Positions 1 through 64,000 of a stretch of 64,000 nucleotides of DNA are shown piece after piece. Below the pieces are notes generated by a model that ran no database searches, was not told where the DNA came from, and worked only from the letters and a program-made list of their open reading frames with translations. Position 1 is the stretch's first letter; each line of letters begins with the position of its first letter. The stretch is taken from the NCBI GenBank assembly GCA_963849325.1, contig CAWKHF010000002.1, positions 640,001-704,000 on the forward strand. The letters are read 5' to 3'. A program made the position numbers and the translations under genes. Origin of the DNA: an uncultured Planctomycetota bacterium. GTDB lineage: Bacteria; Planctomycetota; Planctomycetia; Gemmatales; Gemmataceae.

Positions 1-117
1 GAGGGAAGTCAACTTCGATTCGCGGACGCGCGTGTGGCAAACCCTGTGAAGTTCCGCTCGCGGATGCGGTTGACTCGGAAGGATGTTCCCCTCCCTGTGG
101 TTGTGGAGTTGCTCTCC

Positions 118-1620
118 ATGTCTTTGCAATGGCCCGACCTCTGGCGCTGGCGCGGCAGAATCGACCGGACACCCTATCTGCTCGCCGGCACGGGACTTCT
201 TGTCCTCAAGTATGCTCTCGATGGATTGACGGTCAACGTGCTGTTCGGCCGTCCCTGGTCGCCGCTCGATTATTTCGTGTTCCCCGTGCAGACGAACCGC
301 GTTTCCGCGATGGGCGCGGAGGATCGCTGGCTCTCCGGTTTGCTGCTGGCGCAGGCGCTGCCCTTTATCTGGCTGGGTGTGCTGCTGACCGTGAAGCGTT
401 TGCGCGCTGCGAGGCTGTCGCCGGCCCTGGTGTTGTTCTTCTTTGTGCCCCTGGTCAACCTCCTCTTTTTCCTCCTCCTCGGTCTGCTGCCGAGCCGTCG
501 CGCACCGGCCCCACCGGAGTGGGACCAAAGTCCTGCCACCGCGGGTTTCCCGCAAGGAAACGAGCGCTTCGCGCGAGTCTACGAGGACTATCAGCACAGC
601 GAAAGCTGGCGTCGCTTGCTCTCGGCCCACGAGCGCATCACGGGCGGCAGCGCCTGGGTCAGTGGGGCTGTGTCGCTGGGGATCAGCGTGCCGGTAATGG
701 TGGCGTTCGTGGCCTTCAGCACGTCGGGCCTGGGCCATTATGGATGGGGACTGTTCGTCGGCGGGCCGTTCTGCCTGGGACTGGGATCGGTGGTGCTGTT
801 CGGACTGGCCCGGCCGCGGAGCTTTGGCGCCTGCATGGCCGTCGCCGCGACCGCCTCCGCCCTTGTCGGCGTTGTCGTGTTGGCCATCGCCCTGGAGGGC
901 GCCATTTGCCTCATCATGGCAGCGCCAATCGGCTTTTTCCTCACCTTCCTGGGCGCACTGGTCGGCTACGCCATTCAGGTTCGGCCCTGGAGCATGCACG
1001 AGAACCCGACGATCCTGATGTCGTTACTCTTCATTCTGCCCGCTCTGACGGCGGCCGAAGCCGCCGCGCCCGGAGGGCCGCCGCTGCGCGAAGTGCGTTC
1101 CGAGGTGGACATCGACGCGCCGCCCGGTCTCGTCTGGCGGCAGGTGATCGCCTTCCCCGATTTGCCCCCGGCGGACGAATGGCTGTTTCGCGCCGGCGTC
1201 GCCTGTCCGCTGCGCGCGGAGATCCACGGTCGAGGCCCCGGCGCGGTGCGTCACTGCATCTTTTCCACCGGGGCGTTCGTCGAGCCGATTGAGGTGTGGG
1301 ACGAGCCGCGCTTGCTGCGCTTCGCCGTGACCGAGCAGCCCGAACCGATGCGCGAGTGGAGTCCGTTCGACATCCATCCGCCGCACCTGGATCATTACCT
1401 CGTCAGCCGCCGCGGCCAGTTCCGTCTGACCGCTCTGCCGGATGGCCGGACGCGCCTGGAAGGCACCACCTGGTACAGCAATCGCATGTGGCCGGCCGCC
1501 TACTGGCAACTGTGGTCAGACGCCATCATTCATCGCATCCATCTGCGCGTCCTGCGGCATATCCAGGGATTGGCGGAAGCGCGCAAGGCGGAGTTGAGAG
1601 AGGGAGATAGGTCAGAGTGA
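118..1620 (+). CDS. Membrane protein: DUF805-like N-terminus, multi-TM region, C-terminal SRPBCC/START-like domain
   Basis: ORF 34..1620; likely start ATG 118 (MSLQWPDLWRWRGRIDR). Many hydrophobic helices; C-terminal 'VRSEVDIDAPPGLVWRQV...WDEPRLLRFAV' resembles SRPBCC. Confidence 0.7.
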   Translation: MSLQWPDLWRWRGRIDRTPYLLAGTGLLVLKYALDGLTVNVLFGRPWSPLDYFVFPVQTNRVSAMGAEDRWLSGLLLAQALPFIWLGVLLTVKRLRAARLSPALVLFFFVPLVNLLFFLLLGLLPSRRAPAPPEWDQSPATAGFPQGNERFARVYEDYQHSESWRRLLSAHERITGGSAWVSGAVSLGISVPVMVAFVAFSTSGLGHYGWGLFVGGPFCLGLGSVVLFGLARPRSFGACMAVAATASALVGVVVLAIALEGAICLIMAAPIGFFLTFLGALVGYAIQVRPWSMHENPTILMSLLFILPALTAAEAAAPGGPPLREVRSEVDIDAPPGLVWRQVIAFPDLPPADEWLFRAGVACPLRAEIHGRGPGAVRHCIFSTGAFVEPIEVWDEPRLLRFAVTEQPEPMREWSPFDIHPPHLDHYLVSRRGQFRLTALPDGRTRLEGTTWYSNRMWPAAYWQLWSDAIIHRIHLRVLRHIQGLAEARKAELREGDRSE

Positions 1621-2750
1621 GTACGGAGTCTTATTTCGCCACCTGTGGGCGCGGCATCGAGCCGGTGCTGGCCGAGGAGCTGCGCGGCCTGGGGGCAACG
1701 CGCGTCGAGCCGGGTCGCGGAGGCGTCCACTTCGGCGGCGATCTCGCTCTGCTGTACCAGGCCAATCTCTGGTTGCGCACTGCCATCCGCGTGCTTCGGC
1801 CCATCCTCGAAGTGAAAGTGACCTCGCCCGATGAACTCTACGATGCCGTCCGCTCGCTCGATTGGTCGCACTTTCTGACGCCGGAGCACACGCTGGCCGT
1901 GGATTGCAACGTCCGCGATTCGCACATCACGCACTCGAAGTACGCCGCCCTGCGCGTCAAGGACGCCATCTGCGATCAGTTCGTCGAACGCTGCGGCAAA
2001 CGACCGAGCGTCGATGTGGACGAGCCGATGGTCGGCCTCAACCTGCACATTTACCGCGATCAGGGGGTGTTGAGCCTCGATAGTTCCGGCGAATCGCTGC
2101 ACAAGCGCGGCTATCGTCCGATTCAGACGCGCGCTCCGCTCAACGAAGCGTTGGCGGCGGCGCTGGTGCTTCTGACCGGCTGGCGCGGCGAACGGCCGTT
2201 CGCCGATCCGTTGTGCGGCTCCGGGACGCTGGCCATCGAAGCGGCGTGGCTCGCCCTGCAACGCCCACCCGGTCTGACGCGCAAGCGTTTCGGTTTCCAG
2301 GGCTGGATGGATTTCGACGTGGAGCTGTGGACATCGCTGCGCGACGAGGCGCGGCGCGGCGTCGGCCGGACGCTGCCGGCGCCGATCCTCGCTTCCGACG
2401 TGCGCGGCGACGCCGTGTCGTTCGCCATCAACAACGCCCGCGCCGCCGGCATCGGCCATCTACTGCGCTTCGACAAGCGCGACGTGGCCGACTTTCAGCC
2501 GCCCGACGGACCGCCCGGCATCATTCTGTGCAACCCGCCCTACGGCGAACGCATCGGCGAGGAAAAAGACCTGTATGGGCTGTATCGTTTGCTCGGCGAA
2601 GTGTTCGCCCGGCGCTGCGTCGGCTGGACGGCCTACGTGTTCACGGGCAATCCGCGCCTGGCGAATGCCATCGGCTTGACAGCGGCAGCGGAGATACCGC
2701 TGTTCAACGGGAAAATCCCGTGCCGGCTGCTGAAGTTTGAGCCGGATTAA
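1617..2750 (+). CDS. THUMP-domain class I SAM-dependent RNA methyltransferase (RlmL/YpsC-like)
   Basis: Motifs SLHKRGYR, APLNEALAAAL, DPLCGSGT, NPPYGERIG; N-terminal THUMP-like region. Confidence 0.92.
   Translation: MSTESYFATCGRGIEPVLAEELRGLGATRVEPGRGGVHFGGDLALLYQANLWLRTAIRVLRPILEVKVTSPDELYDAVRSLDWSHFLTPEHTLAVDCNVRDSHITHSKYAALRVKDAICDQFVERCGKRPSVDVDEPMVGLNLHIYRDQGVLSLDSSGESLHKRGYRPIQTRAPLNEALAAALVLLTGWRGERPFADPLCGSGTLAIEAAWLALQRPPGLTRKRFGFQGWMDFDVELWTSLRDEARRGVGRTLPAPILASDVRGDAVSFAINNARAAGIGHLLRFDKRDVADFQPPDGPPGIILCNPPYGERIGEEKDLYGLYRLLGEVFARRCVGWTAYVFTGNPRLANAIGLTAAAEIPLFNGKIPCRLLKFEPD
2642..2750 (+). repeat. Copy 1 of the duplicated methyltransferase 3' end
   Basis: First 37 bp (cacgggcaatccgcgcctggcgaatgccatcggcttg) identical to 3503-3539; similarity continues to the stop codon. 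Confidence 0.92.
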
Positions 2751-2843
2751 CGAGCACACGCTTCCGAATACGCCGGGAGGTTCCGATAAGTCTCTCTATA
2801 ATAACGACAAAGGCTCCCTGCTCGAACCGAAGGAGAAACTCTC

Positions 2844-3182
2844 ATGCAAACCAGCATCCCCCCCTCCATTAAGGAACGTCAAAGTCTTCATTCGGGAGTG
2901 CTGTGCGCGAACGAGATCCTGGAAGACGAGTTGGGGCCGTCCGCTGGACCCGTTGCGGCAGACTGGAGCTTGGATCAGGACGAACGGGGACGTCCCGTAC
3001 TCACCCTCCGACTTACCGATGTCAATGATTCCGCAACGGGGCGGTTCAGCCCCGAGGAACTGGCGAACCCCTCTCACTTGGGTATTCGTCTCGTTCGGCT
3101 CTGGGGAGATCTGCTGCAAGAGCGCTTACGCAAGCAGGTCCAAAAACTGCATCAACTGCTCCAGCAGGATGATGAGGGTTAA
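2844..3182 (+). CDS. Hypothetical protein (112 aa)
   Basis: AAGGAG RBS upstream, TATAAT near 2797, plausible composition, coupled to next ORF. Confidence 0.65.
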   Translation: MQTSIPPSIKERQSLHSGVLCANEILEDELGPSAGPVAADWSLDQDERGRPVLTLRLTDVNDSATGRFSPEELANPSHLGIRLVRLWGDLLQERLRKQVQKLHQLLQQDDEG

Positions 3183-3184
3183 CC

Positions 3185-3478
3185 GTGGCCAAGTCACAAG
3201 GAGATCTCCTCCGCGAGCTTTCGGATACGGTCGCAACTCTGGTCGAACGAGTGCATAACGCACGCGCGGAGATCGTGCGCGTCGATACGGCCCATACAAA
3301 GACAGCCGAAACCTTGGCTGAGGTCTCGAAACAGGCGGCGGTCATGGCGGAACGGCTGGGAGAATTGAAGAAAAACCTGGAGGAGTCCAGCCGGAGGCGG
3401 TGGCTGATCGTGGCAGCACTCGTCGGAAGCCTGCTCACCTTTCTGGGGAATTTGGTGCTCTTGTTCTGGCGGCGATAA
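3185..3478 (+). CDS. Small coiled-coil protein with C-terminal membrane anchor
   Basis: Heptad-like region followed by WLIVAALVGSLLTFLGNLVLLFW; GAGG upstream of GTG. Confidence 0.65.
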   Translation: MAKSQGDLLRELSDTVATLVERVHNARAEIVRVDTAHTKTAETLAEVSKQAAVMAERLGELKKNLEESSRRRWLIVAALVGSLLTFLGNLVLLFWRR

Positions 3479-3502
3479 TACGTCTTCCGAAACCATCATC
3501 GA

Positions 3503-3611
3503 CACGGGCAATCCGCGCCTGGCGAATGCCATCGGCTTGGTGCCGACGGCCGAGATACCGCTGTTCAACGGCAAGATCCCTTGCCGGCTGCTGAAGTTCG
3601 ACATCGACTGA
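3503..3611 (+). pseudogene. Displaced second copy of the methyltransferase C-terminus
   Basis: Translates TGNPRLANAIGLVPTAEIPLFNGKIPCRLLKFDID* versus TGNPRLANAIGLTAAAEIPLFNGKIPCRLLKFEPD* in the intact gene. Confidence 0.88.
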
Positions 3612-3686
3612 AATCGAGGCGGCACTTGAAGGATTTCAAGGCAGCGGCGGAGTAAGAATTCGCACAAGAAACGGTGGTGGTTCGCT

Positions 3687-3747
3687 GTCCGAGCCTGAGG
3701 CGAAGCGAAGAGCAGTCTTCTTCCTCGCTTACGCTTCAGGCTCGGAC
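3687..3747. repeat. REP-like palindrome, family A
   Basis: gtccgagcctgaggcgaagcgaag...ctcgcttacgcttcaggctcggac; arms nearly identical to 48470-48544. Confidence 0.85.
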
Positions 3748-3807
3748 CTCATTCACCGGGAGGTTGCCTCCTGCGGCGCTCGCAGCGAAAGCGAACGGGT
3801 GAGCGGC

Positions 3808-5524
3808 TCAGCTGCCTGCGGGGGGATCGACCTGGGTGACGGTCACGGAGGTGGGACCATCGGTCTCCTCCATGCCATCGGGGATCGTGTCAAAGTGATC
3901 GCCAATCGACCCCGCTGTCACCACCGTGAAGCTATCCCCCACCGCCGGCGTGTAACCCAGCAGGATAAGGTTGCCCGACAACTGCGCGTTGCCGGTGACC
4001 GCCAGCAACGCGGGTGCGCCAAAGCCTCCGCCCACCGCCAGGGCCAGAGTGCCCATCGACGTTTGCTGGTACGAACCCAGCCCCGTCGTGCTGCTGCTCA
4101 GGTCCAACTGCAACCGGCCGGAGTTGATCACTTCGCCTCCGCCCGTCAGGGTACTGAAAAGGTTCACCTCCAGGTTGCCGTTGATCGAGTCGACCACGCC
4201 GGCGGGCACGGTCAGGGTGGCGGTCGAACTGCCGTCCTGCGCTGCCGACCTCTAGAAATCCGGGGGCGGCCTGTTCCGAGAAGCCGTTCACCGAGGTGAA
4301 GGTGCCCAGCAGCGTCAGGTTGCCCAGCAACTGGAACACGCCGTCCAGCGTATCCGTCGGCGATCCCGGCGCCGTGGTGCTCAGCGTGAGGGCGGCACCG
4401 CTGTCCACGTCCAGGTTGCCCTCGTTGGTGAATGGGGCGCGATGACGGTGGGGGCGCTGGGCGACGCCGTTGCCTTGATGGTGCCCAACGGCGAATTGAT
4501 CAGCGAGGAGGCGGGGTCGCCGGCGATGGACGGCAGGGACATTTCCAGGGTGCCGGTCGCGTTGACGAGCGAGCCGGAACCCATGCCGGGGACACCCACG
4601 GTCAGGGTGCCGCTGCCGTCCAGCTGGCTGAACGCCGACTCGTTGGTCAGGGTGCCGGCCAGGGCCTTGGGATTGGGACCGCTGGCGAGGAGTTCGCCGG
4701 AGGAACCGATGGTCGTGCCGCCGCCCAGGGCGATGGTGCCGTTTTGCCAGCTGAGGATGGCGTTCTCGTTGAGGCTGCCCGCGCCGGAGAGGCCGCCGCC
4801 GGTGGTGGCAGGTGCCGACCTGCAGGGTCTCCGAATTGTCGTCGAGGGAGCCGGCCACGGTGACAGCCCCGGCAATGATGATGGTTCCGAGGCCGGGTCC
4901 GAAGGTGGCGCCGGCGAGGAGCGTGTTGGGGGCAGCGGCGGCGCCGCCGGTGAACGTGAAGGTGGAGTCGGGTCCGGCGTCGAGGTTGCCGTTGAGGTCG
5001 CCGGGGCCGATGACAGCGCCGCCGGCGAAGATGACGTTGGTGCCGCCGCTGGTGGTGTTGGCGTTGATGATGCCGGGGTCGATGACCGGGCCGCCGAAGT
5101 AGTTCGATCCGGGAACCGGAGAGAGAGGCATCGCCGGTGGCGCGGAGGCTGGTGGGTTGCTGTCGATCTTGAGCTCGGTGCCGGACGCGACGGTGAGGCT
5201 GCCCCCGGGAAAGACGATGCTGTTGATTTCAGCGGCTGTCCCGGAGAGAGTGATAGCGAAGCCGAAAGGGTTGCCCACGTCGTCGGATGGTCCGGGCAAG
5301 GCCAGTGTCGCTCCCACTCCACCGCCGGCAAGCGCAATGCCCCAATTGCCGGGAGTGTTCCAGCCACCGCCACCTACGGCGTTCGTGAAGACGAACGGAC
5401 TCAGAAGCGTACGATCTTCCAGGATTTCCACCGCAAGAGGAGCAGAGCGGGGCTGGCGTCGGATGGGCCTCCGTTGCACGGGCGGGGCGGACTTACGGAA
5501 CAAACGCGGCAGATAAGACCACAT
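3808..5524 (-). CDS. Secreted Gly/Thr-rich beta-solenoid-like protein with LEDRTLLS motif (frameshifted)
   Basis: Start MWSYLPRLFRK...VEILEDRTLLS; coding character continues across ORFs 3932..5593, 4381..5373 and 3808..4209. Confidence 0.7.
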
Positions 5525-5652
5525 GACAGACCTCCTTTGTTGAGTACAGGGCGATACAACTCCCCTTGAGGGACGGTTTCTCCGGGTTCGCACGGAACGT
5601 GAGATCCTGCGCGACGCAGAGAATGTCCGCGACCATCAATTCATTCAGGGAT

Positions 5653-7101
5653 TCAGGGGTGCCTGCTCTCGCTCGGCGTGGTTACACTTCGTTCGAGGCT
5701 CTTGCTTCGGCTGGGGGTAGCCTGCCGGTCAAGCGGGAACTTATCTCGCGGGCGCAGTCGGGCTATGCCTTCGTTCAATTCCTTCGCCGTGAAGGGTAAT
5801 TTCGCGGTCAAATCCTTCATGGGATGCGAGCGTTTGAGGAACAACAGGGCGAACGATGTGCATAGCATCGCTTTATAAGTTGCATTCGGTATTCTTTTCT
5901 CCACTGGAGCGTCAGGCCACCATCCGCTCTTTTTTTGATTGGTGACGAGAACTTCCGCTCCCCAGCGATACCAGTCCTTGCCGCCGATGTCCGGCAGGGC
6001 GAACAGCATCGCCGCACGCTCCAGCGACCACAGGAAATACAACTCCTCCAGTTCCTTTCGCTTGTTCATGTCGCCGCTCGGTTCACCGATCCGCCGTGAC
6101 AGGGCGGCCAACCCGCGCAGGACATGAACGTCTTTGCCGGTGTCGATCGGCGAGCCGGGCGTTGGCAATCGCAATCCGCGGCCGATGGCCAGCCCGATCA
6201 GACCGACGCAGATCATGGAACTCCTTGAGGTTCCGCGAAAATCTCGATCATCGTAACCCCAGAAACCTGACGGATAGAGTTGGAAACGCTCGAAGCGTTC
6301 GGTTGAGATTTCCAGGGCGGGTTCCACGGCCACATCATGCCGGCGCGCCGCCCATAAACCCAGTAGCGCGAACTGCGTGTTGGAATTATCCGTTCGGCCA
6401 TCCAAGATGACTGTAGATGGCGCGCTGGCAAAGGCGGCGGGAGTGAATGGCGGTTCCTGCCAGGGCAAGCGCCTCGCCTCTTGGAAGACGGTCAGACCTT
6501 GCAACGTCGGCGGTATCTCCAGACCATCCAACGCTTGACATCTCGTCCTCTTGCCGCCCTTCCTCCGCTTGTTCAGTTCCGCCAGACCATTCAGCAAGTC
6601 CAGCGCATTTTTGTCGTTGAGGACAGGGCAGCGATAGGACCACCCGCCCGTTCGATGCTGCCCCGCAATCAAGCGCAAGGCGCAGGTCTGAATCAGCACT
6701 TTGTCCTTGGGATCGCTGAGACGATCGAAGAATAGGATGGCCAACGCCAATTCATACGTATGACTGTTGAGGACAACCCTAGGGCGGAGAAACACGGCCG
6801 CCTTTTGGATGACCGGATCATCGGCCGGCACGCCCGCTTCTAGCAAGGCGTATGCCGGCAACGCGCATTGGCCGACCTGATACAGGTTAATGTCGTACAT
6901 CTTGAATCCGAAGTCGCCCTCCTTGGTCTGCACACTTTTGAGGAAGGCCACGCCCTTATCAATGGCCTGATCGACCTTGGCCTGCTCCTCCTTCGACAGC
7001 GGCTTGGGATCGGCGTAGGCGCGTGCGTCAAGCCCAAGCAGAACCACACAGGCGAGAAAGACGGCACGATACCCTACCTGGATGATCTCCGTTGTAGACA
7101 T
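5653..7101 (-). CDS. Exported prenyltransferase/squalene-oxidase-repeat (alpha/alpha barrel) protein
   Basis: Signal-like N-terminus; QAIDKGVAFLKSVQ, GQHRTGGWSY, DNSNTQFALLGLWAA, YFLWSLER, DWYRWGAEVLVTNQ. Confidence 0.75.
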   Translation of the reverse strand: MSTTEIIQVGYRAVFLACVVLLGLDARAYADPKPLSKEEQAKVDQAIDKGVAFLKSVQTKEGDFGFKMYDINLYQVGQCALPAYALLEAGVPADDPVIQKAAVFLRPRVVLNSHTYELALAILFFDRLSDPKDKVLIQTCALRLIAGQHRTGGWSYRCPVLNDKNALDLLNGLAELNKRRKGGKRTRCQALDGLEIPPTLQGLTVFQEARRLPWQEPPFTPAAFASAPSTVILDGRTDNSNTQFALLGLWAARRHDVAVEPALEISTERFERFQLYPSGFWGYDDRDFRGTSRSSMICVGLIGLAIGRGLRLPTPGSPIDTGKDVHVLRGLAALSRRIGEPSGDMNKRKELEELYFLWSLERAAMLFALPDIGGKDWYRWGAEVLVTNQKKSGWWPDAPVEKRIPNATYKAMLCTSFALLFLKRSHPMKDLTAKLPFTAKELNEGIARLRPRDKFPLDRQATPSRSKSLERSVTTPSESRHP

Positions 7102-7123
7102 GACACCCTCTCGGTGTGGGTTT

Positions 7124-7417
7124 TCAGATGCAATAACACCACGATTGTTCTGCCGATGGTTCCTCCGCTGGCAGAGGCAGCGGCGGAGGATCGAGTTGGC
7201 AGTCGGGGCGTGCATCGCCGACCGTCAGCCACACGAACGGACCTTCCATCGTGGCCCACAACGGTCCCTCGATCCCCTCCTTCGTGCCAAGAAGGTCTGC
7301 GCCATCGTAATAGGTGAACGGACCTTCCCCCTCTCGATCCTGCGGCCCGAAATCGATCCGTCCTCCACAGCGGATCAGCCTCAGCTTACGGCGCAGCACG
7401 ATCAGCAGTCCTCGCAT
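7124..7417 (-). CDS. Small hypothetical protein (97 aa)
   Basis: Strong GAGGAGG RBS upstream of ATG; co-oriented with and directly upstream of 5653..7101. Confidence 0.45.
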   Translation of the reverse strand: MRGLLIVLRRKLRLIRCGGRIDFGPQDREGEGPFTYYDGADLLGTKEGIEGPLWATMEGPFVWLTVGDARPDCQLDPPPLPLPAEEPSAEQSWCYCI

Positions 7418-7818
7418 GGACAGTCCCTCCTCAAACTCCGCCGGTCTCTATCCCAGAGCAGCAGAAGCCACGGGTAGAAGGTTCCAGCGAGTAAGCCCGA
7501 TGATGGCCCTCTATCTATATCAATCCCTTTTTCGCGGCAAATCCCTCACGAAAATCGAAATTTTTTCCGTTTTTTTCTGAATGCTCATAACTTCACATGA
7601 TGACGGAAGATACGCCACGCCGCCCACACGAGCCTCAGCGAATGGGGGCCGCATACCCTCTTGCCGGTCCTTTTTTATCCAGTAAGCTCCATCCTGCATG
7701 ATGCGAGGGCGTCTCGCCGCCCTTCTTCTTTTCGCTCAGCACCATCGTCCGTTCGCCCGCCAAGGAACGCTACGGTTTCGTTCATTCTTCTCACTCGCAA
7801 CGATTCGTTGAGGCTCCC

Positions 7819-8454
7819 ATGGTCAACGAAGACACTCCCTCTCCGCGCAAGGATACCTATTTCGTGAGCTTGCTACAGCGAATGACTGACGGCGATGAAC
7901 GCGCCGCCGAGGAATTCGTTCAGCACTACGCCCCCCTCCTCCGCATGGTCATCAAGAAGCGCCTGCAGCTCGGTCGGCCTATCGGTTTCGTCTACGACGT
8001 GGGTGATGGGGTGCAGGACTCCTTCAAATCGTTCTGGCGCATTGTCGTCGAAGGACTGCTCCCCGAGGACCTGGACAATGACGCGAAACTGACCGCGTAC
8101 CTCAAGCAATTGGCGCGGTTCAAGGCGGCCAAGGCGTGTCGTGCCTACACGGGCACGGCCAAGCGCGACGTGCGCCGTCACAAATCGCTGGACGATGGAG
8201 ATCCCAAAGTGGCCGCCCTGATAGACCCATCTCCCGATCCGGCGGAGATGACCGAAAAACACGAGCTGTTGAAACGAGCGCTGGCTTCACTGTCTTTCCA
8301 AGAGCGGCTCGCCCTCCACCTGCATTCCCAGCGACGGCCCTTTCGGGAAATCGCCGAGGAACTCGATTGCAGCGAGGAGACCGCGCGACGAACCGTTTTC
8401 CGACTCCTTCTCCGCTTATCGGATGTGTCTCGAGATCACGAATACGCGACGTGA
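7819..8454 (+). CDS. ECF-type sigma-70 factor
   Basis: GDERAAEEFVQHYAPLLR, DGVQDSFKSFW (region 2); FREIAEELDCSEETARRTV HTH (region 4). Confidence 0.85.
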   Translation: MVNEDTPSPRKDTYFVSLLQRMTDGDERAAEEFVQHYAPLLRMVIKKRLQLGRPIGFVYDVGDGVQDSFKSFWRIVVEGLLPEDLDNDAKLTAYLKQLARFKAAKACRAYTGTAKRDVRRHKSLDDGDPKVAALIDPSPDPAEMTEKHELLKRALASLSFQERLALHLHSQRRPFREIAEELDCSEETARRTVFRLLLRLSDVSRDHEYAT

Positions 8455-8459
8455 CGTTG

Positions 8460-8900
8460 TCAGTGCGGCGTAGTCTGTCTCCCTTCAGGGGCTGTCAGCC
8501 GAGCGCGGATGTCCTCGGAGATCTCAATCGACTCCATTTCGTGAGCGCCCGGACGCATCCGGCAGCACACGGCACTGATCCGCCCTTTCGCCACCGGCCT
8601 GCCCTCGTGCGTGAACTCGAACGAGTACGTCACCGATTTGCGACCGACGCGCTCGACGCGCACGGCAATTTCCACCACATCGTCGAAGCGCACCGGACGC
8701 AGAAAATCGCAACTTGCCGACACACGCGGGAAACTGATCGGGTGTTCGCTCCCCATCATCACTACGGAGAGGCCACGCGAACGAAGATATGCCACCTCGG
8801 CGAACTCCATATAACGAAAATAATTACTGAAGTGAATGATGCCGGCCATGTCGGTGTCGGCGAAATCGACGCGGCGGCTGACGCGAAACGGCGCGGACAT
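8460..8900 (-). CDS. Acyl-CoA thioesterase (4HBT/YbgC hot-dog fold)
   Basis: RRVDFADTDMAGIIHFSNYFRYME motif. Confidence 0.9.
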   Translation of the reverse strand: MSAPFRVSRRVDFADTDMAGIIHFSNYFRYMEFAEVAYLRSRGLSVVMMGSEHPISFPRVSASCDFLRPVRFDDVVEIAVRVERVGRKSVTYSFEFTHEGRPVAKGRISAVCCRMRPGAHEMESIEISEDIRARLTAPEGRQTTPH

Positions 8901-8918
8901 GACAGACACCTCCCTGCT

Positions 8919-10208
8919 TCAACGTACATATTGGCCATAGATCGCCGCCGTCTCCGCGGCCATGCGGTCGGCATGGAAGCGAGCGTGGACCGCCTCCTTG
9001 CCCTTGCGGCCTAGCTCGTCGCGGTGGGCGCGATTGTCGAACAACAGCCGCAAGGCGCGGGCCAGGTCGGCCGGATCGTCCGGGTTGACGAGCAGTCCGC
9101 CGCCGGTCGCCTCGATCAACTCCGGGAACGAACCGTGGCGCGGCTGCACCACCGGCACACCGTTGGCCAGCGCCTCCAGCACGTACAGTCCCTTCGGCTC
9201 GCGGTACGTCGTCGGCACCGATAGCACGTCGATGCCGTGGAAGAAACGCACCTTGCTCTCGTGGTCCGGCGACTCGACGTGGAGGAAGTGATCGCCCAGG
9301 CCGTGCTCCTTCATCTTGCGGTGGATGTCCTCGAAGTAGGCCCGGTTGTTGGCGCCGAGCCAGCCGGAGATGTGCAGGCGGCAGTCGTCCATACCGGGCG
9401 TCTGCCGCAAGAGATGGAATGCCTCGGCCAGAACGTGCAGTCCTTTTTCCGGACAAATGCGGGCGAAATAGCCGATCGTGAACGGCCGGGGCTGCTCCGG
9501 CCGTGGCCCGCCGTGGCCGGCGAGGTTGAGTCCGGGATGAACGACATGGATGCGCGCGCGCGGGATGGCGAAATACTCGGCCATGAAGTCGGCGTAGTAA
9601 GCCGACGTGGCGAGGAAGCCGTCGATCTCGCGGCAGTGGACGCGGACCAGGGCCAGCGATCGGCTGCGGTGCGAGGGCGGCAGCGATTCGAGAAAAATGT
9701 CGTCGCCTTGCAGCGAACACAGCACCGGCACGCGGAGTTGCCGCTTCAGCTCGTGGACCATGCCCGACAGCAGCGCGTTGGTGAGGTTGACGATCTCCGG
9801 CTTGACCTCTTCCGCCAGCCAGCTCGACGAGCTTGGCGACTTCCTTTCTTCTGATGGCCGTGCTCGCCTTCGAGCATGGAGATGGTCAGGTCGCCGAGGT
9901 CGTCCGCCTGCGTCTTGACGGCGAAGCGCGACACCCAGCGCAACAGCGGCCGGGCGTCGAGCAGGCGGTCGAGGAACCAGGGCGTGTGGCGGAACAGGCC
10001 GAGCTTCTGCTGCAGATAGACGTTGATGCCGCCGAAGAAGACGCGCTGCTGCGCTGACGTCCGGCTCATCGGTGCGGATGGGCGTGTAGGTGGGGATGAG
10101 CAGCGCATCGTGTCCCTGGCGGACGAGGGCGGCCACCAGGGTGTTGTCGTGCATGCAGCTGCCGCAGAACATGCCGGCGGCGCCTGCGGTGATGTAGGCG
10201 ATGCGCAT
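8919..10208 (-). CDS. Glycosyltransferase family 4 (frameshifted)
   Basis: Start MRIAYITAGAAGMFCGSCMHD; FARICPEKGL and EPKGLYVLEALANGVPVV GT-B motifs; middle portion in ORF 9746..10396. Confidence 0.88.
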   Translation of the reverse strand: MRIAYITAGAAGMFCGSCMHDNTLVAALVRQGHDALLIPTYTPIRTDEPDVSAAARLLRRHQRLSAAEARPVPPHALVPRPPARRPAAVALGVALRRQDAGGRPRRPDHLHARRRARPSEERKSPSSSSWLAEEVKPEIVNLTNALLSGMVHELKRQLRVPVLCSLQGDDIFLESLPPSHRSRSLALVRVHCREIDGFLATSAYYADFMAEYFAIPRARIHVVHPGLNLAGHGGPRPEQPRPFTIGYFARICPEKGLHVLAEAFHLLRQTPGMDDCRLHISGWLGANNRAYFEDIHRKMKEHGLGDHFLHVESPDHESKVRFFHGIDVLSVPTTYREPKGLYVLEALANGVPVVQPRHGSFPELIEATGGGLLVNPDDPADLARALRLLFDNRAHRDELGRKGKEAVHARFHADRMAAETAAIYGQYVR

Positions 10209-10230
10209 GGCCAATCCACTGCGCCGGCCC

Positions 10231-11714
10231 TCAAACGGCGACCTTCTCGGGCACGGCTCGGGGAGGAAGAAGGACAGCAAGAAGCCCGCCAGAAGGACGA
10301 ATCCGACGACCGCCGCCGCGGCATAGGCCATGTCCGTGGCCTCCTGTACCGGCGTGGGTTTGCCGCCGCCCCGCGCCAGCAGGGCCGCCAGCTCATTCGT
10401 CACGAGGGCGAACGAGGTGCCGAGGACGCGGCCGCCGAGGTTGGCGGCGCAGCTCTCGCCGGTGCCGCGGAGGTGAACCGGGTAGACCGTCGGCAGGTAG
10501 TTGCCCCAGAAACTGAACTGGGCCACGGTCAGCAGACCCACGAGGAAGATGCCGGCGTGGAACCAGGTGACCTGCATCGCCTTGCCACCGAGGTTCAATG
10601 AGAACAATTCCCGATTGTGGAGTACGCCGTAGCCGAACACCAGCGGCGCGATCAGAAGGCAGGGCACCAGGAAAAGGCGCAGCAGGTTGCGGCGGCTGAC
10701 GATGTACACGGCCAGGAGGGCCAGCAAGAAGCGGCCGAGGAGGCCGCCAACCTCCTGGAACGTCCCATAGAGACCGGTCATATCGCGCGAGATCGCCGTC
10801 TTCGCCTTCTGGGCCGCCTTGGGGTCGTTGTCGCTCACTTTCTCGGCCTGCGCCTGGTAGGTCGGCATCGCCTCGATCATGTACTGCACCTGCTGGATAC
10901 CGCCGAAGGCCACGCCGTAGCTGCAGGCGAACATCAGGGTCGTCACGATCGTGGTCCGCCTTAGTGCCGGCGAGAACAACTCCGCCACGCTGGGCCGCTT
11001 CAGGGTCCCTTCCGCCTTCCGCCGCGCCCACACCGGCGACTCCGGCATGAACGGCCGAATCAGCAGGAGCGGGATGGCGGGGATCACGCCGGAGAGCAGC
11101 GTGTACCGCCATGTGGCGTGGCCGTTGGCCACCGTGCCGAGCGTGCCGGCGAGGAACTCGGGCATCCGCAAGGCCGGCAGCTGCGAAGCGTACTGGTTCA
11201 AGAGCAGATAGACGCCCGCGACGGTCATGCCGCCGAAGGACGAGAACGCCTGCGTGTAGCCGAGCACCCGTTCGCGCTGCTCCGCCTGCGGAAAAAGCTC
11301 CGCCAGCCAGGCGATGGCCGCCACGAACTCCACGCACACGCCGATCAGGGTCAGGCAGCGGAGGACCAGGAACAGCGGCAGCGACGTCGAGAAACCGGAG
11401 GCAAAGGTAGCGAGGGCGTAGAGGAGGATGCTGAACGTCAAGACGCGGCGACGGCCGAGAAGGTCGGTCAAGTAGCCGCCCACCAGGCCGACCGCCCCGC
11501 CGACCATCATCGGCACCCAAAAGAGCAACCCTTTCCAGTGTCCCCGGGTGGCCGCATCGGCGTTGGGCAGCAACTCGACGAGCAATTCCCGGCCGATGTA
11601 CTGCATGACCAGCAGAACGTAGATGTCGAAGCCAAAGCCGATGGCCGCCATCACGAGGATGAGCCAGTGGGTCAAAGTCAGGCGTTGGCGGGCTGCGCCG
11701 AAAGATACAGACAC
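10231..11714 (-). CDS. MFS transporter
   Basis: GYLTDLLGRRRVL motif A, PESPVW, PTVYPVHLRGTG; probable true stop TGA at 10231 after a 1-bp indel. Confidence 0.88.
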
Positions 11715-11764
11715 GAGAATCTCCTGATGCCGCCGCGGCACAAGCCGGCAGGCGGAACACGATG

Positions 11765-12310
11765 TCATTCCGGCCGCACGATCTCCAGCAATTCCACCGC
11801 CGGTTGTTCGTCGCAGTGAATCAGGGCGAAACGGCCATACGTCGGTCGCGGGCCGTCGAGGCCGAACCACTCGATCATGGCCGGGCCGGGTATCACGCGC
11901 AGGAAGGCGGTCGGCTCGATGCGCCGCAGTACGTTGGCGTTAATCAAGACCCGGCCCAGCGGCGTTTGCCCGGCGAGGATCTGCTGACGAACCTCCTCGC
12001 TGCAATAGCGGAAATTGACGCGCATCAGGCCGAACATCACCACGCGGCCGCTTCCCTGGAGTGCCAGCAGGATTTTGCGCGAGTAGGAATCGCCGGCGAC
12101 CCGGTACTCCAAAACCCGGACATCGACCACCTCGCCGTGGTGGGCTTCGACGGTCACGGTCATGTGGTGCTCGTGGACGAGCAGACGGTCGTAGGGAGGC
12201 GGAACTCGGCCTGGCGGCACGAGTTCGCCCCGAGTCATGTAGTCGGCTGGCGGAAACAGGGCGAACAGACCTTGGACGTCGGTGCCGGTCGCATCGGGTG
12301 AGAAGTTCAT
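11765..12310 (-). CDS. Chorismate pyruvate-lyase-like (UbiC/UTRA fold, DUF98-like) protein
   Basis: LLVHEHHMTVTVEAHHG, YSRKILL, ILAGQTPLGRVL, PAVELLEIV follow the chorismate-lyase-fold pattern. Confidence 0.6.
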   Translation of the reverse strand: MNFSPDATGTDVQGLFALFPPADYMTRGELVPPGRVPPPYDRLLVHEHHMTVTVEAHHGEVVDVRVLEYRVAGDSYSRKILLALQGSGRVVMFGLMRVNFRYCSEEVRQQILAGQTPLGRVLINANVLRRIEPTAFLRVIPGPAMIEWFGLDGPRPTYGRFALIHCDEQPAVELLEIVRPE

Positions 12311-14155
12311 AAGGTTAATTGTAGCAGCGGCGGGGCTGCTGGCTCCGCAGCCGGCGGATTGACGGTCGAGGACGCTATCGACCAGGTAATAGAGCAGCTC
12401 GCGCAGTTCGGTCGGCTCGATGTCGTCGGCGACGGCCTCGGCGCGAGCGCGATACTTCTCGACGAGCTTCTCGGCCTTGTCGAAGACCTGCGCCTTCGTG
12501 AACAACTGCCGCACTCGTTCGACGGGTGGCCGCGGCGGCGTCCTTGTCCGGGCCACGACGCAGCAGCGCCAGCAATTCCGCGCGGTCGGCCGGCGCGCGA
12601 GCCTTCCAGGGCCAGCGCCAGCAGCAGCGTCGGCCGGGCCGCCAGCACGTCCTGGCCGGCGATCAGCTTGTTGTCGCTGTCGCCGTCCCAGTCCTTGAGG
12701 TCGTTGAGGATCTGGAAGGCGACGCCGAGGTGCTTGCTGAAGTCGGCGACGGCCTTTTCGTAGGCGTCGGCCGGCCCGGCCAGGCGCAGGCCGGCGTACA
12801 GGGCCGCCTCGAACGCCGGGGCCGTCTTGAGGGCGTAAATCTTCAGGGCGTCCAGGGCGGTCAGCGTCTTGTCGCCGGCGTCGCGCCAGAGCAGTTCGGC
12901 CCCCTGGCCCTCGGACAGTTTCAGGTGGGCGTCGGACAAGCGGTTGAGGATGTCGGCGGCGCAGTCGCCGCCCAGTTCCTTGCGCTCGCGGCCGACCAGG
13001 CGATAGCCCAGGCCGAGCAGGTAATCGCCGACGTTGATGGCGGTGCCGACGCCGTACTGGCGGTGCAGCGTGTCCGGCCGTAGCGGAAGGTGTCGTCGTC
13101 CTCGATGTCGTCGTGGACGAGCGACGCCTTGTGAAACGCCTCGATGGCCAGGGCGGTGCGCCGCACGCTGTCGGGCAGGTCACAGCCCTCGGCCGAGAGC
13201 GTGCCGGGCGCGCCCTTGAGGGCGTCGTAGGCGGCGAGCGTGATGAACGGCCGCGAACGCTTGCCGCCCTGGCCCAGCCAGTCGTAGGCGATGGTTTCGT
13301 GCTGCGCCAGAGGGTCGGATCGTAGCCGTAACGCGAGGGAAGAAGTTCTGCCCTCGCTTACGCTGCGGCTCGACGAGTTGGGTGCCGCCAGCGGGTGAAG
13401 AGCGCGACCGCGGCGCCAGCCGGCTCAACTCCGGCTCCTCGCAAATCTGATGCGCCGGCCGCAGCAGATGAACGTAGGTCTTCGTCTCGCTTGGCCGGCG
13501 GCGGCGTCTTGCAGGTCGATCAGCTCGGACACCCAGTCGTCATCGACCGACGTGCTCGGCAGTTGCTCGACAGCAGCGGCGCGGCCACGCAGGGGATGCC
13601 GGCCAGCAGAATCTTGTCGATCGCCTTTTCCAGCACGTTCAGGCAGGCGACGCCGACGATGGCATCGACGTGGCCGCTGACGATGATCTTGAGGACGATG
13701 GGCGTGCCTTCGGAGACGAGCACCTTGTAGCCGAGGTCCTCGGCCTTGGTCTTGAAGTCGGCGACGGAGCAGGCGCCGCACTTGCGGCAATCGAGGCCGA
13801 ACTCGTCGTAGTCGGCGGGGCAGCCCTCGGCGTGCTTGAGGCAGTGCGGCAACAGCAGCAGGCGGCGCTTGAAATCGATGGCCTGCACCTGCTCGCGCCA
13901 GAACTCGTTGGTGATGCAGACCATCGCGAAGCCGAGGTACTGCTCGCCCAGGTCCATGCCGCGCAGCAGATCCTCGCCCATCTTCTGCAGGTCCGGCTTG
14001 GTCAGCGGCCGGGCGCGGTCGAGCGTCTGGCCGAGGCGGGCGGCCTCGGCGCGGACGCGGTCGCGCAGCTCGCGCGTCTCCGGGACGACCTTGAGGTGGG
14101 CGGTGCTGGGACGTTTGTCTTTCTTCTCGGCCTTGGGTTCGGCAGCGGTGGCCAC
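12307..14155 (-). CDS. DUF116 domain fused to polyprenyl diphosphate synthase (frameshifted)
   Basis: LLLLPHCLK...CRKCGAC...IVGVAC (DUF116-like); [23 protein letters not shown] (FARM), [22 protein letters not shown] (SARM variant). Confidence 0.85.
13324..13372. repeat. Degenerate REP-like palindrome inside the polyprenyl synthase gene
   Basis: Minus strand agccgcagcgtaagcgagggcagaacttcttccctcgcgttacggct resembles family A arms; flanked on both sides by coding sequence of the same gene. Confidence 0.65.
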
Positions 14156-14165
14156 GGTGGAGTCC

Positions 14166-16014
14166 TCAGGATGGCCGTTCCGGGTGGGTCAACAGGTCGC
14201 GGTGGGAGAGTTTCTTGCGGGCGCGTCCCAGGGCGGCGACGGAGAAGATTATCGGATAGAGCTTCTCGAAATACCACAGTTTGGCGAAGTAAAACCCGAT
14301 GGGCGTGGGGTCGTACAGGCCGCCGGCCTCTACCCGCTGGACGAGCCAGGCCAGGCCGTTATTCACGGCCGCCTCCGCGTCGGGCCCGGCGTCGAGCAGC
14401 ACTTCGACGGCCAGGGCCGTTTCCTCGATGCTGGACGGCGTGTCCGCGGCCCCGCCCCAGCCGCCGTCGGCGTTCTGTGCGGCCAGCAGCCAGGCGACGC
14501 CGCGGCGGGCCGGCTCGTCCGTTCATCCTATCGAGGTCGCGGTAAGCGGCCAGCACGCGGGCGGTGCCGTAGGTGGGGTTCTCGTCGTCGGGGGCGTGCT
14601 GGTTGCCGAACCAGAGGGGCAGCCAGGAGCCGTCGGGGCGCTGAGTGTCGGCGAGATAATCCAACCCCCACTCCATCGCCACGACGTCGGCAGGCCGCTT
14701 CGCGATTAAGTGTCCAGAATGTTTGGTAGAGCTTGCCGTTGGTTCTTCTATGCCAGGCCATGACGGCCCGCAGAGCGTGAGCGGTCAGGTCGCTGCCGCT
14801 GCGGTCAAAAGGCAGATGCCCCCAGCCACGGCAGAAGGTGGGCCAACCGCCGTCGCCATTTTGCAGAGCCGAGCAACCAGTCCAGCCCTCTCTTGACCGC
14901 ACGGAAGTTTTCCTCTCCCCAACCCGTGTGTTGAAGGGCCAGCAGAGCACCCGGCGTGTCGTCCGCATCCGGCACGCCGCCCGGCAGGTCGGTCCAGGCC
15001 CAGCCGCCGGGGTCGGCCCCCGTGTAGGGATGCCGCTCCTTGTATTGCTGCCCCAGCAGCCAGTCGCGCACTTCGTCGCCTTTGTCCAGCGTGTCCAGGT
15101 CGCCGGCCGCCGCCAGGGCGTTGACCGACAGCGTCGTCACCCAGGTCGCCAGGTTGGTGTCGATCGGCCAGCTGCCGTCGGGCCGCACCGACTTCACCAG
15201 GAACTCGACGCCCTTGCTGACGACCGGATGGTCGGCCCGGCCGATGCTCGCCAGGCCCAGCGTGACGAAGCTGGTCAGCGGCGTCGCTTCGAGGAAGCCG
15301 CCGCTGGACGGCTGGATGTTCTGCAGCACGCGCAGGCTCTTGCCGATGGCCAGCCGGCGCACCAAGCGCAGCCAGCGGGATTCCGCGGCGGCCGATGGTG
15401 ATAGACCGCCTGCCCGATGGCGATGAGGGCCGGCAGGGCGTAGCTGACGACGGGCAGGCGCAGGAAGCGAAACCACGACTGCGGAAAGCACGCCAGCTCG
15501 AACGGCAGCGACGGCACCTCGCTCCAGGACACCAGGCCGGCCAGGGCGCTGGTCATCAGGATCGGCACCGAGAAGGTGCGGTCCTTGCCGTAGCGGGCGC
15601 GGACCGCCTCGGCCAACTCCTCCGGCGTCTGCGCCGTAGCGCGCGTGCAGCCAGTCGCTCGGCTGCGCCGCAAGGCTGGCGGTCGTAGGTCGCGGCCGTT
15701 CCGGCGAGGTGGAAGGCGGCGCGGCAGAGCATGGTCGTCGAGATGTTGCTGAAGCTCTTGACCGTGTCGCCCCAGCCGCCGTCGGCGTTCTGATGCGCCG
15801 CGAGCCAGGCGAGGCCGCCGGCGATGAGCGGATCGAACGATCCGTGCGCGGCGGTCGCTTTCTGGACCAGGGCGAGGGCGCTGACGGCGGTGGCGGTGGA
15901 GAGGGCGGAGGTGGACAGTTCGCCGACCCAGTGGCCTTCCGGAGTGCGTTCGGCGAGCAGGGCGGCGAGGGCGGTTTGGAAGGCCGAATCCAACTGTTCA
16001 ACCGGCGTTGTCAT
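14166..16014 (-). CDS. Squalene-hopene cyclase-like class II terpene cyclase (frameshifted)
   Basis: [16 protein letters not shown] repeats ([26 protein letters not shown]), DxDD motif [15 protein letters not shown]-terminal [16 protein letters not shown]. Confidence 0.85.
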
Positions 16015-16507
16015 CGTGCGATTTATCCTGCTGTTTCTCTTCCAGTGCGGCCCGAAGCAGGGGTAATACAGCCTTATCTTTGGGGCGCCCCGCCGCCTCT
16101 TTGGTGGCTATCAAGTGGGACAGAGACAGCAGCTTTACGGGGTACGAATCGACGAGGATCTCCTTGGTGTCATCGATTACTTGCTCATACCCACCGATCG
16201 CGCTCATGACGCCCAACAGGTCCAGGGACTCTGTGCCGATTACCAAGGTGAAATTGCTTCCCAGCTGCAAGGCGCGTTCATCGAAGGTAAAAGGAAGATC
16301 GGGTGGTAAACCTCGGAGACGCGGTTGGAGTGGAGCTAGAACTTGGGCCAGCCGAGCGATGTTTCCAGGTGTTCGGCGGTAGCAAATGTCCAGATCCAGC
16401 GTCGCGACTTGAGCTCCTTGCAAGATGGCACTAACTCCGCCAACTATCACGAACTCAACCTGCCCTTACGCCAGTCTAACGATCATGTCTTTCGCGAAAG
16501 GCCACAT
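15998..16507 (-). CDS. Nucleotidyltransferase-fold toxin-like protein; in-frame TAA near the 5' end
   Basis: [30 protein letters not shown]...TLDLDICY...[15 protein letters not shown]/DxD NTase pattern. Confidence 0.72.
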
Positions 16508-16868
16508 CGTCGCGTGCCTCCCGAAGAAACTGCCTCCATCCCTCATGTCGCTCCAACAATTCGTCCGGCGTCATGGCGCGAGCCTGGGCTATCTGAGTGT
16601 AATCGACATCCCCTTGATGGCCGAGGTCGAAACCGTAAGGCTGGGTGACTCCCGGCGTAAAAGGGAGTTCGCGCGGATACCACAGGCAAGCGAGAACATC
16701 CTCCGGCGTCAAACCTTCGTATTCCGCACAAAGATCCGCCGCCGTCGCTCCGCGAGCACATCGCCCGCAGATGTATTCGACCGTGAGTCGCGTTCCTTTT
16801 ATCACCGGCTTCCCCGCCATGATCGCGGGATTGACGGTGATGCGTTCCAGTAGTTGTTTGTCCGCCAT
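16476..16868 (-). CDS. DUF433 antitoxin-like protein with C-terminal extension
   Basis: RITVNPAIMAGKPVIKGTRLTVEYI...LTPEDVLACLWY; GGGAG RBS. Confidence 0.85.
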   Translation of the reverse strand: MADKQLLERITVNPAIMAGKPVIKGTRLTVEYICGRCARGATAADLCAEYEGLTPEDVLACLWYPRELPFTPGVTQPYGFDLGHQGDVDYTQIAQARAMTPDELLERHEGWRQFLREARDDVAFRERHDR

Positions 16869-16878
16869 ATCGACTCCC

Positions 16879-17912
16879 TCAAATCTCCAGCTCATCCAGC
16901 GCATCCATCAGCTTGTCGAGGTCGTCCTTCGGCCCTTGCGGCTTGTCCGCCTGCCGCTTGGGGATGCCGACCGTCAGGCCGACCGCCTCGCCGGCCGTCG
17001 GCGACCAGTTCGCGGTCGCGCTCCTGCGCGGCCATCGCCAAGGCGTCGCCGCCGCCGAACAGCTTGCGTCAGGTCGATCTTCAAGCCGCTGATGTTGCCG
17101 ACCGGGGCGCCGGCGATGGCCGGCGTCTTGTAATCGGGGAACATGATGGCCTGTTCGGGACAGACCCGGCTGCACGCCGGGCAGCCGCGCTTGCAGTTGT
17201 CCTGGTTCTCGACGACAAGACGGTCCAGCTTGTCCACGCCGTAGACGCCGAACAGGCAGAAATCGAGGCACTCCATGCAATTCGTGCAGCGGCTGTAGTC
17301 GATCACCGGATACCAGCGGCGCCCCGGCTGTTGCAGCAGTTGCTCGGAGGAAAATTCCGTCTGGGGTTTGGCCGGTTCCTCGTCGCGGAGATAGCGGCCC
17401 AGCTGCACGAGCGTCGGGTTGCCCTGAATCCAGGTTTTCAGCTGCGTCTCGCGCCGCTCGCGGCACTCCGCGGCGATGCGGCGAACTTCCTCGACGTAGA
17501 CTCGTAGTCGCCGTGGTCGCGCAGGTCGAGAGCAGTAGATGTGGCGGTCGGGCACGTCGACGGCGCCGATGCCCTTGGGCGGCTCCGGTTCGCCGTCCTC
17601 CTCGTCCTCCTCGCCTCGGCCGGCGGCTTGATCTGGTTTTCGCCGTAGTGGCCCTTGATGCCGTCGCGGTCGAGCAGCCAGAAGGCGGCGCGCGGGAACA
17701 TCCAGCGCCAGGACGACCATGTCGCCCTGGACCGACTCCAGGAACAGCCGGCCGGTGTGCTCGGCGTCCAGGTCGTACAGGTAGGGCACGATCGACACGT
17801 CCAGGCCCGGCTCCATGATGAGGGCGGCGGCGATGCTCTCCTCCAGGGCCCGCTTGGCGGGGTTCTTGCCCTGGGCCTGCGACAGGACGACGGTCAGGCG
17901 TTGGCGGCTCAT
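16879..17912 (-). CDS. 4Fe-4S dicluster ferredoxin-domain protein (frameshifted)
   Basis: CTNCMECLDFC and CKRGCPACSRVCP. Confidence 0.85.
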
Positions 17913-17921
17913 GGTGTCAAC

Positions 17922-18385
17922 TCAATCCTCGGTGTTGATCTTGCCCTTGATCAGACGCTGCGTCTTCTCCCAGTTGTCCGCCAGGAACTGATAGTATTCG
18001 TCCACGTCCCACAGACTCGTCGCCGGCGCAGTCCATCTCGAACAGCCAGCCGGCGCCGTAGCCGTCGACGTTGATGCCGGAGGGGTCTTGCAGCAACTCC
18101 GGGTTGAACGCGACGAGCGTGCCGGCCAGCGGGGCGAACAGGTCGGAGACGGCCTTGGACGTTTCGATGTGGCCGATCTGCTGCAGCAGCTTCGACGCGG
18201 TCGCCGGCGTTGACCTGCCAGTCGAGGAAGTACACGTCCTGCATCAGCCGGACGGCGTAGGACGTGAAGCCGAAGCGCAGCCGGCCGCCCTCACAGCGGC
18301 ACCACATGTGATTGCGCGCGTAGCGCAGCCCGCCCGGCAGCACGGCGGGGAACTTGCCCATCAGGAAGGTCAGGTCGTCGGGCAT
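17922..18385 (-). CDS. Glycine cleavage H-protein-like lipoyl carrier (frameshifted)
   Basis: YARNHMW, RFGFTSYAVRLMQDVYFL, GHIETSKAVSDLFAP (lipoyl-Lys position), NVDGYGAGWLFEM. Confidence 0.82.
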
Positions 18386-18399
18386 GACTGCCACAAGTT

Positions 18400-18470
18400 C
18401 ACCGCGAGACGCGAGACGCAGGAATGACAAGAGTACATCATTCGTTCCCTGCGCCTCGCGTCTCGCGGTG
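18400..18470. repeat. Intergenic palindrome (REP-like)
   Basis: caccgcgagacgcgagacgcagg...cctgcgcctcgcgtctcgcggtg. Confidence 0.7.
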
Positions 18471-18477
18471 ATCTCTT

Positions 18478-19811
18478 TCAGGTGTAGCGCGTGCTGCGGT
18501 ACTGCGGCTCGAAGAACACCGGCAGCAGCCGATCCACCTGCAACAACCCCTCGCGCGTCAGCTCCACGCCGTCCGGCCGTGCGCGTCAGGAAGCCGCTCG
18601 CGCTTCCAGCTCGCTCGAAGCCGTCCGCGAAGCTCTCCAGGATATCCGCGCCGAACTTGTGGCGGAAGTAGGCCGGCTCCAGCCGGCCGGTTTTGAGCTG
18701 CAGGATCATCTCGCGGATCAGCCGCTGGCGCGGCGTCGACCGGCAGCGCCCGGCCCAGCGGCAGCTCGTCCCTGTCGCAGCATGCTCGACGTACTGCTCC
18801 CAGCGTATCGACGTTCTGGACGTGGACGCCGTGGACGTGGCCGAACGAGGCGACGCCGGTGCCGAACATGTCGGCCCCGTGCCACAGGCTGTCGCGGTAG
18901 ACGAAGCGGCAGCGCTGCCGGTCCTTGACCAGCGTGTAGGCGCTGGAGACCTCGTAGCCCGCCGGCGATCATCTGTCGAAGGCGTAGTTGACCCAGGCCC
19001 GCTTGGTCGGCCAGTCGGCGATCGGCCATGGCCGGCTCGTCCTGGCCGATCACCTGCAGTTCCTGCGAGAAGACGCGTGTTGAACGGCAATTCCATCTGG
19101 TAGATGGTGACGCTGTCGGGCGCCAGGGCGAGCGTCTTGCGCACGCACTGTCTTCCAGTTGTCCCACGTCTCGCCGACCATGCCGGCGATCAGGTCGATG
19201 TTGATCTGCTCGAAGCCGAGGTCGCGCGCCCAGCCGTAGGCGCGGTAGATCTCCTCTTCGAGATGGGCCCGGCCGTTGAATTCGAGGATCTTCGGGTCGA
19301 AGTTCTCGACGCCGAGGCTGAGCCGGGTCACGCCGAGCTCGCGCAGCGCTTCGAGCTTGTGCTGCTGCAGCGTGCCCGGCTCGCACTCGAAGGTCACTTC
19401 CTCGGCGCCGTCCCACGGCAGGACTGCCTGCAGCCGCTCCATCAGGCCGCGCAGCTGCGCCGGCGCTGAGGTACGACGGCGTGCCGCCGCCGAAGTAGAC
19501 GTAGTTGCAGCGGCCGGCCGCCGACGAGCGGGACGCGGCTGTACAGCTCGACTTCCTTGACCAGGGCGTCGAGGTAGGTTTCCACGTCGCGGGCGTTCTT
19601 GTCGGTGTAGACGCGGAAGTAGCAGAACTTGCAGCGCTTCCGGCAGAACGGGATGTGCAGGTACAGCCCCAGCGGCGTGCCGGGCTGCGGCGGCCGCGTC
19701 GAGGGCGGCGCGGGCGTCGGGCAGGTGGGCCGGCTTCCAGGCCGAGAACGGCGGATAGTTGGCGACGAAGTAGTTGCCCAATCCTGTAGACTCATCACAA
19801 GTCTTTGTCAT
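18478..19811 (-). CDS. HemN-like radical SAM enzyme (frameshifted; N-terminus supplied by the integrated element)
   Basis: [18 protein letters not shown] (CxxxCxxC), [41 protein letters not shown]. Confidence 0.9.
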
Positions 19812-19842
19812 ATAAGCACTTCCGGCAACAGTGAAAAACGTT

Positions 19843-19864
19843 TGACACGGAATTGACACGGAAT
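19843..19864 (+). repeat. Left arm-type integrase binding repeats, 2 x TGACACGGAAT
   Basis: Two exact tandem 11-mers; same motif recurs at 23923-23974. Confidence 0.8.
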
Positions 19865-19881
19865 GGCACCTTGCCTACACT
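19853..19881 (+). promoter_or_regulatory. Sigma70-type promoter of the integrase
   Basis: TTGACA (19853-19858), 17 bp spacer, TACACT (19876-19881). Confidence 0.7.
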
Positions 19882-19940
19882 GTAGGCAGGTGGTTTTGGG
19901 GAACCGTAAGGTACAACAGCAAGCAGCGGAGAACCGAATC

Positions 19941-21016
19941 ATGGCACGCAAGAGCCGGGTCCGTGGTGGTGGGAGGCGAGACAACAATGGTTCGTCACGC
20001 ACAAGGGCAAGCAAGTCCCTCTTGGCAAGGATGAGGCGGAAGCTCGCCGTCAATGGCACTTCCTTGAAGCAAGTGCCCAAACGCATACGGCAGGTGACGG
20101 CAACCTCTTCGTTGCCCTTGCCGACAACTTCCTTGACTGGATCAAGCGGCACAAGAAACCGAAGACGTTCAGCGTCTATCGTATCCATTTGGAGGCGTTC
20201 GGCAAGGTGCATCCTACGGTCGCTGTCCACGAATTGAAACCTCATCATGTTGACGCTGTTGTCCAGCTTCATCCGACCTGGGGCAAGAGTACGATTCGTG
20301 GGTTCATGGTGGCTGTGAACACTTGCCTGAATTGGGCAGTTAAGCAAGGGTTCACGACACGGAACCCGCTCCATCGTCGTCTGACCATCCCCGCCATCGT
20401 CAGCCGTGGCGGTCAGAAGGATGTACCGATCCCGCCGGAGGACTACGCCGTGATGCTCGCCCATGCGAACCCGAACCTGAGAGACTTCATCATCGCTTGT
20501 CGCAATACTGGCACTCGCCCTGAGAACGTAGCAGCGGCGACAGCGAAGGACTACCACAAGGAAGCGGCTTGTTGGGTTCTCGGAACGCATAAGACGGATG
20601 AGGATGGTAGCAGTCTCGTCATCCACTTGAACCCGACGATGGTAGCTTTGACGGAGCGGTTGATTGCCAAGTACCCGGAGGGTCCGTTGTTCAGGAACAA
20701 CCAAGGGAACCCCTGGCGGGATGAGGTATGGGGCAAGGCAATGGCGGGGTTGAAAAAGACGCTGGCGGCGAAGGGTATCAAGTTGAAGAGCCGGGGAATC
20801 ATGTATGGTTTCAGGCACGGTGTAGCGACCGATCTACTTGAGGCGGGAGTACCAGAGGCGCACGTTGCCGCAATCCTGGGTCACAAGTCCACGGTGATGA
20901 TCCACAAGCATTACAGCCATTTGACCAGTCGTCACGCTGCTTTGAAAGTACATCTTGAACATATCCAACCGACAGCGGGCGAAGTCACAACCGGAGATGC
21001 TTCAACCCCGCAATGA
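19941..21016 (+). CDS. Tyrosine recombinase/integrase (frameshift near codon 6)
   Basis: ATG 19941 with GGAG RBS, then shifted frame PWWWEARQQWFVTHKGKQVPLG; catalytic NTGTRPEN, HKT, YGFRHG, ILGHKS, HKHYSH. Confidence 0.93.
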
Positions 21017-21275
21017 CGGTTGTTGTCTGCCGTGGTAATCGCACAGACCCTCGCATACCTGGCGAGGGTTTTTCATTGGTACATGACGGAGCGGACGGGA
21101 ACCGGCGACGTTCCTTGTACGCCGTCACGCTGGCGGCGTAAATCACTTTCTTCGCTCCGACCGTATGCCCGTCAAGTTCGCCAGCGTCAATCAGTTTGTA
21201 GACTCTGCGACGTGAACAGCCAAGTCGTTCAGCGGCTTGCAAAGTGGTCAGTAGTTCGTTCGTGGTGCCGTTCAT
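20985..21275 (-). CDS. Excisionase-like HTH protein
   Basis: LLTTLQAAERLGCSRRRVYKLIDAGELDGHTVG; convergent with and overlapping the integrase 3' end. Confidence 0.85.
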   Translation of the reverse strand: MNGTTNELLTTLQAAERLGCSRRRVYKLIDAGELDGHTVGAKKVIYAASVTAYKERRRFPSAPSCTNEKPSPGMRGSVRLPRQTTTVIAGLKHLRL

Positions 21276-21406
21276 GGTCCGGCACTTCTACGCCGTTTTG
21301 TTGACTGTCTCAAGTGAGGGTCATCCACTTTGTTTGGCAAAGCTATGGTCGGTCTGATTAGATAATCCACGGCGGCGACAATACAAACCATGAACAAAGG
21401 AACAGC

Positions 21407-21769
21407 GTGATAACAGCCGAAAAAGTGATTTCTGCATTCAAGACAAAGTACCCTGTCGTGAGGTATCAAGACTTCTATTTGGCGGGGAAAAACTACCTGA
21501 ACATACGGAGCAAGTCCGAGGCGAGCTACCATCGGAAGACAAAGCGGTATGAGTTCGGTATGCCCAGACGGGATTATGACAGGTATCTCCGTATGGTCAA
21601 AGAAGGGCGACAGGTGTACTCTCTGATAATCGAGAGCAAGTCCGACACCTTGTACATTGCCAAGCTCTCAGACTTGGCGGCGTATGCTCGGATGTACGAT
21701 GGTGACAAAGTGGACAAGGGCGGGAGCGTATTCCTGCCAAGAGACAGGTACAGGAAAGTGGAAGTCTGA
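21407..21769 (+). CDS. Basic hypothetical protein (possible degenerate nuclease fold)
   Basis: AAAGGAA RBS before GTG; 120 aa K/R/Y-rich ORF upstream of Rep. Confidence 0.6.
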   Translation: MITAEKVISAFKTKYPVVRYQDFYLAGKNYLNIRSKSEASYHRKTKRYEFGMPRRDYDRYLRMVKEGRQVYSLIIESKSDTLYIAKLSDLAAYARMYDGDKVDKGGSVFLPRDRYRKVEV

Positions 21770-21779
21770 AAAAGAAGAT

Positions 21780-21804
21780 GCCCGGTTGTGTTCAGCAACC
21801 GGGC
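21780..21804. other. Hairpin between orphan ORF and Rep
   Basis: gcccggttg-tgttcag-caaccgggc, 9 bp stem. Confidence 0.5.
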
Positions 21805-21835
21805 GGTGATTTGATTCACAGAAGCGGCGGCAACC

Positions 21836-22618
21836 ATGAACCACGAAACAGCAATCTATGGTAGTATCCCAAATCAGCTTTTTCAACAGCAACCGGAGTG
21901 CGGTCGCAAGTTTGGTTACCGGCAACCGCATGGATGGACTACGCTACTCGGCTATTGGCGGGAGTCATCCAAGCTATGCCAGTTGATCGACTTGAACAGC
22001 CAGTTGCGGAAGCGGGACTACACCTGGGCGGTATCTCTGAATATCGAGCATGTACTTGACGTGGCGGAAGTCAAGCGAGTCTGGAAACATATCTGCCGTG
22101 AATTGCGTCGGCGAGATGTAGTGGCTCTTTGGCTTCGTGAACCTTCACCTGAGAACCACGTCAACTACCATCTCCTAATCGCCAGCGATCAGATGAAACT
22201 TGAATTGGCGGATGCCATTGACGCTAGTATCCCCGAAGGTATCAAGCACCACAAGCAGATTGACGCCATTCACGATGAATGGAGCCATGCCAGATACATC
22301 GTCAAGGCGAAGGTCAAGGCATACGTTGACGGCAAGTTTCTTCTCGACAAGTACAAGGACAAGCGGCTGTTGTTCGTCAAGAAAAGCGGTCTGCAAAAGT
22401 ACGGCGTCATTGGTCCATTCTGGGTTCGTCCGGTAGGCGAGCTATGGCAGACCATCATCGCCAGAGAGAAGCGGATTGCTGACGGACTGGAATCGCCGGG
22501 GGTACGAGCGGAAGTGGAACACCTGTACGAGCTACTTGACGGCACGGTATCGAGACGACAGATAGAGCGGTCGCTGGGGTTCCACGGTGGCACCGTGGGG
22601 AAGGTCGCTACACTATAG
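21836..22618 (+). CDS. HUH-superfamily rolling-circle replication initiator-like protein
   Basis: Motif I-like WAVSLNI, WKHICRELRRR...LWLRE, motif II variant HVNYHLLI, motif III ARYIVK. Confidence 0.7.
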   Translation: MNHETAIYGSIPNQLFQQQPECGRKFGYRQPHGWTTLLGYWRESSKLCQLIDLNSQLRKRDYTWAVSLNIEHVLDVAEVKRVWKHICRELRRRDVVALWLREPSPENHVNYHLLIASDQMKLELADAIDASIPEGIKHHKQIDAIHDEWSHARYIVKAKVKAYVDGKFLLDKYKDKRLLFVKKSGLQKYGVIGPFWVRPVGELWQTIIAREKRIADGLESPGVRAEVEHLYELLDGTVSRRQIERSLGFHGGTVGKVATL

Positions 22619-22714
22619 GTGGTATGCAAAATTGGAACACAACCGAAGAGGTTGAGCAACCAGGAACAAGCGGGACAGCGGGAACCTCGCTACACCATAG
22701 GTAGTATGCCAAGA

Positions 22715-22972
22715 CAGCGGTGACAGGTACATCAAGATCAGCGGTGACAAGTACCACTTCATCAAGATCAGCGGTGACAGGTACATCAAGATCAGCGGTG
22801 ACAAGTACCACTTCATCAAGATCAGCGGTGACAGGTACATCAAGATCAGCGGTGACAGGTACATCAAGATCAGCGGTGACAGGTACATCAAGATCAGCGG
22901 TGACAGGTACATCAAGATCAGCGGTGACAGGTACATCAAGATCAGCGGTGACAGGTACATCAAGATCAGCGG
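22715..22972. repeat. Tandem array: 8 x 24-bp and 2 x 30-bp units
   Basis: A=cagcggtgacaggtacatcaagat, B=cagcggtgacaagtaccacttcatcaagat; order A B A B A A A A A A plus partial. Confidence 0.95.
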
Positions 22973-23699
22973 CTTCTTTGGGTTGTTTCGTTTCGTGGAC
23001 CGTGCCAGCCCGCTGTGTACGTTTTCGACAAATTGGAAGTGATTTCAGGCAAAGTACCCTGTATCTGACGTTATTAACGCCATAGGTCCGTGGTATCTCC
23101 CCATCATCTCCGATACTCCCTTGTCCCGATGATGCCATTCTGAACGCCTAGAATCGCTTCTGAGGCGGGTTGCGGTCCCCAAAGAGGGGATAGGGCTGTC
23201 TATCGAGCCGGAAAGCGACAGCGGAGCGACGGGGAGGGCGGCGAGTAGTACCTGGGTGACGGGGGGATAAGGGGAGCGAAAACATTGTCGCGCCGTTTCG
23301 CCTGACCGGCTTCAACTCCGTGTGCGCTATTAAGCAGCATTTTAATTGTTTCGGGGCGGAGAGATGTACCTGGCGGTCATGGTCCTGCCGGTCTCGGTCA
23401 AGGTGGTCGTGGTCGTGGTCAAGGCGGCGAGATGTACCTGGCGGTCATGGTCGGTCAGTGTTCGGGGGTCGATCCCGTTACGGGATTTCCCGCAACGGGC
23501 TGTATGGGTTCGTGGCGAGAATGCCCCCTCTGACGCCTCCCTGTCGCTTCCACGGTGACGGCGAGAACCGATCCGAGTATCGGGCTGTCTATCGAACCGG
23601 AAGCGGCGTAGGGGCGACGGGGAGGGCGGCGAGATGTACCTGGGAAACGGCGGCGAGCATCCGGTTGAAGGCGGCGGCGAGTAGTACCTGGCTATCGTG

Positions 23700-23880
23700 G
23701 TCGAGATCGTGGTCATGGTCGAGATGTCGAGATCGTGGTCATGGTCGAGATGTCGAGATCGTGGTCATGGTCGAGATGTCGAGATCGTGGTCATGGTCGA
23801 GATGTCGAGATCGTGGTCATGGTCGAGATGTCGAGATCGTGGTCATGGTCGAGATGTCGAGATCGTGGTCGAGATCGTGG
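23700..23880. repeat. Tandem array: 6 x 26-bp unit plus partial
   Basis: Unit gtcgagatcgtggtcatggtcgagat. Confidence 0.95.
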
Positions 23881-23922
23881 AACCACAGCGGTTAGTTAGT
23901 GGAAAAGAAGTTGCCCGAACCT

Positions 23923-23974
23923 TGACACGGAATTGACACAGAACCCCCCGAAATGACACGGAATTGCACGGAAA
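23923..23974 (+). repeat. Right arm-type integrase binding repeats (4 copies)
   Basis: tgacacggaat, tgacacagaac, tgacacggaat, tgcacggaaa. Confidence 0.8.
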
Positions 23975-24019
23975 ACGGGGCGAGACAGGCGAACAGTACC
24001 ATCCACAAAGACTGTATCT

Positions 24020-24106
24020 CTAGGACTTTACGGCGATGAAGACTTGTACACGGTTGACGACGAAGTAATTGCCGAGACCCGTCTTTTCTTGCGTGGCTTC
24101 GGTCAT
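24020..24106 (-). pseudogene. Stranded native 5' end of the radical SAM gene
   Basis: Reads [16 protein letters not shown] then runs into element DNA (VNRVQVFIAVKS*); matches [13 protein letters not shown] of the gene at 18478..19811. Confidence 0.88.
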
Positions 24107-24270
24107 CGATGCACCCTGGATCGAGGCGGGGAGGCAGGTTGGCGAGACGGCGGATACCTTCTTCTATCGTACATCGCGGGCCCGGCGAAGCAAGTCGCCG
24201 ATGCGCGGGACCAGCGGGAGACAGTCAACCCCTCTTCCCCCGATACGCCTCCGCTCCTTATTCTGACAGC

Positions 24271-25643
24271 ATGCAACGCCCTCATCTGCTGTTCGTGACG
24301 GGGAAGCTGGCCGAGCCTTCGCTGCGGCACATGCTGGACGAGCTGGCGCCGCGCCGGCTTTGACTTCAGCGTGGCCGTGCTGCCGATCACGGTCGTCGCC
24401 CTGGCCACAACCCCCTGGATTGCGCCGCCATTTGACGGTCCCTTCGGAGATCGATCGCGTCATTCTCCCCGGTCTCTGTCAGGGAGAACTGGGGCCGGTG
24501 CGCGCGTTCGGCGTTCCCGTGGAGCGCGGCCCTGGCGACCTGCGCGACCTGCCGGACTTCTTCCGCACCTCCAGAGAGCCGTGCAGCGATTACGGATCTT
24601 ACGACATCGCCATTCTCGCCGAGATCAATCACGCTCCCCGTCTGAACCGTCCGGACATCCTGCGCGAAGCCGTCGCTCTGCACGCCGACGGTGCCGACGT
24701 CATCGACATCGGCTGCGATCCGGGTTCGACGTGGGCGGGCGTCGCCGATACGGTTCGGGCGTTACGCGACGCGGGTCTGCGCGTCTCCATCGATAGTTTT
24801 GATCCGCGCGAGGTCGAGGCGGCGGTCGCCGCCGGGGCCGAACTGGTGCTGAGCGTCAACAGCAGCAATGTGTCCGCGGCTCGCTCGTGGGGCTGCGAGG
24901 TCGTCGTGCTGCCCGACGTGCTCGCCACGCTGGAAGGACTGGATGGCACCGTCGAGAAGCTACAATCCTGGGGGGTAAAGTTTCGGATCGATCCGGTGAT
25001 CGAGCCGATTGGCCTGGGCTTTGCTGCCTCGCTGGGACGCTATCTCGAAGTGCGGCGCCGTTACCCCGATGCCGAGATGCTGATGGGGGTTGGCAACCTC
25101 ACCGAGTTGACCGACGTGGATTCCGCCGGCATCAATGTGCTCCTGCTCGGCTTCTGCCAGGAAGTCGGCATTCGCAGCGTGCTGACGACGCAGGTCATCA
25201 ACTGGTGCCGCAGCTGCGTCCGCGAATTGGATCGGGCACGCCGGCTGGTGTACCATGCCTGTACGCGCCGCGTGCTGCCCAAGCACGTCGAGCCGGACCT
25301 ACTCTTGCTGCGCGATCCGAAGCTGCGCACGCATGGCGAAGCGATGCTCAGCGATTTGGCCTCCCGGATCGCGGATCGCAACTTCCGCCTGTTCGCCGAG
25401 CGCGGCCTGCTGCACGTCCTCAATAACCAGATGTTCCTGCAAGGCGGTGATCCGTTCGCGCTGTTCGAGCAGATGCAGCAGCGCGCGGACATCGATCCCG
25501 CGCACGCTTTCTATCTCGGCTACGAGATGGCCAAGGCGGTGACCGCGTTGACGCTGGGCAAGAACTACACGCAGGACCAGGCGCTGCGTTGGGGCTTTCT
25601 GACCGTGAAGGAGCGTTCCCGTCACGATGGCCCCCGTGATTGA
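24271..25643 (+). CDS. Dihydropteroate synthase-related protein (DUF6513 / H4MPT-pathway Orf20-like; frameshifted 5' end)
   Basis: MQRPHLLFVTGKLAEPSL, GADVIDIGC, VSIDSFD, GVGNLTELTDVDSAG, HAFYLGYEMAKA...NYTQDQAL. Confidence 0.78.
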
Positions 25644-25655
25644 AGGAGTTCGGTT

Positions 25656-26165
25656 GTGGAGTTTTCACCGCTGGAGTTGCCGTTGACCGATCCGCGCCAC
25701 CCCTTCCACCTTCATCACATGGAGATGGCCCTGGCCGAGGCGAGCCTGGCGGACGCCGAGGACGAGGTGCCGGTCGGCGCCGTCATCGTCTCCTGGCAAC
25801 ACGGCGTCATCGGCCGGGCACACAACCAGCGCGAACAACTCACCGACCCGACGGCCCACGCCGAAATGATCGCCATCACACAAGCGGCCAGTGCCCTGCG
25901 CTCCTGGCGGTTGGAGGACTGTGCCCTGTATGTCACCCTGGAGCCGTGTCCGATGTGCGCCGGCGCCATTGTCCAGGCCCGCTTGCCGCTGGTCGTGTAC
26001 GGCTGCACGGACCCCAAGGCCGGCGCCTGCCACACGCTGTATCAGATTCCCAGCGACGCACGTCTGAACCACCGAGCCCAGGTGATCGGCGGCGTCCTGG
26101 CCGACCGCTGCGCCGCCGTCCTCAGCGATTTCTTCGCCGCCAAGCGTCGCGCCGGTAAAAAATGA
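25656..26165 (+). CDS. tadA: tRNA adenosine(34) deaminase
   Basis: [46 protein letters not shown]. Confidence 0.92.
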
Positions 26166-26329
26166 CGCGCCGGCGCGTTCGCTTCTCTCCTCCTCTCCTT
26201 CGCACCTTCCGTGGACTTTGCGCGGCGAACGTGTTTGAGGGACCGTCGAGTTGTGGTAAAGTAGACGGGAGCCGCTTCGGCTTCGCGTTCCGACGCCAAC
26301 GGCGATGACCTCTCGCCAGGATATCCGAC

Positions 26330-28037
26330 ATGAAACGATGGGCGTTCGGCCTGCTGGGAGCGATGGTCGTTACCGCCGGTTTGGTGGTGTTGGCCGTGGC
26401 GGCGCCGCCGGATCGCTCGCAGACGTACACGACGCCGTTCCCCCCGCCGCGCGAGGTGCTCGACCGCCTCAACCTGCAAATGGGCTGGCGAACCTATGTG
26501 CCGACCGATGGGCGGCGCGATGGCCTGGCCACGGTGCAGCTGCACAACAAGGATTTGTTCGTGCAGACGCGCAGCGGGTTAGTGGTGCTGCTCGACGCCG
26601 AGACCGGCGTCATCCGCTGGCGCAGCCGCGTCGGCGTCCCCTATCGCCTGGCCCATCCGCTCACCTACAACAGCCGTGAAGTCTACGTCGTCCACAGCAC
26701 TTACCTGTTCGCTCTCGACATGCGGACGGGGATGTCGCGCTGGCACTTTCGCCTACCCGAAGGCGTCTCGGCGCCGCCGGTCGCCGACGAGAATTTCATT
26801 TTCATCGCCGCGGCGAGCGGCCGGCTCAGCGCGTATGTCCTACCCCGACCGGAGGTGCTCCCCACGCTGGCCGAGGGTGAAATCCCCGCCTACGACGTGA
26901 CCCCGGTGAAGAAGGAGACCGACGAGGAGCGCCGCCGGCGCATGGTCGCCATCAAGGGAGAACAGCCGCGCAGTACCGCCAGCGTCAGTTACCTGACGCC
27001 GTCGGCGCGCGATGCTAGCATGGATGAGGTGACGGGACCGCAGCCGAAGCGCCTGTGGACGGAGGTCACCAGTCTGCGCCTGGAGTTGCCGATCGTGTAC
27101 ACGATCGAGCACCTGCTGCTGCCGTCGCCCGGCGGTATCGTGCTGGCGATGGCCAAGGTGCCCCAGGAGGGCAGCGCGACGGCGGCCGAGAAGTATCGCT
27201 TCAACACCAACTCGACGATCCGCGTCCCAGCCGGCCATTACGAGGACATGACCTACGTCGGCACGGACGACGCCAACCTGTACGCCCTGCAAGTCTCCAA
27301 TGGCCGCGTCGTCTGGCGCTACACGGCGGGAACAGCGGTCAGCCGTCCGCCGGCCGTCACCGCCGAGGACATCTACGTCGTCGCCGAGCGCAACGGTATG
27401 ACCCGCCTGGATCGCGTCAGCGGAGAACCGCGCATCGCGCATCCCGGTTCGCGGCCGGCTGGAGGAGAGCAACGCCGCCGCGGATCGTTTCCTGGCCGCC
27501 AACCCCAAGTTCGTGTACGCGGCCGACGCCAGCGGCCGACTGCTCATCCTCGACCGCCGGCGCGGTGTCCAGCTCAGCAGCTACGATGTCACCAACTTCG
27601 TTTTCCCCGTCAGCAATGAGGTGACGGATCGGCTTTACCTCGCCGCCAACAACGGCCTGATCGTCTGCCTGCACGACCGCGAATACCAGAAGCCGATCCG
27701 TCATCGCAAGGGCGAGGAGTACGCCGAGAACCCCTTACGCATTCGGCTCGACCAGATCATCGACGACCTGGGCAGTGCCAAGATGCCCCTGAGCGATCTG
27801 CTGGCGAACTGGTCGAAGCGCTATCCACCCTTGCAGTTCCGCATCGACGAAGACGCTTTCAAGGCGGCGGAGCGGGAATCGCCGGCGCGGGCGCCCGTCG
27901 TGGCGCCGCGGGCGGACAGGAAGAAGCTGGGCGAAATCCTCAAGGCGGTGCTCGATCAGGTCAAATGCGTCTACGAGGTTCTCGACGATACGGTGATGAT
28001 CCTTCCGGCCCCGGCGGCGCCGGCGCCGGCCCCATGA
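26330..28037 (+). CDS. Exported PQQ-like beta-propeller protein (frameshifted)
   Basis: Signal peptide; repeats LDAETGVIRW, LDMRTGMSRW, LYALQVSNGRVVW. Confidence 0.78.
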
Positions 28038-28101
28038 TCCCATCGCGGTCGGTCTCGGCGGACGCTACCCACGAGCGACCGATAAAGGCGGGGACGGTTC
28101 G

Positions 28102-29740
28102 GTGACATGCTGGCGTCTGACGATCGCGTTGCTCCTTCTCCTGGTCGTCGGCGTTCCCCTGGTTGCGCCGGTGGCACAACTTGTGGGCGATCCGTCCGCC
28201 TGGCACATTTGGGCCGAGTCCGACCGGCTGCTCTCGCTGGCGCGCAACACCTTCTTTCTCGTTGCTGGCACGCTGGCGCTGGCCATGCCGGCGGGCATTG
28301 CCGGCGCGGTCTTGTTGTACCGTACCGACCTTCCTCTGCGCCGTCTCGGGCGCGTGCTGACGCTGCTGACGTTATTCGTGCCGCTGCCGTTGTTCGCGTC
28401 GGGTTGGCAGGCGGTGCTTGGCTCCGGCGGCTGGCTGCCGCTGCCGGCGTGGTCCGGTTCCATGTCGGCCTGGACACCCTGGGGACAGGGCATCGGCTCG
28501 GCCGTCTGGATTCACGCGGTCGCGGCGCTGCCGTGGGTAGTCCTCCTCGTCGGCCAGGGGTTGTCCTGGGTTGAGCCGGAGCTGGAAGAGGACGCGCGGA
28601 TGTTGATGCCGGCGTGGCGGGTGCTGGTCCGCGTCACGCTGCCGCGCCGGCGCGGCCATCGCTGCCGCGGCGCTGTGGGTGACTCTGCAAGCGGCCACGG
28701 AAATTACCGTCACCGACGTGATGCAGGTCCGCACCTTCGCCGAGGAAGTGTACACGCAGCTCGTCGGCGGGCCGGATGCCGACGAGGGCGTCGCTCGCGC
28801 CGTTGCGGTGACACTGCCGTTCGTGCTGCTCGTCGCCGTCGCGGTCGGCGCCGCGGCGCACTTCTGGGAGCGCCGCTTGCCGGCGCGGGCGACACTGCGG
28901 ATGCCGCCCCTGTTGTTTCGGCTGGGCCGTTGGCGCCGGCCGCTCGCCGTTCTCGTCGCCGTGCTCGGCTGTTTGCTGCTGGGGATGCCGCTGGCCAGTC
29001 TCGTCTGGCGCGCCGGCCTGGTGGGAACTCCGCCGGTCTGGTCGGCGCCGACGACGATGCAGTATCTCCTCCGCGCCTGCCGGCCGCCGGAGGGATGGTT
29101 GCTAGTGGACAGCTTGCTGTTGGCCGCCGGCTCCGGCGTACTCGTTGCCGCCGCCGGGCTGCTGGCCTGCTGGGCAGCTCGCGGCGCGCGTTGGTTCCGT
29201 ATCGGCGTCCTCGTCCTGATGGCCGTGGCCTGGACGATGCCGGGACCACTCATCGGCCTGGGACTGAAAGCGACGATTGACGGACTGCTGGAAGTCAGCG
29301 CGTCGCGTTGGCTGGCGGCGGTCCTGTACCACGGCCCTTCGCCGCTGCCTCTGATGTGGGTCGATGCCGTCCGCTTTTTTCCCTGCGCCGTCGCGGTCCT
29401 GTGGCCAGTGGTGCGTCTGCTGCCCGCCGAGCTGGGCGACGCGGCCCGCGTGGACGGGGCGACGCCGCGACAGGAGTTACGGCATGTCGTGTGGCCGCTG
29501 ACCTCGGCCGTGTGCGGTCAGGCCGCCCTGGCGGTGGCCGTGCTGTCGCTGGGCGAACTGAGCGCGGGCAAGCTCGTCGCCACGCCGGGCATGCCCGGCT
29601 ACGCCACCGAGATCTTCACGCAGATGCACTACGGCGTTACCAACGAGCTGGCCGCCCGCTGCTTGCTACTGTTGACACTGGCGGCGGCCGGAGGGATCGG
29701 CGTAGCGCGGGTCGGCCGACGTTCGCCGCTTGCGACTTAG
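28102..29740 (+). CDS. ABC transporter permease with two TM modules (Fe3+/thiamine type; frameshifted)
   Basis: Two EAA-like loops: ELEEDARM...VLVRVTLP and ELGDAARVDGATPRQELRHVVWP. Confidence 0.8.
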
Positions 29741-30813
29741 TTCTCCTCCTCTAACGGCAACTCGACCGCGACGCCGGTGCGGGCACTGCGAGCGACGGCC
29801 TCGGTGAACTCCATGTAGGCCACGCCCGTCTCGAAGTTCGTCAGCTGCACCGGCGTTCCCAGACGGATCGAATCGATGAAATCCGACTCGACCTGCCAGA
29901 CGCGGGCCTTGTCCTTGGGGATGGCGATCTCCGGCAGCGCCTCGGCCGGCGTCGCCGCGGCGCCGCGCGTTCGGCTGGCGCCGTGGATGCGGTCGTGCGT
30001 CAGATCGTAGTACAGCGCGCCCTCGCTGCCGTAGAGATGAATGCCGGCCCCGTGGCCGAACGGCGTCACGCCGCTGAGGTGATAACTGGCGCGGGCGCCG
30101 TTCTCCAGCACGGCCAGCACCTGCACGCTGTCCGGCGTTCCCACGGCGCGGCGCACGCCGCTCTCCGGGTCGATGCGCGCCGCCGTGAAGGCGTGTGCCT
30201 GGGCCGATACGCGCAACGGCGGCGGCAGCCAGCGCAACAGCGTTTCGTGGACGATGCCGAGCGTCAGCATGTTCACCCCCGACAGGGCGCCATCCTGACG
30301 CCAGGACAGGGGGGCGGCGGGGTCGGCCAGCGCGCCCGTGCGGCTGAAAACGTGGACCTCGCGCAGCTCGCCCAGGAAATGGTCGCGGAGCAACTCGCGT
30401 ACGACCCTGTCGCCTTTGAGTCCGTAGGGGCTGGGCACGATCTGACAGACCAGCTTGGGGTGATGGCGAGCGGCCTTCCGCATCTCGTGGGCCTCGGCCG
30501 CGTTCATGCTCATGCGTGCCTCGGTCAACACGTGCTTGCCGGCGGCGAGGGCGGCCAGCGTGATGGGACCATGCAGGTACGGCCAGGTGCCGACGACCAC
30601 GGCATCGATGGCGGGATCGGCGATCAGCGCCTCCCAGCGGTCGTAGGTATGCGGGATGTTGAATTCCCTTGCCACGGCGACGGTCGAGGCAGGGCGGCGG
30701 TTGCAAACCGCCACGATTTCCACGTCCGGCAAGGCCTGCAAGCCAGGGATGTGACGGAGACGAGTGTTGGCGCCGGCGCCGATCAGGCCGACGCGCAGGG
30801 TGCGGTGCGCCAT
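29737..30813 (-). CDS. Gfo/Idh/MocA oxidoreductase
   Basis: RVGLIGAG, IDAVVVGTWPYLH, AGKHVLTEARM. Confidence 0.9.
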   Translation of the reverse strand: MAHRTLRVGLIGAGANTRLRHIPGLQALPDVEIVAVCNRRPASTVAVAREFNIPHTYDRWEALIADPAIDAVVVGTWPYLHGPITLAALAAGKHVLTEARMSMNAAEAHEMRKAARHHPKLVCQIVPSPYGLKGDRVVRELLRDHFLGELREVHVFSRTGALADPAAPLSWRQDGALSGVNMLTLGIVHETLLRWLPPPLRVSAQAHAFTAARIDPESGVRRAVGTPDSVQVLAVLENGARASYHLSGVTPFGHGAGIHLYGSEGALYYDLTHDRIHGASRTRGAAATPAEALPEIAIPKDKARVWQVESDFIDSIRLGTPVQLTNFETGVAYMEFTEAVARSARTGVAVELPLEEEN

Positions 30814-30871
30814 GATGTCCTCCTTCGAGAGTCCGCAACAAAGATAACAGATCCGTTTGCCGCGGACTACG

Positions 30872-30938
30872 GTTTAGCCGCGACGCGCAACGGAGCGCGG
30901 GCGTCCTGCCCGCGCTCCGCTGCGCGTCGCGGCTAAAC
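30872..30938. repeat. REP-like palindrome, family B
   Basis: gtttagccgcgacgcgca...tgcgcgtcgcggctaaac; near-identical to 44688-44754. Confidence 0.9.
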
Positions 30939-30961
30939 GAGAAGGAAGAGGTGGACCCATT

Positions 30962-31738
30962 CTACGGAGGACTGAACGAGACGAGCTTGAAGAGTTTATC
31001 GGTGAGGCTGGGCTTCTTGACCAGGGCGCCGTTGCCGGACTTATGCAAAAAGTCGGCCCACGCCTGGGCGTCGGCGGGCAGTTCCTGGCCGGTCATTTCT
31101 TGCAGCGATTCGCTGACGCGGTTGCGCAGGGCCACGTCCTGCTCGTTACGCAGCACGGCAACGAGGGCTTCGGCGGCCTGATACTGCGGGAAGTGAGCCA
31201 GGGCGCGGGCGGCGGTGATGCGCTGGTCGAGGTCCTGCTGCTGATTCTTGTCCAGGCCGGTTTCCGGCGGCATTTTCAGCACGCGGACGAGGAGATCGAC
31301 CGCGGCCGGATTGCCGTTGACGCCGAGGGCGGCCAGCGCCTGGCACTCGATGACGGCGGTCGTCTCGGGGTGCTCGTTCTTGAACGAGCCGGCCCGCACA
31401 TAGGCGTCCATGAGGGCCGGAGCGGCGCGCGGATCCTTGAACTGTTGCAGCGAATGGATGGCCGCCAGGCGGCACAACGGCTGCGGATCGCGGGTGGCGG
31501 CGTCAATCAGCACCTGGACGATCACGTCCTGCTCTTGCCGCGTGCCGCCCTGCTGCAGCGGCTCGCGCAGGGCGCGCAGGGCCTTGCTCTTCTTGTCGCC
31601 ATCGTTGCTGTTGCGGATGACCCACAGCGGATCGGGGGCGGGCTTGAACAGGTCCTTGAACTTGAACTCGCGGCTGGTGACGTCGTCCCAGAAGCCGGCG
31701 CAGCCGCTCAGGCCGAGGCAGGCGACGACCGACAGCAT
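30962..31738 (-). CDS. HEAT-repeat lipoprotein (start uncertain)
   Basis: Lipobox LSGC; HEAT-like RLAAIHSLQQFKDPRAAPALM and RITAARALAHF. Confidence 0.75.
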   Translation of the reverse strand: MLSVVACLGLSGCAGFWDDVTSREFKFKDLFKPAPDPLWVIRNSNDGDKKSKALRALREPLQQGGTRQEQDVIVQVLIDAATRDPQPLCRLAAIHSLQQFKDPRAAPALMDAYVRAGSFKNEHPETTAVIECQALAALGVNGNPAAVDLLVRVLKMPPETGLDKNQQQDLDQRITAARALAHFPQYQAAEALVAVLRNEQDVALRNRVSESLQEMTGQELPADAQAWADFLHKSGNGALVKKPSLTDKLFKLVSFSPP

Positions 31739-32099
31739 CAGCGCCGGCGCAGCGCCACAGCGGATGGACGGCCGATGGCTGGCGATCGCCTTGCTGGTCG
31801 TACATCCACTGGCTCCCTCCCTTTCCCACGCCCCACCGCCCCTCCCGCTATCCCCGGCGCCGTCTCGCGTTGCACAGCGGACGACGAACCGAAGACATCG
31901 CGCAGTCCCGGCCGAGGGAACGGGAGGGCGGGGTATAACGTCTGGCTCCGGACGCGGCAAGAGCGAATAATCGTCCCCATCGGACCAGGAAACCGGACAG
32001 GTTTTGCTTGGCAAGGCAGCGAGAACGGGTAGAATACAAGGATGAATTATTGGTGAGAATCGTCCTCCCATCGCGATCGCTGTCGGCACAGGGACCACT

Positions 32100-33532
32100 A
32101 TGGACACGATGGATACCACCGCCTTCGAGCAGCAGATCCTCAAGCTGGGACTGGTGAGCGAGGCCCGGTTGGCGGAGGTCCGCGACGAACTCGGTCCGAC
32201 GTCGGACCTGACTCACCTGATCGGCATCCTGGAACGCAAGAGCTACCTCACGCCCTGGCAGCGCGGCAAGGTCCTCAAGGGCGACAGCGACGGCTTTTTC
32301 CTGGGCGGCTATCGCATCCTCTACAAGATCGCCTCGGGGAGCTTCGGCCGGGTCTTCCGCGCCGACGATCCGCGCGGCGGCCGCGTCGTCGCCGTCAAGG
32401 TGCTGCGCCGCCGCTGGAGCGAGGACCAGCAGCGCATCGACCTGTTCATCCGCGAGGGCAAGGTCGGCCTGACGCTCAAGCACCCCAACATCGTCGAGGT
32501 GCTGGCCATCAACCACGACGCCTCCTCCGGGCAGTATTACATCGTCATGGAGTTCGTCGAGGGCGGCAACCTGCGCGAGATCCTGCAAATCCGCAAGAAG
32601 CTGAACGTGGCCGAGTCGCTGCGCATCATCGAGGACGCGGCCACCGGCCTGGCCTACGCCTACTCGCGCGGCATGACCCACCGCGACATCAAGCTGACCA
32701 ACCTGCTCATCTCCAGCACCGGGCGAGGCCAAGCTGGTGGACTTCGGCCTGGCCCAGTTCTTCGCCTCCTTCGCCAAGGAAGACGAGAAGGTGGATCGCA
32801 CCGTCGATTACGCCGGCCTGGAGCGGGCCACCGGCGTCAAGACCGGCGACGTGCGCAGCGACATCTATTTCCTCGGCTGCGTCCTGTACGAGATGCTGAC
32901 CGGCCGGTCGCCGATTGCCATGACGCGCGACAAGCACGCGCGCATGCGCAAGGAGCGCTTCGAGCAGGTGCCGCCGATTCCGCCCGACGAGGTGCGGTCC
33001 GCCGTCGCTGTTCGCGCTGGTGGAGACGATGATGTCGCTGGACCCCAGCCAGCGCTACCAGACGCCGTCGCAGCTGCTCGACGCCGTCAGGGCGGTGCGG
33101 CGCGAGCTGGAGGGCAAGTCGGGCAAAGGCGACGGACGATCAACGTCGCGTGCCGTCTTCGTCGCCGAGAGCGACGAGCACTTGCAGGAGGTGCTGCGCG
33201 AGCGGCTTAAAGAGCTGGGCTACCGCGTCTTCCTGGCCGGCGATCCGGTGCGGGCGCTGGACCGTTTCCGCCAGCAGCCTTACGATGCGCCTCATCGTGG
33301 ACGCTCGCACGACCGGCGAGGACGGTTTCCGCGTCTTCGAGCAAGTCGTCGAGGAGGCCGCGCGCAGCCGCTTCCCGTGCGCCGGCATCCTCCTGCTCGG
33401 CGAGGACCAGGCCGAATGGGCGAAACGGCTGCGCAACTCGCCGCAGGTGGCCGTCATCGTCCACCACATCACCTTCAAGACCGTCGCGCAAAACTGAAAG
33501 AGCTGCTGGAGGCGGCGCACCAACCGACCTGA
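32100..33532 (+). CDS. Ser/Thr protein kinase with C-terminal receiver-like domain (frameshifted)
   Basis: [38 protein letters not shown]-terminal VFVAESD...GYRVFLAGD...LIVDA. Confidence 0.85.
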
Positions 33533-33558
33533 CCCGCCGCGCCGGGGCCGCTGGCGGC

Positions 33559-34339
33559 TCAGCGCTGCGGGATCGGACGCCCCATGCGCTCGAGCAGTTT
33601 CTTCATGTCTTCCCATACGTCCTTCTTCTTGTGCGGACTGCGCCCGGCAGCAGGAAGGCCGGATGATAGGTACACATCACCGGGATGCCCTTGTAGTCGT
33701 GAAAGCGGCCGCGCAGCTTGCCGATGCTCTGCGTGGTGCCGAGCAGGTTCTGGGCAGCGCAGCCGCCGAGGGCACAGAGGAATTTCGGCCGCACCAATTC
33801 GATTTGGCGCTCCAGGTATTCGCGACAGTTGCCCGCCTCGGCTGCGGTTGGCAGACGATTGCCGGGCGGACGGCACTTGCAAATATTGCAGATGTACACC
33901 TCTTCGCGCTTCAGCCGCAGGCGGCGAGGATGCGATTGAGCAGCTGGCCGGCCTCGCCGACGAACGGCTCGCCGCGCTGGTCCTCGGTGGCGCCGGGCGC
34001 CTCGCCGACGAAGCACAGCTCCGCGTCGAGCGGGCCGACGCCGAAGACGGTTTGCGTCCGACTCACCACCAACTCGGTGCAGCGCTGGCAGGTGGACACG
34101 CGCTGGGCCAGGACGGTCAACTCGTGCCGCCGCTGCTCGGCGCCGCCGTCGGAGGCCGGCTCGTTCATGGGGGCGAAGAGGGATGGCGGGGTCACTCCTT
34201 CTCCAGCCGCGGGAGCGGGGGCGGGTTGCGCCGGTGCCTGTGCGGGCAGCCAGCGGACGCCGGCGGCGCGGAGGCTGTCCAGGTGTTGGCGGAGCTGCCG
34301 GGCCAGGTCCGCCGCTGTCTGTTCGGGCTGTTCCGCCAT
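33559..34339 (-). CDS. Uracil-DNA glycosylase family 4 (frameshifted)
   Basis: [47 protein letters not shown]. Confidence 0.9.
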
Positions 34340-34429
34340 GCGTACTCTCCTCGCCGTCTCTCACCTGTTACTATAAGAAAGGTTCCGTCTCGAAGTCGAA
34401 CGGCCCTCTCCCGGAATGGAGACCTCCGT

Positions 34430-35321
34430 ATGTCGAACGCTGCCACGGACACGTTCACGCTCGGCCTGGTGCAAATGCGCTGCGAGGACGACCCGGCGGC
34501 CAACCTGGATCGCGCCGTGTCGGCCATCCAGCGCGCCGCTCGCAACGGCGCCGAGATCATCTGTTTGCAGGAGCTGTTCCGCTCGCCGTACTTCTGCCAG
34601 CGTCAGGATCCCGCCCTGTTCGACCTGGCCGAGCCGATACCCGGTCCGACCACGGAGCGCTTGTCGCAGGCGGCCCGCGAGGCCGAGGCCGTCATCGTCG
34701 CGTCGCTGTTCGAGCGCCGCACCCCCGGAGTGTACCACAACACCGCCGTCGTCTTCGACGCCGACGGCAGCCTGTGCGGCCTGTACCGCAAGATGCACAT
34801 TCCCGACGATCCGCTGTACTTCGAGAAGTATTACTTCACGCCCGGCGATACCGGTTTTCGTACTTTCCCGACGCGCTTCGGCCGTATCGGCGTGCTGGTG
34901 TGCTGGGACCAGTGGTTTCCCGAGGCGGCCCGCCTGACCGCCCTGCAAGGCGCCGAGGTGTTGCTCTACCCGACGGCGATCGGCTGGCACCCCAACGAGA
35001 AAGCGGAGCATGGCGCCTCCCAGCGCGAGGCTTGGGAGACTGATGCAGCGCGCCCACGCCATCGCCAACGGCGTCTACGTCGCCGCCGTCAACCGCGTCG
35101 GTCACGAAGGACCGGCCGGCGGCGGCCTGGAGTTCTGGGGTTCGTCGTTCGTCTGCGATCCGTTCGGCGTCCTGGTTGGTCAGACCTCGCAGGACCGCGA
35201 GGAAGTGCTGGTGGTCCCCTGCGACCGCCGCCGCCTGGAGGAAGTGCGCCGCAACTGGCCTTTCCTGCGCGACCGCCGCATCGACGCTTACTCCGACCTC
35301 GGTCGGCGCTGGCTGGGCTAG
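34430..35321 (+). CDS. Carbon-nitrogen hydrolase (N-carbamoylputrescine amidase-like; frameshifted)
   Basis: Triad motifs [36 protein letters not shown]. Confidence 0.9.
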
Positions 35322-35336
35322 GGCTAGGACGATTTA

Positions 35337-35395
35337 TCGGAGCCCGAAGCGTGAGCGAGGGAAGCCCTTTCCCTCGCTCACGCTTCGGGCTCCGA
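35337..35395. repeat. REP-like palindrome, family A variant
   Basis: tcggagcccgaagcgtgagcgagggaa...ttccctcgctcacgcttcgggctccga. Confidence 0.85.
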
Positions 35396-35458
35396 CGACA
35401 TCGTCTACAATGGAAGAATATCGCCGTCGTCCATCCCTCACCCGGAGACCATGGGAAC

Positions 35459-36869
<1,411 letters not shown>

Positions 36870-36883
<14 letters not shown>

Positions 36884-37292
36884 GTTCATCCACGACCGCG
36901 GCCGCGGCCCCGAGATCAAGGGCACGCGCATCACGGTCTATTCCATCCTCGATTACTTGCTGCTGGCGTGGCCCCCAGATCAAATTGCCACCTCCTTTCG
37001 GCTCAGTTCCGAGCAGGTCCGCGTTGCCATCGATTACATCAACGAGCATACGCTCCAAGTTCTGCGGGAATACGTAAAAATTCTGGAGCGGGGAGAGCGC
37101 GGCAACTCGCCAGAAGTGCAAGCTGTCATCGACGCCAATCACGAAAAGTTTTTGCAGACGGTAGCCAAGATCCGGCAGATCGAGGAAACGGATCCGGGTG
37201 CTCGGAAATTGATGGTTACCGCTTTGATCGAGGAGTATCGTCGATCAACCGAGAAGGTGCCCTCTCATGCCAACGATAATGGCAGATCATGA
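36870..37292 (+). CDS. DUF433 antitoxin-like protein
   Basis: [20 protein letters not shown]...[12 protein letters not shown]. Confidence 0.85.
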
Positions 37293-37671
37293 CATCGAGG
37301 GGCAATTCGCGGAACTCGTTCGCATCCTCCTGTCGTCGGACTGGTCCGACTGGTGGGCGGACCTTGGCTGCAAGACGGAGACGTTCGCCTCCTTGGGCTT
37401 ATCCGAGAATTCGCCGGATGCCCTGGTTTGGGACACGTGCCAGGCGCGTCAGGTGGTGCTCATTACCGGCAACCGCAATGACGACGGAGCCGATTCCTTG
37501 GAGGCAACGATCCGCCGTCTGAATCAGACCGATAGCCTACCCGTGATAACGATTTCGAAACCACAGCAAATGGCGCATCGCTCCTATGCGGAGCGCACCG
37601 CCGTGCGATTGCTGGAGTACCTTTCGGAACTCGACAAGTTTCGTGGCACGGGACGCCTGTATATCCCTTGA
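37267..37671 (+). CDS. PIN-like toxin (DUF5615-type)
   Basis: IMADHDI, SPDALVWDTCQARQVVLITGN, GRLYIP; overlaps the DUF433 gene. Confidence 0.78.
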   Translation: MPTIMADHDIEGQFAELVRILLSSDWSDWWADLGCKTETFASLGLSENSPDALVWDTCQARQVVLITGNRNDDGADSLEATIRRLNQTDSLPVITISKPQQMAHRSYAERTAVRLLEYLSELDKFRGTGRLYIP

Positions 37672-37697
37672 CACGATCCGCTATTGAAGAGGCAAAC

Positions 37698-39402
37698 ATG
37701 AACAAGCCGGACAACCTGGGCGGCATCATCCACACCTATCAGAAGTACGACCCCGTACAGTTCCCCAGCCCGACGGCGCCGCCGCCCGACCTGGTGTCGC
37801 CCGCCTTCGAGCACCTGCTGCACTACGGCAGCATGCGCCGGCTGACCGAGGAAGAGCTGGCCCGCGCCGTGCGCATCGACCCGAGCCAGATCCGCGGCCT
37901 GGGACCGAGTCTCGAATCGCTCATGGCGATGCTGCGCGAGCGCAAGCGCAAGATCCTGGAAACCTACGAGACCGGCCGCGTCCAGGCCGAGGCGCACCAC
38001 AACTTCCACGGGCCGGCCGCCGAGGCCAAGCCGCCGACCAAGCTGCGGCGAGCGTTCGACGAGGCCGTGCGCGAGGAGCAGCTGCACGACCTCGAACAAC
38101 TGTGGTATCGCGCCGGCGACGAGCGCAGCCCATTCGCCCGGCAACTGCTGCACCTGGCCGAAGCGCTCGGCGAGAAATATCAGGTCGACGAGCTGGCCGC
38201 CAAGTACGAGTTCACCGGCCGCACACCCCTGACCGTCCCCCAGGCGCTGGCCGTCAAGGAGGAGCTGGAGACCATCGACCGTCTGCTCAAGCAGCTCGAA
38301 GAGGCGATGAAGACGGCGCAGATCGGCGTCATCGACCTGGAGGAGTTGGCGCAGTTCGCCGAGCCGGGCGACCTCGAACAGCTCAGCGCCTTGCAGCAGC
38401 AGATCCAGGATTACCTGCGCGAACTGGCCGAGCAGCAAGGATTGGAGCAAGCGCAGCAGGGCGGCTTTCAGATGACGCCGCGCGCCTACCGGCTGTTCCA
38501 GTCGAAGCTGCTGACGCGCATCTTCGAGCAGCTGCAGGCGTCGCGTTCCGGCCGGCATCAGGGGCCGGTCGTCGGCGAAGGCGCCACCGAGATGCAGCAG
38601 ACCAAGCCCTACGAGTTCGGCGATTCCGTCACGCACATGGACATTCCGTCCTCGTTCACCAACGCCCTGTTGCGCACGGGTCCGGGGCTGCCGGTGCGGA
38701 TGAAGCCCGAAGACATCGTCATCCACCAGACGCGCAACAATCCCAAGTGCGCCTCCGTCGTGCTGCTCGACATGTCCGGCTCGATGCGCTACGACGGGCA
38801 ATACATCAACGTCAAGCGCATGGGCCTGGCGCTGGACGGTCTGATCCGCAGCGAATATCCCGGCGACTTCTTGCAGTTCATCGAAATGTACACGTTCGCC
38901 AAGCCGCGGCACATCTCGGAGATCGCCGCGCTGATGCCCAAGCCGGTCACGCTGTACGACCCAGTGGTGCGCAAAAAAGTGGACATGAGCAATCCGCAAA
39001 TCAGCGAGATGATGATTCCGCCGCACTTCACGAACATCCAGCATGGCCTGCATCTGGCACGCAAGTTCCTGATCGGCGCAGGACACGCCGAACCGTCAGG
39101 TCATGCTCATCACCGACGGCCTGCCGACGGCCCACTTCGAGGGCGAATGGCTGTTTCTGCTGTATCCGCCCGACCCGCGCACCGAATCGGCGACGCTGCG
39201 CGAGGGACAGCTGTGTGCCCGCGAGGGCATCACCATCAACATCTTTCTGCTGTCGAGCTGGAACCAGACCAGCGAGGACGTGCAGTTCGCCTACAAATTG
39301 GCCGAGGGCAGTAAGGGCCGCGTCTTCTTCACGGCCGGCCGCGAACTGGATCGCTACGTCGTCTGGGATTATATCGCACGACGCAAGCAGATCATTTCGT
39401 GA
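37698..39402 (+). CDS. VWA-domain protein, partner of the AAA+ ATPase (frameshifted)
   Basis: MIDAS LLDMSGSM, TNIQHGL, LITDGLPTAH; KPYEFGD. Confidence 0.87.
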
Positions 39403-39413
39403 GGCGGCGCGGA

Positions 39414-39974
39414 TTATAGAGGTGGAATGGAGCGACGAATTTCGTCCAGGAGGTCGCGTGTGCCGTGCCGGTCGCACCATGTATAGACATAGGGCCAATC
39501 GATGCTTTTGCCTTGAACAGCGATCACATTACGCACATCGTCACGGTCCTTGAATCGCTTCGTGTTCAATGCCCAGCGCAGCTTGGTGATGATGACGTCC
39601 TCCGCGGTGGCCATACTGACTTCGCGGTCTCCCATTTTCATTCGCCGACGCCGCCGGAAGCGTTCTTGATCGTGCGGATCATCGCTCAGGTGGAAGAGTT
39701 CGATCTTGAACGGTATACCGACCACTTCGAGAATGTGACGGCTGGTCAGGGTCGCTGTCTCAAAGGTCATCTGGGGATCAAGACGAAAGGCCGCGCCCAG
39801 ATGGTTCGCCAACCGGGATAGGGGTTCGGAACCGAGTTGAACCACGAAATCCGCATCGTAAGTCGAACGGGGAACGCCGTACAGATTGCTCGATAAGGAA
39901 CCGACCACCATGTAGGGGATTGCGAGTGTTTCAAGCGCATCGATCATGGCGAGGATTGCTTCATCGTCCGTCAT
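39414..39974 (-). CDS. Nucleotidyltransferase toxin-like protein (MenT1-like)
   Basis: YMVVGSLSSNLYGVPRSTYDADFVV, ATAEDVIITKL, KDRDDV. Confidence 0.78.
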   Translation of the reverse strand: MTDDEAILAMIDALETLAIPYMVVGSLSSNLYGVPRSTYDADFVVQLGSEPLSRLANHLGAAFRLDPQMTFETATLTSRHILEVVGIPFKIELFHLSDDPHDQERFRRRRRMKMGDREVSMATAEDVIITKLRWALNTKRFKDRDDVRNVIAVQGKSIDWPYVYTWCDRHGTRDLLDEIRRSIPPL

Positions 39975-40201
39975 GGTGCTTGTTCCAAACGCCGTAGGAG
40001 GTTCAGTCTTTCGATGAGGAGTTCCCGAACGCGCTGCTCATCGGCGTCCGGATATTCATTGCGAATTCCATCCGCCATGAGGCGACAGGCTCGGGCGAAA
40101 AGCCGAGGGCCCGATAAGAACTTTTGGTCCAAGGGTGTACGACGCGCACGCAAAACACGTTCGCGGTAAATGTCGTCGATAAGTTCCTCCTTAGGTTCCA
40201 C
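39971..40201 (-). CDS. Small helical antitoxin-like protein (MenA1-like)
   Basis: GTG with GGGAGG RBS; QKFLSGPRLFARACRLMADGIRNEYPDADEQRVRELL; ATGA overlap with the NTase gene. Confidence 0.7.
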   Translation of the reverse strand: MEPKEELIDDIYRERVLRARRTPLDQKFLSGPRLFARACRLMADGIRNEYPDADEQRVRELLIERLNLLRRLEQAP

Positions 40202-40244
40202 GATCGACCCTCCCAATGGGCTTGAGGTCAACGGATGACGATCT

Positions 40245-40273
40245 ATTCTGTCTGTTTTCCGAGAAGTTGTCAA
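40245..40273 (-). promoter_or_regulatory. Sigma70-type promoter of the TA pair
   Basis: Minus strand TTGACA, 17 bp, CAGAAT. Confidence 0.6.
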
Positions 40274-40299
40274 TTCAGCGAGCCGCGCGACGATAGCCG

Positions 40300-42091
40300 T
40301 CAGCCGAGTCGGGCCTGTCCGCCCGCCTGAAAATCCGTCACCTCCAGATCGACGCTGCGCCAGCCCTGCCATTCGTTGAGCTTGGGCGTGAAGGCGAGGC
40401 AGCAGGCGCCGCCGGCGGACATCAGCTCGTCGGCCCGATCGGCCATACTCCAGGCGATGGCCCGCAGCACCGTGCCTTGCTGAGCCACGCGAAAACTCAA
40501 GTGCCGTTCGCCGCCGCCGACCTTGCGCGGCTCGCCCTTGACCTGCAAGCCGCCGGCCAGGAACAGCGGCCGTCGATTCTCGGCGCCGTAAGGCTCCAGG
40601 CGATCCAGATCGTCGATCAGGCCGGTGGTGAGTGCGCTCAGGGGAACCTCGGCGTCGAGTATCAGCGTTGGCGTCGGCGGGCCGCCGGGGAAGCGAGCGG
40701 CGGTGTACTCCGCCAGGCGAGCGCGGAAGGCGTCGATGTACTCGGGCAGAACGCGGAAGCCGGCCGCGGCGGCGTGGCCGCCGTGGCCCAGTAGCAGGTC
40801 GCCGCAGGCTCGCAGCGCTTCGTGGAGGGCGAAACCAGGCACCGAGCGACCAGAGCCGACGCCGACGTGAGCGTGACGACCGTTGCCGTTGCCGTCGGGG
40901 TCCGGCAGGGCGACCATCAGCGCCGGCCGGGCATACAGATCGGCCAGCCGGCCGGCCACGATGCCGATGATGCCGGCGTGCCAGTCCGCCTGTGCCAGCA
41001 CCAGGGCGGGATCGTCTCGACGGCCCTGCTCCTCCACCATCTTGCGCGCCTCGGTCACCATGCGGCGCTCCAGCGTCTGCCGCTGGCTGTTCTGCTCTTC
41101 CAGATAGCGGGCCAGCTCGCAGCGCCTGCTCCTCGCGCGCGTCGTGGTCAGCAGATCGACCACCAGGCGAGCGCAGCCGAGCCGGCCGGCCGCGTTCAGC
41201 CGCGGGGCGATCTTGTATCCGATGTCCGAGGCACGCAGCTCGGCCCCTCGTATCAGGCCGGCGGAGTCGCACAGGGCGAGTAGGCCGGGCGAGGTCGTCT
41301 GCCGCAGACGGTGCAGGCCGTGCCGCACCAGAATGCGGTTTTCGTCGTGCAGCGGCACCACGTCGGCCACCACGCCCAGCGACGGCCAGGGCCACGCCGT
41401 CCAGCAGGTACTCGCGGAAGCGCGGCGTCACCTTGGCGCCGCCGCAGGCCCGCTGCGCCAGCGCCCAGGCCAGCTTGAACGCCACTGCCGAGCCGGACAG
41501 TCCGCCGAACGGATAGCTCGTACCCGGCAGGCGCGGGTGGACCAGCACCGCCGCGTCCGGCAGCGTCTCCTTGAACTCGTGGTGGTCGGTGACGATCAGT
41601 TCCAGCCCGAGGCGCTTCGCCTCCTCCGCCTCTTCCAGGCTGGCGATGCCGCAATCGACGGTGACGACCAGCGTGGCGCCGTCCGCCGCGATCTGCCGCA
41701 GCGCATCGCGGTTGAGTCCGTAACCCTCTTCGAGCCGGTGCGGCACGTACAGGTCCGCCGTGGCGCCGAGCAGGCGGAGGACGTTGAGGAGGATGGCGGA
41801 GCCGGTCACGCCGTCCACGTCGTAATCGCCGTAGACGCACAGGCGGCGGCCGGCACGGACGGCGGCGAGGATGCGGTCGGCTGCCTCGGTCACGCCCGGC
41901 AGCAGTTCCGGCGGATGCAGTCCGGTCAGGGGAGCGTCGAGGAAGCGGCGGGCCTCGGAGGCATCGCCCAGGCCGCGATTGAGCAGCAGCTGGGCCACGG
42001 TCGGACCCAGCCCCAGGGCGGCCGACAGGCGTTCGACGGCGGCCGAGTCATGCGGCAGCAGCCGCCAGGTTTTGGCTACGCGATTTGACAA
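40300..42091 (-). CDS. recJ: Single-stranded-DNA-specific exonuclease RecJ (frameshifted)
   Basis: YGDYDVDG, EGYGLN, TVDCGI, TDHH, PRLNAAGRL, GSGRS, GGHAAAAG, LEPYGAEN. Confidence 0.95.
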
Positions 42092-42387
42092 GGTCGTCCT
42101 TCTTCCGCCGGCCGCCTGGGGAGTGGGGTGCCGGTCCCTCCGATCCTACTACTCGGCGATTATACCGCGAGCCTCGGCGGGAGTAAGCACAAGCCGGACC
42201 CGAACCGCCCCGGTCCCCTCGTCCTCCGCGCTTCCGCCGTCAGCCCCGGCACCGCCGGCATCACCCGCGGCACAATCGTTCCCTGCTTATCCCCTTTTCC
42301 GGAAACATCCCCCAAGATCGTATCTCCCCGCGCCCGATACATTCCATGCAGCCTGGCATTGCACCTCGGAGTTGTGTCCTCGTGTGG

Positions 42388-42432
42388 AGCGCGGGCGTCC
42401 CGCCCGCACCGTGCGGGCGGGACGCCCGCGCT
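42388..42432. repeat. Perfect palindrome related to the family B core
   Basis: agcgcgggcgtcccgcccgcac-c-gtgcgggcgggacgcccgcgct. Confidence 0.8.
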
Positions 42433-42466
42433 TTAACGGCTCGGATCGACCCGCCTGAAAGTGAGG

Positions 42467-43135
42467 ATGTCCATGAGGCGTTTCCCGCTCCAATGGTGCT
42501 TGGCCACCAGTCTCGCCGCTGCCCTGCTGACGTCCGGCTGTCAATATGGCCGGCGGTCGTGCCCGACTTGCGGCATGGCCGCGCCCCCCCTGGCGGCCGC
42601 ACCCGCAGCCTCCTCCCGTAGTCCCTACGCCCCCACGATGATCGCCGCTCCCGCCGTCCCGCGCGAGTCCGAGCCGTCCGGGTCCGGCGACGCGCCTGTT
42701 ATGCATACCGTGGCCAAGCCCGTTTCCCCGGAGCCTCCCGAGGCGGCCGACGAGGCGGTCTCGAAGGCAGCGCCGGTCGCCGCCGTGGAAGCGGAAGCAG
42801 AGCAGCCGACGGTCTCTCCCTACACGGAAAAGCCGGTCGGACGCCGCACCTTCACGGACATCACCGCCGATCCCCATTTCGCTCACGACCCGAAGTATCA
42901 CTGGCTGGTCGGCACCCTCGATTATTCCAAGGTCGAGGATGCCTGGATCCTTCGCTACTGCTCCGTCGAGGAAGACGACCGTTACGGCGGCAGCGTGACG
43001 CTGGTGGACCTGGGCAGCACGGCGGCGTTGAAGAACGGCCAACTCGTGCGCGTCGAAGGTTCCCTGATCAATGCCGACAGCACCCAGCTCCGCCCCGCCT
43101 TCCACGTGCGCGGCCTTCGCATCGTGGGACCGTGA
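42467..43135 (+). CDS. Lipoprotein with Pro/Ala linker and small C-terminal beta domain
   Basis: Lipobox LTSGC; C-terminal FAHDPKYHWLVGTL...WILRY...DRYGGSVTL...VRVEG. Confidence 0.72.
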   Translation: MSMRRFPLQWCLATSLAAALLTSGCQYGRRSCPTCGMAAPPLAAAPAASSRSPYAPTMIAAPAVPRESEPSGSGDAPVMHTVAKPVSPEPPEAADEAVSKAAPVAAVEAEAEQPTVSPYTEKPVGRRTFTDITADPHFAHDPKYHWLVGTLDYSKVEDAWILRYCSVEEDDRYGGSVTLVDLGSTAALKNGQLVRVEGSLINADSTQLRPAFHVRGLRIVGP

Positions 43136-43167
43136 GATCACCCTGTTCTACCCCCTTGTGAACGGAA

Positions 43168-43204
43168 CACCCCCGGGCCGGCGCCGGCCCGGGGGTTTCT
43201 GTTT
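43168..43204 (+). terminator. Intrinsic terminator-like hairpin
   Basis: acccccgggccgg-cg-ccggcccgggggt followed by ttctgttt. Confidence 0.65.
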
Positions 43205-43487
43205 CGGTTCCCTCGCGGCGGCCTCGGGGCCGAAGGGGCGGGGGAAGCGGAAGATGGAAATGAGGCGGATTCGGAGGTTTTTGGGAAAGCTACTCAAGCG
43301 GGGCGACCTCCGAAGCCGAAATGAAACGGTAGAAATCAGCGCGGTTCCGTCTCCGGGATGGAGGTGGACCCCGCTGGTGTGGAAACGAAGAGGAAGGCTC
43401 GGGTCGCCGCTTTTCCCGGATGGATCGCCCCCTGCCGGGACGCGGCGGCCTTCTGCCGAAGTGAGGCTCCAACGGAGGAATACTCTC

Positions 43488-44606
43488 GTGAATGCTGCGT
43501 TCTTGCTCGTTACAACGGCGTGGTTCGCCGGCGTCGAAATGGCGCCGGCAACCACGGCGGCGCCGGCCGCGACCGCCGCGGCGCCGGCGGCCGCACCGCT
43601 CGGCGGTGCGTGTTGCGGCGGTGGTGGCTACGGCGGCGGCTGCGGCTGTTGCCCGGTCATCGAGTGCTGCTGCCAGAAACCCAGTTGCATGCAGCGCATG
43701 AAGGCGAAATTCCAGAAGAATAGCTGCTGCGAGTGCTGCACTCCCTGCTGCAACACCTGCAACACCTGCGCGACGACCTCGTGCTGCAACACCTGCGCCG
43801 ACCTGCTGCAACACCTGCGCACCGACCTGCTGCAACACCTGCGCCGACCTGCTGCAACACCTGCGCCGACCTGCTGCAACACCTGCGCACCGACCTGCTG
43901 CAACACCGGCTGCAACACCGGTTGCTGTGGCGGCAACTACGTCGCCAGCAGCTGTGGCAGCTGTGGCGCCTGCTGCGAGCCGTGCTGCTGTCAGCAGAAG
44001 CAGGGCTGCCTCGCCCGCATGAAGGCCAAGCGGCAGCAGAAGAATTGCTGCAACACCTGCTGCGAGCCGGTCTGCGGCTGCGGCACGGGTTGCGGCGCGT
44101 CCGTCGGCGCGGGCTGCTGCGGCGCCGGCGTCGGTGGCGCCGTGCCCGGCACCATGCCGCCGGCCGGTGAGCCGATCAAGCTGCCCAAGGATGCCAACCC
44201 CGGCCAGAAGCTGCCCTCCGGCAAGGTCCAGGGTCCGGCCGCTGGCGTGGAAGTCACCCCGACCAGCTCCAACGGGATCGAAACGGAGACCAAAAACCCT
44301 TTTGAACTTGACCGTCGGTATGAAACGCGCGTGGGTCGCGCCGCGGATTACGGCTGGGTGACGGGGCAGCTGTTCTACGTGCATGCCGACGGTGGTCTCT
44401 GGGTTCTCCGTTATGCTCCGCTGTGGAAGGAAGATCCCAACGGCGGCAGCGTGGTCCTGGCTCGTGATCGGCAGATGGACAGCTATCGCGAGGGCGACCT
44501 CGTGACCGTCCACGGCGAGATCCTCAAGCAGAAGGGGTCGATTTTCCTGGGTGGACCTCTGTACCGCACGCAATCGATCGAACTGGTCGATCGCTCGGCA
44601 CGATAA
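43488..44606 (+). CDS. Exported cysteine-rich protein with TCCNTCAP repeats and the same C-terminal domain as 42467..43135
   Basis: GGAGG RBS before GTG; hydrophobic N-terminus; dozens of Cys; ADYGWVTGQL...WVLRY...DPNGGSVVL...VTVHG. Confidence 0.78.
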   Translation: MNAAFLLVTTAWFAGVEMAPATTAAPAATAAAPAAAPLGGACCGGGGYGGGCGCCPVIECCCQKPSCMQRMKAKFQKNSCCECCTPCCNTCNTCATTSCCNTCADLLQHLRTDLLQHLRRPAATPAPTCCNTCAPTCCNTGCNTGCCGGNYVASSCGSCGACCEPCCCQQKQGCLARMKAKRQQKNCCNTCCEPVCGCGTGCGASVGAGCCGAGVGGAVPGTMPPAGEPIKLPKDANPGQKLPSGKVQGPAAGVEVTPTSSNGIETETKNPFELDRRYETRVGRAADYGWVTGQLFYVHADGGLWVLRYAPLWKEDPNGGSVVLARDRQMDSYREGDLVTVHGEILKQKGSIFLGGPLYRTQSIELVDRSAR

Positions 44607-44637
44607 ACCGCTCCCCCTTCCGCGCAACACTCCTCCG

Positions 44638-44670
44638 GCCCCGTGACACCCCAACGTCACGGGGCATTTT
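44638..44670 (+). terminator. Intrinsic terminator-like hairpin
   Basis: gccccgtgac...gtcacggggc then atttt. Confidence 0.6.
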
Positions 44671-44687
44671 CATTCACGAGGCCAAAA

Positions 44688-44754
44688 GTTTAGCCGCGAC
44701 GCGCAGCGGAGCGCGGGCGTCTCGCCCGCGCTCCGCTGCGCGTCGCGGCTAAAC
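44688..44754. repeat. REP-like palindrome, family B
   Basis: Near-identical to 30872-30938. Confidence 0.9.
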
Positions 44755-44786
44755 GAAGGGAATGGTGCCAACCGCAAGCGGCGCTG

Positions 44787-46797
44787 TCAGTGCGACGACT
44801 TTTCGGGGGCGTCCGAGTAGATGCGCGTCGCTTCCATCTTGATGACCGGCTCGGTCAGGTTGGCGCTGGTCATCTGGATCTTGAAGCGGACGGTGCCCGG
44901 CTCGACAGCCTTGACGTTGATGCGGAAGATGGCGTCGGCCTTGGGAGCCAGCTTCTCGATCGGCTCGAAGACGATCGTGCGACCCTCCTCGTGGAAACGC
45001 GCCGGACCCGTAGCACTTTTGAACTCCATCTTGTCCGGTACGGTCGCCACCAGCTTGATGTCGGTCTCGACCTTGGAGCCGGTGTTGGTGACGCGCACCT
45101 CGTAGGCCGTCTCGCTGTTGACCTCGATGGGGTCGTCGGTATCGACCATTTCGAGCATGAGCGCGGACAGCCCCTCGACGCGCGTGGTGAACTCGGCATC
45201 GGCACACAGGCCGCGGGCGGCGACGGCACTGGCGCGGTGCTTGAATTCACCGGGGTTGATGGCCTGGACCTCGAGCTTGACCTCGTGGGTCTGTCCCGGC
45301 CCGACCTCCGGGAGCGTCCACGACACCGTTCGCGTCGAGAAGTCGTGCCGGCCGCCGTCGCTGGCGGCGAGGACTTTGAAGCCCTCCGGCACCAGGTCGC
45401 TGACGATGACGTTGCTGGCCGGCGCGTCGCCGGGGTTACTGACCTTGAAGGTGTACAGCGCCTTGCGGCCGAGGTAGCGCAGGCCCGGCCCGCTCATCTG
45501 CATCTCCAGCTTCGGCATGGTGACGCGGACGTTGGCGGTGTGGCGGGCGTGCAGACCGCCCTCGGCCTCGGCGGTCGCCTCGCACTTCTCGGCGCCGCCC
45601 ATCTTGGTGGCGCACATGACCGTGACGCTGCGCGTCTCGCCGGCCGCCAGGCTGCCGATGTCGAAGTCCAGCCGCGTGCCGCGGGCGTTCTCCAGCCCCT
45701 CGGACAGGGCGGCGTGCAGCTTGACGCGGTCGGCCGGGCCGTCGCCGGGGTTGGACACGGTCAACGTGAAGGTGGCCGTGTCGCCGGCCATGACCTTCTG
45801 CGGACAGTGGGCCTTGAGCGACAGCTTCGGTTCCAGCAGCTTGATGCGCGTGACCGACGAGCCGGTGAACGTGACCCAGGCTTGCGGCGAGACCTCGCCC
45901 CGCTGCTCGGCGAACAGCCGCATTTGCAGGTTCTTTTCCTGCTTGGCTTGCAAGGTGCCCAGTTCCCAGACGAGAACGTTGTTCTCGTTGACCGCCTTGG
46001 GATCGGTGTCCACGCAGCTCGAGTCCGGCCGGCATGCGGATGCGAACGAGGACCTGCTGCACGGGGATGTTGCAGGCGTTGCGCACGATCAGCGTGTAGC
46101 TGGTCGCCTGGCCGACCTTGGCCGTCGCGGCGCCGACCCATTCGAGGCTGACCGCCGGCTCCTGCCGGCCGGTCGTGTTCTCGGGCGTGACCGACACTTC
46201 CGTCGCCGGTTCGCCTTCCGTCGCCTTCGAGCCGACGGTCTTGTCCTCAGGCATTTCGGCCGGCTCCGAACCGGACAGGGTAGGCAGCGGACGGCCGGCC
46301 AGCGACGGATGAAGTGATCGCGGCGGCGCGGCGGTCGGCCGAACCGGCGGCTTCGACGGCGGCTCACTCACGAGTTCCGGCTCGATCAGGCCCGGCTGGC
46401 CGGACACCACCCGCGGAGTCGTCGGAGGCGCGGCGACGAGCGTTGCGTCCGCCGGTCCCTGCGAAAGGCGCGGACCGATCGGCATGATGGAAGGAGTCTT
46501 GGACGCCGGTGGGATCGGCACGATCTCGGACGGGACCGGGGGCGGGGCGATCTCCACGCCGGAAGGCGGTTCGGACAGGAGTTCGGGGCCGGCTGCCGTG
46601 AGACTGAGGGTCTCCGACCTGACCGCCGGGACGACGGAGGGAGCGGAACTCCCGGCCGTCGCCCCTCCGGATGCTTCGACGGTCGGTTCAATCGTGGGCG
46701 TGGATTTCGAACTAGGCCGGGCCCACGCCAGGGCGGCCCATCCGATCAGGCAGGCGCCCAGCACGACGGCCCCGCCAATGGCGACAAGACGATTCAT
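44787..46797 (-). CDS. DUF11-repeat (OmcB-like) exported protein (frameshifted)
   Basis: Signal peptide, Pro-rich linker, four modules ([34 protein letters not shown]), DTDDPIEV. Confidence 0.82.
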
Positions 46798-46886
46798 CTG
46801 CGTACCTCCCCCGCTTGGGATAAACAGCCTTCCCCCGATATGCTCGCGCCCCCCGCTCCGGGGGTACAGTCTTTTAGGAGGGCGGC

Positions 46887-46914
46887 ACTATAGCGACGGA
46901 TTTTTTTCCGTCAA
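46887..46914 (-). promoter_or_regulatory. Sigma70-type promoter of the DUF11 gene, overlapped by an inverted repeat
   Basis: Minus strand TTGACG, 16 bp, TATAGT; gacgga...tccgtc inverted repeat at 46895-46912. Confidence 0.55.
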
Positions 46915-47036
46915 GACGGATTTGCGTGACACCAAGACAAGGCGCACCCTTCCACCGATTTCCGTTGAGTCGGCGCCGCCGCCCCTCTACACTGTGCGGA
47001 AATCCCCAACCGCCCGACCATCAGGAGAACGACACC

Positions 47037-48466
<1,430 letters not shown>

Positions 48467-48469
48467 CTG

Positions 48470-48544
48470 TCCGAGCCTGAAGCGTAAGCGAAGAAAACGA
48501 CAACCTTCGGTTGTCGTTTTCTTCGCTTACGCTTCAGGCTCGGA
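48470..48544. repeat. REP-like perfect palindrome, family A, between convergent genes
   Basis: 36-bp stem tccgagcctgaagcgtaagcgaagaaaacgacaacc with ttc loop. Confidence 0.92.
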
Positions 48545-48547
48545 TCA

Positions 48548-51500
48548 CTAGTTATTCGAGGGCCGTTTGCCGACGAGGAGGCCGGTCTGCATCTGGGCCA
48601 TGGCAGCGGTCGAGGCGAACACGCGGTCGGTCGGGAGTGTCGTCCCAAGGGAGATGGATGACGAGACGGAGGACACGGAGGCGGTCTGCGCCGAGCTGGT
48701 CTGGACGGCGGGCGTGAGGGTGAGGGACCAGTTGAGCAGGGTGCCGCTGTGCGTACCGCTATCCTTAATCATCAGCCGCCAGCTACCGCCGGCGTTGAGG
48801 CCATTAAGCTGGCTCAGCGACGACTCGGGCAGATAGGTGCCCGTAAACGGCACCTGGCCGGCGCTGATGGCGGTGCTGGCCTGACTGGAAAAGACCGTGT
48901 TCTGAAAGTTGCCTCCGCTGCCGCCGCGATTATTGACCAGCGCGATGGTCTTGCCGTTGGGGGCGACCAGATAAACGTACAGCTCGCCGTCGGCGGGATA
49001 GTTGATGTTGAGGCTGACCTGCACGCCGCCGACGGTCATGCCCGCTGGCACGGTGATCGCGGATGCGGTTAGACTTTGGGGATTGATCGCCGACGCGGTG
49101 CTGTTGTCGTAGGTCTGCGCTCCCGGACTTGGCGTCGGCGTGGGGGTTGGTGTTGGGGTCGGCGTGGGCGTCGGTGTGGGAATCGGCGTGGGCGTATCGG
49201 CGGGACTACCGCTGGCGGGCGTGAGGGTGAGGGACCAGTTGAGCAGGGTGCCGCTGTGCGTACCGCTATCCTTAATCATCAGCCGCCAGCTACCGCCGGC
49301 GTTGAGGCCATTAAGCTGGCTCAGCGACGACTCGGGCAGATAGGTGCCCGTAAACGGCACCTGGCCGGCGCTGATGGCGGTGCTGGCCTGACTGGAAAAG
49401 ACCGTGTTCTGAAAGTTGCTTCCGCTGCCGCCGCGATTATTGACCAGCGCGATGGTCTTGCCGTTGGGAGCGACCAGATAAACGTACAGCTCGCCATCGG
49501 CGGGATAGTTGATGTTGAGGCTGACCTGCACGCCGCCGAGGGTCATGCCCGACGGCACGGTGATCGCGGACGCGGTTAGGCTTTGGGCGTTGATCGCCGA
49601 CGCCGTGCTGTTGCTGTACGTCTGCGATCCCTGGGTCGGCGTCGGCGTGGGTGTCGGCGTGGGTGTGGGTGTGGGTGTGGGAGTAGGTGTAGGGGTGGGG
49701 GTCGGGGTCGGCGTGGGCGTGACGGTAGGAGGACCGCTGGCGGGCGTGAGAGTGAGGGACCAATTGAGCAGGGTGCCGCTGTGGCCGCCGACGTCCTGGA
49801 CGGTCAGCTTCCAGGTGCCGCCGGCGCTCTGTCCGTTGAACGCATTGAGGTTGCCGTCGGGACTGAAGGTGCCGGCATAAGGACGCTGCCCTGGGCGATA
49901 GGAGTGGTAGCCTGGCCGCTGAGGACGGTATTCTGGAAGTTGGCCCCAATGCCGCCGCGACGGCTGACCAACTGCACCGTCGTGCCGTTGGGGCTGGTCA
50001 GATTGAGGTACAGGTCGCCGTCGTCGGGATAGTTGATGTTGACGCTGACCTGCACACCACCGAGGGTCATGCCCGCCGGCACGGTGATCGTGGACGTGGT
50101 CGTGCTCTGCGCGTTGATCGACGATGCCGAATTGTTGCTGTACGTCTGCACGCCCTGGAGCGCGATCGTTCCGGTGTAGGGCGACATCGTGTTCCCCATC
50201 AGATCCTGCACGCCGGCGATCGAGAGCGTGTAATTCCCCAGCAGCGTCTGATTCGGGAAGATCAACGCCATCTGCGTGTCTCCCGAACCGTTGACCACCC
50301 GAACCGTCACGGGGATCGTGGAGCCATTCGGGCTCGTCAGCGTGACGGACTGGGCGGCGAAGGAGCTGACGTCGATCGGCTCGCTGAACGTCACCCACAG
50401 GCTGTTCATCGAGTCGGCGGTGGGGCCTTGGGGAGTGACGTTGGTGATGGCGGGGGTGCTGCGTTGGGACAGGGTCCAGCCGACGGCGGCGGCGACGTCG
50501 AGTCGGCCGCCGGTCGTCACCTTGCCTTGCAGACTCGGCAGCTTGTCCGTGGTGTCGAGCACCTGGTTGATGACCTGCGTGTAGCTCCAATCGGGGTGCT
50601 GGCCCCAGACCAGCGCCAGTGCCGCCGTGACCTGGGGGGTGGCCTGGGACGTACCGCTCATGGCCCCATATTGGCCGTTGGGCAGAGTGCTGTAGATGTT
50701 AACACCTGGGGCCGCCAAGGCGACGCTCTTGGGTCCGTAGTTGGAGAACGAGGCGAGCTGGTCGCTGCTGTCCGTGGCCGCCACGGTCACGACATTGTTG
50801 AGGCCGAGGCTGAGACTGGCCGGGTAGTCCGGCGTCGTGTCATCGTTGGCGCTCTCATTGCCGGCCGCCGCCACGAAGATTTGCCCATGCGTCTGCGCGT
50901 TCTGGATAGCGGTGGTGAGGATGCCGGCGTCGCTGGACGGCGCCCCTTCCCAGCTGTTGTTGCTGATCTTCGCCCCATGCTGCACGGCGTAGTTGAGACC
51001 CTGAATGAAGTCGCTGATGAGGCCGCTGCCGTTGCTGCCGATGAACTTGACCGGCATGATCTGCACGTTCCAATCGACGCCGGTCACGCCCGTGCCGTTG
51101 TTGCCGACGGCCCCGATAATGCCCGAGACGTTGGTGCCGTGCCCATTGTCGTCGAGGGGGTTGTCGCTGTTGCTGACGAAGTTCCAACCGAAGAAATCGT
51201 CGGGGTGGGCGGTGTCGCCGTCCGAAGTGCCGCCGCTCTGCCAACCGCCCTGGCTGAGGGGGCGGAGCAGGTCGCCGGCGTCGATACGACCATCGCTGTT
51301 GTTGTCCCAGACGAGTCCGGCGTTCACCGGATTATTGAGGTCGCGGAAGGTGATGATGCCCGGCGTCGCCGTCTGGATCTGCGACTTGTACACGATCTTG
51401 TCGTAGCCGCTGGTCGAACTGGACTTGGTGTACCAGAAGTTGGGGATCTCGGCCTGGTTGATCCAGATGTTGTCGTACAGGTCGGGGCTATCGTAATCGA

Positions 51501-52029
51501 TGCCGGTATCCATGACGGCGACGACGATGTTGGGACTGCCGGTGGTGACGTCCCAGGCCTGCTCGGCGTGGATGTCCGCCCCGGGCGTGCCGCCGCTCTG
51601 GCCGGTGTTGTGGAGGTTCCACTGCTGGCTCAGCAGGGGATCGTTGGGCACGGAGGACACCGTCAGATTGTAGTCTGGCTCGGCGTCGAGGACGCCGGAC
51701 TCGGACTGGTAGGCGGCCAGGGTCTGCGCCACGGTCATGCCGTTGGACAGGCTGACTTCGTACAGTCCCGGCACCAGGGGCAGCGCGTTGGCCAGGGTGG
51801 TGCCCGACACGAGGGCGGGTCCGCCGGGCACCCCCGGCGGCGTCTGAAACTGGACCAGGATGTCGGTGGAACTGTACTGACTGGAGTTGACCGACAAGCC
51901 GTTCAAGTCGAGTACCGTCGTCGGAGCGGCGGCGCTGAGCAGGGTGCGGTCCTCAAGGATTTCCAGGCCGAGAATGGGGCGGATCGGTCGGCGCGCTGAC
52001 CTCTCCCCTCGCTTCCGTGCTGCCGTCAT
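48548..52029 (-). CDS. S8 subtilase with three proprotein-convertase P domains and PT linkers (frameshifted)
   Basis: LEILEDRTLLS; VAVMDTGID, NGHGTNVSG, AAAGNE, SGTSQATP; three GxWxLxxxD...GTLLNWSLTL modules. Confidence 0.92.
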
Positions 52030-52525
52030 GGGGGCATCCTCGCGGGTGTTGGCGGAAACACAGGCAAATCCGCGCCGCCGGGACGAAGCGTCCCCGGCGC
52101 GACGCCCTCGGGGCGTGGGTTGGCGAACACAGCCTGGAAAAGCGTGAGAGAGGGCCGCGACAGGATGATCCGTGGACGGGAGGCTCGTCAGGGCGACCCA
52201 TCGCCAGACCGAGTGCGGCGCGGCGGAATCCGCTAGAGAGTAGGCCCGTTGCGAGGACGGGGCATGGCGGTGCAACTCACGCGGCGACTCCTCGGATAGA
52301 CGTAACAGCGATCCGCTCCGCCGGTCGTGGAAGGGAGCCGATGCGGAGCAGAACTCCTATCGACGGGACTTGCGCGGGGAATTGAGTCGCCGCGCGTTTT
52401 CTCCGTGCAAGCTGGGCGAACTTTGCGGATCGAGAGGACGGACGATTCGGAATAGGGAAACGTCGCGGCCTGTGCGGGACATGCCGGTCACTTTTTCGGG
52501 CCCGGAAGCGTAAGAATGAGCGAAC

Positions 52526-52599
52526 CGAACCGAGCCGCGACCGTAAGGGAGCGGTTGGAACTCTGAATACTCCGCTCCCTACGGTCGCGGCTCGGTTCG
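52526..52599. repeat. REP-like palindrome
   Basis: cgaaccgagccgcgaccgtaagggagcgg...ccgctccctacggtcgcggctcggttcg. Confidence 0.85.
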
Positions 52600-53374
52600 A
52601 TCCGCCGGCGGCGACGCGACGGCGGGGAAGGTGAGGGTGAAGGTGGTCCCTTCGCCGGGCCGGCTGGCGGCGGCGAGTTGGCCACCGCACTGCTTGACGG
52701 TCCCGTAGGCGGCGGCCAAGCCCATGCCTCCTCCGCCGCCGACGCGCGGCGGAGACGAGAACGGCTCGAACAGCTGGGCCAGTGCCGACTCGTCCATGCC
52801 GCCGCCGCTGTCGGACACCGTCAGGACGATAGCGAGACCGGACGACAGGTCCACCGCGTTCGGCGATTCGGCCGGAATGTTGGCCGTGGACAGCGTCGGC
52901 CTGTCCGCCCGAGGGCATGGCGTCGCGGGCATGGGTGGCAAGGTCGAGCAGCACCTGCTCGATGCCGTCGGCGTCCACCCGGATCGGTCGCAAGGACGGG
53001 TCGAGGTTCAGCCGCAGATCAATGGCCGGGCCGAGCAGGCGCTTGAAGACCTCGGTGCGATGGAGGACGACGTCGTTGAGGTCGAGAAGGACGGGGTGCA
53101 GCATTTGCTGGCCGCCGACGGCCAGCAGTTGACGGACCAGGGCCGCCAGCCGTTCGCTGGCCTGCTGGATCAGCGTCAGCGCTTCGTGATCGGGATCGTC
53201 CGGCCCATGGGCGTCGAGCAGGAGATGGGTATAACCCGTGATGACGGTGAGGAGGTTGTTAAAGTCGTGAGCCACGCCGCCGGCTAGCCGGCCAATCGCT
53301 TCCAGCTGCCGCGAACGGCGTCTCGGTTCTTCCTGGTCTCTGCGTTCGCTATCGAGGTCAAGGCTCGCCGGCAC
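52579..53374 (-). CDS. Stand-alone histidine kinase core (HisKA plus degenerate HATPase; frameshifted)
   Basis: LAGGVAHDFNNLLTVI H-box; QVLLDLATHARDAM; VSDSGGGMD; FEPF; GMGLA. Confidence 0.75.
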
Positions 53375-53748
53375 GGCATCTTCCTCGCGTGTCTTCGTTG
53401 ACCGCGCATCATCCCGGCCATAGAGAGCGAAACGACTCGCTCTTCAGTCTGACGGAACGAAGGGAGAAGGAACGGATCGTACGACGGACGAGTGTCCGTA
53501 ATTCACTTTTTATACACAAGCCCAGGCATTCGGCAAGAAAAAAACGCCCCCAAAAGGATAACGTCGCCCACCTTCAAGGACCGAAGAGTCCGCCTCTTCC
53601 GCTCGAACCGAACAAGAGATCGAGTCGCCAGAATCGTCGTAATCCTTAAATTCTCCGTATCTTAGGGATTGCCGTCGAGACGGGAAATCGCCGGTCCCTC
53701 CCCTTGCCGGCTCCAATAGCGTGCCAAACATATTTTGAAATCGTCCTG

Positions 53749-53777
53749 TTGACTCTGGCCTTCGGAGCGATTACTAT
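53749..53777 (+). promoter_or_regulatory. Sigma70-type promoter upstream of the adhesin genes
   Basis: TTGACT, 17 bp, TACTAT. Confidence 0.65.
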
Positions 53778-54076
53778 TTTAATTCGTACATTCCCTACAC
53801 TCCAGACGTGACGCCGCTGTCACCTGCAGCCGGAACAGAAACGTCAGGATGAAAAAGGGGCGAGCAACGGCCCAGCGGCGCCCTCCAAAAGTCCGTATCC
53901 GAAAGTGAAGTCCACGCGCGGAACCCGTGGACAGGCGCTCGCGGAGCGAGTGTTTTACCCCGTATTTCCCGGTAGTCCTTGATCCAGCTGATGGGGCGTT
54001 CCGCGACGCACCCGAGCCGTCTCCCATCGGCGCGTTATTCAGACCTTCATCGAGTCATCCTCACGAGTACTCCCCC

Positions 54077-60703
<6,627 letters not shown>

Positions 60704-60712
60704 CAAGGAAAG

Positions 60713-60770
60713 CCGAGCCGCGAGCGTTAGCGAGCGGGAGCAACACCGCTCGCTAACGCTCGCGGCTCGG
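60713..60770. repeat. REP-like palindrome between the adhesin paralogs
   Basis: ccgagccgcgagcgttagcgagcgg...ccgctcgctaacgctcgcggctcgg. Confidence 0.88.
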
Positions 60771-60824
60771 ACAGCAAACGTCCCACACGGTTTTTCATCG
60801 AGTCATCCTCACGAGTACTCCCCC

Positions 60825-63800
60825 ATGTCTCTCCTCCCCTTGCGCCAGTGGTTCAAGCGAGGCTCCGTCCGTCAGAGCGCCCAACGAAAGAGGACGCCTT
60901 TCCGCAAGTGCTTCCTGGAGGTCCTGGAAGACCGGACGTTGCTGACGGCGCAGCTCTACACGGTGACACTCGGGGGCGACGCCGGCGTCAACACGCAGGG
61001 CGTTAAGGACACGACCGCCACGAACTCCGGCGACCTGCGCTGGTGCATCAACCAGGCCGATCAATCGGCCAACGCCGGCAGCACCATCCAGTTCACCGGC
61101 GGGGCCGGCTCCAACATCACGTTGGGCGGCAAAGAGCTGGTCATCTCGCAAACCATGACCATCACGGGCCCCGGCTCCGCCAACCTGGCGGTCAGCGGCA
61201 ATAATCAGTCGCGCGTCTTCAACGTCACCAACCCGACGGCGTTCGTGACCATCTCCGGCATGACCATCACCAACGGCAATGCCGAGCCGGCGAGCGGCCT
61301 CACGGGCAACCAGGGCGGCGACATCTTCAACGGCGGCGAAAGCCTGACTCTCACCGACGATATCGTTCAGAGCGGCCTCGCCGCCGGGTTCACCAGTGGT
61401 CCCATTGGCCGCGGCGGCGGCATCTTCAACGACGACGACGGGCTGGCAACGGGCAACGCGCTGATCCTGCAAGGCACGATTGTCCAGAACAACTTGGCTC
61501 AAGGTAACAGCGGAAATGGTGCCGGGCTTGGGCAAGGCGGCGGCATTTACAATGACTTGGGTGCCAAAACCGTTGTAACCCTCACGACCGACAGCCAGGG
61601 AATCGCCAGTCAGGTAATCAACAACCGGGCCATTGGCAGCAACGGCGGCAACGGCATTCCCGCGCCGGGCGGCGCGGGCGGCACTCCCAGCGGATCCGGC
61701 CACGGCGGCAACGGCGGTAAGGGCGGCAGCGCCGGCAATGGCAGTCCGGGCGAGGGCGGCGGCGTCTACAACAGTGGCACCCTGATCATCGTCGGCGCCA
61801 GCACGGCGCCGATCGTCCTTTCCGGCGACTTGGCCCAGGGTGGTGTCGGCGGGAACGCCGGCAATGGCGGCAACGGCGGCAACGGCGTTGGCAAGTTCGA
61901 CGGTGGCGCCGGTGGCAACGGAGGCGATGCGGGCTTCGGCGGCTCCGCCCTCGGGGGAGGTATCTACAACGCGACCGGCGCCACGGTGCAGAGCTTCAGC
62001 TTCGCCACCTTTGCCAACAACACGGCCAAGGGCGGCGCCGCCGGCACGGCCGGCAACGGCGGTAACGGCGGCAATGACGGCGGCACGGGCAGCACCGGCA
62101 AGAACGGCACCGGCCACGGCGGCAGCGGCGGCACCGGCGGCAGCGGCGGCGCCGCCGCGGGTGGCGGCATTTACAGCATGGGTTCCCTGTTGGGTATCGG
62201 CCAAACCACTTTTTCTGGGAACGCAGTCGTGGGCGGCGCGGCCAGCATCGGCGGCACCGGCGGCAACGGCGGCAACGGCGCCAAGACCCTCCTCGCCGGC
62301 GCCGCCGGGAAGGACAAAGTCGGCGGGACTGGGGGGAGTGCCTGGGGCGGCGCCATCGCCAACCTGGCGGGCACGTCCCTTTCGATCAGCGCCAGCCAGT
62401 TCACCACAAACCAGGTGACCGGCGGCGCGGGCGCCGTCGGCGGCGCGGGCGGCGGAGGCGGCTCGGGCGCTGGCGACAGTGGCCCTGGCGCTTCCGGGGC
62501 CGTCGGCGGTACCGCCGGGGCCGGCGGCGACGCCATGGGCGGAGGGCTGTACAGCACGAGCGGCTCCGTCACCGTGGACGGTGTTCAATTCGCCCAGAAC
62601 CAGGCCGTCAGCGGCGCAGGCGCGACCGGCGGCGCCGGCGGCGCCGGCGGCAACAGCGGTACGAATACCTCCTCTCCCGCCCCCCTGAAGACCCAGTTTG
62701 GCGGCAATGGCGGCGCGGGCGGCATCGGCTCCGACGCCGGCACCGCCGCGGGCGGCGCCGTGTTCTTCAACCCGATCAGCCCCACCGACACGCTGACCGT
62801 CATCAACACCTCGGGGACCTCTTCCTTCACCAGCAACCAGGTCCGCACCGGGCCGGGCGGCAATGGCGGCCTGGGCGGTAATGGCGGCTTCGGCGAACGT
62901 GACGGCCATTCCACCCGATACTTCATCTCCATTGCCGGCGGCAGCGGCGGCGCCGGCGGCAACGCCAACAACGGCGTCGGCGGTGGCACCTTCGCCTATG
63001 GCGGCGCCATCTCCGTCATGGCCGGCAACGCGAACGTCTCCAACAGCGTCTTCGGCGGTTCCGCGTCCGGGGCCGGCAACCAGGTGATCGGCGGCGCGGG
63101 CGGCATCGGCGGCGCGGGCGGCATCGGCGGCGCGGGGGTGCATAACGCTTCCGAGGGCGCCGCCGGCGGCTTCGGCGGTCGAGGCGGCAACGGCACGACC
63201 GTCTACGGCGGTGCCCTCTCCCTCAGCGGCAACGCCCAGAACCTCACGCTCGCCGGCGACACCTTCACGGACAATGCCATTACCTCCGGCGCCGGCAACA
63301 CCGGCGGCGCGGGTGCCAACGGCGGACCCGGAACGGGTCAAATTGGCGGCATCGGCGGTAACGGCGGTGCCGGCGGCAACGGCGGTGCCGGCGTCCTGGG
63401 CGTGGCCGCCCAGGGCGGCGGCGTGTCGTATTACCTCCCTGCTGGCAGTGCCAACACGACGACACACACCATCACCATTTCTTCCACTCCGTTCAGCGGC
63501 AACCAGGTCACGGTCGGCGGCGGGGGGCATGGGGGGAAGGCCGCCCGGACCTTCTTTCTGGGCATTGGCGGCGCGGGCGGAAATGCCCAGGACGCCGGGG
63601 GAGGCGGCCTGGCTCTTTTCGATGGCGTGGGAACGCTGGCCTCAAGCCTGACGTCCAGCGCCGTCACGGGCAATCAGGTCCAGGGCGGCGCCGGCGGCAG
63701 CGGCTCCACGGGTAGCAGCACCACCCCCGCGATAGGCGGCAACGGCAGTTCGGTCCACGGCGGCGGACTCTACGCCTTCAATTCCAGCCTGAGTCTGACC

Positions 63801-64000
63801 ACCAGCTCGGTGAGCAACAACGTCAACACGGCCGGCATTGGCGGCGTGGGCGGGCCGGGATGGGGCGTCGGCAGCGCCGGCGGCAATGGCGGCAACGCCG
63901 ATGGCGGCGGCATCTCCTTCACCAACCAGTCGGCCACCACCCTGACGTTCGGTTACACCGGCAACGCCAATGGCAATTCGGTCTCGAACAATCAGTTGAC
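60825..64000 (+). CDS. Second giant Gly-rich adhesin-like paralog (runs off the window end)
   Basis: Start MSLLPLRQWFKRG...LEVLEDRTLLTAQLYTV almost identical to 54077; absent from the ORF track, consistent with no stop before the window end. Confidence 0.85.
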   Translation, partial: MSLLPLRQWFKRGSVRQSAQRKRTPFRKCFLEVLEDRTLLTAQLYTVTLGGDAGVNTQGVKDTTATNSGDLRWCINQADQSANAGSTIQFTGGAGSNITLGGKELVISQTMTITGPGSANLAVSGNNQSRVFNVTNPTAFVTISGMTITNGNAEPASGLTGNQGGDIFNGGESLTLTDDIVQSGLAAGFTSGPIGRGGGIFNDDDGLATGNALILQGTIVQNNLAQGNSGNGAGLGQGGGIYNDLGAKTVVTLTTDSQGIASQVINNRAIGSNGGNGIPAPGGAGGTPSGSGHGGNGGKGGSAGNGSPGEGGGVYNSGTLIIVGASTAPIVLSGDLAQGGVGGNAGNGGNGGNGVGKFDGGAGGNGGDAGFGGSALGGGIYNATGATVQSFSFATFANNTAKGGAAGTAGNGGNGGNDGGTGSTGKNGTGHGGSGGTGGSGGAAAGGGIYSMGSLLGIGQTTFSGNAVVGGAASIGGTGGNGGNGAKTLLAGAAGKDKVGGTGGSAWGGAIANLAGTSLSISASQFTTNQVTGGAGAVGGAGGGGGSGAGDSGPGASGAVGGTAGAGGDAMGGGLYSTSGSVTVDGVQFAQNQAVSGAGATGGAGGAGGNSGTNTSSPAPLKTQFGGNGGAGGIGSDAGTAAGGAVFFNPISPTDTLTVINTSGTSSFTSNQVRTGPGGNGGLGGNGGFGERDGHSTRYFISIAGGSGGAGGNANNGVGGGTFAYGGAISVMAGNANVSNSVFGGSASGAGNQVIGGAGGIGGAGGIGGAGVHNASEGAAGGFGGRGGNGTTVYGGALSLSGNAQNLTLAGDTFTDNAITSGAGNTGGAGANGGPGTGQIGGIGGNGGAGGNGGAGVLGVAAQGGGVSYYLPAGSANTTTHTITISSTPFSGNQVTVGGGGHGGKAARTFFLGIGGAGGNAQDAGGGGLALFDGVGTLASSLTSSAVTGNQVQGGAGGSGSTGSSTTPAIGGNGSSVHGGGLYAFNSSLSLTTSSVSNNVNTAGIGGVGGPGWGVGSAGGNGGNADGGGISFTNQSATTLTFGYTGNANGNSVSNNQL

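Follow-up and report, generated by a model that had tools for sequence, protein, structure and literature searches.

A 4.3-kb site-specifically integrated, plasmid-like element with a predicted HUH-superfamily Rep and long repeat arrays in a Planctomycetota chromosome

The 64,000-nucleotide stretch of DNA analyzed here (the window), from an uncultured Planctomycetota bacterium (GCA_963849325.1 CAWKHF010000002.1:640001-704000), contains a 4.3-kb island that looks like foreign DNA, a plasmid-like element able to reside in the chromosome. From its integrase, excisionase, rolling-circle-type Rep and long repeat arrays, we read the island as a tiny chromosome-resident plasmid, that is, an integrated mobile element that would excise and replicate by the rolling-circle mechanism. 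We infer its excision, replication and transfer, and put the probability of this reading at roughly 0.6. The sequence-only reading, an integrating rolling-circle plasmid or satellite that depends on a helper for transfer, is thereby supported: neither lack of an HUH fold nor presence of this DNA in relatives with no empty site, its two refuting conditions, was borne out. The insertion itself is that of a site-specific integrative element: relatives have the empty target, and the att sites are hybrid. The source assembly consists of 14 contigs, is 84.7% complete and contains many indel errors. Full-text literature searches yielded no description of such an element from planctomycetes, in line with the sequence-only reading, an initial interpretation of the window.

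The island spans 4,295 bp from repeat to repeat (Table 1), with a G+C content of 54.4% between the repeats compared with 66.0% across the remaining window. The sequence-only reading described 21-bp att-like direct repeats at this distance; their size and spacing hold, but the copies are identical in only 19 of the 21 positions. The four genes encode a tyrosine integrase, an excisionase (Xis), an orphan ORF (120 aa) and a Rep-like protein (260 aa). As that reading had it, none of the four ORFs matches Zot, coat, relaxase or T4SS families in Pfam, PHROGs or NCBIfam. A filamentous (inovirus-type) prophage was considered and rejected, the element having neither a Zot-type assembly ATPase nor coat proteins; the corresponding family (PF05707) has no match anywhere in the 84.7%-complete genome. 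A pSAM2-like actinomycete integrative conjugative element was rejected as well, with no FtsK/TraB-like DNA translocase domain in the four ORFs. The orphan ORF belongs to no family in Pfam, PHROGs or NCBIfam and, among 5.8 billion proteins, matches only itself; there is a weak lead to PDDEXK_14.

Table 1. Features of the integrated element and its junctions, in window coordinates
Feature	Position	Strand	Basis or remark
attL core	19758..19778	.	hemN body leftward, element rightward; 19/21 match to attR
Element-supplied substitute 5' end of HemN-family gene	19779..19811	-	start codon 19811
Two 11-bp repeats by attL, interpreted as arm-type integrase sites (P' arm)	19842..19864	+	10-mer copies
Hairpin between arm sites and integrase gene	19870..19890	+	9-bp stem
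Tyrosine integrase gene	19941..21016	+	PF00589, phrog_1; ATG 19941
Excisionase / HTH_17 gene (Xis)	20985..21275	-	TIGR01764, PF12728
Terminator-like hairpin with T-run, 3' of integrase gene	21047..21069	+	folding z-score
Orphan ORF, 120 aa	21407..21769	+	no family match
Hairpin, perfect 9-bp stem, 33 nt upstream of rep	21780..21804	.	stem search, fold
Predicted HUH-superfamily Rep, 260 aa, single catalytic tyrosine	21836..22618	+	profile, model, motifs
Two 33-nt repeats, 85% alike, across rep stop codon and array 1 start	22598..22712	+	family D8
Tandem array 1, 24/30-bp units, 10.5 copies	22710..22972	+	repeat search
Spacer separating forward and reverse CAGGTAC motifs	22973..23247	.	in lowest-G+C part of element; candidate origin core
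Five dispersed CCAGGTAC copies, orientation opposite to array 1	23248..23691	-	families D3, D5, D11
Tandem array 2, 26-bp units, 6.6 copies, 100% identical	23700..23870	+	repeat search
Three to four 11-bp arm-type repeats by attR (P arm)	23922..23973	+	repeat search
attR core	24053..24073	.	19/21 match to attL; comparison with empty sites
Stranded native 5' end of HemN-family gene	24053..24106	-	start codon 24106

The empty attB anticipated by the sequence-only reading was found in all six same-genus genomes fetched, with both flanks contiguous around a single 21-bp core. The element DNA had no match in the 30 relatives searched, suggesting recent arrival, and is present in the assembly as a single copy, with no separate contig. 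One base each in attL and attR departs from the empty sites, and these positions flank a shared 10-mer on opposite sides; attL has the base of the relatives' empty sites at position 5 and differs at position 16. The comparison shows that strand exchange took place within the 10-bp stretch common to attP and attB. The insertion, by a tyrosine integrase lineage dedicated to this one site, lies in codons 13-19 of a HemN-family radical-SAM gene. The interrupted gene receives a look-alike 5' end from the element: the minus-strand translation of the segment next to attL is in frame with the hemN body and preserves both the native N-terminal length and 11 of the first 16 residues. The stranded native 5' end beyond attR matches the ortholog N-terminus at 17 of 18 residues.

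Among 400 other genomes of the class, four encode homologs of the integrase (E<=1e-60), in each case about 140-170 bp from the hemN 5' end and with the same core (distances from tblastn match ends). A second att copy bounds the element in two of the four genomes (7.1 and 8.4 kb). The search for integrase-Xis-Rep modules elsewhere, proposed in the sequence-only reading, found the integrase lineage at its hemN site in these four genomes, with distant, PF23343-like Reps in two of them; a third hemN-site element has a D5-type primase-helicase in the Rep position.

The integrase was classified by its domain score (PF00589, 46.2 bits, cut-off 27.1; phrog_1, 5.7e-42) and by full-length matches (55-67% identity to 13 homologs over 96-100% of the length). 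Xis scored above the cut-offs of both TIGR01764 (42.2 bits, cut-off 28.8) and PF12728 (38.2 bits, cut-off 27). The earlier count of four genes stands, with these family matches for integrase and Xis; the integrase frame, however, contains a 1-nt shift near 19955-19960, at about codon 6, and the N-terminal motif with which all 13 homologs start is split across two frames in the window. Because indel errors abound in the assembly and each of the four host genes compared with orthologs shows two or more frame changes, we regard the shift as a probable assembly artefact; if real, the break would lock the element in place. Rep, Xis and the remainder of the integrase are full length against homologs. 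The 10-mer of the putative arm-type sites has four exact copies in the 64-kb window, all at the two ends of the element, and similar repeats adjoin the distal att copy in two of the hemN-site relatives (L096 and L098). The hairpin preceding the integrase gene has a folding z-score of -3.56 (none of 200 shuffles folds equally well), and the one 3' of the gene, -3.36 (1 of 200).

The 260-aa protein belongs, by profile and model, to the Rep class of the HUH superfamily and is predicted to nick single-stranded DNA. On its own, it has no match in Pfam, PHROGs or NCBIfam. A profile of 17 relatives matched the SIRV1 ORF119 Rep (PDB 2x3g, E = 3e-4), the sole PDB sequence-profile match below E = 0.001. 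The AF2 model (pLDDT 94, pTM 0.88) supports the HUH fold expected by the sequence-only reading: the top three of 48,161 chains were 2x3g (Z = 7.2, 106 residues aligned) and two structures of pMV158 RepB (3dkx and 8amu, Z = 6.6), values that are moderate by the tool's own guidance. The next matches, with Z-scores of 5.3-6.0, were Helitron, parvovirus NS1, nanovirus Rep and REP-associated tyrosine transposase; throughout this structural search, all Z-scores were below 8 and no Foldseek E-value was below 1e-3. In the model, the HUH strand occupies the center of a beta-alpha-beta-beta-alpha-beta core (E64-70, H76-92, E97-103, E109-115, H121-131, E138-144). This core is the common ferredoxin-like arrangement, so that the fold alone would not decide the assignment.

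The classical H-U-H motif consists of two metal-binding histidines with one hydrophobic residue between them. As already noticed from the sequence, motif II here is N-Y-H (N110-Y111-H112) and motif III is YxxK (Y154-x-x-K157), with Y154 located 42 residues past H112 on the model helix 148-156. E102, Y154 and K157 are invariant in all 74 relatives, and H112 is found in 71. The first position of motif II is H in 58 and N in 16 of the 74, and a histidine at position 108 is present in 14 of the 16 N-variants compared with 3 of the 58 H-variants (phylogenetically non-independent rows), which suggests a shifted ligand. Judging from this alignment, N-Y-H is a natural variant of motif II, with an apparent two-residue shift of the first metal-binding histidine. 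By profile scores, the family lies at the edge of the Pfam model PF23343 (REP_ORF2-G2P, gathering cut-off 27.8 bits): the window Rep has no match at E<=1, 13 of the 17 relatives match at E<=0.1 (best 1.4e-7), and, among the scanned Rep ORFs of related loci, only that of L067 reaches the cut-off (28.8 bits).

Downstream of rep, 1,434 bp (22619-24052) are repeat rich and hold the two tandem arrays. The sequence-only reading of about 1.4 kb of repeat-rich non-coding DNA is upheld for the repeats; "non-coding" is provisional given the many indel errors of the assembly. In array 1, CAGGTAC occurs in eight units and GATC in every unit. The five copies of CCAGGTAC, against 0.8 expected in the window, all lie within the dispersed block, two of them inside 76-bp duplicated segments. 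The spacer between the opposed motifs may be the origin core. The hairpin upstream of rep (fold z-score -2.7, with the stem extended to 10 pairs) is a candidate nick-site hairpin; alternatively, it may terminate an antisense RNA on the minus strand. Seven related loci also have perfect hairpins, located 8-45 nt before rep. The hallmarks of a rolling-circle plasmid are a nick site within a double-strand origin, a single-strand origin and a single-stranded DNA intermediate. Folded as single-stranded DNA, the 727-nt repeat-poor stretch (22973-23699) performs no better than shuffles (z = 0.78 and -0.04), so no sso-like region stands out.

Under the plasmid-like reading, the integrase and Xis would act on the 11-bp arm repeats on either side of the core to release the element in circular form. 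The single-tyrosine Rep (RepB/ORF119-like, lacking a helicase domain) would then nick one strand at an origin, for which the candidates are the hairpin immediately preceding rep and the spacer that separates the opposed CAGGTAC repeats, and prime rolling-circle replication, with helicase and polymerase supplied by the host. The repeat arrays might bind Rep or an accessory protein, with roles in origin function and copy control. As genes for a capsid or for transfer are lacking, spread between cells would require a helper or natural uptake.

Rep family members were found only in Planctomycetota and metagenomes and form a clade of 435 clusters at 50% identity. A recombinase is encoded within 6 kb in 30 of 55 Rep loci, the usual neighbors being serine or tyrosine recombinases. 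The ends of the 5,209-bp contig of one relative, L067, overlap by 127 bp, which identifies it as a circle (5.1 kb); it encodes a Rep and two serine recombinases. The tblastn search with Rep gave no matches in 72,556 plasmid and 50,697 phage records, so the family has no member known from a proven replicon; none was found in IMG/VR with profile A3 either. Of 55 other loci inspected (L004 and those among L024-L079 that have a rep match), none has tandem arrays near rep.

An unlikely alternative, although the foremost, is an integrative mobilizable element in which the HUH protein is mainly a relaxase that nicks oriT in the excised circle for passage through a helper channel, with replication secondary. 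PMC5714925 describes HUH Rep_1 proteins of pC194 and pUB110 that act as relaxases, and mobilization of both plasmids by ICEBs1 through its coupling protein; PMC5704250 and PMC5357655 describe integrative mobilizable elements. The genome also has five T4SS coupling-protein genes (PF02534), and the two of these loci that we examined are within repeated elements with large serine recombinases. However, neither VirB4 (PF03135), nor a PF03432 relaxase, nor AAA_10 above the cut-off was detected in the 84.7%-complete genome, and therefore no complete transfer machine is in view. Moreover, HUH precedes the tyrosine in the window Rep, the motif order of the Rep and not of the relaxase class, and the relative L067 assembles as a free circle.

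Still less probable is a minimal phage satellite (PICI/PICMI-like), whereby a helper phage would induce excision, Rep would amplify the element, and the arrays would serve packaging or interference. The layout is satellite-like (integrase, Xis, initiator, repeat-built origin, small size, no structural genes), and an HNH endonuclease adjoins Rep in the hemN-site elements L096 and L098; against this, structural or packaging PHROGs match none of 35 ORFs of related elements and none of the four window ORFs, the Rep family is missing from the IMG/VR and phage records searched, and no helper phage was identified. An immobile, decaying remnant of one past integration, in which the integrase has become frameshifted and junk repeats have expanded, would fit the split integrase frame and the single copy, but is equally improbable given the frame shifts in host genes, the full-length coding regions, the intact att cores and arm repeats, and the apparently recent arrival.

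Beyond the plasmid-like reading of this one island, we tentatively suggest, at slightly less than even odds, that the element is the smallest of an undescribed, Planctomycetota-restricted group of integrative rolling-circle elements that would repeatedly have combined a new HUH Rep clade with interchangeable recombinases and alternate between the chromosome and a 4-5-kb circle, with opposed iteron arrays governing the origin. If so, such arrays at the origin would be unusual among rolling-circle replicons. The recombinase pairings in the proposed group are tyrosine integrase with Xis at the hemN site, and resolvase with large serine recombinase elsewhere.

To our knowledge, few plasmids of Planctomycetota have been characterized, and genetic tools for the phylum are scarce. 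The defined attP/attB pair with its own integrase and Xis could yield an integration vector, and the compact candidate rep-origin cassette, a shuttle replicon for these bacteria. The HUH Rep superfamily gains a sizeable uncharacterized clade, and the association of one Rep family with two unrelated recombinase systems bears on the modular assembly of small hitch-hiking elements.

The combination of integrase, Xis and rolling-circle Rep is already known from other phyla. PICI, PICMI and PLE satellites, which have an iteron-type origin, resemble the element in minimal size, in the integrase-Xis-initiator layout and in a repeat-built origin region, putative in the window. They use primase-helicases or RepA_N proteins as initiators and encode at least some functions in phage interference or packaging, whereas the window element has an HUH Rep and no such genes were seen in it. 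Some relaxases of integrative mobilizable elements are related to rolling-circle initiators; in Firmicutes, where mobilization has been demonstrated, these proteins are of the Rep_trans or Rep_1/Rep_2 type. Like the window element, the Firmicutes elements (PMC5704250, PMC5357655, PMC5714925) are small, encode a tyrosine or serine recombinase and lack a mating apparatus. The window Rep falls into another HUH clade, and no transfer machine that could act as a helper was detected in the 84.7%-complete genome.

Actinomycete elements of the pSAM2 type likewise combine integrase, Xis and rolling-circle Rep in one chromosomal element; they replicate once excised, as is proposed for the window element. 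They have an FtsK-like transfer gene and spread functions, measure about 9-25 kb and target tRNA genes, whereas the window element, only 4.3 kb long and lacking a transfer gene, uses the 5' end of a protein-coding gene as its target; its Rep is of an unrelated family. The Rep itself is closest to pMV158 RepB and SIRV1 ORF119, which share with it the core fold, the order of motifs I, II and III, one catalytic tyrosine and the absence of a helicase domain. These best structural matches are nevertheless only 8-13% identical to it in structural alignments; its motif II is H-x-N-x-H, its C-terminal helical half (residues 200-259) is unmatched, and it resides in an integrating element, whereas RepB and ORF119 belong to a free plasmid and a linear virus, respectively. 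Like the putative origin of the element, that of RepB includes a direct-repeat binding locus, the title of PDB 8amu placing the origin-binding domain on the "DDR region."

The sequence-only reading took the 4,295-bp block for a mobile element, and this was correct: the block is a real mobile element, inserted site-specifically in a hemN gene and carrying a complete integrase-Xis module with arm repeats, together with a Rep assigned by sequence and predicted structure to the HUH superfamily. The 21-bp repeats delimiting it lie on the minus strand, in the first 20 codons of a gene of the radical-SAM HemN/HemW family (hemN), the intact ortholog of which scored best against TIGR00538 and TIGR00539, under their equivalog cut-offs. 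In all six same-genus genomes fetched, the left and right flanks are contiguous and share one 21-bp copy, an empty site such as the sequence-only reading called for, and no element DNA was found in the 30 relatives searched. Position 5 of attL is host-like, as judged by the empty sites, and its position 16 differs from them; attR shows the opposite. These reciprocal differences place strand exchange inside the shared 10-mer between the two positions. The element supplies a start codon and nine codons that mimic the native hemN N-terminus, in frame with the hemN body, and the native start codon is left stranded at 24106. An 11-bp repeat has two copies next to attL and three to four next to attR; its 10-mer has four exact copies in the 64-kb window, none of them away from the element ends. 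Integrase arm sites flanking attP would be expected to show this arrangement. A transposon of the IS91 or Helitron type was rejected, the insertion being accounted for by the att duplication, the integrase and the empty sites.

Features of the element and coupling-protein genes elsewhere in the genome (window coordinates unless a contig is named)
Feature	Position	Strand	Description
Element block	19758-24073		54.4% G+C versus 66.0% in the rest of the window
Direct repeats (attL, attR)	19758-19778 and 24053-24073		19 of 21 positions alike; 4,295 bp apart
Tyrosine integrase	19941-21016	+	PF00589, 46.2 bits (cut-off 27.1); phrog_1, 5.7e-42
Excisionase (Xis)	20985-21275	-	Convergent with integrase; TIGR01764, 42.2 bits (cut-off 28.8); HTH_17
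ORF120	21407-21769	+	120 aa; without family match
Candidate origin hairpin	21780-21804		33 nt upstream of rep; perfect 9-bp stem
Rep	21836-22618	+	260 aa; without direct family match of its own sequence
Repeat-rich remainder	22619-24052		1,434 bp
Array 1	22710-22972		24/30-bp units; 10.5 copies
Candidate origin spacer	22973-23247		275 bp; between opposed CAGGTAC copies
Array 2	23700-23870		26-bp units; 6.6 copies, perfect
Coupling-protein genes	G000 C6:375716-376990, C4:489317-490582, C1:5772-7058, C5:41310-42671, C9:15735-17003		Loci L086-L090, L100, L101

Sequence and modeling identify the 260-aa protein as a Rep of the HUH superfamily. Pfam, PHROGs and NCBIfam scans returned nothing for Rep or ORF120. 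A word-indexed search found 15 Rep homologs at E<=1e-3, and a full scan of 1.84 billion representatives yielded 435 clusters at E<=1e-3, 291 at E<=1e-10 and 146 at E<=1e-30. Of 17 aligned members, 13 match the Pfam family REP_ORF2-G2P at E<=0.1 (best 1.4e-7), and one scanned relative only, the Rep of the metagenome locus L067, scored above the gathering cut-off of this family (28.8 versus 27.8 bits). Among solved structures, the 17-sequence profile hit only the SIRV1 ORF119 Rep (2x3g, E 3e-4) below E 0.001, in an alignment covering motifs I to III. A first model built from the 17 sequences (pLDDT 64), for which fold searches were dominated by generic ferredoxin-like folds, was replaced by an AlphaFold model with a 74-sequence alignment (pLDDT 94, pTM 0.88), which displays a beta-alpha-beta-beta-alpha-beta core at residues 64-144. 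Exhaustive comparison of this model with 48,161 chains ranked three HUH Reps on top: 2x3g (Z 7.2, rmsd 3.1, 106 aligned), pMV158 RepB 3dkx (Z 6.6, 110 aligned) and the RepB origin-binding domain 8amu (Z 6.6, 114 aligned). A Helitron transposase, parvovirus NS1, a nanovirus Rep and a REP-associated tyrosine transposase followed at Z 5.3-6.0, and Foldseek also placed RepB and ORF119 on top (E 4e-3 and 7e-3). Given the moderate scores and a core fold that many proteins share, the assignment rests on the agreement of sequence, structure and motifs.

The ordered motifs read from the sequence alone are conserved: E102, Y154 and K157 are invariant in all 74 Rep relatives, and H112 is present in 71. 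The N-Y-H of motif II, likewise read correctly, is a recurrent variant, with H at the first position in 58 of the 74 relatives and N in 16; a histidine two residues upstream is found in 14 of the 16 N-forms versus 3 of the 58 H-forms, a count rather than a test given that the rows are related. The protein has no helicase domain, and its tyrosine is C-terminal to motif II, an order characteristic of Rep-class and not of relaxase-class proteins.

The absence of transfer functions from the element was also borne out: Pfam, PHROGs and NCBIfam searches of its ORFs detected no capsid, Zot, relaxase or T4SS gene. In the genome, 84.7% complete, no Zot, VirB4 or PF03432 relaxase and no AAA_10 match above cut-off was found. 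It encodes five T4SS coupling proteins (PF02534), which at the two loci examined lie in repeated elements with large serine recombinases. Both loci have the same gene order, from a HEAT-repeat protein through unknown ORFs, the coupling protein and two small ORFs to the large serine recombinase, and they may represent an unusual repeated mobile element. According to PMC5714925, HUH plasmid Reps can act as relaxases for the coupling protein of a helper, making mobilization of the element conceivable, if unsupported here.

The same integration module is found at hemN in other genomes. In a sample of 400 other genomes of the class, four have an integrase homolog at E<=1e-60, and these all belong to the same family as the window genome. 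Each of these integrase genes lies ~140-170 bp from the hemN 5' end (tblastn match ends), divergently oriented, with the same att core at the same codons, and in three of the four a Xis homolog follows. A second att copy, flanked by similar short repeats, delimits two of these elements, L096 (7,086 bp) and L098 (8,408 bp). The cargo of L096 includes a PF23343-like protein of 363 aa (E 5e-4) together with an HNH endonuclease and a sulfate permease; L098 has a 297-aa PF23343-like protein (E 6e-6), which also matches phrog_3584, "replication initiation protein", an HNH endonuclease and a ParB-methylase. The sequence-only reading proposed a search of other genomes for int+xis+rep modules, and two of these four genomes have distant PF23343-like Reps; in hhalign comparisons with the Rep-family profile A5, these two Reps showed weak similarity (E 0.0019 and 0.048) with the motifs in register. 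A third hemN-site element, L097, encodes a D5_N/DUF5906 primase-helicase (4007-5617, minus strand) in place of the HUH Rep, which points to module swapping among elements using one integration site. The window element is thus the smallest of a set with a common integration module and some replication module.

All 23 Rep loci in species-representative genomes are from Planctomycetota, and a further 33 are on metagenome contigs; in an even sample of the phylum, a Rep match at E<=1e-5 was found in only 2 of 401 genomes, including that of the window. Searches of IMG/VR with profile A3, of genome contigs with the close-clade alignment A2, and of 72,556 plasmid and 50,697 phage records by tblastn found no Rep match. 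In the Rep cluster of 55 loci (53 fetched, the window and a second copy in the window genome), a clustered recombinase lies within 6 kb in 30, many of the remainder being short contigs; resolvases count 26, large serine recombinases 15, both together 13 and tyrosine recombinases 7. No close copy of the integrase, Xis or ORF120 was detected by tblastn in 56 Rep loci. Among the 56 fetched loci, L067 stands out as a contig of 5,209 bp with a 127-bp end overlap, indicating a circular assembly; nothing else in the family hints directly at a free circle. On L067, Rep is accompanied by a small conserved ORF and by genes for a leucine-rich-repeat protein, a resolvase and a large serine recombinase, a gene order that recurs across many Rep loci. 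The second Rep in the window genome (G000 C5:822967-823698; L004 7863-8780) has 41% identity and a canonical H-F-H motif. The low-G+C stretch around it is larger and also encodes a DUF5131 protein and a coiled-coil protein; immediately upstream of this Rep is a small HTH protein, and downstream are two copies of an IS3-like element in inverted orientation.

The sequence-only description of a block between direct repeats with four genes and about 1.4 kb of repeat DNA was accurate. Both arrays have one GATC per unit, accounting for 16 of the 26 GATC sites in the element. An 8-mer is dispersed through the repeat region in five copies versus 0.8 expected and is found nowhere else in the window. 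Another 8-mer, TCATGGTC, occurs nine times in the window, always on the plus strand and within the element, one copy overlapping the xis start codon. Two 86%-alike 21-mers (21386-21406 and 21832-21852) span the start regions of ORF120 and rep. The repeat region had no DNA or translated match in related loci; in its own genome, apart from the self-match, contig C5 gave one weak match resembling the 26-bp array. Tandem arrays near rep are absent from the other 55 loci and from the hemN-site elements, and so are not a trait of the wider Rep family. ORF120 matched only itself among 5.8 billion proteins, with a weak PDDEXK_14 lead in the protein atlas and nothing else, and Rfam returned two rows, both at chance level.

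The assembly (14 contigs) seems to carry many indel errors, making gene calls in the window unreliable. All four host genes compared with orthologs of relatives (16882-19811 and 24271-25640) change frame 2 to 5 times, and the HemN-family gene has four or more frame changes. The integrase has a 1-nt shift at about codon 6, within a short C/G run, and 13 homologs read through the same motif; given the frame changes in the host genes, the shift is most simply an assembly error, as is the long tail on the Xis ORF. ORF120 may truly start at an ATG at 21390, which is one frame off, if there is an indel error there. The repeat region, read as non-coding from the sequence alone, is indeed 1,434 bp with two arrays, its non-coding status being provisional in view of these indels. 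A low-G+C patch (56-58%) at 15998-16904, minus strand, encodes a DUF433 protein (2.3e-19) and, after it, a 150-aa ORF without Pfam match, a pair resembling a toxin-antitoxin-like layout.

The element would excise as a circle, of which Rep would nick one strand and drive rolling-circle replication using host enzymes, and the repeats could serve as protein-binding sites. One candidate origin is the hairpin upstream of rep; folding (z -2.7) lengthens its stem to 10 pairs, and perfect hairpins are present 8-45 nt upstream of rep in seven related loci. The other is the spacer between the opposed CAGGTAC copies, eight forward in array 1 and five reverse at 23248-23691. No sso-like fold was found; globally, the ssDNA of 22973-23699 folded no better than its shuffled versions. 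A second reading of the hairpin is a minus-strand terminator, with a weak promoter match upstream of it on that strand, inside rep; this would fit an antisense copy-control RNA, a speculation given that promoter-like matches are no commoner than in shuffles.

The full-text literature covered, which excludes most subscription journals, contains no description of such an element from Planctomycetes, in line with the sequence-only reading, and does not name the Pfam family; such elements appear to be undescribed in Planctomycetota. The architecture of integrase, Xis and rolling-circle Rep is of a known kind; in this element it goes together with an uncharacterized Rep clade, an unusual repeat-built region and a protein-gene target.

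Follow-up and report, generated by a model that had tools for sequence, protein, structure and literature searches.

A HemN-family radical-SAM gene of an uncultured bacterium from the family Gemmataceae (phylum Planctomycetota) has been cut off from its native start by a small inserted element, very probably a site-specific integrative element that recombined through a 10-bp core inside the gene and rebuilt the start of the gene in frame. The features of the locus, which lies in a 64,000-nt stretch of DNA (hereafter the window), are listed in table 1. The element, with its tyrosine integrase, excisionase-like HTH protein and candidate ORF2/G2P-like replication initiator, would have recombined through the core in codons 13-16 of the target gene; since the attP arm would bring an in-frame substitute start, in which an ATG and 12 codons follow an RBS-like motif, integration would displace the native promoter and the first 16 codons, now part of a 28-codon stub, and yet leave a complete hybrid gene behind.

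Table 1. Features of the element, its target gene and its flanks (window positions).
Feature	Position	Strand	Basis and remarks
Rebuilt HemN-family radical-SAM gene	18440..19811	-	3' end approximate; translation, Radical_SAM Pfam matches on frame pieces
Gene-side core copy, attL-like	19763..19772	.	TACTTCGTCG on coding strand; repeat family D4
Spacer, rebuilt gene to int	19812..19941	.	RBS-like motif, tandem repeats, promoter-like site, palindrome
Tyrosine integrase gene (int)	19942..21016	+	PF00589 E 6e-12; PHROG 1 integrase E 8.9e-42
Excisionase-like HTH_17 gene	20985..21275	-	PF12728 E 1.7e-9; PHROG excisionase/RDF families
120-aa ORF	21407..21769	+	no family match
260-aa ORF	21836..22618	+	candidate ORF2/G2P-like rolling-circle replication initiator
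Tandem array	22710..22972	.	24-nt unit, 10.5 copies
Tandem array	23700..23870	.	26-nt unit, 6.6 copies, 100% matches
Decayed internal copy of gene-side junction	23885..23922	.	74% identical to 19748-19785 across 38 nt (family D4)
Arm-type-like repeats, far element end	23922..23974	.	GACACGGAATTG at 23924 and 23955; family D6
Displaced native start, stub ORF of 28 codons	24020..24106	-	16 native codons, then element-derived codons and stop
Stub-side core copy, attR-like	24058..24067	.	TACTTCGTCG on coding strand; sequence, repeats, empty-site comparison
Orphaned native upstream region	24107..24200	-	presumed native promoter and RBS; now directed into element

The element measures 4,295 bp (19773-24057 plus one copy of the core) and lies between two copies of the 10-bp core TACTTCGTCG, which corresponds to the N-Y-F-V codons of the target gene on the minus strand. 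The core is the sole block of exact identity between the two junctions; if 2 mismatches are allowed, the block reaches 21 nt. The native state of the locus is documented by 11 relatives (nine congeners and two members of other genera), all of which have an uninterrupted site, with the region upstream of the stub, the native start and the gene body being contiguous; the two host flanks of the window, when joined, predict exactly the sequence of these relatives around the core. The sequence MTEATQEK encoded at the beginning of the stub is exactly the start of the gene in six of the nine congeners, and the region preceding the stub is 74-88% identical to the DNA directly upstream of the intact gene in congeners. 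The stub is thus the native start, as the earlier sequence-only reading had proposed, and its being a chance match is ruled out, as its upstream region is joined to the gene body in all 11 relatives. The G+C content is 50-57% between the junctions against 65-70% in the flanks, and the element is present in a single copy in the genome. An insertion in the first codons of a conserved protein gene, with the core directly repeated on either side, is what characterizes elements of the dusA/prfC type. The empty sites, the foreign G+C content and the encoded integrase together bear out the proposal of an integrative element that interrupts the gene and restores it with a start of its own.

The element provides the start and the first 12 codons of the rebuilt gene (19811 to about 19773), and the remainder is host DNA. 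Both starts are located as originally claimed: the ATG at 19811 (minus strand) is in frame and is followed by the octapeptide MTKTCDES before the motif TGLG, and the native ATG at 24106, in an ORF closed by the stop codon at 24022-24020, likewise stands eight residues before TGLG. The T-G-L codons differ between the two copies (ACA GGA TTG in the element, ACG GGT CTC in the stub) and fall outside the block of exact identity, again in agreement with the claim. Six of the first eight residues differ between the substitute and the native N-terminus, and the window substitute alters two otherwise conserved residues (Q to D and K to S). An RBS-like motif, GGAAGTG, precedes the ATG of the window element by 5-6 nt, and AAGGTG is kept at the same distance across the related elements. 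In all five related loci with full coverage the rebuilt gene is a single full-length match. An intact orthologue (genome G004) carries the Radical_SAM and HemN_C domains; it scores 186.9 bits with the HemN equivalog TIGR00538, below the cut-off of 324.95, and also stays under the cut-offs of the NCBIfam equivalogs HutW/ChuW, HemZ and HemW. Judged by these profiles, the assignment of the target gene is established at the superfamily level only (Radical_SAM and HemN_C).

The predicted integrase matches PF00589, the C-terminal catalytic domain of tyrosine recombinases, with 46.1 bits (cut-off 27.1), and its matches to NCBIfam models are weak, of the XerC/XerD type and all far under the cut-offs. 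Owing to a frame change near 19960-19987, close to the 5' end of int, we used the residues encoded from 19988 onward. An alignment with seven relatives shows R172/R177, R276-H277, H308-Y309 and H311 to be invariant; these residues may include the canonical catalytic arginine, the His-x-x-Arg-type box and the C-terminal tyrosine. The excisionase-like gene converges on int and overlaps its 3' end, has the same orientation as the target gene, and has a homologue at the same position in related elements. The 120-aa ORF has no match in Pfam, NCBIfam or PHROG and no counterpart in related elements. The 260-aa ORF does not match Pfam by itself, but 12 of the 16 members of the alignment with its 15 homologues match PF23343 (E up to 0.01, best 1.4e-7) and its Atlas feature score to PF23343 clusters is 0.97; it probably encodes a rolling-circle replication initiator of the ORF2/G2P-like kind. 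The spacer that separates int from the rebuilt gene contains two tandem GACACGGAAT(T/G)G repeats (at 19844 and 19855), a palindrome with 7-nt arms (19870-19890) and, at 19853-19881, a promoter-like site directed towards int. The decayed copy of the gene-side junction, read by eye on the coding strand as G-S-G-N-F-F-S-T-N-stop-P-L, abuts the arm-type-like repeat at 23922; across the whole 64 kb, this repeat has four copies with no more than one mismatch, all of them at the two ends of the element.

A search of 267 genomes of the order revealed eight integrases 54-63% identical to that of the window, coming from six other genera of Gemmataceae, and screening 185,579 species representatives retrieved the same eight. 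All of them are encoded next to the same gene, at a distance of about 150 nt from its start, and are oriented away from it, whereas the target gene occurs within 1.5 kb at none of 21 loci with more distant integrases; a common target of related integrases, suggested as a check by the sequence-only reading, is thereby demonstrated. An in-frame element start with a substitute N-terminus is found in all eight related elements (in one of them it is probably a GTG). Displaced native stubs were identified in six of the seven genomes searched; two of them reside on the contig of the element and give element sizes of about 7.1 and 8.4 kb, and the other four are on separate contigs. The same strand layout, with the stub, the excisionase-like gene and the target gene co-oriented and int opposed, was encountered in every related element examined.

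Comparison of element-borne and displaced native codons demonstrates protein-level selection on the coding sequence adjoining the core. Within the eight codons preceding the core, all 21 codon differences in the six other element/stub pairs are synonymous, as are five of seven in the window pair, giving 26 of 28 over the seven pairs and including two-base changes between leucine codons (TTG/CTC and TTA/CTG). In the 4-5 codons further upstream, the element and native copies differ almost exclusively by non-synonymous changes, and in the eight-codon block the eight elements outside the window, compared by eye, differ among themselves only synonymously. The idea of protein-level selection, initially based on the window pair, is strengthened by these data, and as the element codons are under selection, we infer that the hybrid gene is translated. 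Equal length of the substitute N-terminus does not hold as a rule: the numbers of residues before TGLG in the element and native copies are 8/8, 8/8, 8/8, 8/9, 8/11, 8/11 and about 11/9, i.e. equal in three of the seven pairs.

It is conceivable, albeit improbable, that the element is an excision switch, i.e. that when integrated it severs the gene from its promoter and keeps the gene or its cluster silent, or under the control of the element, until it excises. The native promoter region and the stub are undecayed, an excisionase-like gene is present, and in the four elements scanned the sole consensus promoter in the spacer is directed to int, with none facing the gene in any of the four (the rules for promoters in Planctomycetota being poorly known). 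However, the element rebuilds the reading frame and does not break it, the junction leading from the element ATG into the conserved motif; the RBS-like motif and the ATG are conserved, the rebuilt gene is intact in all five fully covered relatives, and purifying selection on the element codons requires translation. The sigK skin element, the nifD element and the comK prophage also reside within protein-coding genes and carry their own recombinases, but with them the gene stays non-functional until they are excised. In the present locus the frame is not left broken during integration and excision is not required to make it intact, so the suggested likeness to skin and nifD elements finds no support. 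In the experimentally studied analogue, the dusA-specific elements, the gene is reported to stay expressed from the element (PMC8409611).

An even less probable interpretation is that the locus is a dead remnant, consisting of a truly frameshifted pseudogene and an immobile element (with int frameshifted too), the rebuilt start being without present function. Compared to intact orthologues, the gene body in the window has about 18 one-base insertions and is not an open frame as assembled; the density of insertions peaks in the bins covering 18001-19780 (14 and 6 per bin versus 0-8 elsewhere in the comparable part), and the frame of int is broken near its 5' end. Mutational decay is usually biased towards deletions, though, and in these bins 20 insertions stand against two deletions. 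Once the insertions are removed, no stop remains in a comparison with the orthologue from genome G006, and 125 of the 189 differences are at third codon positions; the gene body is about 84% identical to its orthologues, like the neighbouring genes, with no excess of substitutions. Frame breaks also occur in neighbouring host genes, and the assembly (14 contigs, marker completeness of only 84.7%) looks as would be expected of an unpolished long-read consensus. We therefore read the one-base insertions in the gene body as consensus errors or, conceivably, as real decay; with so many single-base insertions in the assembly, single bases call for more caution than usual.

Tyrosine integrases require similar sequences on the flanks of the crossover region, and the similarity is limited to about 25 nt adjoining the core, but it is highly improbable that the similarity beyond the core reflects merely the DNA needs of the recombinase (core-type sites common to attP and attB), for such needs would conserve bases and not the meaning of codons, contrary to the synonymous differences in the seven pairs and among the eight other elements.

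The preferred reading, that of an integrative element rebuilding the start of its target, may be extended to a two-way regulatory swap conserved in the element family, in which the host promoter would drive excision and the element would control the host cluster, but we consider this extension unlikely. Were it true, the orphaned host promoter and the 28-codon stub would be read into the strand with the excisionase-like gene, so that host signals inducing the HemN-like cluster would favour excision of the element; the rebuilt gene and the cluster would in turn depend on transcription begun within the element, e.g. on read-through from the excisionase-like gene across the antisense int. The swap draws on the conserved strand layout and on the absence of a gene-facing consensus promoter in the spacer. 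The cluster itself, which the sequence-only reading described as an operon of ~11 kb whose transcription the element might take over, is in our comparison only a co-directional gene cluster syntenic within the genus.

Arrangements of this kind are already known, from dusA-targeting elements and SXT in prfC; new are the phylum, the target gene and, probably, the integrase group. The closest parallel described is that of dusA-specific elements, such as IMEVchUSA3 (Durand et al. 2021, PMC8409611), which likewise have a tyrosine integrase, insert at the 5' end of a conserved protein gene, restore its frame and alter its N-terminus, the altered N-terminus being reported as identical in length and 61% identical over 35 residues. 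Its effect on the protein is posed as a question in that paper, and a lacZ fusion demonstrated a new promoter, whereas our consensus scan finds only the int-directed site. Their target is a tRNA-dihydrouridine synthase of Gammaproteobacteria rather than a HemN-family radical-SAM protein of Gemmataceae, and they are described as mobilized by IncC plasmids, whereas the present element has only int, the excisionase-like and Rep-like genes and one ORF without assignment. The SXT/R391 elements also integrate into a protein gene at its 5' end, in their case prfC (PMC5812530, PMC2791158, PMC3715440, PMC10866021), but they are described as self-transmissible conjugative elements of roughly 100 kb from Gammaproteobacteria, with a different target. 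Streptococcal ICEs occupying the 5' ends of ftsK, rbgA and ebfC (Ambroset et al. 2016, PMC4701971), some of which replace the upstream promoter region, are large conjugative elements of Firmicutes and reportedly leave the N-terminus unmodified, unlike the element reported here. The genomic islands in tRNA and tmRNA genes (Islander, PMC4383910) resemble our case in that the target is split and regenerated from island DNA, with a displaced fragment as the mark of the far end; since these islands restore RNA genes at the 3' end, they have no start codon, RBS or promoter to supply, whereas the element in the window restores a protein gene at its 5' end.

For genome annotation, the finding implies that pipelines will be inconsistent in how they call the stub and the hybrid start. 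The compact module of int, excisionase-like gene and att sites, with its known chromosomal site, is a possible tool for a phylum that has few genetic tools. Targeting of 5' ends with a substitute start, documented in Gammaproteobacteria and Firmicutes, is now extended to Planctomycetota, where a clade of elements that share one fixed target (the N-Y-F-V/I codons of the HemN-like gene) and occur in at least seven genera of Gemmataceae constitutes a usable set of cases. Its nine independent element copies, with codons 6-13 under purifying selection and the first five drifting, represent a natural experiment on the N-terminus of the target protein.

The two starts of the HemN-family radical-SAM gene, and the codon differences between them, were described accurately in the sequence-only reading, as translation, the attachment core and the codons beside it all attest. 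The minus-strand ATG at the rebuilt junction yields a 23-residue target-gene N-terminus, and the displaced ATG opens an ORF of 28 codons that then runs into a stop. The sole exact identity between both junctions is TACTTCGTCG (coding strand), a block that grows to 21 nt if two mismatches are allowed and whose two copies lie 4,295 bp apart. The T-G-L-G-N codons 5' of this core differ between the copies at five bases, all five synonymously. The G+C content is 50-57% between the junctions versus 65-70% outside. Coordinates and annotation of the features discussed here are collected in the table.

Table. Features of the element, its target gene and the surrounding DNA.
Feature	Position	Strand	Remarks
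Rebuilt start (MTKTCDES)	ATG 19811	-	
Displaced native start (stub)	ATG 24106	-	
Core, gene-side copy	19763-19772		
Core, far copy	24058-24067		
Tyrosine integrase	19942-21016	+	PF00589; PHROG 1
HTH_17 excisionase-like protein	20985-21275	opposite to integrase	overlaps integrase end; Pfam and PHROG matches
120-aa ORF			no match in Pfam, NCBIfam or PHROGs
260-aa ORF			homologues carry PF23343, ORF2/G2P replication-initiator domain
Terminator-like hairpin	21804-21780		
Tandem array, 24-nt unit	22710-22972		10.5 copies
Tandem array, 26-nt unit	23700-23870		6.6 copies
Decayed junction copy	23885-23922		74% identity over 38 nt to 19748-19785
Divergent pterin-binding/DUF6513 gene	24273 onward		
Small ORF	downstream of target gene	-	
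4Fe-4S protein	downstream of target gene	-	
DUF433 gene	downstream of target gene	-	in low-G+C patch (56-58%), 16000-16900
Prenyltransferase-like (squalene-cyclase repeat) protein	downstream of target gene	-	
DUF116 protein	downstream of target gene	-	
ORF with MFS and glycosyltransferase domains	downstream of target gene	-	
Dispersed ~50-70-nt stretches	about 30872-30940, 35337-35398, 42385-42432		

The native state of the site was traced by two separate searches of 30 relatives, one with the gene body and one with the DNA lying right of the stub, and by reading the empty sites at sequence level in 11 loci (nine congeners and two other genera). In all 11, the region upstream of the stub runs without a break into the start and on into the gene body, and the congener sequence around the core is that predicted by joining the two host flanks of the window. 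Read from the DNA (and, for the congener G004, also translated), the start is MTEATQEK in 6/9 congeners; native leaders span 7 to 11 residues. The contiguous empty sites and the agreement with the flank-join prediction show that the stub is the ancestral start, stranded as had been claimed, and that MTKTCDES was brought by the insert. The reverse arrangement, with MTKTCDES native and the stub derived from the element, is ruled out, as congeners share the stub together with the DNA upstream of it and low-G+C element DNA flanks the MTKTCDES side. A chance resemblance of the stub to the gene is likewise ruled out by the 11 empty sites together with the codon pattern.

Evidence of selection comes from the block of eight codons before the core (Q-E-K-T-G-L-G-N), compared between element and stub. 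The six pairs other than that of the window differ at 21 codons, all 21 synonymously, and the window pair differs at seven, five of them synonymously (the other two replacing Q with D and K with S), whereas nearly all differences in the four to five codons closer to the start are non-synonymous. Among themselves, the non-window element copies vary in this block only synonymously. The pattern thus bears out the suggested selection at the protein level and shows that codons borne by a mobile element are under purifying selection, which implies that these codons are translated. Element copies hold their own leader across host genera, so the leader travels with the element and is not picked up anew from each host. 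The equal leader length noted in the same reading is not a constraint: element/native residues before TGLG number 8/8, 8/8, 8/8, 8/9, 8/11, 8/11 and about 11/9, equal in only three of seven pairs.

Some integrase match (E up to 1e-20) occurs in 130 of 267 genomes of the order, among which close matches number only eight, at 54-63% identity, the next being at 38% and below. None of the ten congeners searched carries a close relative; five matched at E up to 1e-20, each congener match listed being at most 38% identical. A pattern scan built on an alignment of the window protein and seven relatives recovered the same eight from 185,579 species representatives, labelled Limnoglobus, Fimbriiglobus, and Gemmataceae and Gemmatales MAGs. 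All eight close integrases lie ~150 nt from the start of an orthologous HemN-like gene and point away from it; that gene is absent from the 1.5-kb flanks of the 21 more distant integrase loci examined. The related element-borne starts read MTG(V/L)(E/D)QEK or MTRLEQEK, and one related element lacks an ATG, with GTG probably serving as the start. Displaced native stubs were found for six of the eight clade loci by a search that covered all of their genomes but G142: two share a contig with the integrase, which sets the element size at about 7.1 and 8.4 kb, and four are on other contigs, with one match each and zero control matches. No stub was found in G079 (93% complete; 1,221 bases left out).

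By tblastn, the only cargo common to the related elements is the integrase and the excisionase-like gene. The related 7.1-kb element of genome G175 (contig C146, 2200-9220) carries an HNH endonuclease, an ORF with a weak PF23343 Rep-like match, an ArsR regulator, a SulP/STAS transporter and a beta-carbonic anhydrase, every one of them pointing the same way as the target gene. For the 260-aa ORF of the window, PF23343 is matched by 12 of 16 members of its alignment (atlas score 0.97); the protein alone has no direct match in Pfam, NCBIfam or PHROGs. Downstream of this Rep-like gene lie the two tandem arrays, perfect or near-perfect, which may be iteron-like sites or no more than simple satellites. 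Four copies of GACACGGAAT(T/G)G (up to one mismatch), all on one strand, are confined to the two ends of the insert, with no further copy elsewhere in the 64 kb at that threshold, a placement expected of arm-type integrase sites. The 8.16-Mb genome has just one copy of the element; the search for a second copy returned only a 95-nt, 74% match to the 26-nt array region on another contig (C5).

Traces of earlier events were also encountered. Just within the far end of the element the gene-side junction recurs as a third, decayed copy, which holds five host-type gene-body codons past the core and adjoins an arm-like repeat directly, the 56 nt with the ATG being absent; it may be left over from a previous integration or from the event in which the element first captured the 5' end of its target. 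In G004, a congener without the element, the stretch upstream of the intact gene (contig C53, 25-820; gene at 2144) comprises a truncated N-terminus of the same type of integrase, an element-type spacer and a 70-codon copy of the target 5' end, whose first eight residues equal the native MTEATQEK through different codons and whose core is mutated (G-K-S-F-V). Two toxin-antitoxin-like pairs separate this copy from the native promoter and intact gene, and a DUF433 gene with a PIN-like partner lies beside the remnant. The stretch resembles a relative of the element that has decayed, in an arrangement not readily derived from a simple integration.

As to expression of the rebuilt gene, an RBS-like AAGGTG stands 5-6 nt before the ATG in related elements, and GGAAGTG in the window. 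In the window and three related elements, the sole consensus sigma-70-type site in the spacer between target gene and integrase points to the integrase (10/12 matches), and none faces the rebuilt gene. Transcription might come from a non-consensus site in the same AT-rich box, on its other strand. It might instead read through from the excisionase-like gene, which all elements examined carry in the orientation of the target, or from the native promoter, although the terminator-like hairpin faces that direction.

The body of the target gene is not one open frame in the window, with about 18 single-base insertions relative to intact orthologues; insertions number 14 and 6 per bin at 18001-19780, versus 0-8 per kb in other comparable parts of the window. 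Consensus error is a likelier explanation than decay, given that those bins hold 20 insertions to 2 deletions, that identity to congeners (about 84%) equals that of neighbouring genes, and that dropping the insertions leaves no stop against the orthologue in G006 and one against that in G004, with 125 of 189 differences at third codon positions and 106 synonymous versus 52 non-synonymous codons. Frame breaks also affect the 5' end of the integrase gene and the pterin-binding gene. The element's own ORFs are mostly unbroken; uneven polishing beside a polymorphic insertion may account for the clustering at 18001-19780. The rebuilt gene is one full-length match in all five related loci that cover it whole.

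What had been called an operon is a conserved co-directional cluster, colinear with congeners over 8.8-19.8 kb except for the window-only 16.0-16.9 kb; the low-G+C patch located there is absent from five congeners compared. In four further genera the native start is preceded, at a distance of 35-110 nt, by the end of a beta-propeller gene, so the target is not clearly first in its unit there. Upstream synteny is lost. Congeners share no more than some 150 nt before the native start, up to about 24198; the neighbouring pterin-binding/DUF6513 gene is found in the relatives on other contigs or, in the genome G002, about 1 Mb from the target gene. The attachment site thus adjoins a rearrangement breakpoint. 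The dispersed ~50-70-nt stretches recur on numerous contigs in each of the five congeners, in both orientations (80-98% identity), and look like a palindromic repeat family.

The suggested likeness to the sigK skin and nifD excision switches fails because the target frame is rebuilt; the broken frame that defines those systems is absent here. Better parallels exist. One study (PMC8409611) shows a dusA-targeting element integrated at the 5' end of its target and states that SXT acts likewise in prfC; that SXT sits at the 5' end of prfC is borne out by reviews and primary papers, and another source (PMC4701971) places streptococcal ICEs at the 5' ends of ftsK, rbgA and ebfC, some swapping the promoter region. 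Integrase homology aside, the present element works in the same way as the dusA-targeting elements and SXT. Judged by titles, none of the open-access papers listed for hemN with attB is relevant, and none of those listed for integrative elements in Planctomycetes or Gemmata deals with such a case. Within those searches, this is the first such case found for the phylum and the target, of a mechanism already known elsewhere: the integrative element is real, well delimited and of recent acquisition, and it gives the gene it targets a rebuilt start.
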